DNA from: Haliotis rufescens
Lineage: Eukaryota
Assembly: GCF_023055435.1 (NCBI RefSeq)
Contig: NW_025963857.1
Coordinates: 23,374,001-23,438,000 of the forward strand
Direction of reading: 5' to 3'
Length of the DNA: 64,000 nucleotides
Shown here piece by piece: positions 1 to 64,000 of the stretch (within the stretch, counting starts at the first letter, position 1; each line of letters opens with the position of its first letter). A program made the translations under genes and the position numbers. Below the pieces are notes generated by a model. It did not search any database. It was not told where the DNA came from and was given only the letters and a program-made list of their open reading frames with translations.

Positions 1-788
1 ATAAGCTATACCCGGACAAGCGTATTTAATAGTTACTTTTGAATTCAATCGTTTTGTTTGTGTAATTGATAAACTGTAAAGATATGTTATTGTCATGGAA
101 ATTCCAACTGTATGCATTCCCTTCTAACCAAAGCAGTAAGAATCTTGCAACATTTGTTTTGATGCTCTACATCACTATGGCTTTCGGGTTTGTTTTATTG
201 CAGCAGCTCAGATATTATTTATACAAAGCGCCATAACAACATGTAGATTGTATTCTGAATACAACTTTCGCTCATTTTCAAGGACAGCGCACACATTTGC
301 ATTTCAATACAGTGCACACTGTCTACCCCTTGATACCGTCAATGACTGCTTTGACAAAAATTGACACGCCTGCTTATTTGTTTCGCTGCATGTTTTTAAA
401 ATGCAAATTGAAATACAGACAGCCAATTCCAGATATTATGGTACTTCAAATGGCCATCAAACCCTTTCCTGGCAGCCCAAATGATACATTCCCGTGAAAC
501 ATGAACTCGGGTAAGTGACATTTGGTGGGAGATATATCAAGCATAAAATCCCTCCTCTTATCATCATGTCCGGTTTCCTCAGGAACTTAATAGCACATTT
601 CAGTAGTTGATATCTTACCTAGCAGTAAAACGCAATATCATTGAAGTGTGCTTGGATATTGGTCGACAACACGTACTATGTCCAGAGTTTACAATATGGA
701 GAAACATAGATCACTCTTCCATTGTGAACATTCAATTCAGATTAAGATTTTCAAACAAATTTCAAGGCGTAAATAAATATGACAAGAT

Positions 789-794
789 TTTATT
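789..794 (-). terminator. Polyadenylation signal AATAAA (present in every unit)
   Basis: Canonical hexamer ~65 nt downstream of the spliced stop codon, followed by T/GT-rich sequence. Confidence 0.75.
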
Positions 795-859
795 GAACCA
801 ATTCCATTGGTTTGAGAAAATACATAAATAGCCAGCATCACACTGCAGGTGATAATAAC

Positions 860-1464
860 TCAATAATAGCCGATACCTGAAACAAAAAAATAGTAGAATA
901 AAGTTGGGATGTATGGATAAGTCACAACGAAGTCTTGAAACTAGCTGCATGATAAACTATACCAAATATTAGAGAAAGCAGAGAATAGTTTTAAAGATGT
1001 TTTGTAAATGTCATCAGCTTTGTCGCGGAAAATAGTAATACCACATAGGTAAATTATGCAATTTTGCAAACGAGACTGGAGGTACATTTACGGATACGAT
1101 AAACAAATGATATCATATTTTGTGAAATACCTTTTCCCAATCCAATTCCGTATCCTCCCATTCCGTAGAGACCACCATAGCCCCCGAGTCCTCCGTACAG
1201 ACCTCCCATGCCGTATCCGTATTTGCCTCCGTATAGACCTCCCATGCCTCCGTATAGACCTCCCATGCCTCCGTATAGACCTCCATAGCCTCCAAGACCT
1301 CCAAGGCCTCCAAGACCTCCAAGGCCTCCGTACAATCCACCCATTCCGTAGCCAATTCCGCCCAGTCCTCCTTTCAACCCGCCAATTCCACCATACAGAC
1401 CGATAGGCTCGGCAAAGGCGGTAACAGCCAGGCAGGCAACAAGAGCGGCGACTATCTTCATCAT
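860..1464 (-). CDS. Secreted glycine/tyrosine-rich low-complexity protein, copy 1; join(1464..1131, 876..860); 116 aa
   Basis: ATG in AAAATG context. Hydrophobic signal peptide MMKIVAALVACLAVTAFA with an A-x-A cleavage site. GGL/GGY/GGM repeats. Donor AAG|GTATTT at 1131/1130 and acceptor TTTTTTTGTTTCAG| at 877/876 give in-frame GIGYY-TGA. AATAAA at 794-789. Confidence 0.9.
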
Positions 1465-1804
1465 TTTGAGTATCTATTGAGTAACGGGAAAATCATTGTC
1501 AAGAAAGGTAAAATAGCATGTTATCGTTACTCATCTGGTAAATTCAGTTCACACCACTCATTGTGAATTATGTTATCAGTTTTGCTTTCACCCGCATTCA
1601 TATATTTCTCAATTTACAAGAACGTCTTATGTTACATATTCGGACTTTTATGAATTGGCTCAACATAAAGATTGAAAACAGCCTGATGCGCAGCAGATGA
1701 ATAAAAAATTAAAAGTATACATATATATCACAAGCAAAATTTAAATTAGTACTTGCAGTTTGGTCTTTACTCGTATCTGTGTCTCAACGGCAGGTGAAGA
1801 TAAG

Positions 1805-1840
1805 AGATGATGGAACAGTTTCCCCCGTCCTTTATATATA
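1805..1840 (-). promoter_or_regulatory. TATA box and initiator of the Gly/Tyr-rich gene (present in every unit)
   Basis: Minus strand TATATATAAAGG at 1840-1829, followed ~28 nt later by Inr-like TCATCT (TSS ~1808-1811). A short non-coding exon 1 is predicted to end at a GT donor at 1770 or 1752. Acceptor TTTTCCCGTTACTCAATAG| at 1474/1473 lies 9 nt before the ATG. Confidence 0.7.
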
Positions 1841-2117
1841 CCATTTGTGAATTATACGTGATTGATTTACCTTGGGCTGGCCACTTCCAGGTAAGTAACG
1901 CACCTCAGCTTAATGGTGTAAAGTAAGCATTCTTTTCGCATCAAAGGGCCCGAGGTTATCACCCTACGGGTACACATGCGAGCTGGTATTCATGAACATC
2001 GATTAAGGAAGTACAAGACAACGTATATAAAGGTGGCAAACAGACACACTCTCTCTGGCATCGTCTAACTGCATTTCAAACAGTCCTCGATACTCAATGT
2101 TTAACCTATATTATTTA

Positions 2118-2283
2118 GGGGCGGTCGGGTAGCCTAGTGGTTAAAGCGTTCGCTCGTTACGCCGAAGACACGGGTTCGATTTCCGACATGGGTACAATGT
2201 GTGTAGCCCATTGCTGGTGTCCCCCGCCGTGATATTGCTGGAATATTGCTCAAAGCGGCGTAAAACCATACTCACTCACTCAC
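2118..2283 (+). mobile_element. tRNA-derived SINE (SINE-A), unit 1
   Basis: Pol III A box TAGCCTAGTGG and B box GGTTCGATTTCC. 3' tail GCTGGAATATTGCT...GCGGCGTAAAAC followed by (ACTC)n. 14-bp TSD TTTAACCTATATTA at 2100-2113 and 2284-2297. Confidence 0.9.
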
Positions 2284-2889
2284 TTTAACCTATATTAAGT
2301 AAATATTCGATAATGGTCTGAAAAGTGTGTATCCAGTAAATATATGATGTGGGAGCAACATACATCAGACATTATAATGCATCTGTGTGATACGACATAA
2401 CATGAGACCAGAAAACTGACGCAACACACCAGTACAGCCTCGCCACAGTACAGCAGTAGCACTGTACCACACGAGGTCAACTATGCTAACCGTTTCCGTG
2501 TAATACAGCAGCCTGCTCACAAGAAAATAGCTTCTGCTGAATATACTGCAGAAGTCCCCAGATACTACATTATTCTCCCCGAATTTTATTTATCTTACTG
2601 CACAATAACTATAAACTACAACAGCTTTATTTCCTAACTGAAAGGGACATATATTGGTTTCTTCTCACAAAGGGACTGTCACTATGAATACTCACAACAC
2701 CTTTATATGTGTGTAGTATCTGTTAAAAGCCGAAAGTACACCAGTGTCTTCTGAAAACATGATTGACATATGAACAACAGCTTGTTTTCTCGTCTTTGTT
2801 GACTTGTCTTTGTATGTGTTTGTGACGGTAGAACCGATGGGGCAGGATACGCTTACTTTTTGGCAACCGCCAGGTATCATCACTATCTG

Positions 2890-3155
2890 GTTGGTTAGTT
2901 GGTTTGTTGGTTGTTTAACGCCGCACTCAGCAATATATTACTGCTATATGACGGCGGTCTGTAAATAATTGAGTCTGGACCAGACAATCCATTGATTAAA
3001 ATCATTAGCATCGATCCACCCAATTGGGATCGATTACATGCATCAACCAAGTCAGCGAGCCTGACCACCCGATCCCGTTAGTCGCCTTTTACGACAAGCA
3101 TAGTCACCTTTTACGGCAAGCATGGGTTGCTGAAGACCTATTCTACCCCGGAATC
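2890..3155 (-). mobile_element. SINE-like retroposon (SINE-B), unit 1
   Basis: On the minus strand it ends in ...CCGCCGTCATATAGC..ATATTGCTGAGTGCGGCGTTAAAC followed by (AACC)n, a tail homologous to SINE-A. 9-bp TSD CACTATCTG at 2881-2889 and 3156-3164. An independent diverged copy at 33709-33935 shows it is a dispersed family. Confidence 0.85.
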
Positions 3156-5314
3156 CACTATCTGATAGTCATTCATACGCACATGCTTGTGATCATTATA
3201 GTCGGAATCGTACAATGGCCTCTGCTTCGAGCAGAGCTTTCGAATGATTCTGAAAAGGGTTTTGTGGCGTTTATTTGCAACTGCGTTTCTTGAGAGAACT
3301 CTCTTATCTTCAACATATCATCTTGATAATTGTACACTTCATTATCAAGGAATTTGTGATAATACGAGCATCACTAAATTTGATATCTCAATTTCTATAG
3401 ATAACGCCTGAATATTGATATAATAATCATTCAATGAAGACCCTTTAACTACATAAATCGTCAACGCCAGAGAATATTCAGGCTCGATTATCTGTTGAAA
3501 CAGATTTCATTGGGTGTAAAAGGCAAGATTGTGCTAAAATGTATACTGAATATCAGTGATGTCACCAGGTGTTAGTGAATAGTTCATATTTGTTGGATGT
3601 TTCATGAGCTCCTCCGTCCGTTCCATCGTGTGCCAAATTGGGAGAATGTTGTCTTTTGACAATGTCTCAGCCATTCATACTTTTGCATATATACTTAATC
3701 ACTGTTGCAAATAACTCACGTTAACGTGTTTTAATCTTCGGCTGAGTCTTAGGTCGTAAACATTAGAAGAAAGTAAAGAAATCGTCTCTACCCTTTACGT
3801 ATGCCCTTGACGTCGACATGATGAAGCAGTAGTGATAGTGATGATTGTGTTCTTTTAAGGCGTGTTTAGACCAAAACTCTTACCAAGAATAAAACACGCG
3901 CAAATCAGTTTGACAATGTGTAACTATATAAGGGTTGCCCAGAAAAACCGTACATCTAAAAGTAAAGACGTGTGTTTTCAGAAGAAAATGCTCTTAAAGT
4001 ATAACACAAAGGTGTTTTCAAAGATAGACATGATCAAACGACTTGTTTTTACAGTCTGGTTGTTGTTATAAAGACTTATGACACGCTTTAAAGTTGGACC
4101 ATTTATTCCGCTGAATTTCACTCTCTACAGTTACCAAATGCAATCTCCTTTGTATTGATAAATGATTGTCACTTCTGCTTTGTAATCAAACAATAGGGAT
4201 ATATTAGCTATTTGTTTGTTCATTGTAATCTTCAATCCTACCAATCCAGTTCGGAATCTTCAAATTCGCGCTCTGATTTAATCAATATGTATTTTACAAA
4301 TAGCGCCTACAGGGAAGGTGGTTAGTAAACACACAACTAAATATCTATATAGATACTTCTCCTATTAGTTACATAAGCAGTATGCAAAATGTTAAATTGC
4401 ATCATCAAATCAAGAAGTACATGTTTGATGGAAATTACAAATAATTCGTAGTTTGATAAGCTATACCCGGACAAGCGTATTTAATAGTTACTTTTGAATT
4501 CAATCGTTTTGTTTGTGTAATTGATAAACTGTAAAGATATGTTATTGTCATGGAAATTCCAACTGTATGCATTCCCTTCTAACCAAAGCAGTAAGAATCT
4601 TGCAACATTTGTTTTGATGCTCTACATCACTATGGCTTTCGGGTTTGTTTTATTGCAGCAGCTCAGATATTATTTATACAAAGCGCCATAACAACATGTA
4701 GATTGTATTCTGAATACAACTTTCGCTCATTTTCAAGGACAGCGCACACATTTGCATTTCAATACAGTGCACACTGTCTACCCCTTGATACCGTCAATGA
4801 CTGCTTTGACAAAAATTGACACGCCTGCTTATTTGTTTCGCTGCATGTTTTTAAAATGCAAATTGAAATACAGACAGCCAATTCCAGATATTATGGTACT
4901 TCAAATGGCCATCAAACCCTTTCCTGGCAGCCCAAATGATACATTCCCGTGAAACATGAACTCGGGTAAGTGACATTTGGTGGGAGATATATCAAGCATA
5001 AAATCCCTCCTCTTATCATCATGTCCGGTTTCCTCAGGAACTTAATAGCACATTTCAGTAGTTGATATCTTACCTAGCAGTAAAACGCAATATCATTGAA
5101 GTGTGCTTGGATATTGGTCGACAACACGTACTATGTCCAGAGTTTACAATATGGAGAAACATAGATCACTCTTCCATTGTGAACATTCAATTCAGATTAA
5201 GATTTTCAAACAAATTTCAAGGCGTAAATAAATATGACAAGATTTTATTGAACCAATTCCATTGGTTTGAGAAAATACATAAATAGCCAGCATCACACTG
5301 CAGGTGATAATAAC

Positions 5315-5919
5315 TCAATAATAGCCGATACCTGAAACAAAAAAATAGTAGAATAAAGTTGGGATGTATGGATAAGTCACAACGAAGTCTTGAAACTAGC
5401 TGCATGATAAACTATACCAAATATTAGAGAAAGCAGAGAATAGTTTTAAAGATGTTTTGTAAATGTCATCAGCTTTGTCGCGGAAAATAGTAATACCACA
5501 TAGGTAAATTATGCAATTTTGCAAACGAGACTGGAGGTACATTTACGGATACGATAAACAAATGATATCATATTTTGTGAAATACCTTTTCCCAATCCAA
5601 TTCCGTATCCTCCCATTCCGTAGAGACCACCATAGCCCCCGAGTCCTCCGTACAGACCTCCCATGCCGTATCCGTATTTGCCTCCGTATAGACCTCCCAT
5701 GCCTCCGTATAGACCTCCCATGCCTCCGTATAGACCTCCATAGCCTCCAAGACCTCCAAGGCCTCCAAGACCTCCAAGGCCTCCGTACAATCCACCCATT
5801 CCGTAGCCAATTCCGCCCAGTCCTCCTTTCAACCCGCCAATTCCACCATACAGACCGATAGGCTCGGCAAAGGCGGTAACAGCCAGGCAGGCAACAAGAG
5901 CGGCGACTATCTTCATCAT
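5315..5919 (-). CDS. Secreted Gly/Tyr-rich protein, copy 2; join(5919..5586, 5331..5315); 116 aa
   Basis: Same structure and splice sites as copy 1; protein identical to copy 1. Confidence 0.9.
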
Positions 5920-6572
5920 TTTGAGTATCTATTGAGTAACGGGAAAATCATTGTCAAGAAAGGTAAAATAGCATGTTATCGTTACTCATCTGGTAAATTC
6001 AGTTCACACCACTCATTGTGAATTATGTTATCAGTTTTGCTTTCACCCGCATTCATATATTTCTCAATTTACAAGAACGTCTTATGTTACATATTCGGAC
6101 TTTTATGAATTGGCTCAACATAAAGATTGAAAACAGCCTGATGCGCAGCAGATGAATCAAAAATTAAAAGTATACATATATATCACAAGCAAAATTTAAA
6201 TTAGTACTTGCAGTTTGGTCTTTACTCGTATCTGTGTCTCAACGGCAGGTGAAGATAAGAGATGATGGAACAGTTTCCCCCGTCCTTTATATATACCATT
6301 TGTGAATTATACGTGATTGATTTACCTTGGGCTGGCCACTTCCAGGTAAGTAACGCACCTCAGCTTAATGGTGTAAAGTAAGCATTCTTTTCGCATCAAA
6401 GGGCCCGAGGTTATCACCCTACGGGTACACATGCGAGCTGGTATTCATGAACATCGATTAAGGAAGTACAAGACAACGTATATAAAGGTGGCAAACAGAC
6501 ACACTCTCTCTGGCATCGTCTAACTGCATTTCAAACAGTCCTCGATACTCAATGTTTAACCTATATTATTTA

Positions 6573-6738
6573 GGGGCGGTCGGGTAGCCTAGTGGTTAAA
6601 GCGTTCGCTCGTTACGCCGAAGACACGGGTTCGATTTCCGACATGGGTACAATGTGTGTAGCCCATTGCTGGTGTCCCCCGCCGTGATATTGCTGGAATA
6701 TTGCTCAAAGCGGCGTAAAACCATACTCACTCACTCAC
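6573..6738 (+). mobile_element. SINE-A, unit 2
   Basis: Copy of 2118-2283 with the same TSD. Confidence 0.88.
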
Positions 6739-7330
6739 TTTAACCTATATTAAGTAAATATTCGATAATGGTCTGAAAAGTGTGTATCCAGTAAATATAT
6801 GATGTGGGAGCAACATACATCAGACATTATAATGCATCTGTGTGATACGACATAACATGAGACCAGAAAACTGACGCAACACACCAGTACAGCCTCGCCA
6901 CAGTACAGCAGTAGCACTGTACCACACGAGGTCAACTATGCTAACCGTTTCCGTGTAATACAGCAGCCTGCTCACAAGAAAATAGCTTCTGCTGAATATA
7001 CTGCAGAAGTCCCCAGATACTACATTATTCTCCCCGAATTTTATTTATCTTACTGCACAATAACTATAAACTACAACAGTTTTATTTCCTAACTGAAAGG
7101 GACATATATTGGTTTCTTCTCACAAAGGGACTGTCACTATGAATACTCACAACACCTTTATATGTGTGTAGTATCTGTTAAAAGCCGAAAGCTGAAAACA
7201 TGATTGACATATGAACAACAGCTTGTTTTCTCGTCTTTGATGACTTGTCTTTGTATGTGTTTGTGACGGTAGAACCGATGGGGCAGGATACGCTTACTTT
7301 TTGGCAACCGCCAGGTATCATCACTATCTG

Positions 7331-7596
7331 GTTGGTTAGTTGGTTGGTTGGTTGTTTAACGCTGCACTCAGCAATATATTACTGCTATATGACGGCGGTC
7401 TGTAAATAATCGAGTCTGGACCAGACAATCCATTGATTAAAATCATTAGCATCGATCCACCCAATTGGGATCGATGACATGCATCAACCAAGTCAGCGAG
7501 CCTGACCACCCGATCCCGTTAGTCGCCTTTTACGACAAGCATAGTCACCTTTTACGGCAAGCATGGGTTGCTGAAGACCTATTCTACCCCGGAATC
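7331..7596 (-). mobile_element. SINE-B, unit 2
   Basis: Copy of 2890-3155. Confidence 0.83.
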
Positions 7597-9755
7597 CACT
7601 ATCTGATAGTCATTCATACGCACATGCTTGTGATCATTATAGTCGGAATCGTACAATGGCCTCTGCTTCGAGCAGAGCTTTCGAATGATTCTGAAAAGGG
7701 TTTTGTGGCGTTTATTTGCAACTGCGTTTCTTGAGAGAACTCTCTTATCTTCAACATATCATCTTGATAATTGTACACTTCATTATCAAGGAATTTGTGA
7801 TAATACGAGCATCACTAAATTTGATATCTCAATTTTTATAGATAACGCCTGAATATTGATATAATAATCATTCAATGATGACCCTTTAACTACATAAATC
7901 GTCAACGCCAGAGAATATTCAGGCTCGATTATCTGTTGAAACAGATTTCATTGGGTGTAAAAGGCAGGATTGTGCTAAAATGTATACTGAATATCAGTGA
8001 TGTCACCAGGTGTTAGTGAATAGTTCATATTTGTTGGATGTTTCATGAGCTCCTCCGTCCGTTCCATCGTGTGCCAAATTGGGAGAATGTTGTCTTTTGA
8101 CAATGTCTCAGCCATTCATACTTTTGCATATATACTTAATCACTGTTGCAAATAACTCACGTTAAAGTGTTTTAATCTTCGGCTGAGTCTTAGGTCGTAA
8201 ACATTAGAAGAAAGTAAAGAAATCGTCTCTACCCTTTACGTATGCCCTTGACGTCGACATGATGAAGCAGTAGTGATAGTGATGATTGTGTTCTTTTAAG
8301 GCGTGTTTAGACCAAAACTCTTACCAAGAATAAAACACGCGCAAATCAGTTTGACAATGTGTAACTATATAAGGGTTGCCCAGAAAAACCGTACATCTAA
8401 AAGTAAAGACGTGTGTTTTCAGAAGAAAATGCTCTTAAAGTATAACACAAAGGTGTTTTCAAAGATAGACATGATCAAACGACTTGTTTTTACAGTCTGG
8501 TTGTTGTTATAAAGACTTATGACACGCTTTAAAGTTGGACCATTTATTCCGCTGAATTTCACTCTCTACAGTTACCAAATGCAATCTCCTTTGTATTGAT
8601 AAATGATTGTCACTTCTGCTTTGTAATCAAACAATAGGGATATATTAGCTATTTGTTTGTTCATTGTAATCTTCAATCCTACCAATCCAGTTCGGAATCT
8701 TCAAATTCGCGCTCTGATTTAATCAATATGTATTTTACAAATAGCGCCTACAGGGAAGGTGGTTAGTAAACACACAACTAAATATCTATATAGATACTTC
8801 TCCTATTAATTACATAAGCAGTATGCAAAATGTTAAATTGCATCATCAAATCAAGAAGTACATGTTTGATGGAAATTACAAATAATTCGTAGTTTGATAA
8901 GCTATACCCGGACAAGCGTATTTAATAGTTACTTTTGAATTCAATCGTTTTGTTTGTGTAATTGATAAACTGTAAAGATATGTTATTGTCATGGAAATTC
9001 CAACTGTATGCATTCCCTTCTAACCAAAGCAGTAAGAATCTTGCAACATTTGTTTTGATGCTCTACATCACTATGGCTTTCGGGTTTGTTTTATTGCAGC
9101 AGCTCAGATATTATTTATACAAAGCGCCATAACAACATGTAGATTGTATTCTGAATACAACTTTCGCTCATTTTCAAGGACAGCGCACACATTTGCATTT
9201 CAATACAGTGCACACTGTCTACCCCTTGATACCGTCAATGACTGCTTTGACAAAAATTGACACGCCTGCTTATTTGTTTCGCTGCATGTTTTTAAAATGC
9301 AAATTGAAATACAGACAGCCAATTCCAGATATTATGGTACTTCAAATGGCCATCAAACCCTTTCCTGGCAGCCCAAATGATACATTCCCGTGAAACATGA
9401 ACTCGGGTAAGTGACATTTGGTGGGAGATATATCAAGCATAAAATCCCTCCTCTTATCATCATGTCCGGTTTCCTCAGGAACTTAATAGCACATTTCAGT
9501 AGTTGATATCTTAGCTAGCAGTAAAACGCAATATCATTGAAGTGTGCTTGGATATTGGTCGACAACACGTACTATGTCCAGAGTTTACAATATGGAGAAA
9601 CATAGATCACTCTTCCATTGTGAACATTCAATTCAGATTAAGATTTTCAAACAAATTTCAAGGCGTGAATAAATATGACAAGATTTTATTGAACCAATTC
9701 CATTGGTTTGAGAAAATACATAAATAGCCAGCATCACACTGCAGGTGATAATAAC

Positions 9756-10360
9756 TCAATAATAGCCGATACCTGAAACAAAAAAATAGTAGAATAAAGT
9801 TGGGATGTATGGATAAGTCACAACGAAGTCTTGAAACTAGCTGCATGATAAACTATACCAAATATTAGAGAAAGCAGAGAATAGTTTTAAAGATGTTTTG
9901 TAAATGTCATCAGCTTTGTCGCGGAAAATAGTAATACCACATAGGTAAATTATGCAATTTTGCAAACGAGACTGGAGGTACATTTACGGATACGATAAAC
10001 AAATGATATCATATTTTGTGAAATACCTTTTCCCAATCCAATTCCGTATCCTCCCATTCCGTAGAGACCACCATAGCCCCCGAGTCCTCCGTACAGACCT
10101 CCCATGCCGTATCCGTATTTGCCTCCGTATAGACCTCCCATGCCTCCGTATAGACCTCCCATGCCTCCGTATAGACCTCCATAGCCTCCAAGACCTCCAA
10201 GGCCTCCAAGACCTCCAAGGCCTCCGTACAATCCACCCATTCCGTAGCCAATTCCGCCCAGTCCTCCTTTCAACCCGCCAATTCCACCATACAGACCGGT
10301 AGGCTCGGCAAAGGCGGTAACAGCCAGGCAGGCAACAAGAGCGGCGACTATCTTCATCAT
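9756..10360 (-). CDS. Secreted Gly/Tyr-rich protein, copy 3; join(10360..10027, 9772..9756); 116 aa
   Basis: Same structure; I21T relative to copies 1-2. Confidence 0.9.
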
Positions 10361-11013
10361 TTTGAGTATCTATTGAGTAACGGGAAAATCATTGTCAAGA
10401 AAGGTAAAATAGCATGTTATCGTTACTCATCTGGTAAATTCAGTTCACACCACTCATTGTGAATTATGTTATCAGTTTTGCTTTCACCCGCATTCATATA
10501 TTTCTCAATTTACAAGAACGTCTTATGTTACATATTCGGACTTTTATGAATTGGCTCAACATAAAGATTGAAAACAGCCTGATGCGCAGCAGATGAATCA
10601 AAAATTAAAAGTATACATATATATCACAAGCAAAATTTAAATTAGTACTTGCAGTTTGGTCTTTACTCGTATCTGTGTCTCAACGGCAGGTGAAGATAAG
10701 AGATGATGGAACAGTTTCCCCCGTCCTTTATATATACCATTTGTGAATTATACGTGATTGATTTACCTTGGGCTGGCCACTTCCAGGTAAGTAACGCACC
10801 TCAGCTTAATGGTGTAAAGTAAGCATTCTTTTCGCATCAAAGGGCCCGAGGTTATCACCCTACGGGTACACATGCGAGCTGGTATTCATGAACATCGATT
10901 AAGGAAGTACAAGACAACGTATATAAAGGTGGCAAACAGACACACTCTCTCTGGCATCGTCGAACTGCATTTCAAACAGTCCTCGATACTCAATGTTTAA
11001 CCTATATTATTTA

Positions 11014-11179
11014 GGGGCGGTCGGGTAGCCTAGTGGTTAAAGCGTTCGCTCGTTACGCCGAAGACACGGGTTCGATTTCCGACATGGGTACAATGTGTGT
11101 AGCCCATTGCTGGTGTCCCCCGCCGTGATATTGCTGGAATATTGCTCAAAGCGGCGTAAAACCATACTCACTCACTCAC
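11014..11179 (+). mobile_element. SINE-A, unit 3
   Basis: Copy of 2118-2283 with the same TSD. Confidence 0.88.
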
Positions 11180-11771
11180 TTTAACCTATATTAAGTAAAT
11201 ATTCGATAATGGTCTGAAAAGTGTGTATCCAGTAAATATATGATGTGGGAGCAACATACATCAGACATTATAATGCATCTGTGTGATACGACATAACATG
11301 AGACCAGAAAACTGACGCAACACACCAGTACAGCCTCGCCACAGTACAGCAGTAGCACTGTACCACACGAGGTCAACTATGCTAACCGTTTCCGTGTAAT
11401 ACAGCAGCCTGCTCACAAGAAAATAGCTTCTGCTGAATATACTGCAGAAGTCCCCAGATACTACATTATTCTCCCCGAATTTTATTTATCTTACTGCACA
11501 ATAACTATAAACTACAACAGCTTTATTTCCTAACTGAAAGGGACATATATTGGTTTCTTCTCACAAAGGGACTGTCACTATGAATACTCACAACACCTTT
11601 ATATGTGTGTAGTATATGTTAAAAGCCGAAAGCTGAAAACATGATTGACATATGAACAACAGCTTGTTTTCTTGTCTTTGTTGACTTGTCTTTGTATGTG
11701 TTTGTGACGGTAGAACCGATGGGGCAGGATACGCTTACTTTTTGGCAACCGCCAGGTATCATCACTATCTG

Positions 11772-12037
11772 GTTGGTTAGTTGGTTGGTTGGTTGTTTAA
11801 CGCTGCACTCAGCAATATATTACTGCTATATGACGGCGGTCTGTAAATAATCGAGTCTGGACCAGACAATCCAGTGATTAAAATCATTAGCATCGATCCA
11901 CCCAATTGGGATCGATGACATGCATCAACCAAGTCAGCGAGCCTGACCACCCGATCCCGTTAGTCGCCTTTTACGACAAGCATAGTCACCTTTTACGGCA
12001 AGCATGGGTTGCTGAAGACCTATTCTACCCCGGAATC
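11772..12037 (-). mobile_element. SINE-B, unit 3
   Basis: Copy of 2890-3155. Confidence 0.83.
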
Positions 12038-14196
12038 CACTATCTGATAGTCATTCATACGCACATGCTTGTGATCATTATAGTCGGAATCGTACAATGG
12101 CCTCTGCTTCGAGCAGAGCTTTCGAATGATTCTGAAAAGGGTTTTGTGGCGTTTATTTGCAACTGCGTTTCTTGAGAGAACTCTCTTATCTTCAACATAT
12201 CATCTTGATAATTGTACACTTCATTATCAAGGAATTTGTGATAATACGAGCATCACTAAATTTGATATCTCAATTTTTATAGATAACGCCTGAATATTGA
12301 TATAATAATCATTCAATGATGACCCTTTAACTACATAAATCGTCAACGCCAGAGAATATTCAGGCTCGATTATCTGTTGAAACAGATTTCATTGGGTGTA
12401 AAAGGCAGGATTGTGCTAAAATGTATACTGAATATCAGTGATGTCACCAGGTGTTAGTGAATAGTTCATATTTGTTGGATGTTTCATGAGCTCCTCCGTC
12501 CGTTCCATCGTGTGCCAAATTGGGAGAATGTTGTCTTTTGACAATGTCTCAGCCATTCATACTTTTGCATATATACTTAATCACTGTTGCAAATAACTCA
12601 CGTTAACGTGTTTTAATCTTCGGCTGAGTCTTAGGTCGTAAACATTAGAAGAAAGTATATAAATCGTCTCTACCCTTTACGTATGCCCTTGACGTCGACA
12701 TGATGAAGCAGTAGTGATAGTGATGATTGTGTTCTTTTAAGGCGTGTTTAGACCAAAACTCTTACCAAGAATAAAACACGCGCAAATCAGTTTGACAATG
12801 TGTAACTATATAAGGGTTGCCCAGAAAAAACGTACATCTAAAAGTAAAGACGTGTGTTTTCAGAAGAAAATGCTCTTAAAGTATAACACAAAGGTGTTTT
12901 CAAAGATAGACATGATCAAACGACTTGTTTTTACAGTCTGGTTGTTGTTATAAAGACTTATGACACGCTTTAAAGTTGGACCATTTATTCCGCTGAATTT
13001 CACTCTCTACAGTTACCAAATGCAATCTCCTTTGTATTGATAAATGATTGTCACTTCTGCTTTGTAATCAAACAATAGGGATATATTAGCTATTTGTTTG
13101 TTCATTGTAATCTTCAATCCTACCAATCCAGTTCGGAATCTTCAAATTCGCGCTCTGATTTAATCAATATGTATTTTACAAATAGCGCCTACAGGGAAGG
13201 TGGTTAGTAAACACACAACTAAATATCTATATAGATACTTCTCCTATTAATTACATAAGCAGTATGCAAAATGTTAAATTGCATCATCAAATCAAGAAGT
13301 ACATGTTTGATGGAAATTACAAATAATTCGTAGTTTGATAAGCTATACCCGGACAAGCGTATTTAATAGATATTTTTGAATTCAATCGTTTTGTTTGTGT
13401 AATTGATAAACTGTAAAGATATGTTATTGTCATGGAAATTCCAACTGTTTGCATTCCCTTCTAACCAAAGCAGTAAGAATCTTGCAACATTTGTTTTGAT
13501 GCTCTGTATCACTATGGCTTTCGGGTTTGTTTTATTGCAGCAGCTCAGATATTATTTATACAAAGCGCCATAACAACATGTAGATTGTATTCTGAATACA
13601 ACTTTCGCTCATTTTCAAGGACAGCGCACACATTTGCATTTCAATACAGTGCACACTGTCTACCCCTTGATACCGTCAATGACTGCTTTGACAAAAATTG
13701 ACACGCCTGCTTATTTGTTTCGCTGCATGTTTTTAAAATGCAAATTGAAATACAGACAGCCAATTCCAGATATTATGGTACTTCAAATGGCCATCAAACC
13801 CTTTCCTGGCAGCCCAAATGATACATTCCCGTGAAACATGAACTCGGGTAAGTGACATTTGGTGGGAGATATATCAAGCATAAAATCCCTCCTCTTATCA
13901 TCATGTCCGGTTTCCTCAGGAACTTAATAGCACTTTTCAGTAGTTGATATCTTACCTAGCAGTAAAACGCAATATCATTGAAGTGTGCTTGGATATTGGT
14001 CGACAACACGTACTATGTCCAGAGTTTACAATATGAAAAAACATTGATCACTCTTCCATTGTGAACATTCAATTCAGATTAAGATTTTCAAACAAATTTC
14101 AAGGCGTAAATAAATATGACAAGATTTTATTGAACCAATTCCATTGGTTTGAGAAAATACATAAATAGCCAGCATCACACTGCAGGTGATAATAAC

Positions 14197-14822
14197 TCAA
14201 TAATAGCCGATACCTGAAACAAAAAAATAGTAGAATAAAGTTGGGATGTATGGATAAGTCACAACGAAGTCTTGAAACTAGCTGCATGATAAACTATACC
14301 AAATATTAGAGAAAGCAGAGAATAGTTTTAAAGATGTTTTGTAAATGTCATCAGCTTTGTCGCGGAAAATAGTAATACCACATAGGTAAATTATGCAATT
14401 TTGCAAACGAGACTGGAGGTACATTTACGGATACGATAAACAAATGATATCATATTTTGTGAAATACCTTTTCCCAATCCAATTCCGTACCCTCCCATTC
14501 CGTAGAGACCACCATAGCCCCCGAGTCCTCCGTACAGACCTCCCATGCCGTATCCGTATTTGCCTCCGTATAGACCTCCCATGCCTCCGTATAGACCTCC
14601 CATGCCTCCGTATAGACCTCCCATGCCTCCGTATAGACCTCCATAGCCTCCAAGACCTCCAAGGCCTCCAAGACCTCCAAGGCCTCCGTACAATCCACCC
14701 ATTCCGTAGCCAATTCCGCCCAGTCCTCCTTTCAACCCGCCAATTCCACCATACAGACCGGTAGGCTCGGCAAAGGCGGTAACAGCCAGGCAGGCAACAA
14801 GAGCGGCGACTATCTTCATCAT
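14197..14822 (-). CDS. Secreted Gly/Tyr-rich protein, copy 4; join(14822..14468, 14213..14197); 123 aa
   Basis: Same structure; one extra 21-bp GGLYGGM repeat. Confidence 0.9.
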
Positions 14823-15475
14823 TTTGAGTATCTATTGAGTAACGGGAAAATCATTGTCAAGAAAGGTAAAATAGCATGTTATCGTTACTCATCTGGTAAA
14901 TTCAGTTCACACCACTCATTGTGAATTATGTTATCAGTTTTGCTTTCACCCGCATTCATATATTTCTCAATGTACAAGAACGTCTTATGTTACATATTCG
15001 GACTTTTATGAATTGGCTCAACATAAAGATTGAAAACAGCCTGATGCGCAGCAGATGAATCAAAAATTAAAAGTATACATATATATCACAAGCAAAATTT
15101 AAATTAGTACTTGCAGTTTGGTCTTTACTCGTATCTGTGTCTCAACGGCAGGTGAAGATAAGAGATGATGGAACAGTTTCCCCCGTCCTTTATATATACC
15201 ATTTGTGAATTATACGTGATTGATTTACCTTGGGCTGGCCACTTCCAGGTAAGTAACGCACCTCAGCTTAATGGTGTAAAGTAAGCATTCTTTTCGCATC
15301 AAAGGGCCCGAGGTTATCACCCTACGGGTACACATGCGAGCTGGTATTCATGAACATCGATTAAGGAAGTACAAGACAACGTATATAAAGGTGGCAAACA
15401 GACACACTCTCTCTGGCATCGTCTAACTGCATTTCAAACAGTCCTCGATACTCAATGTTTAACCTATATTATTTA

Positions 15476-15641
15476 GGGGCGGTCGGGTAGCCTAGTGGTT
15501 AAAGCGTTCGCTCGTTACGCCGAAGACACGGGTTCGATTTCCGACATGGGTACAATGTGTGTAGCCCATTGCTGGTGTCCCCCGCCGTGATATTGCTGGA
15601 ATATTGCTCAAAGCGGCGTAAAACCATACTCACTCACTCAC
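15476..15641 (+). mobile_element. SINE-A, unit 4
   Basis: Copy of 2118-2283 with the same TSD. Confidence 0.88.
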
Positions 15642-16233
15642 TTTAACCTATATTAAGTAAATATTCGATAATGGTCTGAAAAGTGTGTATCCAGTAAATA
15701 TATGATGTGGGAGCAACATACATCAGACATTATAATGCATCTGTGTGATACGACATAACATGAGACCAGAAAACTGACGCAACACACCAGTACAGCCTCG
15801 CCACAGTACAGCAGTAGCACTGTACCACACGAGGTCAACTATGCTAACCGTTTCCGTGTAATACAGCAGCCTGCTCACAAGAAAATAGCTTCTGCTGAAT
15901 ATACTGCAGAAGTCCCCAGATACTACATTATTCGCCCCGAATTTTATTTATCTTACTGCACAATAACTATAAACTACAACAGTTTTATTTCCTAACTGAA
16001 AGGGACATATATTGGTTTCTTCTCACAAAGGGACTGTCACTATGAATACTCACAACACCTTTATATGTGTGTAGTATCTGTTAAAAGCCGAAAGCTGAAA
16101 ACTTGATTGACATATGAACAACAGCTTGTTTTCTTGTCTTTGTTGACTTGTCTTTGTATGTGTTTGTGACGGTAGAACCGATGGGGCAGGATACGCTTAC
16201 TTTTTGGCAACCGCCAGGTATCATCACTATCTG

Positions 16234-16499
16234 GTTGGTTAGTTGGTTGGTTGGTTGTTTAACGCTGCACTCAGCAATATATTACTGCTATATGACGGCG
16301 GTCTGTAAATAATCGAGTCTGGACCAGACAATCCATTGATTAAAATCATTAGCATCGATCCACCCAATTGGGATCGATGGCATGCATCAACCAAGTCAGC
16401 GAGCCTGACCACCCGATCCCGTTAGTCGCCTTTTACGACAAGCATAGTCACCTTTTACGCCTAGCATGGGTTGCTGAAGACCTATTCTACCCCGGAATC
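16234..16499 (-). mobile_element. SINE-B, unit 4
   Basis: Copy of 2890-3155. Confidence 0.83.
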
Positions 16500-18658
16500 C
16501 ACTATCTGATAGTCATTCATACGCACATGCTTGTGATCATTATAGTCGGAATCGTACAATGGCCTCTGCTTCGAGCAGAGCTTTCGAATGATTCTGAAAA
16601 GGGTTTTGTGGCGTTTATTTGCAACTGCGTTTCTTGAGAGAACTCTCTTATCTTCAACATATCATCTTGATAATTGTACACTTCATTATCAAGGAATTTG
16701 TGATAATACGAGCATCACTAAATTTGATATCTCAACTTTTATAGATAACGCCTGAATATTGATACAATAATCATTCAATGATGACCCTTTAACTACATAA
16801 ATCGTCAACGCCAGAGAATATTCAGGCTCGATTATCTGTTGAAACAGATTTCATTGGGTGTAAAAGGCAGGATTGTGCTAAAATGTATACTGAATATCAG
16901 TGATGTCACCAGGTGTTAGTGAATAGTTCATATTTGTTGGATGTTTCATGAGCTCCTCCGTCCGTTCCATCGTGTGCCAAATTGGGAGAATGTTGTCTTT
17001 TGACAATGTCTCAGCCATTCATACTTTTGCATATATACTTAATCACTGTTGCAAATAACTCACGTTAACGTGTTTTAATCTTCGGCTGAGTCTTAGGTCG
17101 TAAACATTAGAAGAAAGTAAAGAAATCGTCTCTACCCTTTACGTATGCCCTTGACGTCGACATGATGAAGCAGTAGTGATAGTGATGATTGTGTTCTTTT
17201 AAGGCGTGTTTAGACCAAAACTCTTACCAAGAATAAAACACGCGCAAATCAGTTTGACAATGTGTAACTATATAAGGGTTGCCCAGAAAAACCGTACATC
17301 TAAAAGTAAAGACGTGTGTTTTCAGAAGAAAATGCTCTTAAAGTATAACACAAAGGTGTTTTCAAAGATAGACATGATCAAACGACTTGTTTTTACAGTC
17401 TGGTTGTTGTTATAAAGACTTATGACACGCTTTAAAGTTGGACCATTTATTCCGCTGAATTTCACTCTCTACAGTTACCAAATGCAATCTCCTTTGTATT
17501 GATAAATGATTGTCACTTCTGCTTTGTAATCAAACAATAGGGATATATTAGCTATTTGTTTGTTCATTGTAATCTTCAATCCTACCAATCCAGTTCGGAA
17601 TCTTCAAATTCGCGCTCTGATTTAATCAATATGTATTTTACAAATAGCGCCTACAGGGAAGGTGGTTAGTAAACACACAACTAAATATCTATATAGATAC
17701 TTCTCCTATTAATTACATAAGCAGTATGCAAAATGTTAAATTGCATCATCAAATCAAGAAGTACATGTTTGATGGAAATTACAAATAATTCGTAGTTTGA
17801 TAAGCTATACCCGGACAAGCGTATTTAATAGATATTTTTGAATTCAATCGTTTTGTTTGTGTAATTGATAAACTGTAAAGATATGTTATTGTCATGGAAA
17901 TTCCAACTGTTTGCATTCCCTTCTAACCAAAGCAGTAAGAATCTTGCAACATTTGTTTTGATGCTCTACATCACTATGGCTTTCGGGTTTGTTTTATTGC
18001 AGCAGCTCAGATATTATTTATACAAAGCGCCATAACAACATGTAGATTGTATTCTGAATACAACTTTCGCTCATTTTCAAGGACAGCGCACACATTTGCA
18101 TTTCAATACAGTGCACACTGTCTACCCCTTGATACCGTCAATGACTGCTTTGACAAAAATTGACACGCCTGCTTATTTGTTTCGCTGCATGTTTTTAAAA
18201 TGCAAATTGAAATACAGACAGCCAATTCCAGATATTATGGTACTTCAAATGGCCATCAAACCCTTTCCTGGCAGCCCAAATGATACATTCCCGTGAAACA
18301 TGAACTCGGGTAAGTGACATTTGGTGGGAGATATATCAAGCATAAAATCCCTCCTCTTATCATCATGTCCGGTTTCCTCAGGAACTTAATAGCACTTTTC
18401 AGTAGTTGATATCTTACCAAGCAGTAAAACGCAATATCATTGAAGTGTGCTTGGATATTGGTCGACAACACGTACTATGTCCAGAGTTTACAATATGAAA
18501 AAACATTGATCACTCTTCCATTGTGAACATTCAATTCAGATTAAGATTTTCAAACAAATTTCAAGGCGTAAATAAATATGACAAGATTTTATTGAACCAA
18601 TTCCATTGGTTTGAGAAAATACATAAATAGCCAGCATCACACTGCAGGTGATAATAAC

Positions 18659-19284
18659 TCAATAATAGCCGATACCTGAAACAAAAAAATAGTAGAATAA
18701 AGTTGGGATGTATGGATAAGTCACAACGAAGTCTTGAAACTAGCTGCATGATAAACTATACCAAATATTAGAGAAAGCAGAGAATAGTTTTAAAGATGTT
18801 TTGTAAATGTCATCAGCTTTGTCGCGGAAAATAGTAATACCACATAGGTAAATTATGCAATTTTGCAAACGAGACTGGAGGTACATTTACGGATACGATA
18901 AACAAATGATATCATATTTTGTGAAATACCTTTTCCCAATCCAATTCCGTATCCTCCCATTCCGTAGAGACCACCATAGCCCCCGAGTCCTCCGTACAGA
19001 CCTCCCATGCCGTATCCGTATTTGCCTCCGTATAGACCTCCCATGCCTCCGTATAGACCTCCCATGCCTCCGTATAGACCTCCCATGCCTCCGTATAGAC
19101 CTCCATAGCCTCCAAGACCTCCAAGGCCTCCAAGACCTCCAAGGCCTCCGTACAATCCACCCATTCCGTAGCCAATTCCGCCCAGTCCTCCTTTCAACCC
19201 GCCAATTCCACCATACAGACCGGTAGGCTCGGCAAAGGCGGTAACAGCCAGGCAGGCAACAAGAGCGGCGACTATCTTCATCAT
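18659..19284 (-). CDS. Secreted Gly/Tyr-rich protein, copy 5; join(19284..18930, 18675..18659); 123 aa
   Basis: Same structure; protein as copy 4. Confidence 0.9.
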
Positions 19285-19937
19285 TTTGAGTATCTATTGA
19301 GTAACGGGAAAATCATTGTCAAGAAAGGTAAAATAGCATGTTATCGTTACTCATCTGGTAAATTCAGTTCACACCACTCATTGTGAATTATGTTATCAGT
19401 TTTGCTTTCACCCGCATTCATATATTTCTCAATGTACAAGAACGTCTTATGTTACATATTCGGACTTTTATGAATTGGCTCAACATAAAGATTGAAAACA
19501 GCCTGATGCGCAGCAGATGAATCAAAAATTAAAAGTATACATATATATCACAAGCAAAATTTAAATTAGTACTTGCAGTTTGGTCTTTACTCGTATCTGT
19601 GTCTCAACGGCAGGTGAAGATAAGAGATGATGGAACAGTTTCCCCCGTCCTTTATATATACCATTTGTGAATTATACGTGATTGATTTACCTTGGGCTGG
19701 CCACTTCCAGGTAAGTAACGCACCTCAGCTTAATGGTGTAAAGTAAGCATTCTTTTCGCATCAAAGGGCCCGAGGTTATCACCCTACGGGTACACATGCG
19801 AGCTGGTATTCATGAACATCGATTAAGGAAGTACAAGACAACGTATATAAAGGTGGCAAACAGACACACTCTCTCTGGCATCGTCGAACTGCATTTCAAA
19901 CAGTCCTCGATACTCAATGTTTAACCTATATTATTTA

Positions 19938-20103
19938 GGGGCGGTCGGGTAGCCTAGTGGTTAAAGCGTTCGCTCGTTACGCCGAAGACACGGGTTCGAT
20001 TTCCGACATGGGTACAATGTGTGTAGCCCATTGCTGGTGTCCCCCGCCGTGATATTGCTGGAATATTGCTCAAAGCGGCGTAAAACCATACTCACTCACT
20101 CAC
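19938..20103 (+). mobile_element. SINE-A, unit 5
   Basis: Copy of 2118-2283 with the same TSD. Confidence 0.88.
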
Positions 20104-20695
20104 TTTAACCTATATTAAGTAAATATTCGATAATGGTCTGAAAAGTGTGTATCCAGTAAATATATGATGTGGGAGCAACATACATCAGACATTATAATGC
20201 ATCTGTGTGATACGACATAACATGAGACCAGAAAACTGACGCAACACACCAGTACAGCCTCGCCACAGTACAGCAGTAGCACTGTACCACACGAGGTCAA
20301 CTATGCTAACCGTTTCCGTGTAATACAGCAGCCTGCTCACAAGAAAATAGCTTCTGCTGAATATACTGCAGAAGTCCCCAGATACTACATTATTCTCCCC
20401 GAATTTTATTTATCTTACTGCACAATAACTATAAACTATAACAGCTTTATTTCCTAACTGAAAGGGACATATATTGGTTTCTTCTCACAAAGGGACTGTC
20501 ACTATGAATACTCACAACACCTTTATATGTGTGTAGTATCTGTTAAAAGCCGAAAGCTGAAAACATGATTGACATATGAACAACAGCTTGTTTTCTCGTC
20601 TTTGTTGACTTGTCTTTGTATGTGTTTGTGACGGTAGAACCGATGGGGCAGGATACGCTTACTTTTTGGCAACCGCCAGGTATCATCACTATCTG

Positions 20696-20961
20696 GTTGG
20701 TTAGTTGGTTGGTTGGTTGTTTAACGCTGCACTCAGCAATATATTACTGCTATATGACGGCGGTCTGTAAATAATCGAGTCTGGACCAGACAATCCAGTG
20801 ATTAAAATCATTAGCATCGATCCACCCAATTGGGATCGATGACATGCATCAACCAAGTCAGCGAGCCTGACCACCCGATCCCGTTAGTCGCCTTTTACGA
20901 CAAGCATAGTCACCTTTTACGGCAAGCATGGGTTGCTGAAGACCTATTCTACCCCGGAATC
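20696..20961 (-). mobile_element. SINE-B, unit 5
   Basis: Copy of 2890-3155. Confidence 0.83.
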
Positions 20962-23128
20962 CACTATCTGATAGTCATTCATACGCACATGCTTGTGATC
21001 ATTATAGTCGGAATCGTACAATGGCCTCTGCTTCGAGCAGAGCTTTCGAATGATTCTGAAAACTTAAGGGTTTTGTGGCGTTTATTTGCAACTGCGTTTC
21101 TTGAGAGAACTCTCTTATCTTCAACATATCATCTTGATAATTGTACACTTCATTATCAAGGAATTTGTGATAATACGAGCATCACTAAATTTGATATCTC
21201 AATTTTTATAGATAACGCCTGAATATTGAAGATATAATAATCATTCAATGATGACCCTTTAACTACATAAATCGTCAACGCCAGAGAATATTCAGGCTCG
21301 ATTATCTGTTGAAACAGATTTCATTGGGTGTAAAAGGCAAGATTGTGCTAAAATGTATACTGAATATCAGTGATGTCACCAGGTGTTAGTGAATAGTTCA
21401 TATTTGTTGGATGTTTCATGAGCTCCTCCGTCCGTTCCATCGTGTGCCAAATTGGGAGAATGTTGTCTTTTGACAATGTCTCAGCCATTCATACTTTTGC
21501 ATATATCCTTAATCACTGTTGCAAATAACTCACTTTAACGTGTTTTAATCTTCGGCTGAGTCTTAGGTCGTAAACATTAGAAGAAAGTATATAAATCGTC
21601 TCTACCCTTTACGTATGCCCTTGACGTCGACATGATGAAGCAGTAGTGATAGTGATGATTGTGTTCTTTTAAGGCGTGTTTAGACCAAAACTCTTACCAA
21701 GAATAAAACACGCGCAAATCAGTTTGACAATGTGTAACTATATAAGGGTTGCCCAGAAAAACCGTACATCTAAAAGTAAAGACGTGTGTTTTCAGAAGAA
21801 AATGCTCTTAAAGTATAACACAGAGGTGTTTTCAAAGATAGACATGATCAAACGACTTGTTTTTACAGTCTGGTTGTTGTTATAAAGACTTATGACACGC
21901 TTTAAAGTTGGACCATTTATTCCGCTGAATTTCACTCTCTACAGTTACCAAATGCAATCTCCTTTGTATTGATAAATGATTGTCACTTCTGCTTTGTGAT
22001 CAAACAATAGGGATATATTAGCTATTTGTTTGTTCATTGTAATCTTCAATCCTACCAATCCAGTTCGGAATCTTCAAATTCGCGCTCTGATTTAATCAAT
22101 ATGTATTTTACAAATAGCGCCTACAGGGAAGGTGGTTAGTAAACACACAACTAAATATCTATATAGATACTTCTCCTATTAATTACATAAGCAGTATGCA
22201 AAATGTTAAATTGCATCATCAAATCAAGAAGTACATGTTTGATGGAAATTACAAATAATTCGTAGTTTGATAAGCTATACCCGGACAAGCGTATTTAATA
22301 GTTACTTTTGAATTCAATCGTTTTGTTTGTGTAATTGATAAACTGTAAAGATATGTTATTGTCATGGAAATTCCAACTGTTTGCATTCCCTTCTAACCAA
22401 AGCAGTAAGAATCTTGCAACATTTGTTTTGATGCTCTACATCACTATGGCTTTCGGGTTTGTTTTATTGCAGCAGCTCAGATATTATTTATACAAAGCGC
22501 CATAACAACATGTAGATTGTATTCTGAATACAACTTTCGCTCATTTTCAAGGACAGCGCACACATTTGCATTTCAATACAGTGCACACTGTCTACCCCTT
22601 GATACCGTCAATGACTGCTTTGACAAAAATTGACACACCTGCTTATTTGTTTCGCTGCATGTTTTTAAAATGCAAATTGAAATACAGACAGCCAATTCCA
22701 GATATTATGGTACTTCAAATGGCCATCAAACCCTTTCCTGGCAGCCCAAATGATACATTCCCGTGAAACATGAACTCGGGTAAGTGACATTTGGTGGGAG
22801 ATATATCAAGCATAAAATCCCTCCTCTTATCATCATGTCCGGTTTCCTCAGGAACTTAATAGCACTTTTCAGTAGTTGATATCTTAGCTAGCAGTAAAAC
22901 GCAATATCATTGAAGTGTGCTTGGATATTGGTCGACAACACGTACTATGTCCAGAGTTTACAATATGAAGAAACATTGATCACTCTTCCATTGTGAACAT
23001 TCAATTCAGATTAAGATTTTCAAACGAATTTCAAGGCGTAAATAAATATGACAAGATTTTATTGAACCAATTCCATTGGTTTGAGAAAATACATAAATAG
23101 CCAGCATCACACTGCAGGTGATAATAAC

Positions 23129-23754
23129 TCAATAATAGCCGATACCTGAAACAAAAAAATAGTAGAATAAAGTTGGGATGTATGGATAAGTCACAACGAA
23201 GTCTTGAAACTAGCTGCATGATAAACTATACCAAATATTAGAGAAAGCAGAGAATAGTTTTAAAGATGTTTTGTAAATGTCATCAGCTTTGTCGCGGAAA
23301 ATAGTAATACCACATAGGTAAATTATGCAATTTTGCAAACGAGACTGGAGGTACATTTACGGATACGATAAACAAATGATATCATATTTTGTGAAATACC
23401 TTTTCCCAATCCAATTCCGTATCCTCCCATTCCGTAGAGACCACCATAGCCCCCGAGTCCTCCGTACAGACCTCCCATGCCGTATCCGTATTTGCCTCCG
23501 TATAGACCTCCCATGCCTCCGTATAGACCTCCCATGCCTCCGTATAGACCTCCCATGCCTCCGTATAGACCTCCATAGCCTCCAAGACCTCCAAGGCCTC
23601 CAAGACCTCCAAGGCCTCCGTACAATCCACCCATTCCGTAGCCAATTCCGCCCAGTCCTCCTTTCAACCCGCCAATTCCACCATACAGACCGGTAGGCTC
23701 GGCAAAGGCGGTAACAGCCAGGCAGGCAACAAGAGCGGCGACTATCTTCATCAT
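23129..23754 (-). CDS. Secreted Gly/Tyr-rich protein, copy 6; join(23754..23400, 23145..23129); 123 aa
   Basis: Same structure; protein as copy 4. Confidence 0.9.
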
Positions 23755-24407
23755 TTTGAGTATCTATTGAGTAACGGGAAAATCATTGTCAAGAAAGGTA
23801 AAATAGCATGTTATCGTTACTCATCTGGTAAATTCAGTTCACACCACTCATTGTGAATTATGTTATCAGTTTTGCTTACACCCGCATTCATATATTTCTC
23901 AATTTACAAGAACGTCTTATGTTACATATTCGGACTTTTATGAATTGGCTCAACATAAAGATTGAAAACAGCCTGATGCACAGCAGATGAATCAAAAATT
24001 AAAAGTATACATATATATCACAAGCAAAATTTAAATTAGTACTTGCAGTTTGGTCTTTACTCGTATCTGTGTCTCAACGGCAGGTGAAGATAAGAGATGA
24101 TGGAACAGTTTCCCCCGTCCTTTATATATACCATTTGTGAATTATACGTGATTGATTTACCTTGGGCTGGCCACTTCCAGGTAAGTAACGCACCTCAGCT
24201 TAATGGTGTAAAGTAAGCATTCTTTTCGCATCAAAGGGCCCGAGGTTATCACCCTACGGGTACACATGCGAGCTGGTATTCATGAACATCGATTAAGGAA
24301 GTACAAGACAACGTATATAAAGGTGGCAAACAGACACACTCTCTCTGGCATCGTCTAACTGCATTTCAAACAGTCCTCGATACTCAATGTTTAACCTATA
24401 TTATTTA

Positions 24408-24569
24408 GGGGCGGTCGGGTAGCCTAGTGGTTAAAGCGTTCGCTTGTTACGCCGAAGACACGGGTTCGATTTCCGACATGGGTACAATGTGTGTAGCCCA
24501 TTGCTGGTGTCCCCCGCCGTGATATTGCTGGAATATTGCTCAAAGCGGCGTAAAACCATACTCACTCAC
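24408..24569 (+). mobile_element. SINE-A, unit 6 (tail one ACTC shorter)
   Basis: Copy of 2118-2283 with the same TSD. Confidence 0.88.
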
Positions 24570-25162
24570 TTTAACCTATATTAAGTAAATATTAAATTAA
24601 TGGTCTGAAAAGTGTGTATCCAGTAAATATATGATGTGGGAGCAACATACATCAGACATTATAATGCATCTGTGTGATACGACATAACATGAGACCAGAA
24701 AACTGACGCAACACACCAGTACAGCCTCGCCACAGTACAGCAGTAGCACTGTACCACACGAGGTCAACTATGCTAACCGTTTCCGTGTAATACAGCAGCC
24801 TGCTCACAAGAAAATAGCTTCTGCTGAATATACTGCAGAAGTCCCCAGATACTACATTATTCTCCCCGAATTTTATTTATCTTACTGCACAATAACTATA
24901 AACTACAACAGCTTTATTTCCTAACTGAAAGGGACATATATTGGTTTCTTCTCACAAAGGGACTGTCACTATGAATACTCACAACACCTTTATATGTGTG
25001 TAGTATCTGTTAAAAGCCGAAAGCTGAAAACATGATTGACATATAAACCAGAGCTTGTTTTCTCGTCTTTGTTGACTTGTCTTTGTATGTGTTTGTGACG
25101 GTAGAACCGATGGGGCAGGATACGCTTACTTTTTGGCAACCGCCAGGTATCATCACTATCTG

Positions 25163-25428
25163 GTTGGTTAGTTGGTTGGTTGGTTGTTTAACGCTGCACT
25201 CAGCAATATATTACTGCTATATGACGGCGGTCTGTAAATAATCGAGTCTGGACCAGACAATCCAGTGATTAAAATCATTAGCATCGATCCACCCAATTGG
25301 GATCGATGACATGCATCAACCAAGTCAGCGAGCCTGACCACCCGATCCCGTTAGTCGCCTTTTACGACAAGCATAGTCACCTTTTACGGCAAGCATGGGT
25401 TGCTGAAGACCTATTCTACCCCGGAATC
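25163..25428 (-). mobile_element. SINE-B, unit 6
   Basis: Copy of 2890-3155. Confidence 0.83.
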
Positions 25429-27595
25429 CACTATCTGATAGTCATTCATACGCACATGCTTGTGATCATTATAGTCGGAATCGTACAATGGCCTCTGCTT
25501 CGAGCAGAGCTTTCGAATGATTCTGAAAACTTAAGGGTTTTGTGGCGTTTATTTGCAACTGCGTTTCTTGAGAGAACTCTCTTATCTTCAACATATCATC
25601 TTGATAATTGTACACTTCATTATCAAGGAATTTGTGATAATACGAGCATCACTAAATTTGATATCTCAATTTTTATAGATAACGCCTGAATATTGAAGAT
25701 ATAATAATCATTCAATGATGACCCTTTAACTACATAAATCGTCAACGCCAGAGAATATTCAGGCTCGATTATCTGTTGAAACAGATTTCATTGGGTGTAA
25801 AAGGCAAGATTGTGCTAAAATGTATACTGAATATCAGTGATGTCACCAGGTGTTAGTGAATAGTTCATATTTGTTGGATGTTTCATGAGCTCCTCCGTCC
25901 GTTCCATCGTGTGCCAAATTGGGAGAATGTTGTCTTTTGACAATGTCTCAGCCATTCATACTTTTGCATATATCCTTAATCACTGTTGCAAATAACTCAC
26001 TTTAACGTGTTTTAATCTTCGGCTGAGTCTTAGGTCGTAAACATTAGAAGAAAGTATATAAATCGTCTCTACCCTTTACGTATGCCCTTGACGTCGACAT
26101 GATGAAGCAGTAGTGATAGTGATGATTGTGTTCTTTTAAGGCGTGTTTAGACCAAAACTCTTACCAAGAATAAAACACGCGCAAATCAGTTTGACAATGT
26201 GTAACTATATAAGGGTTGCCCAGAAAAACCGTACATCTAAAAGTAAAGGCGTGTGTTTTCAGAAGAAAATGCTCTTAAAGTATAACACAGAGGTGTTTTC
26301 AAAGATAGACATGATCAAACGACTTGTTTTTACAGTCTGGTTGTTGTTATAAAGACTTATGACACGCTTTAAAGTTGGACCATTTATTCCGCTGAATTTT
26401 ACTCTCTACAGTTACCAAATGCAATCTCCTTTGTATTGATAAATGATTGTCACTTCTGCTTTGTGATCAAACAATAGGGATATATTAGCTATTTGTTTGT
26501 TCATTGTAATCTTCAATCCTACCAATCCAGTTCGGAATCTTCAAATTCGCGCTCTGATTTAATCAATATGTATTTTACAAATAGCGCCTACAGGGAAGGT
26601 GGTTAGTAAACACACAACTAAATATCTATATAGATACTTCTCCTATTAATTACATAAGCAGTATGCAAAATGTTAAATTGCATCATCAAATCAAGAAGTA
26701 CATGTTTGATGGAAATTACAAATAATTCGTAGTTTGATAAGCTATACCCGGACAAGCGTATTTAATAGTTACTTTTGAATTCAATCGTTTTGTTTGTGTA
26801 ATTGATAAACTGTAAAGATATGTTATTGTCATGGAAATTCCAACTGTTTGCATTCCCTTCTAACCAAAGCAGTAAGAATCTTGCAACATTTGTTTTGATG
26901 CTCTACATCACTATGGCTTTCGGGTTTGTTTTATTGCAGCAGCTCAGATATTATTTATACAAAGCGCCATAACAACATGTAGATTGTATTCTGAATACAA
27001 CTTTCGCTCATTTTCAAGGACAGCGCACACATTTGCATTTCAATACAGTGCACACTGTCTACCCCTTGATACCGTCAATGACTGCTTTGACAAAAATTGA
27101 CACGCCTGCTTATTTGTTTCGCTGCATGTTTTTAAAATGCAAATTGAAATACAGACAGCCAATTCCAGATATTATGGTACTTCAAATGGCCATCAAACCC
27201 TTTCCTGGCAGCCCAAATGATACATTCCCGTGAAACATGAACTCGGGTAAGTGACATTTGGTGGGAGATATATCAAGCATAAAATCCCTCCTCTTATCAT
27301 CATGTCCGGTTTCCTCAGGAACTTAATAGCACATTTCAGTAGTTGATATCTTAGCTAGCAGTAAAACGCAATATCATTGAAGTGTGCTTGGATATTGGTC
27401 GACAACACGTACTATGTCCAGAGTGTACAATATGGAGAAACATAGATCACTCTTCCATTGTGAACATTCAATTCAGATTAAGATTTTCAAACAAATTTCA
27501 AGGCGTAAATAAATATGACAAGATTTTATTGAACCAATTCCATTGGTTTGAGAAAATACATAAATAGCCAGCATCACACTGCAGGTGATAATAAC

Positions 27596-28212
27596 TCAAT
27601 AATAGCCGATACCTGAAACAAAAAAATAGTAGAATAAAGTTGGGATGTATGGATAAGTCACAACGAAGTCTTGAAACTAGCTGCATGATAAACTATACCA
27701 AATATTAGAGAAAGCAGAGAATAGTTTTAAAGATGTTTTGTAAATGTCATCAGCTTTGTCGCTGAAAATAGTAATACCACATAGGTAAATTATGCAATTT
27801 TGCAAACGAGACTGGAGGTATATTTACGGATACGATAAACAAATGATATCATATTTTGTGAAATACCTTTTCCCAATCCAATTCCGTATCCTCCCATTCC
27901 GTAGAGACCACCATAGCCCCCGAGTCCTCCGTACAGACCTCCCATGCCGTATCCGTATTTGCCTCCGTATAGACCTCCCATGCCTCCGTATAGACCTCCC
28001 ATGCCTCCGTATAGACCTCCCATGCCTCCGTATAGACCTCCATAGCCTCCAAGACCTCCAAGACCTCCAAGGCCTCCGTACAATCCACCCATTCCGTAGC
28101 CAATTCCGCCCAGTCCTCCTTTCAACCCGCCAATTCCACCATACAGACCGGTAGGCTCGGCAAAGGCGGTAACAGCCAGGCAGGCAACAAGAGCGGCGAC
28201 TATCTTCATCAT
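27596..28212 (-). CDS. Secreted Gly/Tyr-rich protein, copy 7; join(28212..27867, 27612..27596); 120 aa
   Basis: Same structure; has the extra GGLYGGM repeat and one fewer 9-bp GGL repeat. Confidence 0.9.
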
Positions 28213-28865
28213 TTTGAGTATCTATTGAGTAACGGGAAAATTATTGTCAAGAAAGGTAAAATAGCATGTTATCGTTACTCATCTGGTAAATTCAGTTCAC
28301 ACCACTCATTGTGAATTATGTTATCAGTTTTGCTTTCACCCGCATTCATATATTTCTCAATTTACAAGAACGTCTTATGTTACATATTCGGACTTTTATG
28401 AATTGGCTCAACATAAAGATTGAAAACAGCCTGATGCGCAGCAGATGAATCAAAAATTAAAAGTATACATATATATCAGAAGCAAAATTTAAATTAGTAC
28501 TTGCAGTTTGGTCTTTACTCGTATCTGTGTCTCAACGGCAGGTGAAGATAAGAGATGATGGAACAGTTTCCCCCGTCCTTTATATATACCATTTGTGAAT
28601 TATACGTGATTGATTTACCTTGGGCTGACCACTTCCAGGTAAGTAACGCACCTCAGCCTAATGGTGTAAAGTAAGCATTCTTTTCGCATCAAAGGGCCCG
28701 AGGTTATCACCCTACGGGTACACATGCGAGCTGGTATCCATGAACATCGATTAAGGAAGTACAAGACAACGTATATAAAGGTGGCAAACAGACACACTCT
28801 CTCTGGCATCGTCGAACTGCATTTCAAACAGTCCTCGATACTCAATGTTTAACCTATATTATTTA

Positions 28866-29027
28866 GGGGCGGTCGGGTAGCCTAGTGGTTAAAGCGTTCG
28901 CTTGTTACGCCGAAGACACGGGTTCGATTTCCGACATGGGTACAATGTGTGTAGCCCATTGCTGGTGTCCCCCGCCGTGATATTGCTGGAATATTGCTCA
29001 AAGCGGCGTAAAACCATACTCACTCAC
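28866..29027 (+). mobile_element. SINE-A, unit 7 (tail one ACTC shorter)
   Basis: Copy of 2118-2283 with the same TSD. Confidence 0.88.
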
Positions 29028-29633
29028 TTTAACCTATATTAAGTAAATATTCGATAATGGTCTGAAAAGTGTGTATCCAGTAAATATATGATGTGGGAGC
29101 AACATACATCAGACATTATAATGCATCTGTGTGATACGACATAACATGAGACCAGAAAACTGACGCAACACACCAGTACAGCCTCGCCACAGTACAGCAG
29201 TAGCACTGTACCACACGAGGTCAACTATGCTAACCGTTTCCGTGTAATACAGCAGCCTGCTCACAAGAAAATAGCTTCTGCTGAATATACTGCAGAAGTC
29301 CCCAGATACTACATTATTCTCCCCGAATTTTATTTATCTTACTGCACAATAACTATAAACTACAACAGCTTTATTTCCTAACTGAAAGGGACATATATTG
29401 GTTTCTTCTCACAAAGGGACTGTCACTATGAATACTCACAACACCTTTATATGTGTGTAGTATCTGTTAAAAGCCGAAAGTACACCAGTGTCTTCTGAAA
29501 ACATGATTGACATATGAACAACAGCTTGTTTTCTCGTCTTTGTTGACTTGTCTTTGTATGTGTTTGTGACGGTAGAACCGATGGGGCAGGATACGCTTAC
29601 TTTTTGGCAACCGCCAGGTATCATCACTATCTG

Positions 29634-29693
29634 GTTGGTTAGTTGGTTGGTTGGTTGTTTAACGCTGCACTCAGCAATATATTACTGCTACAT
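29634..29693 (-). mobile_element. SINE-B, unit 7, 3' tail portion (split by transposon)
   Basis: Matches the SINE-B tail up to the CAT TSD. Confidence 0.83.
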
Positions 29694-29751
29694 CACTGCA
29701 AACACGAAAACGTCGTTTTTTTCCGTATATGGTCATTGGACGGAAAAACGA
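29694..29751 (+). repeat. Left terminal inverted repeat (58 bp)
   Basis: CACTGCAAACACGAAAACGTCGTTTTTTTCCGTATATGGTCATTGGACGGAAAAACGA is the exact reverse complement of 40594-40651. Confidence 0.97.
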
Positions 29752-31451
29752 ATAAAAATTCATTAAAATTGATTAATTGGTCAGCGTCTAGAAAGTGTCC
29801 AGAAAAGGGTCGAGTTTTTCAAGCGTAAAATGGACGGAAAAACGATGCTTTTTGCTCCGCCTTGTACAACTGTTAACGGCCAATCAGATGGCGCTGGTCC
29901 CCCGACGCACGTGATGTCCAAGGCTTCCTTTCGGAAGCTTTAGATTTCGTATTTCTGGCATGCCTTGCTCTAGTATCTGTCGCGCGCAGTGCAGCGAGAT
30001 TTGCTGATAAGCTAGTTTTAGGATATGTTACATGTTAATGGAATTCATACACGCGCCAAGAAGTCAAACCAAACAATGTTACTAAGTTTATTGTGGTAAC
30101 GGCTATGTACAGTTACCCCTATCGGATAATGGGTTGTGTTTCATTTGGTTATAACAATAACTAATAATTTTTATTTTTTAATGTGAAGTTTACAAGATAT
30201 ACGACTTGGACGCGAGGTCGGTCACATGACGTTCTTCACGTGACTGTATTCTTGAAAAGGCGTAAACACTGACTACTTCCACATTCCTGGGGAAAACCCT
30301 TGGAATTCCCTGGTACGAATTCATACAGAAGCGTGGTTGCAAGCCTCGCTACAACCCATCCCAGAGAGAAAAAACACGAAAAAAAATCCAAATTGTCGCA
30401 GTGACAATTTACAGAAATCTATGAATTTACCTTAGTATCTATTTGACACATCTTCACAATCACCTTTCAATGATCGGCCAATTGATCAGTGATGCCAAAG
30501 GCTTGAAATAGCCACAGGTTAATTAACAACTTCGAAAATATCTCCCGTCACGTTTATCGTGTCGGCCATTTTGACGTATTGTACTTGATGTAAATGTATT
30601 ACGACGCTCTGTCATTGTAATTGACTTACTGAGGTAATTCTGTAAAAGATCTTCTCATCTAATGAGGATATTGTTTGGAATATATTTCTTGTAAACATAC
30701 TAAAACATATGTTCCTCGCTTTGGGGGGAACTATTGTATTCCGGGGTGGCCCATTAAATCTAGTAGTAAGTCAAGGCACCATGCGTGATCTGTTATTTTA
30801 TGTGTTTAAATTACGATTTGGGGCGTTAATAAAATACACTGACGCAAGTATATTCTATTCAAATCAATTGGATAATTGAATATGCTTTCTTTTACATATT
30901 ACATAACATCACTGCACAAAATATGAACAGTTGCAGTAACACACTACGGTAATCGCATTAAACATCATTTTCAACTGTACAGTATTTCAGTATTTCAGTT
31001 ATATCATGGTGTATCAGACTGATCCGAAGTGGTTCAGGTCATCCAATGGGTGTTCGGGAAAAGGTGCGCGTATCCTGCCACACAAGTGGCACCCGTCACA
31101 AACACATGCAAGGACAAGTCAATTGTTCACCTGAACAAAGCACGGAAACACACAATGATGCCCGTCCTCAGTTTTACCGAGCATGTAAATTATTTTGTCC
31201 GTCAAAAACATGGACGAGTATAAACAATATGTTCATTCACGTAATACATATCATACATTTGACAAAATGTATTGACTCGGAGCATTATTGTTAATCACAG
31301 CGTATGCAGTTGAACTCATCACCCATCCCATTATTGATAACCCTTCTTGAAGATCTATGAAATCAGAAGCTGCAACACCCTATCTTTTAACTGGCATGTC
31401 AGACTTCTATTTCATTACTCAGTTTTATTTGCACGGATTACTATGGAAGGG

Positions 31452-31670
31452 ACATTGTCTCGTTGTCGCATTGTCGCATTGACGCCTTTACAAAAACAAG
31501 CAAAACGTGTCAAAATTAACAAAAGCGCGACAATTGGCCATTTGTCGCATTGTCGCGTGTTCGCATTGTCGCTCTTTGATAATCCTTTTCTTTATTTTAC
31601 AAAAGGGCGACGATGCCGTAACGCGACATTTTCAAGGTCAAAATATGTCTCGTTGTCGCATTGTCGCCCC
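31452..31670. repeat. Cluster of direct and inverted TTGTCGCA-type repeats (probable transposon or MITE remnant)
   Basis: TGTCTCGTTGTCGCATTGTCGC at 31456-31477 and 31646-31667; an imperfect inverted copy at 31605-31633. Confidence 0.65.
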
Positions 31671-32146
31671 ATCACAAATGTGTATAAAACGCGTAAAGTT
31701 CAGTTATTGTTACAGTTAGGAAGTTCAACCTGATAAATGTACGTCTTGAAAACACAAGTCCGTCCGCGAGTCCATAACGTTTTATTGTGAGCTCTTCTCT
31801 AAAAGTGCTTAGTGTTCAACTCCCAGTTCCACACACGTAGTACCTCCTCAAAAATCCACATACCTCCAGTGCAGTGGTCTTCCGGAAGATCTTACTCTTG
31901 ACCGTATTAGACAACTGACGAGTGCACGCCTGACCTGTGACCTCGTTGCAACCCTCGTGATGTGTTTGCCGAAGGGAGAGGTGTAGGAAATGTGTGCTCC
32001 AGCCCAGCACAGAGCTCGCGACACACTGTATACTGATGTATACAGTATATTGCAGTTGATAAACTGTATACTGCATGTGATACTTATTTGCGGAAATGTT
32101 ACAACTTTCAAGATTCAAGATTCAATTTACATTTATTTCATATACA

Positions 32147-32200
32147 ACAGACCGCCGTCATATATCACTGGAATACTGCTGAGAGCGGCGTTAAAACAAA
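32147..32200 (+). mobile_element. 5'-truncated SINE-B-type tail
   Basis: ACAGACCGCCGTCATATATCACTGGAATACTGCTGAGAGCGGCGTTAAAAC matches the SINE-B 3' end. Confidence 0.75.
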
Positions 32201-33708
32201 TTGTTTTCCTAATGGAGCGCTGCAGTCATTTAAAATAGAACCGTATACATATGTACATGTAGTACCAACTCACTCTATTTGTTTCCAATATTCAGCAGAA
32301 AATATATTATTAACCAGGTCTTTGGGAAAAGATATCAGATTTTTATAAGCAGCCACATAGGGATGATAAAGGACCCCTCGCTGATTAGGTTCTTGTTTAC
32401 TTAAGAGCAGAGTTGGCCATGTTAGATGATATAACCAAAATCCAGGCGCTTCGGCGGGGGGCAAGCTGGTCTTGTTAGTGTATGGTATGAGCTGTGACGT
32501 TGACCCAAGAGAATAATGTAAAACATGAGACCAACTCAAGTCTATAATGATTGGGAAAGTCTAGATTTCCACAGCTCTGACCTGAAATTAAGAATTGTTC
32601 TATGCTCCATTTTAATTGTATTATTTTCATTTTGTAGACATGGATGGACCAACCAGGAAAGAAATTAATGGAATATTAATATCACATGTTACCACTGATC
32701 CAGTTAAATTCATCACACAATAATAAATTAGTATTTGACATTACGGCATTTGATTATTGGGGCATGATCATGTACATGTTCACTGTAGTAATGTACACAC
32801 CAGTCAACTTGATTATAATTTTTATCAAAGTGTAGCGCGGCATCAACGATTACTTTATGATATCCTCACTTGTCATCGATGTATTGACATCGAACAATGG
32901 ACGGCAATTCGAAATTCTTATGGATAGCTTCAATAGGGACAGCGCCGGTGTCAGTACAATTTTCCTAGTTAAAATAAGTATCTACAAAATATAATCTGAA
33001 GCAGACAAGAACAATATTTTTTTATTAATGCTTACTTTCATGGATAGAATTAAGGCAATCTAGGCTTGCCAAATCGTTCTAGACTTGAGCTGGATTCCTT
33101 TTAAATTTATTCTGTATGGTCTGGGAGACGAACGGGCGTCAGTATCGCATGGAGAACTGGGACAGCCTTAATCAGTGTAATCGGATATGTTGTGGAGTTT
33201 CGGTTTGGGGCTGTTTGCTGAATATATAGAATTGCGAGTTATGTATACTCTGTATTCTTCGTCATGGTAGCATATATATTTTGTACAGTTTAAAAGTCAA
33301 ATAATGGCAAATTGTGTATCTTTCTACATTTTGAATTAATTATATTTTCTGAAATAAAACCTTAGCATCAGATAGTGATATACACGAATATGATCTATAC
33401 TATTATAAATGAATTATCAATTTCGTATTATGAATTAGATAAACAAAAATATGATAGTAAAACAAATTATTTTAATCTATTCTTGTGAGGAGGTAACGAG
33501 AGATCTAGGCAACGCACTAACGTAGCCATTTATGAAAAATGAAATATTAAAAGTTTAGGGGTTTGAACATGCACATTGAATGATAGGGAAGAAAGCAACG
33601 CAATAATTAAATTATGAATCAAATTATGTTATAAATATAACAGAATATTTAGAAAATATAAGTTTAATTTCTCATTGTTGGAAGGTGTTTAACAATTATA
33701 TACTTAGA

Positions 33709-33935
33709 TTTGGTTGATTGTTTGTTGTTTAACGCCGCACTCAGCAATATACCAACTATATGACGGTGGTTCGTAAATAATCCAGTCTGGACCAAACAAT
33801 TTAGTCATTATCATCAAGAGCACCGATCTACGCATTTGGGATACGATGACATGCATCAACCAAGTCAGCGAGCCAAGTCGCCTTCGTAGAAGCATAGGTT
33901 GTTGAATGCCTATTCTAAACCGGATCTTCACGGGT
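33709..33935 (-). mobile_element. Diverged SINE-B copy with internal deletion
   Basis: Colinear with 2890-3155, e.g. GTTTAACGCCGCACTCAGCAATAT and CATGCATCAACCAAGTCAGCGAGCC. Confidence 0.85.
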
Positions 33936-36472
33936 ATTTTTTTAAATAATAAGGTACAATGAAATTCTGTATATGTCCATAATAAGTGTGTATAAGTAGA
34001 TGGATAATATGTCCATACACGCCAAGTAAATGGTATATGCATTAATTTAAATGCAAATGATTCAATGATGAGTTCTTTCACAAGTCCATATTTCAAGGCA
34101 TGTATTTGATATTCATAATAACTCCACAAAAGCTACATAATGGCAACAAAACAGTACCAGCATCACAGATACCAATAATACATGAGATACATATAATTAC
34201 TTTAAAGTTAAAACATGTATCCAAATAGAAAATTAGAAGGATACACTTCCGACATTTTTCGTATTTTGTTTTCGTTTGGAGAGAGAAGTTGTGATGTTCA
34301 AACAGGTGTTCCCTTCCGACCAGGCCTTGCGGCAATGCTATAGCCCAAAATGAAACAAGCCTTGTTCAACAGGTTCAGACTCAAATTTCTATCCCACTTG
34401 GGCTCCTTTTAAATTTAAATATAATTTCTCGTGTCGATATGTGTCAGAAGAAATGAAATATTACAGCACTGGTGAATAGGTTATATGCGCATGTCAGCGT
34501 CGATCCTATAATATCCTTTTATGCAAAATACATATATACTGATGAAATAAGGTAGTAATCCTACGCAAATATATGTCCAGATGCATACATCAGTATCATC
34601 TCGTGATCTTAATTCGTCCTGCACTCTTTCTTAAAAGATAAATGTGAAGCATTTCCTCTGTATGGATTTATATAATGTAGTATCGTTTAAATGTAATGCT
34701 GATGCAGTAAACGTACCACAGACCTAATCCTAGAATAACATCTAATTTCTGAAATGAACATATTTTACAGAAAAAAACAGTTGTTTAAACAATACTTATA
34801 ACATATAAGAACAAGGAGCCAAGAGCCAAATATTGGGCTGTGTTGGACATATTTGTTTCGGGGTCTTATGACAGACAAACCTGATGCTTTTAACTATAAA
34901 GATAAGTAAGTATAGATGTTGTACATATTCAAATATGTTCGTGATTAACCCAACCTTGAAAAATATTGAAAGATGAGTGGTAACTATTTATGCCATTATT
35001 TCAAATTAGAATGAGAGCACATCAGGAAAGCATGGTACTTTAATATACGTATCTTGTTAACCCAATATTCTTTTTTAAGTAAGAGCAGCATGTATATCGA
35101 GAGTATAGGTTTGGTGCGTGACTTATCACACAGTACTTTCAGAAAGTGTGCATATTCTGTTTATCGGCAATAAATAACATAAGACGATTCATACGGGTAA
35201 ATACGAACTAGTATAGATTATTTAAGGTTAGGGGGAAATGTATGTAATTAACAGATCTTTGGCCGGGTTTGAAGGATTTGGGTCCTGGCTTGGGCTTTGT
35301 GTTGGACGTGTAGACGGCATTTCCAGGTTTGACGTATCAATGACAAAAATGATGTCAGATGCAATTCTCTGCCTTTTCGGGTGAACAATTGGCTTGCCTT
35401 TGGATGTGTTTGTGGCGGGTGCCACTAGTGGATCGGAATTAGCTCGCGTTTTTGCGAGCATCCAATGTCATCATTTATTATGATGAATCATGAAACATGC
35501 TCCTGATGTTGACGCAATGGTGCAGTTGGCGCTACTTTTGGCAAGGGTTTCTCATGATAATGGAAATGCTTATGTCGCTTTTGTTGACCGATAAACTTGA
35601 AAAGATATAATGTTAGTGTATATGGTCATGTAATTAAGAAACAAACGACGAGTGGGAGTTGTTTATTGTACGATAAACAACGACCGAGACTCGTTTATTT
35701 CTATATGAGATATCAACATTACGTACAGCCTCTTTTAGGGTGTTAAATTAGGAAAAAATACACGCTTTATAATATTTACCATATTTACTATCATAATTAT
35801 CATCATTATTTATGTTACTTATCCTCAAGTGAAGTAGTCCTCCACACTATACATTCAGTGAAGAAGCCCATGAACATATGAACTATGTAACATACATTCA
35901 TGGAAATTAGATGAACAGTTGAAGTTAGCAAATGATATTATTCGGTCGAACGTCTATCAGCCATCTATTCTATTCATGAAGAACATTTCACGTGGGACCA
36001 ACATAGGGAATTATGACTATCGACTTGCTAATTATTTTTTATATTCATGCCAGCTCAAACGATCTATTGGCTTGATTTATTGTTATGGTATCCACAAAAT
36101 AAGTAGGATCCGATTTTTTCCGTTTTTGTTGAAATAAAACTGAATAATATTTGCTGTTTACATATCAAAGTTTGCCAAATTCTTACAAAATGTTTGCCCA
36201 CAGCAAGGCTACGTATCCCTAACATATTGTGCTAGGCACAGTATCACTGGACTGAGGGAGGGCGGTATTCCTCCTTGTGGGTCACCTGCTTGGCAATATG
36301 GGACGGGAAATCTGCAGGGGGTGAGGGCAGTTAAGTTGATGGTACAGACAGATAAGAGAGATCATTTTACAAATGTGAAACCTCAGTCCACAAAGGAAGA
36401 GGCGAAAGCTGAAACTTGGTGAGGTTTACAGAACAAAGGCAGTTATTTCTAGTTTCTTACTGACTCTCGAAG

Positions 36473-36609
36473 NNNNNNNNNNNNNNNNNNNNNNNNNNNN
36501 NNNNNNNNNNNNNNNNNNNNNNNNNNNNNNNNNNNNNNNNNNNNNNNNNNNNNNNNNNNNNNNNNNNNNNNNNNNNNNNNNNNNNNNNNNNNNNNNNNNN
36601 NNNNNNNNN
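36473..36609. other. N run (137 bp), assembly gap or mask
   Basis: Run of n. Confidence 0.99.
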
Positions 36610-36654
36610 TTTGAGTGAAAGAAAACACTATAAGTGAGTATCACTCGTATCACA

Positions 36655-36673
36655 ACGCATGCACGCATGCACG

Positions 36674-36705
<32 letters not shown>
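36655..36705. repeat. Compound (GCAC/GCAT)n-(CA)n microsatellite
   Basis: Read directly from the sequence. Confidence 0.95.
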
Positions 36706-36760
36706 TCACATTCTTCTTTCCCCACCATTATGTCTACGTCAGCCATCATGGATCCATGCG

Positions 36761-36930
36761 CATGCTTTCATACATAATCCATCCTCCCACCATTCCCCAA
36801 CATCCATCGAACTATAACTATATCCGCCCTCATGTATCGGTATTCGTGCTTTCATACATACATACACACCCCTACCATTCCCCTACATCCATCGCAGTAT
36901 AACTATGACTATAACCGCCTTCCTGCATCC
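36761..36930. repeat. Degenerate ~85-bp tandem duplication
   Basis: TGCTTTCATACATA...ACCATTCCCC.ACATCCATCG...TATAACTAT...CCGCC occurs twice. Confidence 0.7.
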
Positions 36931-37445
36931 GCACTTATGTTCACATTGCATTGCATATGCATCGAATTACACGTTTAAAATATCGTAAATATTTTACAAC
37001 ATGTACATATTATATATCAGCAAACAGACATTATTATAACGCAACAGATTTCATCCGTCAAAACATCACAGAAAGAGGGGCAGCCTGGAATTTTACAATG
37101 GCATCTGAATGCACTAAGACGTTCAACTGGTCATCAGGAGGTGAGAGTTGCGGAAGATTACGGTAAACTTCAGTTACAGATCTCCATTACGAATATCTAA
37201 AGTATGAATAAAGACCACAGCTTGCTGTGGCGTGTACGTCATGCCTGCAGAATTAGCAATGTCCTTAGTACTAAATTGTATGTCTAAATGCTTATGTAGA
37301 CAAAGACCCAAATGTATATAGGCATGACCATATTATATTCTACGCAAGTATCACCACATTTAAAAACAAAGCTAGATTGAGTCTTTGAAGGGCATTAAGA
37401 GCTGATACACACAAGGAAAAATATTTATGGATGTCAACGGAGGAA

Positions 37446-37485
37446 CACTGCGTTTCGGAATAAATACTTTCTCCTTCATCAGATG
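37446..37485 (-). ncRNA. Degenerate minimal type I hammerhead ribozyme motif (Penelope-like element or retrozyme remnant)
   Basis: Minus strand CAT-CTGATGA-A-GGAGAAAGTATTTATTCC-GAAA-CGCA-GTG. The core boxes CUGANGA and GAAA, a stem II hairpin and stem I (CAT/GTG) are present. The cleavage triplet is GCA rather than NUH. Confidence 0.6.
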
Positions 37486-37887
37486 AATATTATTAAATGC
37501 TATGAGGCAGAGAACATATATTTGTACCTGTAAGAACAACAAAAGTAAAAAGATAGCAAAGAAGGGAACGCAACAAGGGAAGCCAACAGATAACTGGCAT
37601 GGCGCTGATTACCCCGCCTCCCGTTTGCCCATTGTCCATTTCCCATTACCAATCATTCATAAGTTAAGTTTTGGCTTTAATTTGTCCATTGATAATCAAC
37701 CATCAACGTCTATTATCTCCACCCTAAAAATATGTAGTTTACTGAGAAAGTGGTATCCAAATATAATGTGTGTTACTGTTGACCACTTTCTTAAAGGCAT
37801 TGTTGGTTCAAAGCTTTCGGTCATAGAAGCCGTGCCATTTTTCTCTTGTCAGAGGAGTACACAAAGTATACGTCATCTGGACTAACA

Positions 37888-37996
37888 TTTTTGGTTCGGT
37901 GGCTGGGTTAGATCGCCAACTTTGTGTTCCGGCGATTGGGTGCCTCACTCACGGTGTGGGTTCAAATCCCGGACGGGACTCAAGCCAAGAAAGTAC
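37888..37996 (+). mobile_element. tRNA-like Pol III cassette (SINE head or pseudo-tRNA)
   Basis: B box GGTTCAAATCC at 37959-37969 within the T-arm hairpin GTGGG-TTCAAAT-CCCGG. Weak A box near 37900. No full cloverleaf. Confidence 0.5.
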
Positions 37997-38183
37997 GAGA
38001 ACCTGTACTTTACTCAGAAAGTGTTATCCCAATTATAACATTTGTTGTCAAGAAAACACAATAAATGTATATTCGGCTTTGGATGGGTAATGATATCACA
38101 GAAATATACGGATATTGATGATGACTTGGAGGAGTTTCGTAACGCACGTCTTCTCAATTCAGGGATTGGTAAATCAAAATATA

Positions 38184-38190
38184 TGTGTGC

Positions 38191-38221
<31 letters not shown>

Positions 38222-38222
38222 T
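38184..38222. repeat. (GCGT)n microsatellite
   Basis: Read directly from the sequence. Confidence 0.95.
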
Positions 38223-38894
38223 AAATGTGGGCCTGTTAGATGTTACATAAAACATTCATCTTGAGCGGGATGGTAGTTCGAGTTCGATTAGCATGTTAAC
38301 GATATCATCTTCTTTAGGCAGAGAATGCTGCGCATGAATGTATTGATGAAATTCCTAGGTACATGGGGCCTTTTCGTCCCCAGGAATACCCAAAGTGGAG
38401 ACTTCAATGGGGATAGGGTGTACACAATGTGCTACCTGGTAGATTGTGTGTCATCAGACCGGACAACGTTGGTCTTTGACTGATTGTGGCGTAAAACACA
38501 CTTATTCATTTACTTATATCGGAAATGGAATGTTCATCTTAATTGTTATTGTTGAACATGTAATATATTTTAAAAGAAATAAAACAGTGACATAATAACT
38601 ACAACTTTATGTGAGCGAGAGTAGCTTATTTGGAATGAGATGAATAAGTCTTATAAAGTTGTAAGCTTCTTCACAATCGTGTTACTATGAATTGACTTTA
38701 TTGGGTAATCAAATAAAAGATAGGACCTAAAATAGCCAAATTTCATACGATTTCACTTGTCCACCATCTTGGATGCAAGGCGAAAACATTTCAGCGCGTT
38801 TGAAGCCACTGAAAATGCCCCGTGCAGAGTTGGACGAACATTCTGCGGTGGCGCGGCTGAGTTGACCAGAGGCTAACAGCAGTATTTCCTGTCC

Positions 38895-39040
38895 NNNNNN
38901 NNNNNNNNNNNNNNNNNNNNNNNNNNNNNNNNNNNNNNNNNNNNNNNNNNNNNNNNNNNNNNNNNNNNNNNNNNNNNNNNNNNNNNNNNNNNNNNNNNNN
39001 NNNNNNNNNNNNNNNNNNNNNNNNNNNNNNNNNNNNNNNN
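38895..39040. other. N run (146 bp), assembly gap or mask
   Basis: Run of n, followed by GCGT repeats and poly-G. Confidence 0.99.
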
Positions 39041-40593
39041 GCGTGCGTGGGGGGGGGGGGGGGTGGGGGGGGGTTGAGATTGGGGGGATAGATGATAGGT
39101 CATCTTGAGTGGGAGGGTATTCGCAGATGAATTAGCATATGAACTATGATTCTCTTTAGGCAGAAAATGAGGATCCATGATGTTCGACCCGGTAGAAGTG
39201 TATTATCAAACCTCACAGCATTGGTTTTTTGACTGACTGTAGCGTCAAAACAAACTCATTCATTTACTTGAACTGAATGTTCATCTTAATTGTTATGGAT
39301 AGTCACGGAGCCATGATCCAGAGAACAGGGTGTCATTAGATAGAAATAAACTGAGTAATAATAGGATTACCAGAAAAACGGGGTTTTACACACAAGCCAA
39401 TAAACTTCGCTCATTAACAGCAGAGTAAGTCAGTACAAGATCGTAAACTGCCCCATAATTATGTATGACATGCTTGTCGGGTATTGCTACATATATATGT
39501 GAAAACAAAGTTATTAAAATGAAGAGCAAAACTGATGGAAGTTAACAATAAACGTGTATACGTGTTATATCGTCACTGCAAAAATAATGATTGTTTGTCT
39601 TTAGTATTAACATTCAAATACGTTATATCTGTATTAGCGATATTGTCTTTGTTCCACCGGTGAGTCAGCGTTAGCCGTACTATCTCGTAGTATAATTGAA
39701 TTTCTGAAGACATCACGATACAGTTTTTACGATGCATCACGTCTGCACTAGCGCTTGATAACAGCCTTGTGTTTGGGTGTTCAGTGGTTTAAATCGCTGC
39801 TCTTGATATTGTTGATTAAACTTTGATACTATGAACAATATAATGTTATGTGGGAGGTTGACTTTAGAACGGTAACATACTAATAGTATATAGGATGACA
39901 TAAACAGAACAATGAGAAGTTCGTCCAGATTAGTGTATAGGCAACATTTAATAATTAAGATAATTACATTCAACAACTCCCCTTTTAAGTCCATTTTCCT
40001 GACTTATAAGTAAATGCAAGAACAATCGGCCGGAATACAATGTATAGTTCTTGTCCACTTCCATGTGACTATATAGCATACAATAAGCTATCGGGTTCCG
40101 TTTAGATCGGTTTGGGTGGCAGCCTAGATAGCCATAGAATACTTTCATCTTGGAATTTCCCATATCACTGGGGATCCTCTTCAATTTAAATGGAGTTACT
40201 CGTTACGATTCCGAACCTTCACGTGACTGTGTTTATGAACCATTGTCAAATAGTGGTGACATTAAATCTAGGAAACAATACGCGAAATCGCGCATGCACA
40301 GAACGAAAAATTTGGTCAAGGCATTAAGTAATCCGCATGCGCAGAACGATTGATTTCAGTACTTCCGCTAAGCGCTTCGAGTGCAGCGTCAAACGCGGGC
40401 CTGTAATCTAACACGCGGGACTGACCAATGAAATCTGAGAAGTAGAAATACCGGTAGACGCTGTTGCTTGATTGACAATGTCAATCAAGAAAGGGAGGAG
40501 CTTAACGCTATCGTTCTCTCCCAGTAAATTCCGATGTCAAATAACGACGTTATTTGGACGGAAAAACGATGGTTTGAAAACGTCCAAATAACG

Positions 40594-40651
40594 TCGTTTT
40601 TCCGTCCAATGACCATATACGGAAAAAAACGACGTTTTCGTGTTTGCAGTG
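40594..40651 (-). repeat. Right terminal inverted repeat (58 bp)
   Basis: Exact reverse complement of 29694-29751. Confidence 0.97.
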
Positions 40652-40864
40652 CATGACGGCGGTCTGTAAATAATCGAGTCTGGACCAGACAATCCAGTGA
40701 TTAAAATCATTAGCATCGATCCACCCAATTGGGATCGATGACATGCATCAACCAAGTCAGCGAGCCTGACCACCCGATCCCGTTAGTCGCCTTTTACGAC
40801 AAGCATAGTCACCTTTTACGGCAAGCATGGGTTGCTGAAGACCTATATATTCTACCCCGGAATC
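40652..40864 (-). mobile_element. SINE-B, unit 7, body (split by transposon)
   Basis: Resumes exactly at GACGGCGGTCTG after the second CAT. Confidence 0.83.
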
Positions 40865-43017
40865 CACTATCTGATAGTCATTCATACGCACATGCTTGTG
40901 ATCATTATAGTCGGAATCGTACAATGGTCTCTGCTTCGAGCAGAGCTTTCGAATGATTCTGAAAAGGGTTTTGTGGCGTTTATTTGCAACTGCGTTTCTT
41001 GAGAGAACTCTCTTATCTTCAACATATCATCTTGATAATTGTACACTTCATTATCAAGGAATTTGTGATAATACGAGCATCACTAAATTTGATATCTCAA
41101 CTTTTATAGATAAAGCCTGAATATTGATATAATAATCATTCAATGATGACCCTTTAACTACATAAATCGTCAACGACAGAGAATATTCAGGCTCGATTAT
41201 CTGTTGAAACAGATTTCATTGGGTGTAAAAGGCAAGATTGTGCTAAAATGTATACTGAATATCAGTGATGTCACCAGGTGTTAGTGAATAGTTCATATTT
41301 GTTGGATGTTTCATGAGCTCCTCCGTCCGTTCCATCGTGTGCCAAATTGGGAGAATGTTGTCTTTTGACAATGTCTCAGCCATTCATACTTTTGCATATA
41401 TACTTAATCACTGTTGCAAATAACTCACTTTAACGTGTTTTAATCTTCGGCTGAGTCTTAGGTCGTAAACATTAGAAGAAAGTATATAAATCGTCTCTAC
41501 CCTTTACGTATGCCCTTGACATGATGAAGCAGTAGTGATAGTGATGATTGTGTTCTTTTAAGTCGTGTTTAGACCAAAACTCTTACCAAGAATAAAACAC
41601 GCGCAAATCAGTTTGACAATGTGTAACTATATAAGGGTTGCCCAGAAAAACCGTACATCTAAAAGTAAAGACGTGTGTTTTCAGAAGAAAATGCTCTTAA
41701 AGTATAACACAAAGGTGTTTTCAAAGATAGACATGATCAAACGACTTGTTTTTACAGTCTGGTTGTTGTTATAAAGACTTATGACACGCTTTAAAGTTGG
41801 ACCATTTATTCCGCTGAATTTCACTCTCTACAGTTACCAAATGCAATCTCCTTTGTATTGATAAATGATTGTCACTTCTGCTTTGTAATCAAACAATAGG
41901 GATATATTAGCTATTTGTTTGTTCATTGTAATCTTCAATCCTACCAATCCAGTTCGGAATCTTCAAATTCGCGCTCTGATTTAATCAATATGTATTTTAC
42001 AAATAGCGCCTACAGGGAAGGTGGTTAGTAAACACACAACTAAATATCTATATAGATACTTCTCCTATTAATTACATAAGCAGTATGCAAAATGTTAAAT
42101 TGCATCATCAAATCAAGAAGTACATGTTTGATGGAAATTACAAATAATTCGTAGTTTGATAAGCTATACCCGGACAAGCGTATTTAATAGATACTTTTGA
42201 ATTCAATCGTTTTGTTTGTGTAATTGATAAACTGTAAAGATATGTTATTGTCATGGAAATTCCAACTGTATGCATTCCCTTCTAACCAAAGCAGTAAGAA
42301 TCTTGCAACATTTGTTTTGATGCTCTACATCACTATGGCTTTCGGGTTTGTTTTATTGCAGCAGCTCAGATATTATTTATACAAAGCGCCATAACAACAT
42401 GTAGATTGTATTCTGAATACAACTTTCGCTCATTTTCAAGGACAGCGCACACATTTGCATTTCAATACAGTGCACACTGTCTACCCCTTGATACCGTCAA
42501 TGACTGCTTTGACAAAAATTGACACGCCTGCTTATTTGTTTCGCTGCATGTTTTTAAAATGCAAATTGAAATACAGACAGCCAATTCCAGATATTATGGT
42601 ACTTCAAATGGCTATCAAACCCTTTCCTGGCAGCCCAAATGATACATTCCCGTGAAACATGAACTCGGGTAAGTGACATTTGGTGGGAGATATATCAAGC
42701 ATAAAATCCCTCCTCTTATCATCATGTCCGGTTTCCTCAGGAACTTAATAGCACATTTCAGTAGTTGATATCTTAGCTAGCAGTAAAACGCAATATCATT
42801 GAAGTGTGCTTGGATATTGGTCGACAACACGTACTATGTCCAGAGTTTACAATATGGAGAAACATAGATCACTCTTCCATTGTGAACATTCAATTCAGAT
42901 TAAGATTTTCAAACAAATTTCAAGGCGTAAATAAATATGACAAGATTTTATTGAACCAATTCCATTGGTTTGAGAAAATACATAAATAGCCAGCATCACA
43001 CTGCAGGTGATAATAAC

Positions 43018-43634
43018 TCAATAATAGCCGATACCTGAAACAAAAAAATAGTAGAATAAAGTTGGGATGTATGGATAAGTCACAACGAAGTCTTGAAACT
43101 AGCTGCATGATAAACTATACCAAATATTAGAGAAAGCAGAGAATAGTTTTAAAGATGTTTTGTAAATGTCATCAGCTTTGTCGCTGAAAATAGTAATACC
43201 ACATAGGTAAATTATGCAATTTTGCAAACGAGACTGGAGGTATATTTACGGATACGATAAACAAATGATATCATATTTTGTGAAATACCTTTTCCCAATC
43301 CAATTCCGTATCCTCCCATTCCGTAGAGACCACCATAGCCCCCGAGTCCTCCGTACAGACCTCCCATGCCGTATCCGTATTTGCCTCCGTATAGACCTCC
43401 CATGCCTCCGTATATACCTCCCATGCCTCCGTATAGACCTCCCATGCCTCCGTATAGACCTCCATAGCCTCCAAGACCTCCAAGACCTCCAAGGCCTCCG
43501 TACAATCCACCCATTCCGTAGCCAATTCCGCCCAGTCCTCCTTTCAACCCGCCAATTCCACCATACAGACCGGTAGGCTCGGCAAAGGCGGTAACAGCCA
43601 GGCAGGCAACAAGAGCGGCGACTATCTTCATCAT
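43018..43634 (-). CDS. Secreted Gly/Tyr-rich protein, copy 8; join(43634..43289, 43034..43018); 120 aa
   Basis: As copy 7, plus L>I in one repeat (GGIYGGM). Confidence 0.9.
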
Positions 43635-44287
43635 TTTGAGTATCTATTGAGTAACGGGAAAATTATTGTCAAGAAAGGTAAAATAGCATGTTATCGTTAC
43701 TCATCTGGTAAATTCAGTTCACACCACTCATTGTGAATTATGTTATCAGTTTTGCTTTCACCCGCATTCATATATTTCTCAATTTACAAGAACGTCTTAT
43801 GTTACATATTCGGACTTTTATGAATTGGCTCAACATAAAGATTGAAAACAGCCTGATGCGCAGCAGATGAATCAAAAATTAAAAGTATACATATATATCA
43901 CAAGCAAAATTTAAATTAGTACTTGCAGTTTGGTCTTTACTCGTATCTGTGTCTCAACGGCAGGTGAAGATAAGAGATGATGGAACAGTTTCCCCCGTCC
44001 TTTATATATACCATTTGTGAATTATACGTGATTGATTTACCTTGGGCTGACCACTTCCAGGTAAGTAACGCACCTCAGCTTAATGGTGTAAAGTAAGCAT
44101 TCTTTTCGCATCAAAGGGCCCGAGGTTATCACCCTACGGGTACACATGCGAGCTGGTATCCATGAACATCGATTAAGGAAGTACAAGACAACGTATATAA
44201 AGGTGGCAAACAGACACACTCTCTCTGGCATCGTCGAACTGCATTTCAAACAGTCCTCGATACTCAATGTTTAACCTATATTATTTA

Positions 44288-44453
44288 GGGGCGGTCGGGT
44301 AGCCTAGTGGTTAAAGCGTTCGCTCGTTACGCCGAAGACACGGGTTCGATTTCCGACATGGGTACAATGTGTGTAGCCCATTGCTGGTGTCCCCCGCCGT
44401 GATATTGCTGGAATATTGCTAAAAGTGGCGTAAAACCATACTCACTCACTCAC
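44288..44453 (+). mobile_element. SINE-A, unit 8
   Basis: Copy of 2118-2283 with the same TSD. Confidence 0.88.
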
Positions 44454-45059
44454 TTTAACCTATATTAAGTAAATATTCGATAATGGTCTGAAAAGTGTGT
44501 ATCCAGTAAATATATGATGTGGGAGCAACATACATCAGACATTATAATGCATCTGTGTGATACGACATAACATGAGACCAGAAAACTGACGCAACACACC
44601 AGTACAGCCTCGCCACAGTACAGCAGTAGCACTGTACCACACGAGGTCAACTATGCTAACCGTTTCCGTGTAATACAGCAGCCTGCTCACAAGAAAATAG
44701 CTTCTGCTGAATATACTGCAGAAGTCCCCAGATACTACATTATTCTCCCCGAATTTTATTTATCTTACTGCACAATAACTATAAACTACAACAGCTTTAT
44801 TTCCTAACTGAAAGGGACATATATTGGTTTCTTCTCACAAAGGGACTGTCACTATGAATACTCACAACACCTTTATATGTGTGTAGTATCTGTTAAAAGC
44901 CGAAAGTACACCAGTGTCTTCTGAAAACATGATTGACATATGAACAACAGCTTGTTTTCTCGTCTTTGTTGACTTGTCTTTGTATGTGTTTGTGACGGTA
45001 GAACCGATGGGGCAGGATACGCTTACTTTTTGGCAACCGCCAGGTATCATCACTATCTG

Positions 45060-45329
45060 GTTGGTTAGTTGGTTGGTTGGTTGTTTAACGCTGCACTCAG
45101 CAATATATTACTGCTATATGACGGCGGTCTGTAAATAATCGAGTCTGGACCAGACAATCCAGTGATTAAAATCATTAGCATCGATCCACCCAATTGGGAT
45201 CGATGACATGCATCAACCAAGTCAGCGAGCCTGACCACCCGATCCCGTTAGTCGCCTTTTACGACAAGCATAGTCACCTTTTACGGCAAGCATGGGTTGC
45301 TGAAGACCTATATATTCTACCCCGGAATC
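45060..45329 (-). mobile_element. SINE-B, unit 8
   Basis: Copy of 2890-3155 with a 4-bp insertion. Confidence 0.83.
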
Positions 45330-47482
45330 CACTATCTGATAGTCATTCATACGCACATGCTTGTGATCATTATAGTCGGAATCGTACAATGGTCTCTGCT
45401 TCGAGCAGAGCTTTCGAATGATTCTGAAAAGAGTTTTGTGGCGTTTATTTGCAACTGCGTTTCTTGAGAGAACTCTCTTATCTTCAACATATCATCTTGA
45501 TAATTGTACACTTCATTATCAAGGAATTTGTGATAATACGAGCATCACTAAATTTGATATCTCAACTTTTATAGATAACGCCTGAATATTGATATAATAA
45601 TCATTCAATGATGACCCTTTAACTACATAAATCGTCAACGACAGAGAATATTCAGGCTCGATTATCTGTTGAAACAGATTTCATTGGGTGTAAAAGGCAA
45701 GATTGTGCTAAAATGTATACTGAATATCAGTGATGTCACCAGGTGTTAGTGAATAGTTCATATTTGTTGGATGTTTCATGAGCTCCTCCGTCCGTTCCAT
45801 CGTGTGCCAAATTGGGAGAATGTTGTCTTTTGACAATGTCTCAGCCATTCATACTTTTGCATATATGCTTAATCACTGTTGCAAATAACTCACTTTAACG
45901 TGTTTTAATCTTCGGCTGAGTCTTAGGTCGTAAACATTAGAAGAAAGTATATAAATCGTCTCTACCCTTTACGTATGCCCTTGACATGATGAAGCAGTAG
46001 TGATAGTGATGATTGTGTTCTTTTAAGTCGTGTTTAGACCAAAACTCTTACCAAGAATAAAACACGCGCAAATCAGTTTGACAATGTGTAACTATATAAG
46101 GGTTGCCCAGAAAAACCGTACATCTAAAAGTAAAGACGTGTGTTTTCAGAAGAAAATGCTCTTAAAGTATAACACAAAGGTGTTTTCAAAGATAGACATG
46201 ATCAAACGACTTGTTTTTACAGTCTGGTTGTTGTTATAAAGACTTATGACACGCTTTAAAGTTGGACCATTTATTCCGCTGAATTTCACTCTCTACAGTT
46301 ACCAAATGCAATCTCCTTTGTATTGATAAATGATTGTCACTTCTGCTTTGTAATCAAACAATAGGGATATATTAGCTATTTGTTTGTTCATTGTAATCTT
46401 CAATCCTACCAATCCAGTTCGGAATCTTCAAATTCGCGCTCTGATTTAATCAATATGTATTTTACAAATAGTGCCTACAGGGAAGGTGGTTAGTAAACAC
46501 ACAACTAAATATCTATATAGATACTTCTCCTATTAATTACATAAGCAGTATGCAAAATGTTAAATTGCATCATCAAATCAAGAAGTACATGTTTCATGGA
46601 AATTACAAATAATTCGTAGTTTGATAAGCTATACCCGGACAAGCGTATTTAATAGATACTTTTGAATTCAATCGTTTTGTTTGTGTAATTGATAAACTGT
46701 AAAGATATGTTATTGTCATGGAAATTCCAACTGTATGCATTCCCTTCTAACCAAAGCAGTAAGAATCTTGCAACATTTGTTTTGATGCTCTACATCACTA
46801 TGGCTTTCGGGTTTGTTTTATTGCAGCAGCTCAGATATTATTTATACAAAGCGCCATAACAACATGTAGATTGTATTCTGAATACAACTTTCGCTCATTT
46901 TCAAGGACAGCGCACACATTTGCATTTCAATACAGTGCACACTGTCTACCCCTTGATACCGTCAATGACTGCTTTGACAAAAATTGACACGCCTGCTTAT
47001 TTGTTTCGCTGCATGTTTTTAAAATGCAAATTGAAATACAGACAGCCAATTCCAGATATTATGGTACTTCAAATGGCCATCAAACCCTTTCCTGGCAGCC
47101 CAAATGATACATTCCCGTGAAACATGAACTCGGGTAAGTGACATTTGGTGGGAGATATATCAAGCATAAAATCCCTCCTCTTATCATCATGTCCGGTTTC
47201 CTCAGGAACTTAATAGCACATTTCAGTAGTTGATATCTTAGCTAGCAGTAAAACGCAATATCATTGAAGTGTGCTTGGATATTGGTCGACAACACGTACT
47301 ATGTCCAGAGTTTACAATATGGAGAAACATAGATCACTCTTCCATTGTGAACATTCAATTCAGATTAAGATTTTCAAACAAATTTCAAGGCGTAAATAAA
47401 TATGACAAGATTTTATTGAACCAATTCCATTGGTTTGAGAAAATACATAAATAGCCAGCATCACACTGCAGGTGATAATAAC

Positions 47483-48099
47483 TCAATAATAGCCGATACC
47501 TGAAACAAAAAAATAGTAGAATAAAGTTGGGATGTATGGATAAGTCACAACGAAGTCTTGAAACTAGCTGCATGATAAACTATACCAAATATTAGAGAAA
47601 GCAGAGAATAGTTTTAAAGATGTTTTGTAAATGTCATCAGCTTTGTCGCTGAAAATAGTAATACCACATAGGTAAATTATGCAATTTTGCAAACGAGACT
47701 GGAGGTATATTTACGGATACGATAAACAAATGATATCATATTTTGTGAAATACCTTTTCCCAATCCAATTCCGTATCCTCCCATTCCGTAGAGACCACCA
47801 TAGCCCCCGAGTCCTCCGTACAGACCTCCCATGCCGTATCCGTATTTGCCTCCGTATAGACCTCCCATGCCTCCGTATATACCTCCCATGCCTCCGTATA
47901 GACCTCCCATGCCTCCGTATAGACCTCCATAGCCTCCAAGACCTCCAAGACCTCCAAGGCCTCCGTACAATCCACCCATTCCGTAGCCAATTCCGCCCAG
48001 TCCTCCTTTCAACCCGCCAATTCCACCATACAGACCGGTAGGCTCGGCAAAGGCGGTAACAGCCAGGCAGGCAACAAGAGCGGCGACTATCTTCATCAT
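47483..48099 (-). CDS. Secreted Gly/Tyr-rich protein, copy 9; join(48099..47754, 47499..47483); 120 aa
   Basis: Protein identical to copy 8. Confidence 0.9.
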
Positions 48100-48752
48100 T
48101 TTGAGTATCTATTGAGTAACGGGAAAATTATTGTCAAGAAAGGTAAAATAGCATGTTATCGTTACTCATCTGGTAAATTCAGTTCACACCACTCATTGTG
48201 AATTATGTTATCAGTTTTGCTTTCACCCGCATTCATATATTTCTCAATTTACAAGAACGTCTTATGTTACATATTCGGACTTTTATGAATTGGCTCAACA
48301 TAAAGATTGAAAACAGCCTGATGCGCAGCAGATGAATCAAAAATTAAAAGTATACATATATATCACAAGCAAAATTTAAATTAGTACTTGCAGTTTGGTC
48401 TTTACTCGTATCTGTGTCTCAACGGCAGGTGAAGATAAGAGATGATGGAACAGTTTCCCCCGTCCTTTATATATACCATTTGTGAATTATACGTGATTGA
48501 TTTACCTTGGGCTGACCACTTCCAGGTAAGTAACGCACCTCAGCTTAATGGTGTAAAGTAAGCATTCTTTTCGCATCAAAGGGCCCGAGGTTATCACCCT
48601 ACGGGTACACATGCGAGCTGGTATCCATGAACATCGATTAAGGAAGTACAAGACAACGTATATAAAGGTGGCAAACAGACACACTCTCTCTGGCATCGTC
48701 GAACTGCATTTCAAACAGTCCTCGATACTCAATGTTTAACCTATATTATTTA

Positions 48753-48918
48753 GGGGCGGTCGGGTAGCCTAGTGGTTAAAGCGTTCGCTCGTTACGCCGA
48801 AGACACGGGTTCGATTTCCGACATGGGTACAATGTGTGTAGCCCATTGCTGGTGTCCCCCGCCGTGATATTGCTGGAATATTGCTAAAAGTGGCGTAAAA
48901 CCATACTCACTCACTCAC
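48753..48918 (+). mobile_element. SINE-A, unit 9
   Basis: Copy of 2118-2283 with the same TSD. Confidence 0.88.
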
Positions 48919-49524
48919 TTTAACCTATATTAAGTAAATATTCGATAATGGTCTGAAAAGTGTGTATCCAGTAAATATATGATGTGGGAGCAACATACAT
49001 CAGACATTATAATGCATCTGTGTGATACGACATAACATGAGACCAGAAAACTGACGCAACACACCAGTACAGCCTCGCCACAGTACAGCAGTAGCACTGT
49101 ACCACACGAGGTCAACTATGCTAACCGTTTCCGTGTAATACAGCAGCCTGCTCACAAGAAAATAGCTTCTGCTGAATATACTGCAGAAGTCCCCAGATAC
49201 TACATTATTCTCCCCGAATTTTATTTATCTTACTGCACAATAACTATAAACTACAACAGCTTTATTTCCTAACTGAAAGGGACATATATTGGTTTCTTCT
49301 CACAAAGGGACTGTCACTATGAATACTCACAACACCTTTATATGTGTGTAGTATCTGTTAAAAGCCGAAAGTACACCAGTGTCTTCTGAAAACATGATTG
49401 ACATATGAACAACAGCTTGTTTTCTCGTCTTTGTTGACTTGTCTTTGTATGTGTTTGTGACGGTAGAACCGATGGGGCAGGATACGCTTACTTTTTGGCA
49501 ACCGCCAGGTATCATCACTATCTG

Positions 49525-49794
49525 GTTGGTTAGTTGGTTGGTTGGTTGTTTAACGCTGCACTCAGCAATATATTACTGCTATATGACGGCGGTCTGTAAA
49601 TAATCGAGTCTGGACCAGACAATCCAGTGATTAAAATCATTAGCATCGATCCACCCAATTGGGATCGATGACATGCATCAACCAAGTCAGCGAGCCTGAC
49701 CACCCGATCCCGTTAGTCGCCTTTTACGACAAGCATAGTCACCTTTTACGGCAAGCATGGGTTGCTGAAGACCTATATATTCTACCCCGGAATC
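49525..49794 (-). mobile_element. SINE-B, unit 9
   Basis: Copy of 2890-3155 with a 4-bp insertion. Confidence 0.83.
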
Positions 49795-51947
49795 CACTAT
49801 CTGATAGTCATTCATACGCACATGCTTGTGATCATTATAGTCGGAATCGTACAATGGTCTCTGCTTCGAGCAGAGCTTTCGAATGATTCTGAAAAGGGTT
49901 TTGTGGCGTTTATTTGCAACTGCGTTTCTTGAGAGAACTCTCTTATCTTCAACATATCATCTTGATAATTGTACACTTCATTATCAAGGAATTTGTGATA
50001 ATACGAGCATCACTAAATTTGATATCTCAACTTTTAAAGATAACGCCTGAATATTGATATAATAATCATTCAATGATGACCCTTTAACTACATAAATCGT
50101 CAACGACAGAGAATATTCAGGCTCGATTATCTGTTGAAACAGATTTCATTGGGTGTAAAAGGCAAGATTGTGCTAAAATGTATACTGAATATCAGTGATG
50201 TCACCAGGTGTTAGTGAATAGTTCATATTTGTTGGATGTTTCATGAGCTCCTCCGTCCGTTCCATCGTGTGCCAAATTGGGAGAATGTTGTCTTTTGACA
50301 ATGTCTCAGCCATTCATACTTTTGCATATATACTTAATCACTGTTGCAAATAACTCACTTTAACGTGTTTTAATCTTCGGCTGAGTCTTAGGTCGTAAAC
50401 ATTAGAAGAAAGTATATAAATCGTCTCTACCCTTTACGTATGCCCTTGACATGATGAAGCAGTAGTGATAGTGATGATTGTGTTCTTTTAAGTCGTGTTT
50501 AGACCAAAACTCTTACCAAGAATAAAACACGCGCAAATCAGTTTGACAATGTGTAACTATATAAGGGTTGCCCAGAAAAACCGTACATCTAAAAGTAAAG
50601 ACGTGTGTTTTCAGAAGAAAATGCTCTTAAAGTATAACACAAAGGTGTTTTCAAAGATAGACATGATCAAACGACTTGTTTTTACAGTCTGGTTGTTGTT
50701 ATAAAGACTTATGACACGCTTTAAAGTTGGACCATTTATTCCGCTGAATTTCACTCTCTACAGTTACCAAATGCAATCTCCTTTGTATTGATAAATGATT
50801 GTCACTTCTGCTTTGTAATCAAACAATAGGGATATATTAGCTATTTGTTTGTTCATTGTAATCTTCAATCCTACCAATCCAGTTCGGAATCTTCAAATTC
50901 GCGCTCTGATTTAATCAATATGTATTTTACAAATAGCGCCTACAGGGAAGGTGGTTAGTAAACACACAACTAAATATCTATATAGATACTTCTCCTATTA
51001 ATTACATAAGCAGTATGCAAAATGTTAAATTGCATCATCAAATCAAGAAGTACATGTTTGATGGAAATTACAAATAATTCGTAGTTTGATAAGCTATACC
51101 CGGACAAGCGTATTTAATAGATACTTTTGAATTCAATCGTTTTGTTTGTGTAATTGATAAACTGTAAAGATATGTTATTGTCATGGAAATTCCAACTGTA
51201 TGCATTCCCTTCTAACCAAAGCAGTAAGAATCTTGCAACATTTGTTTTGATGCTCTACATCACTATGGCTTTCGGGTTTGTTTTATTGCAGCAGCTCAGA
51301 TATTATTTATACAAAGCGCCATAACAACATGTAGATTGTATTCTGAATACAACTTTCGCTCATTTTCAAGGACAGCGCACACATTTGCATTTCAATACAG
51401 TGCACACTGTCTACCCCTTGATACCGTCAATGACTGCTTTGACAAAAATTGACACGCCTGCTTATTTGTTTCGCTGCATGTTTTTAAAATGCAAATTGAA
51501 ATACAGACAGCCAATTCCAGATATTATGGTACTTCAAATGGCTATCAAACCCTTTCCTGGCAGCCCAAATGATACATTCCCGTGAAACATGAACTCGGGT
51601 AAGTGACATTTGGTGGGAGATATATCAAGCATAAAATCCCTCCTCTTATCATCATGTCCGGTTTCCTCAGGAACTTAATAGCACATTTCAGTAGTTGATA
51701 TCTTAGCTAGCAGTAAAACGCAATATCATTGAAGTGTGCTTGGATATTGGTCGACAACACGTACTATGTCCAGAGTTTACAATATGGAGAAACATAGATC
51801 ACTCTTCCATTGTGAACATTCAATTCAGATTAAGATTTTCAAACAAATTTCAAGGCGTAAATAAATATGACAAGATTTTATTGAACCAATTCCATTGGTT
51901 TGAGAAAATACATAAATAGCCAGCATCACACTGCAGGTGATAATAAC

Positions 51948-52564
51948 TCAATAATAGCCGATACCTGAAACAAAAAAATAGTAGAATAAAGTTGGGATGT
52001 ATGGATAAGTCACAACGAAGTCTTGAAACTAGCTGCATGATAAACTATACCAAATATTAGAGAAAGCAGAGAATAGTTTTAAAGATGTTTTGTAAATGTC
52101 ATCAGCTTTGTCGCTGAAAATAGTAATACCACATAGGTAAATTATGCAATTTTGCAAACGAGACTGGAGGTATATTTACGGATACGATAAACAAATGATA
52201 TCATATTTTGTGAAATACCTTTTCCCAATCCAATTCCGTATCCTCCCATTCCGTAGAGACCACCATAGCCCCCGAGTCCTCCGTACAGACCTCCCATGCC
52301 GTATCCGTATTTGCCTCCGTATAGACCTCCCATGCCTCCGTATATACCTCCCATGCCTCCGTATAGACCTCCCATGCCTCCGTATAGACCTCCATAGCCT
52401 CCAAGACCTCCAAGACCTCCAAGGCCTCCGTACAATCCACCCATTCCGTAGCCAATTCCGCCCAGTCCTCCTTTCAACCCGCCAATTCCACCATACAGAC
52501 CGGTAGGCTCGGCAAAGGCGGTAACAGCCAGGCAGGCAACAAGAGCGGCGACTATCTTCATCAT
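51948..52564 (-). CDS. Secreted Gly/Tyr-rich protein, copy 10; join(52564..52219, 51964..51948); 120 aa
   Basis: Protein identical to copy 8. Confidence 0.9.
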
Positions 52565-53217
52565 TTTGAGTATCTATTGAGTAACGGGAAAATTATTGTC
52601 AAGAAAGGTAAAATAGCATGTTATCGTTACTCATCTGGTAAATTCAGTTCACACCACTCATTGTGAATTATGTTATCAGTTTTGCTTTCACCCGCATTCA
52701 TATATTTCTCAATTTACAAGAACGTCTTATGTTACATATTCGGACTTTTATGAATTGGCTCAACATAAAGATTGAAAACAGCCTGATGCGCAGCAGATGA
52801 ATCAAAAATTAAAAGTATACATATATATCACAAGCAAAATTTAAATTAGTACTTGCAGTTTGGTCTTTACTCGTATCTGTGTCTCAACGGCAGGTGAAGA
52901 TAAGAGATGATGGAACAGTTTCCCCCGTCCTTTATATATACCATTTGTGAATTATACGTGATTGATTTACCTTGGGCTGACCACTTCCAGGTAAGTAACG
53001 CACCTCAGCTTAATGGTGTAAAGTAAGCATTCTTTTCGCATCAAAGGGCCCGAGGTTATCACCCTACGGGTACACATGCGAGCTGGTATCCATGAACATC
53101 GATTAAGGAAGTACAAGACAACGTATATAAAGGTGGCAAACAGACACACTCTCTCTGGCATCGTCGAACTGCATTTCAAACAGTCCTCGATACTCAATGT
53201 TTAACCTATATTATTTA

Positions 53218-53383
53218 GGGGCGGTCGGGTAGCCTAGTGGTTAAAGCGTTCGCTCGTTACGCCGAAGACACGGGTTCGATTTCCGACATGGGTACAATGT
53301 GTGTAGCCCATTGCTGGTGTCCCCCGCCGTGATATTGCTGGAATATTGCTAAAAGTGGCGTAAAACCATACTCACTCACTCAC
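53218..53383 (+). mobile_element. SINE-A, unit 10
   Basis: Copy of 2118-2283 with the same TSD. Confidence 0.88.
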
Positions 53384-53989
53384 TTTAACCTATATTAAGT
53401 AAATATTCGATAATGGTCTGAAAAGTGTGTATCCAGTAAATATATGATGTGGGAGCAACATACATCAGACATTATAATGCATCTGTGTGATACGACATAA
53501 CATGAGACCAGAAAACTGACGCAACACACCAGTACAGCCTCGCCACAGTACAGCAGTAGCACTGTACCACACGAGGTCAACTATGCTAACCGTTTCCGTG
53601 TAATACAGCAGCCTGCTCACAAGAAAATAGCTTCTGCTGAATATACTGCAGAAGTCCCCAGATACTACATTATTCTCCCCGAATTTTATTTATCTTACTG
53701 CACAATAACTATAAACTACAACAGCTTTATTTCCTAACTGAAAGGGACATATATTGGTTTCTTCTCACAAAGGGACTGTCACTATGAATACTCACAACAC
53801 CTTTATATGTGTGTAGTATCTGTTAAAAGCCGAAAGTACACCAGTGTCTTCTGAAAACATGATTGACATATGAACAACAGCTTGTTTTCTCGTCTTTGTT
53901 GACTTGTCTTTGTATGTGTTTGTGACGGTAGAACCGATGGGGCAGGATACGCTTACTTTTTGGCAACCGCCAGGTATCATCACTATCTG

Positions 53990-54259
53990 GTTGGTTAGTT
54001 GGTTGGTTGGTTGTTTAACGCTGCACTCAGCAATATATTACTGCTATATGACGGCGGTCTGTAAATAATCGAGTCTGGACCAGACAATCCAGTGATTAAA
54101 ATCATTAGCATCGATCCACCCAATTGGGATCGATGACATGCATCAACCAAGTCAGCGAGCCTGACCACCCGATCCCGTTAGTCGCCTTTTACGACAAGCA
54201 TAGTCACCTTTTACGGCAAGCATGGGTTGCTGAAGACCTATATATTCTACCCCGGAATC
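53990..54259 (-). mobile_element. SINE-B, unit 10
   Basis: Copy of 2890-3155 with a 4-bp insertion. Confidence 0.83.
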
Positions 54260-56412
54260 CACTATCTGATAGTCATTCATACGCACATGCTTGTGATCAT
54301 TATAGTCGGAATCGTACAATGGTCTCTGCTTCGAGCAGAGCTTTCGAATGATTCTGAAAAGGGTTTTGTGGCGTTTATTTGCAACTGCGTTTCTTGAGAG
54401 AACTCTCTTATCTTCAACATATCATCTTGATAATTGTACACTTCATTATCAAGGAATTTGTGATAATACGAGCATCACTAAATTTGATATCTCAACTTTT
54501 ATAGATAACGCCTGAATATTGATATAATAATCATTCAATGATGACCCTTTAACTACATAAATCGTCAACGACAGAGAATATTCAGGCTCGATTATCTGTT
54601 GAAACAGATTTCATTGGGTGTAAAAGGCAAGATTGTGCTAAAATGTATACTGAATATCAGTGATGTCACCAGGTGTTAGTGAATAGTTCATATTTGTTGG
54701 ATGTTTCATGAGCTCCTCCGTCCGTTCCATCGTGTGCCAAATTGGGAGAATGTTGTCTTTTGACAATGTCTCAGCCATTCATACTTTTGCATATATACTT
54801 AATCACTGTTGCAAATAACTCACTTTAACGTGTTTTAATCTTCGGCTGAGTCTTAGGCCGTAAACATTAGAAGAAAGTATATAAATCGTCTCTACCCTTT
54901 ACGTATGCCCTTGACATGATGAAGCAGTAGTGATAGTGATGATTGTGTTCTTTTAAGTCGTGTTTAGACCAAAACTCTTACCAAGAATAAAACACGCGCA
55001 AATCAGTTTGACAATGTGTAACTATATAAGGGTTGCCCAGAAAAACCGTACATCTAAAAGTAAAGACGTGTGTTTTCAGAAGAAAATGCTCTTAAAGTAT
55101 AACACAAAGGTGTTTTCAAAGATAGACATGATCAAACGACTTGTTTTTACAGTCTGGTTGTTGTTATAAAGACTTATGACACGCTTTAAAGTTGGACCAT
55201 TTATTCCGCTGAATTTCACTCTCTACAGTTACCAAATGCAATCTCCTTTGTATTGTTAAATGATTGTCACTTCTGCTTTGTAATCAAACAATAGGGATAT
55301 ATTAGCTATTTGTTTGTTCATTGTAATCTTCAATCCTACCAATCCAGTTCGGAATCTTCAAATTCGCGCTCTGATTTAATCAATATGTATTTTACAAATA
55401 GCGCCTACAGGGAAGGTGGTTAGTAAACACACAACTAAATATCTATATAGATACTTCTCCTATTAATTACATAAGCAGTATGCAAAATGTTAAATTGCAT
55501 CATCAAATCAAGAAGTACATGTTTCATGGAAATTACAAATAATTCGTAGTTTGATAAGCTATACCCGGACAAGCGTATTTAATAGATACTTTTGAATTCA
55601 ATCGTTTTGTTTGTGTAATTGATAAACTGTAAAGATATGTTATTGTCATGGAAATTCCAACTGTATGCATTCCCTTCTAACCAAAGCAGTAAGAATCTTG
55701 CAACATTTGTTTTGATGCTCTACATCACTATGGCTTTCGGGTTTGTTTTATTGCAGCAGCTCAGATATTATTTATACAAAGCGCCATAACAACATGTAGA
55801 TTGTATTCTGAATACAACTTTCGCTCATTTTCAAGGACAGCGCACACATTTGCATTTCAATACAGTGCACACTGTCTACCCCTTGATACCGTCAATGACT
55901 GCTTTGACAAAAATTGACACGCCTGCTTATTTGTTTCGCTGCATGTTTTTAAAATGCAAATTGAAATACAGACAGCCAATTCCAGATATTATGGTACTTC
56001 AAATGGCTATCAAACCCTTTCCTGGCAGCCCAAATGATACATTCCCGTGAAACATGAACTCGGGTAAGTGACATTTGGTGGGAGATATATCAAGCATAAA
56101 ATCCCTCCTCTTATCATCATGTCCGGTTTCCTCAGGAACTTAATAGCACATTTCAGTAGTTGATATCTTAGCTAGCAGTAAAACGCAATATCATTGAAGT
56201 GTGCTTGGATATTGGTCGACAACACGTACTATGTCCAGAGTTTACAATATGGAGAAACATAGATCACTCTTCCATTGTGAACATTCAATTCAGATTAAGA
56301 TTTTCAAACAAATTTCAAGGCGTAAATAAATATGACAAGATTTTATTGAACCAATTCCATTGGTTTGAGAAAATACATAAATAGCCAGCATCACACTGCA
56401 GGTGATAATAAC

Positions 56413-57029
56413 TCAATAATAGCCGATACCTGAAACAAAAAAATAGTAGAATAAAGTTGGGATGTATGGATAAGTCACAACGAAGTCTTGAAACTAGCTG
56501 CATGATAAACTATACCAAATATTAGAGAAAGCAGAGAATAGTTTTAAAGATGTTTTGTAAATGTCATCAGCTTTGTCGCTGAAAATAGTAATACCACATA
56601 GGTAAATTATGCAATTTTGCAAACGAGACTGGAGGTATATTTACGGATACGATAAACAAATGATATCATATTTTGTGAAATACCTTTTCCCAATCCAATT
56701 CCGTATCCTCCCATTCCGTAGAGACCACCATAGCCCCCGAGTCCTCCGTACAGACCTCCCATGCCGTATCCGTATTTGCCTCCGTATAGACCTCCCATGC
56801 CTCCGTATATACCTCCCATGCCTCCGTATAGACCTCCCATGCCTCCGTATAGACCTCCATAGCCTCCAAGACCTCCAAGACCTCCAAGGCCTCCGTACAA
56901 TCCACCCATTCCGTAGCCAATTCCGCCCAGTCCTCCTTTCAACCCGCCAATTCCACCATACAGACCGGTAGGCTCGGCAAAGGCGGTAACAGCCAGGCAG
57001 GCAACAAGAGCGGCGACTATCTTCATCAT
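56413..57029 (-). CDS. Secreted Gly/Tyr-rich protein, copy 11; join(57029..56684, 56429..56413); 120 aa
   Basis: Protein identical to copy 8. Confidence 0.9.
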
Positions 57030-57682
57030 TTTGAGTATCTATTGAGTAACGGGAAAATTATTGTCAAGAAAGGTAAAATAGCATGTTATCGTTACTCATC
57101 TGGTAAATTCAGTTCACACCACTCATTGTGAATTATGTTATCAGTTTTGCTTTCACCCGCATTCATATATTTCTCAATTTACAAGAACGTCTTATGTTAC
57201 ATATTCGGACTTTTATGAATTGGCTCAACATAAAGATTGAAAACAGCCTGATGCGCAGCAGATGAATCAAAAATTAAAAGTATACATATATATCACAAGC
57301 AAAATTTAAATTAGTACTTGCAGTTTGGTCTTTACTCGTATCTGTGTCTCAACGGCAGGTGAAGATAAGAGATGATGGAACAGTTTCCCCCGTCCTTTAT
57401 ATATACCATTTGTGAATTATACGTGATTGATTTACCTTGGGCTGACCACTTCCAGGTAAGTAACGCACCTCAGCTTAATGGTGTAAAGTAAGCATTCTTT
57501 TCGCATCAAAGGGCCCGAGGTTATCACCCTACGGGTACACATGCGAGCTGGTATCCATGAACATCGATTAAGGAAGTACAAGACAACGTATATAAAGGTG
57601 GCAAACAGACACACTCTCTCTGGCATCGTCGAACTGCATTTCAAACAGTCCTCGATACTCAATGTTTAACCTATATTATTTA

Positions 57683-57848
57683 GGGGCGGTCGGGTAGCCT
57701 AGTGGTTAAAGCGTTCGCTCGTTACGCCGAAGACACGGGTTCGATTTCCGACATGGGTACAATGTGTGTAGCCCATTGCTGGTGTCCCCCGCCGTGATAT
57801 TGCTGGAATATTGCTAAAAGTGGCGTAAAACCATACTCACTCACTCAC
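57683..57848 (+). mobile_element. SINE-A, unit 11
   Basis: Copy of 2118-2283 with the same TSD. Confidence 0.88.
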
Positions 57849-58454
57849 TTTAACCTATATTAAGTAAATATTCGATAATGGTCTGAAAAGTGTGTATCCA
57901 GTAAATATATGATGTGGGAGCAACATACATCAGACATTATAATGCATCTGTGTGATACGACATAACATGAGACCAGAAAACTGACGCAACACACCAGTAC
58001 AGCCTCGCCACAGTACAGCAGTAGCACTGTACCACACGAGGTCAACTATGCTAACCGTTTCCGTGTAATACAGCAGCCTGCTCACAAGAAAATAGCTTCT
58101 GCTGAATATACTGCAGAAGTCCCCAGATACTACATTATTCTCCCCGAATTTTATTTATCTTACTGCACAATAACTATAAACTACAACAGCTTTATTTCCT
58201 AACTGAAAGGGACATATATTGGTTTCTTCTCACAAAGGGACTGTCACTATGAATACTCACAACACCTTTATATGTGTGTAGTATCTGTTAAAAGCCGAAA
58301 GTACACCAGTGTCTTCTGAAAACATGATTGACATATGAACAACAGCTTGTTTTCTCGTCTTTGTTGACTTGTCTTTGTATGTGTTTGTGACGGTAGAACC
58401 GATGGGGCAGGATACGCTTACTTTTTGGCAACCGCCAGGTATCATCACTATCTG

Positions 58455-58724
58455 GTTGGTTAGTTGGTTGGTTGGTTGTTTAACGCTGCACTCAGCAATA
58501 TATTACTGCTATATGACGGCGGTCTGTAAATAATCGAGTCTGGACCAGACAATCCAGTGATTAAAATCATTAGCATCGATCCACCCAATTGGGATCGATG
58601 ACATGCATCAACCAAGTCAGCGAGCCTGACCACCCGATCCCGTTAGTCGCCTTTTACGACAAGCATAGTCACCTTTTACGGCAAGCATGGGTTGCTGAAG
58701 ACCTATATATTCTACCCCGGAATC
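58455..58724 (-). mobile_element. SINE-B, unit 11
   Basis: Copy of 2890-3155 with a 4-bp insertion. Confidence 0.83.
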
Positions 58725-60877
58725 CACTATCTGATAGTCATTCATACGCACATGCTTGTGATCATTATAGTCGGAATCGTACAATGGTCTCTGCTTCGAG
58801 CAGAGCTTTCGAATGATTCTGAAAAGGGTTTTGTGGCGTTTATTTGCAACTGCGTTTCTTGAGAGAACTCTCTTATCTTCAACATATCATCTTGATAATT
58901 GTACACTTCATTATCAAGGAATTTGTGATAATACGAGCATCACTAAATTTGATATCTCAACTTTTAAAGATAACGCCTGAATATTGATATAATAATCATT
59001 CAATGATGACCCTTTAACTACATAAATCGTCAACGACAGAGAATATTCAGGCTCGATTATCTGTTGAAACAGATTTCATTGGGTGTAAAAGGCAAGATTG
59101 TGCTAAAATGTATACTGAATATCAGTGATGTCACCAGGTGTTAGTGAATAGTTCATATTTGTTGGATGTTTCATGAGCTCCTCCGTCCGTTCCATCGTGT
59201 GCCAAATTGGGAGAATGTTGTCTTTTGACAATGTCTCAGCCATTCATACTTTTGCATATATACTTAATCACTGTTGCAAATAACTCACTTTAACGTGTTT
59301 TAATCTTCGGCTGAGTCTTAGGTCGTAAACATTAGAAGAAAGTATATAAATCGTCTCTACCCTTTACGTATGCCCTTGACATGATGAAGCAGTAGTGATA
59401 GTGATGATTGTGTTCTTTTAAGTCGTGTTTAGACCAAAACTCTTACCAAGAATAAAACACGCGCAAATCAGTTTGACAATGTGTAACTATATAAGGGTTG
59501 CCCAGAAAAACCGTACATCTAAAAGTAAAGACGTGTGTTTTCAGAAGAAAATGCTCTTAAAGTATAACACAAAGGTGTTTTCAAAGATAGACATGATCAA
59601 ACGACTTGTTTTTACAGTCTGGTTGTTGTTATAAAGACTTATGACACGCTTTAAAGTTGGACCATTTATTCCGCTGAATTTCACTCTCTACAGTTACCAA
59701 ATGCAATCTCCTTTGTATTGATAAATGATTGTCACTTCTGCTTTGTAATCAAACAATAGGGATATATTAGCTATTTGTTTGTTCATTGTAATCTTCAATC
59801 CTACCAATCCAGTTCGGAATCTTCAAATTCGCGCTCTGATTTAATCAATATGTATTTTACAAATAGCGCCTACAGGGAAGGTGGTTAGTAAACACACAAC
59901 TAAATATCTATATAGATACTTCTCCTATTAATTACATAAGCAGTATGCAAAATGTTAAATTGCATCATCAAATCAAGAAGTACATGTTTGATGGAAATTA
60001 CAAATAATTCGTAGTTTGATAAGCTATACCCGGACAAGCGTATTTAATAGATACTTTTGAATTCAATCGTTTTGTTTGTGTAATTGATAAACTGTAAAGA
60101 TATGTTATTGTCATGGAAATTCCAACTGTATGCATTCCCTTCTAACCAAAGCAGTAAGAATCTTGCAACATTTGTTTTGATGCTCTACATCACTATGGCT
60201 TTCGGGTTTGTTTTATTGCAGCAGCTCAGATATTATTTATACAAAGCGCCATAACAACATGTAGATTGTATTCTGAATACAACTTTCGCTCATTTTCAAG
60301 GACAGCGCACACATTTGCATTTCAATACAGTGCACACTGTCTACCCCTTGATACCGTCAATGACTGCTTTGACAAAAATTGACACGCCTGCTTATTTGTT
60401 TCGCTGCATGTTTTTAAAATGCAAATTGAAATACAGACAGCCAATTCCAGATATTATGGTACTTCAAATGTCCATCAAACCCTTTCCTGGCAGCCCAAAT
60501 GATACATTCCCGTGAAACATGAACTCGGGTAAGTGACATTTGGTGGGAGATATATCAAGCATAAAATCCCTCCTCTTATCATCATGTCCGGTTTCCTCAG
60601 GAACTTAATAGCACATTTCAGTAGTTGATATCTTAGCTAGCAGTAAAACGCAATATCATTGAAGTGTGCTTGGATATTGGTCGACAACACGTACTATGTC
60701 CAGAGTTTACAATATGGAGAAACATAGATCACTCTTCCATTGTGAACATTCAATTCAGATTAAGATTTTCAAACAAATTTCAAGGCGTAAATAAATATGA
60801 CAAGATTTTATTGAACCAATTCCATTGGTTTGAGAAAATACATAAATAGCCAGCATCACACTGCAGGTGATAATAAC

Positions 60878-61494
60878 TCAATAATAGCCGATACCTGAAA
60901 CAAAAAAATAGTAGAATAAAGTTGGGATGTATGGATAAGTCACAACGAAGTCTTGAAACTAGCTGCATGATAAACTATACCAAATATTAGAGAAAGCAGA
61001 GAATAGTTTTAAAGATGTTTTGTAAATGTCATCAGCTTTGTCGCTGAAAATAGTAATACCACATAGGTAAATTATGCAATTTTGCAAACGAGACTGGAGG
61101 TATATTTACGGATACGATAAACAAATGATATCATATTTTGTGAAATACCTTTTCCCAATCCAATTCCGTATCCTCCCATTCCGTAGAGACCACCATAGCC
61201 CCCGAGTCCTCCGTACAGACCTCCCATGCCGTATCCGTATTTGCCTCCGTATAGACCTCCCATGCCTCCGTATATACCTCCCATGCCTCCGTATAGACCT
61301 CCCATGCCTCCGTATAGACCTCCATAGCCTCCAAGACCTCCAAGACCTCCAAGGCCTCCGTACAATCCACCCATTCCGTAGCCAATTCCGCCCAGTCCTC
61401 CTTTCAACCCGCCAATTCCACCATACAGACCGGTAGGCTCGGCAAAGGCGGTAACAGCCAGGCAGGCAACAAGAGCGGCGACTATCTTCATCAT
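60878..61494 (-). CDS. Secreted Gly/Tyr-rich protein, copy 12; join(61494..61149, 60894..60878); 120 aa
   Basis: Protein identical to copy 8. Confidence 0.9.
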
Positions 61495-62147
61495 TTTGAG
61501 TATCTATTGAGTAACGGGAAAATTATTGTCAAGAAAGGTAAAATAGCATGTTATCGTTACTCATCTGGTAAATTCAGTTCACACCACTCATTGTGAATTA
61601 TGTTATCAGTTTTGCTTTCACCCGCATTCATATATTTCTCAATTTACAAGAACGTCTTATGTTACATATTCGGACTTTTATGAATTGGCTCAACATAAAG
61701 ATTGAAAACAGCCTGATGCGCAGCAGATGAATCAAAAATTAAAAGTATACATATATATCACAAGCAAAATTTAAATTAGTACTTGCAGTTTGGTCTTTAC
61801 TCGTATCTGTGTCTCAACGGCAGGTGAAGATAAGAGATGATGGAACAGTTTCCCCCGTCCTTTATATATACCATTTGTGAATTATACGTGATTGATTTAC
61901 CTTGGGCTGACCACTTCCAGGTAAGTAACGCACCTCAGCTTAATGGTGTAAAGTAAGCATTCTTTTCGCATCAAAGGGCCCGAGGTTATCACCCTACGGG
62001 TACACATGCGAGCTGGTATCCATGAACATCGATTAAGGAAGTACAAGACAACGTATATAAAGGTGGCAAACAGACACACTCTCTCTGGCATCGTCGAACT
62101 GCATTTCAAACAGTCCTCGATACTCAATGTTTAACCTATATTATTTA

Positions 62148-62313
62148 GGGGCGGTCGGGTAGCCTAGTGGTTAAAGCGTTCGCTCGTTACGCCGAAGACA
62201 CGGGTTCGATTTCCGACATGGGTACAATGTGTGTAGCCCATTGCTGGTGTCCCCCGCCGTGATATTGCTGGAATATTGCTAAAAGTGGCGTAAAACCATA
62301 CTCACTCACTCAC
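62148..62313 (+). mobile_element. SINE-A, unit 12
   Basis: Copy of 2118-2283 with the same TSD. Confidence 0.88.
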
Positions 62314-62919
62314 TTTAACCTATATTAAGTAAATATTCGATAATGGTCTGAAAAGTGTGTATCCAGTAAATATATGATGTGGGAGCAACATACATCAGAC
62401 ATTATAATGCATCTGTGTGATACGACATAACATGAGACCAGAAAACTGACGCAATACACCAGTACAGCCTCGCCACAGTACAGCAGTAGCACTGTACCAC
62501 ACGAGGTCAACTATGCTAACCGTTTCCGTGTAATACAGCAGCCTGCTCACAAGAAAATAGCTTCTGCTGAATATACTGCAGAAGTCCCCAGATACTACAT
62601 TATTCTCCCCGAATTTTATTTATCTTACTGCACAATAACTATAAACTACAACAGCTTTATTTCCTAACTGAAAGGGACATATATTGGTTTCTTCTCACAA
62701 AGGGACTGTCACTATGAATACTCACAACACCTTTATATGTGTGTAGTATCTGTTAAAAGCCGAAAGTACACCAGTGTCTTCTGAAAACATGATTGACATA
62801 TGAACAACAGCTTGTTTTCTCGTCTTTGTTGACTTGTCTTTGTATGTGTTTGTGACGGTAGAACCGATGGGGCAGGATACGCTTACTTTTTGGCAACCGC
62901 CAGGTATCATCACTATCTG

Positions 62920-63189
62920 GTTGGTTAGTTGGTTGGTTGGTTGTTTAACGCTGCACTCAGCAATATATTACTGCTATATGACGGCGGTCTGTAAATAATC
63001 GAGTCTGGACCAGACAATCCAGTGATTAAAATCATTAGCATCGATCCACCCAATTGGGATCGATGACATGCATCAACCAAGTCAGCGAGCCTGACCACCC
63101 GATCCCGTTAGTCGCCTTTTACGACAAGCATAGTCACCTTTTACGGCAAGCATGGGTTGCTGAAGACCTATATATTCTACCCCGGAATC
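62920..63189 (-). mobile_element. SINE-B, unit 12
   Basis: Copy of 2890-3155 with a 4-bp insertion. Confidence 0.83.
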
Positions 63190-64000
63190 CACTATCTGAT
63201 AGTCATTCATACGCACATGCTTGTGATCATTATAGTCGGAATCGTACAATGGTCTCTGCTTCGAGCAGAGCTTTCGAATGATTCTGAAAAGGGTTTTGTG
63301 GCGTTTATTTGCAACTGCGTTTCTTGAGAGAACTCTCTTATCTTCAACATATCATCTTGATAATTGTACACTTCATTATCAAGGAATTTGTGATAATACG
63401 AGCATCACTAAATTTGATATCTCAACTTTTAAAGATAACGCCTGAATATTGATATAATAATCATTCAATGATGACCCTTTAACTACATAAATCGTCAACG
63501 ACAGAGAATATTCAGGCTCGATTATCTGTTGAAACAGATTTCATTGGGTGTAAAAGGCAAGATTGTGCTAAAATGTATACTGAATATCAGTGATGTCACC
63601 AGGTGTTAGTGAATAGTTCATATTTGTTGGATGTTTCATGAGCTCCTCCGTCCGTTCCATCGTGTGCCAAATTGGGAGAATGTTGTCTTTTGACAATGTC
63701 TCAGCCATTCATACTTTTGCATATATACTTAATCACTGTTGCAAATAACTCACTTTAACGTGTTTTAATCTTCGGCTGAGTCTTAGGTCGTAAACATTAG
63801 AAGAAAGTATATAAATCGTCTCTACCCTTTACGTATGCCCTTGACATGATGAAGCAGTAGTGATAGTGATGATTGTGTTCTTTTAAGTCGTGTTTAGACC
63901 AAAACTCTTACCAAGAATAAAACACGCGCAAATCAGTTTGACAATGTGTAACTATATAAGGGTTGCCCAGAAAAACCGTACATCTAAAAGTAAAGACGTG

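Follow-up and report, generated by a model that had tools for sequence, protein, structure and literature searches.

A 10,958-bp transposase-less EnSpm/CACTA-type element in Haliotis rufescens belongs to a high-copy family with a common interior

Results

A recent EnSpm/CACTA-type insertion in a tandem array

We found that a 10,958-bp insertion in the genome of Haliotis rufescens belongs to a high-copy family, here called family A, whose members have CACTG ends, 3-bp TSDs, a colinear common body and no detectable coding remnants. The interior is common to the whole family; it was not picked up by the copy described here. At a probability of roughly 0.7, we propose that family A is a high-copy, ~12-kb non-autonomous EnSpm-type family, that its body comes from a decayed giant EnSpm element, and that it is moved by a transposase from elsewhere.

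The window, which is the whole 64,000-nt stretch analysed (GCF_023055435.1, NW_025963857.1, forward strand, 23,374,001-23,438,000; genome 1.33 Gb), consists of 4.46-kb units repeated in tandem, one of which is interrupted by the insert. In keeping with an abalone host, a different transposon of this genome encodes a protein that matches one annotated in Haliotis rufescens at 98% identity. The insertion target lies inside one array unit and is a repeat that we take, by eye, to be a SINE; its abundance was measured against a 460-kb background. The element, its ends and its setting are as follows, in window positions.

29694..40651, no strand assigned: family A element, non-autonomous EnSpm/CACTA-type, 10,958 bp long and shortened by internal deletions relative to its ~12-kb family
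29691..29693, plus strand: left TSD, CAT (empty sister sites read TAT)
40652..40654, plus strand: right TSD, CAT
29694..29751, plus strand: left TIR, 58 bp, starting CACTG
40594..40651, minus strand: right TIR, 58 bp, a perfect complement of the left TIR
29738..29844, plus strand: 13-bp (sub)terminal motif in two copies (29738, 29832), with a third copy at 40556
40539..40609, no strand assigned: right subterminal region, in which short motifs recur in direct and inverted orientation
43212..43643, minus strand: host context, an ORF rich in Gly and Tyr whose start resembles a signal peptide, in a unit of the 4.46-kb array; the element lies in the SINE of one unit and not in this ORF

The first-pass annotation had described exact 58-bp TIRs, a 3-bp TSD and 11 empty sister sites, and all of these were confirmed (58 of 58 bases complementary; CAT on both sides). 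The empty sites lie in 11 of the 12 array units in the window. All 11 read TAT, not CAT, a discrepancy that had been overlooked; given the family's 3-bp TSD, TAT at the empty sites and CAT at the occupied one suggest a private T-to-C change in the target unit before insertion. Between the occupied unit and its four right-hand sisters we counted 9-13 substitutions in 4.4 kb, with 2-6 among those sisters. So few substitutions support the earlier proposal that the insertion is recent, although homogenisation of the array could hide age and make it look younger than it is.

Subterminal repeats are a feature of EnSpm/CACTA (CMC) elements. Family A has them: the 13-bp motif occurs in three direct copies and also, inverted, close to either end. 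These are few compared with the repeats of elements B and C described below. The TIRs carry 5'-CAC..GTG-3' termini, and their match extends over 59 bases in other family A copies; the window copy deviates at base 59. A perfect 3-bp TSD flanks the window element and 17 of 20 other complete copies (9/9, 4/6, 3/4 and 1/1 in four batches). CAC..GTG ends with a 3-bp TSD serve to class EnSpm elements in PMC12730594, and family A resembles those elements in both; by its ends, the window element is of the EnSpm/CACTA type.

Family A shares one body across hundreds of copies

Searching the genome with an exact 22-base TIR probe gave 857 matches (428 forward, 429 reverse), and the reversed control gave 0. 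The first 100 of these ends formed 30 facing pairs with a median spacing of 12.2 kb, 25 of them within 10-14.1 kb; extrapolation from the same 100 ends gives ~257 copies with two exact ends, or ~3.1 Mb. The earlier claim of a recently active family is supported. Copies were sampled from the best matches and from the first 100 of the 857 ends, which favours young copies.

Ten young copies were taken from the best matches. Nine are complete, at 10.0-12.7 kb; in the tenth, which is interrupted, the sequence taken stops short of the far end. Each of the nine has its own 3-bp TSD and an interior colinear with that of the window copy. They cover 78-99% of the window element (eight of the nine at least 93%) at 1.3-2.9% substitution, and the young copies are similarly close and colinear among themselves. 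An interior probe matched at 97% or above in all 40 scored matches, these being the best 40. Five older copies (5-9.6% diverged) retain 57-89% of the body, and the alternative segment that older copies carry was matched in 40 of 40 scored candidates, again the best 40. Private nested insertions are present in single copies.

One sibling (G000:C583:33671758-33682651) carries the window copy's deletions and differs from it by 53 substitutions in ~10.5 kb (0.5%). Its TSD is AGT. A sibling with the same deletions at another site and with its own TSD indicates that the form bearing these deletions has itself transposed in one piece.

The first-pass annotation had read the interior as Pack-type captured cargo. 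That reading is not supported: the interior is the constant part of a family that numbers hundreds of copies, and no piece of host coding sequence was detected in it. The annotation had itself named the alternative that the interior might be the constant body of a known Repbase family, and, Repbase identity apart, this is in substance what we found. Pack elements are expected to have interiors that vary more, and are repeated less, than their ends; in family A, nine of nine complete young copies are colinear.

Oversized pairs (7 loci) and unpaired ends (20 loci) were also examined as places where an autonomous member of family A might lie, and all proved to be nested insertions or older, truncated or decayed copies. 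A sister family with a variant TIR was likewise rejected: 13 pattern matches resolved into 11 point variants of the A TIR and 2 hits from the A subterminal region. Among the papers listed by a literature search, none described family A.

No coding capacity was detected in family A

No transposase match was obtained in the window copy or at 37 further loci with tblastn and an HMM profile built from the genome's transposases (27 of these loci by tblastn alone). A second-ORF profile built from 32 proteins found no remnant in any family A copy, with a best E of 12 in a complete copy; as positive controls, the same profile found elements B and C at E 5e-12 and 3e-38. None of the 99 frames of a full-length copy matched Pfam at E<=0.001, and none of 26 window frames passed the cut-off, below which there were three weak matches, one of which belongs in part to the flank set. 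Codon periodicity was found in 0 of 66 windows. The earlier statement that the element is without a transposase is therefore confirmed by tblastn, HMM, second-ORF profile and Pfam alike.

An old-looking interior

Two N stretches in the window, 283 bases in total, are unreadable, and repeat coverage was counted over the 10,675 readable bases. Relative to the 460-kb background, fragments of interspersed repeats (SINE-like and others) make up 1,021 of these 10,675 bases, and ~90% of the interior has no match outside family A within that background. The interior contains the following.

31049..31150, no strand assigned: interspersed repeat fragment, SINE-like by eye; a related piece lies in opposite orientation at 35293-35521
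31448..31579, no strand assigned: fragment of another interspersed repeat
32147..32201, minus strand: short fragment of the SINE family of the insertion target
33682..33942, plus strand: nested, very abundant SINE, ~85% identical to the array-unit SINE and common to family A
~34531..34575, plus strand: degenerate hammerhead-like core, seen by eye only and unconfirmed; Rfam and folding negative
34611..34620, no strand assigned: deletion point, ~240-270 bp of most other copies absent; same in sibling G000:C583
35780..35803, no strand assigned: deletion point, ~500-840 bp of other copies absent; same in sibling G000:C583
36644..40651, no strand assigned: right arm, of which a 96%-identical copy is nested in the 25.8-kb element B, upstream of the B transposase
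37729..38046, no strand assigned: two fragments of other interspersed repeats
38256..39296, plus strand: internal direct duplication, diverged (38256-38549 and 39100-39296 are 78-79% identical)

The interior had been described as old-looking. The SINE-like and other repeat fragments, the diverged duplications (73-79%) and the microsatellites stand; the ribozyme remnant does not. Rfam gave no ribozyme match at E<=1 in the window, nor at E<=0.5 in four other copies, and the hammerhead-like stretch folds no better than shuffled sequences (z -0.16). The candidate was thus rejected, having support neither from Rfam nor from folding.

Autonomous EnSpm elements B and C

The search for an autonomous partner returned 49 Transposase_21 matches in the genome. 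The largest group, 29 nearly identical ORFs with a maximum length of 917 aa, is carried by element B, which is 25.8 kb long and has imperfect CAC ends and spliced exons of a second ORF; of four B copies checked, three have a 3-bp TSD. Element B is young: its 29 copies are about 99% or more identical, and their transposase frames are mostly open. Element C spans 20.6 kb and encodes an 857-aa transposase (Transposase_21); it has CAC ends and a 3-bp TSD in 2 of 2 copies. Both are mostly non-coding, with a GC content of 37% against 38% in A. Repeat-matching bases amount to 10% in C, 9% in A and only 0.8% in B.

A 4.35-kb piece of the A right arm, with its TIR, is nested in element B and stops ~160 bp upstream of the transposase frame. 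This nested arm is upstream of the transposase in all 29 young B copies, and the start of the A TIR is exact in 28 of these 29 loci, with one mismatch in the remaining locus. An older B relative, 94% identical, has an empty site where the arm sits, which indicates that A inserted into a B ancestor and then lost its left part; element B is thereby ruled out as the parent of A. The B flank beyond the nested A TIR is retained by all 29 young transposase ORFs, and thus no unit running from the A TIR to the B end has jumped. Judged by sequence, there is no sign that the B transposase uses the A end.

The TIRs of A and B part after the first five bases, and their subterminal motifs differ. The element C TIR equals that of A in 8 of the first 9 bases, making C a weak lead as a possible mobiliser. 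Apart from the nested arm and some SINE pieces in common, no homology links the A body with B or C, and no A ends occur in seven other 40-kb transposase neighbourhoods. Among the transposase loci examined (B, C and these seven neighbourhoods), no autonomous element with A's TIR was found. The earlier proposal of a non-autonomous EnSpm/CACTA-type element in an invertebrate is upheld. The search that it suggested for an autonomous partner turned up Transposase_21 elements in the genome; among the loci examined, none has a matching TIR.

Discussion

Origin and movement of family A

We propose that an EnSpm transposase, supplied in trans from elsewhere in the genome, would act on the A ends, which may be all that is required in cis. 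While resident, copies would pick up SINEs, retroelements, deletions and duplications, all of which would travel with them when they next transpose; this would explain why a recent insertion has an interior that looks old. More tentatively, the ancestor may have been an intron-rich autonomous element of 20-26 kb that lost its genes. EnSpm giants with CAC ends and 3-bp TSDs (20.6 and 25.8 kb), mostly non-coding, exist in this genome, so the A body probably derives, by decay, from an autonomous EnSpm giant of this kind. Descent from a giant is argued here by analogy, since no A TIR was found in an autonomous element and the body lacks homology to B or C. The low repeat content of B (0.8%), unlike that of A, and the ~90% of the A interior that is family-specific speak against decay.

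It is also conceivable, though unlikely, that the body goes back to a single, ancient capture of non-coding host sequence by a pair of EnSpm ends, with later amplification into hundreds of copies. A host-like interior GC with nested SINEs, and the lack of any transposase or second-ORF trace in the copies tested, would fit such an event, and multicopy Pack-TIRs do exist in animals (PMC8277862). However, the body contains no detected host protein domain and no codon periodicity, and the autonomous EnSpm elements of this genome have long non-coding interiors too. No donor locus was found among the best 40 matches to the interior, where all those fetched were family copies and where a donor behind hundreds of copies would be hidden. 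An extended version, in which one ancient ~12-kb host capture gave several hundred copies (~3 Mb) and the right arm provided regulatory sequence driving the burst of B, appears improbable; if true, the amplification of a single capture would go far beyond that of the multicopy animal Pack-TIRs described. All 29 young B copies have the arm, and only 2 decayed relatives were seen without it. Capture of different host DNA by each copy, as in plant Pack-CACTA, merits almost no credence. Private insertions and subfamily-specific segments of 0.5-3 kb could be read that way, but the nine complete young copies have one colinear interior, and where copies differ, the cases examined come down to deletions, nested mobile elements or segments common to many copies; per-copy capture is thus contradicted in the sample examined. 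That the element is itself autonomous, its transposase split into small or unrecognisable exons, is very improbable. Its size invites the idea, as do the spliced CACTA-like elements of animals in PMC1636069; against it stand the negative coding searches and the absence of a GT..AG intron among the joints listed in four runs that may be RNA and so give no firm evidence on transcription. Moreover, copies drop different interior segments yet keep their TSDs, and a deleted form has moved.

If family A is moved in trans, as we favour, the 917-aa transposase of element B is a candidate, being mostly open in frame and coming from a young element that has a CACTG end and a 3-bp TSD as in A and carries an A arm. 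We nevertheless think it doubtful that B is the mobiliser. The early divergence of the TIRs and the differing subterminal motifs argue against it, the arm is an insertion into B, as the empty site of the older relative indicates, and the flank kept by all 29 ORFs means that no A-TIR-to-B-end unit was mobilised. Element C, with its closer TIR start, is an equally weak candidate.

Significance

The window element is probably nothing more unusual than a large non-autonomous element, and its old-looking interior on a fresh insertion marks a long-lived passenger family, not a fresh capture. Transposase-less units of 11-13 kb move intact in the abalone genome beside autonomous EnSpm elements of 20-26 kb. 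With family A, the genome gains ~3 Mb of gene-like non-coding DNA, which annotation based on homology would overlook, and polymorphic insertions of it could be markers. A new mechanism would come into view only with evidence of a host donor locus or of a regulatory function for the nested arm.

Comparison with known systems

The CMC-NA_1/2 and ENS1_Cis-type ends (PMC6004678) are like family A in CAC..GTG termini, a short TSD, no coding capacity and no partner found; family A differs in being ~12 kb rather than MITE-sized and in having a 3-bp TSD against their 2-bp TSD, with a TIR of 58-59 bp. Plant Pack-CACTA and other Pack-TYPE elements, as presented in PMC8903248, share with it non-autonomy, CACTA-type TIRs and a TSD, and its size falls within the 0.3-15 kb screened there. 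Pack-TYPE status there requires a match to host CDS and an interior less repeated than the ends, and elements otherwise count as non-Pack TEs; with no coding match detected (Pfam, codon periodicity) and an interior repeated along with its ends, family A fits the non-Pack TE class.

Animal Pack-TIRs resemble family A as TIR elements of animals with long non-transposase interiors. In PMC8277862, they are defined by a unique, TIR-less parental locus and are mostly single copy, unlike family A, which has hundreds of copies and no parent among the best 40 matches. The TRC elements of animals, such as SmTRC1, belong like A to the CACTA superfamily; as described in PMC1636069, they have CCC ends and 2-bp TSDs, unlike A. 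A TRC-type family, distinct from family A, sits elsewhere in the same genome.

Element B and the right arm of family A

The right arm of family A lies nested inside the autonomous element B, upstream of its transposase. We found 29 young copies of element B, with a mutual identity of about 99% or more; the coding part comprises a divergent transposase and a spliced second ORF. Transposases are also carried by element C, which combines an 857-aa transposase frame, a 313-aa second ORF and long TIRs, and by a TRC-type family whose ends read CCC and whose TSDs are 2 bp long.

Transposase-bearing elements (L numbers, sequence pieces)
G000:C46:2434680-2460524 (L107, L106, L086, L087): element B, autonomous EnSpm-type, 25.8 kb
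G000:C108:37113-57702 (L172, L092, L093): element C, autonomous EnSpm-type, 20.6 kb
G000:C112:59.15-59.17 Mb and C583:3.73-3.75 Mb: TRC-type family with transposase, 15.7 kb

At G000:C235:5.224-5.253 Mb, an older, rearranged family-A copy hosts one B copy, and this arrangement mimics an autonomous A element.

In a single small-RNA run, about 300 reads, mostly antisense and ~28-32 nt long, covered the B transposase ORF (L174:5600-8400), and these small RNAs are piRNA-like; the nested A arm received zero reads in the same run. The junction between the B flank and the A arm (L174:1-2526) was spanned by contigs from two runs, guessed to be RNA, indicating that the junction is present in other samples.

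At G000:C24:10.34-10.49 Mb, six variant A ends are spaced ~29 kb apart, which suggests that one A copy was amplified within a large tandem duplication.

The tandem array hosting the window element

The array at G000:C79:23.35-23.51 Mb contains at least 33 units, apparently each with one short Gly/Tyr-rich ORF that has a signal-peptide-like start.

Window 43212-43643 (-): Gly/Tyr-rich short ORF of the array unit, also in sister units

This ORF had no Pfam match; the product is possibly a shell or structural protein. Another unit of the array holds a 7.4-kb insertion (L250:3525 to L251:956) with retroelement-like ORFs that, by eye, appear DIRS-like. A second array, on C24, is 97% identical to that on C79.
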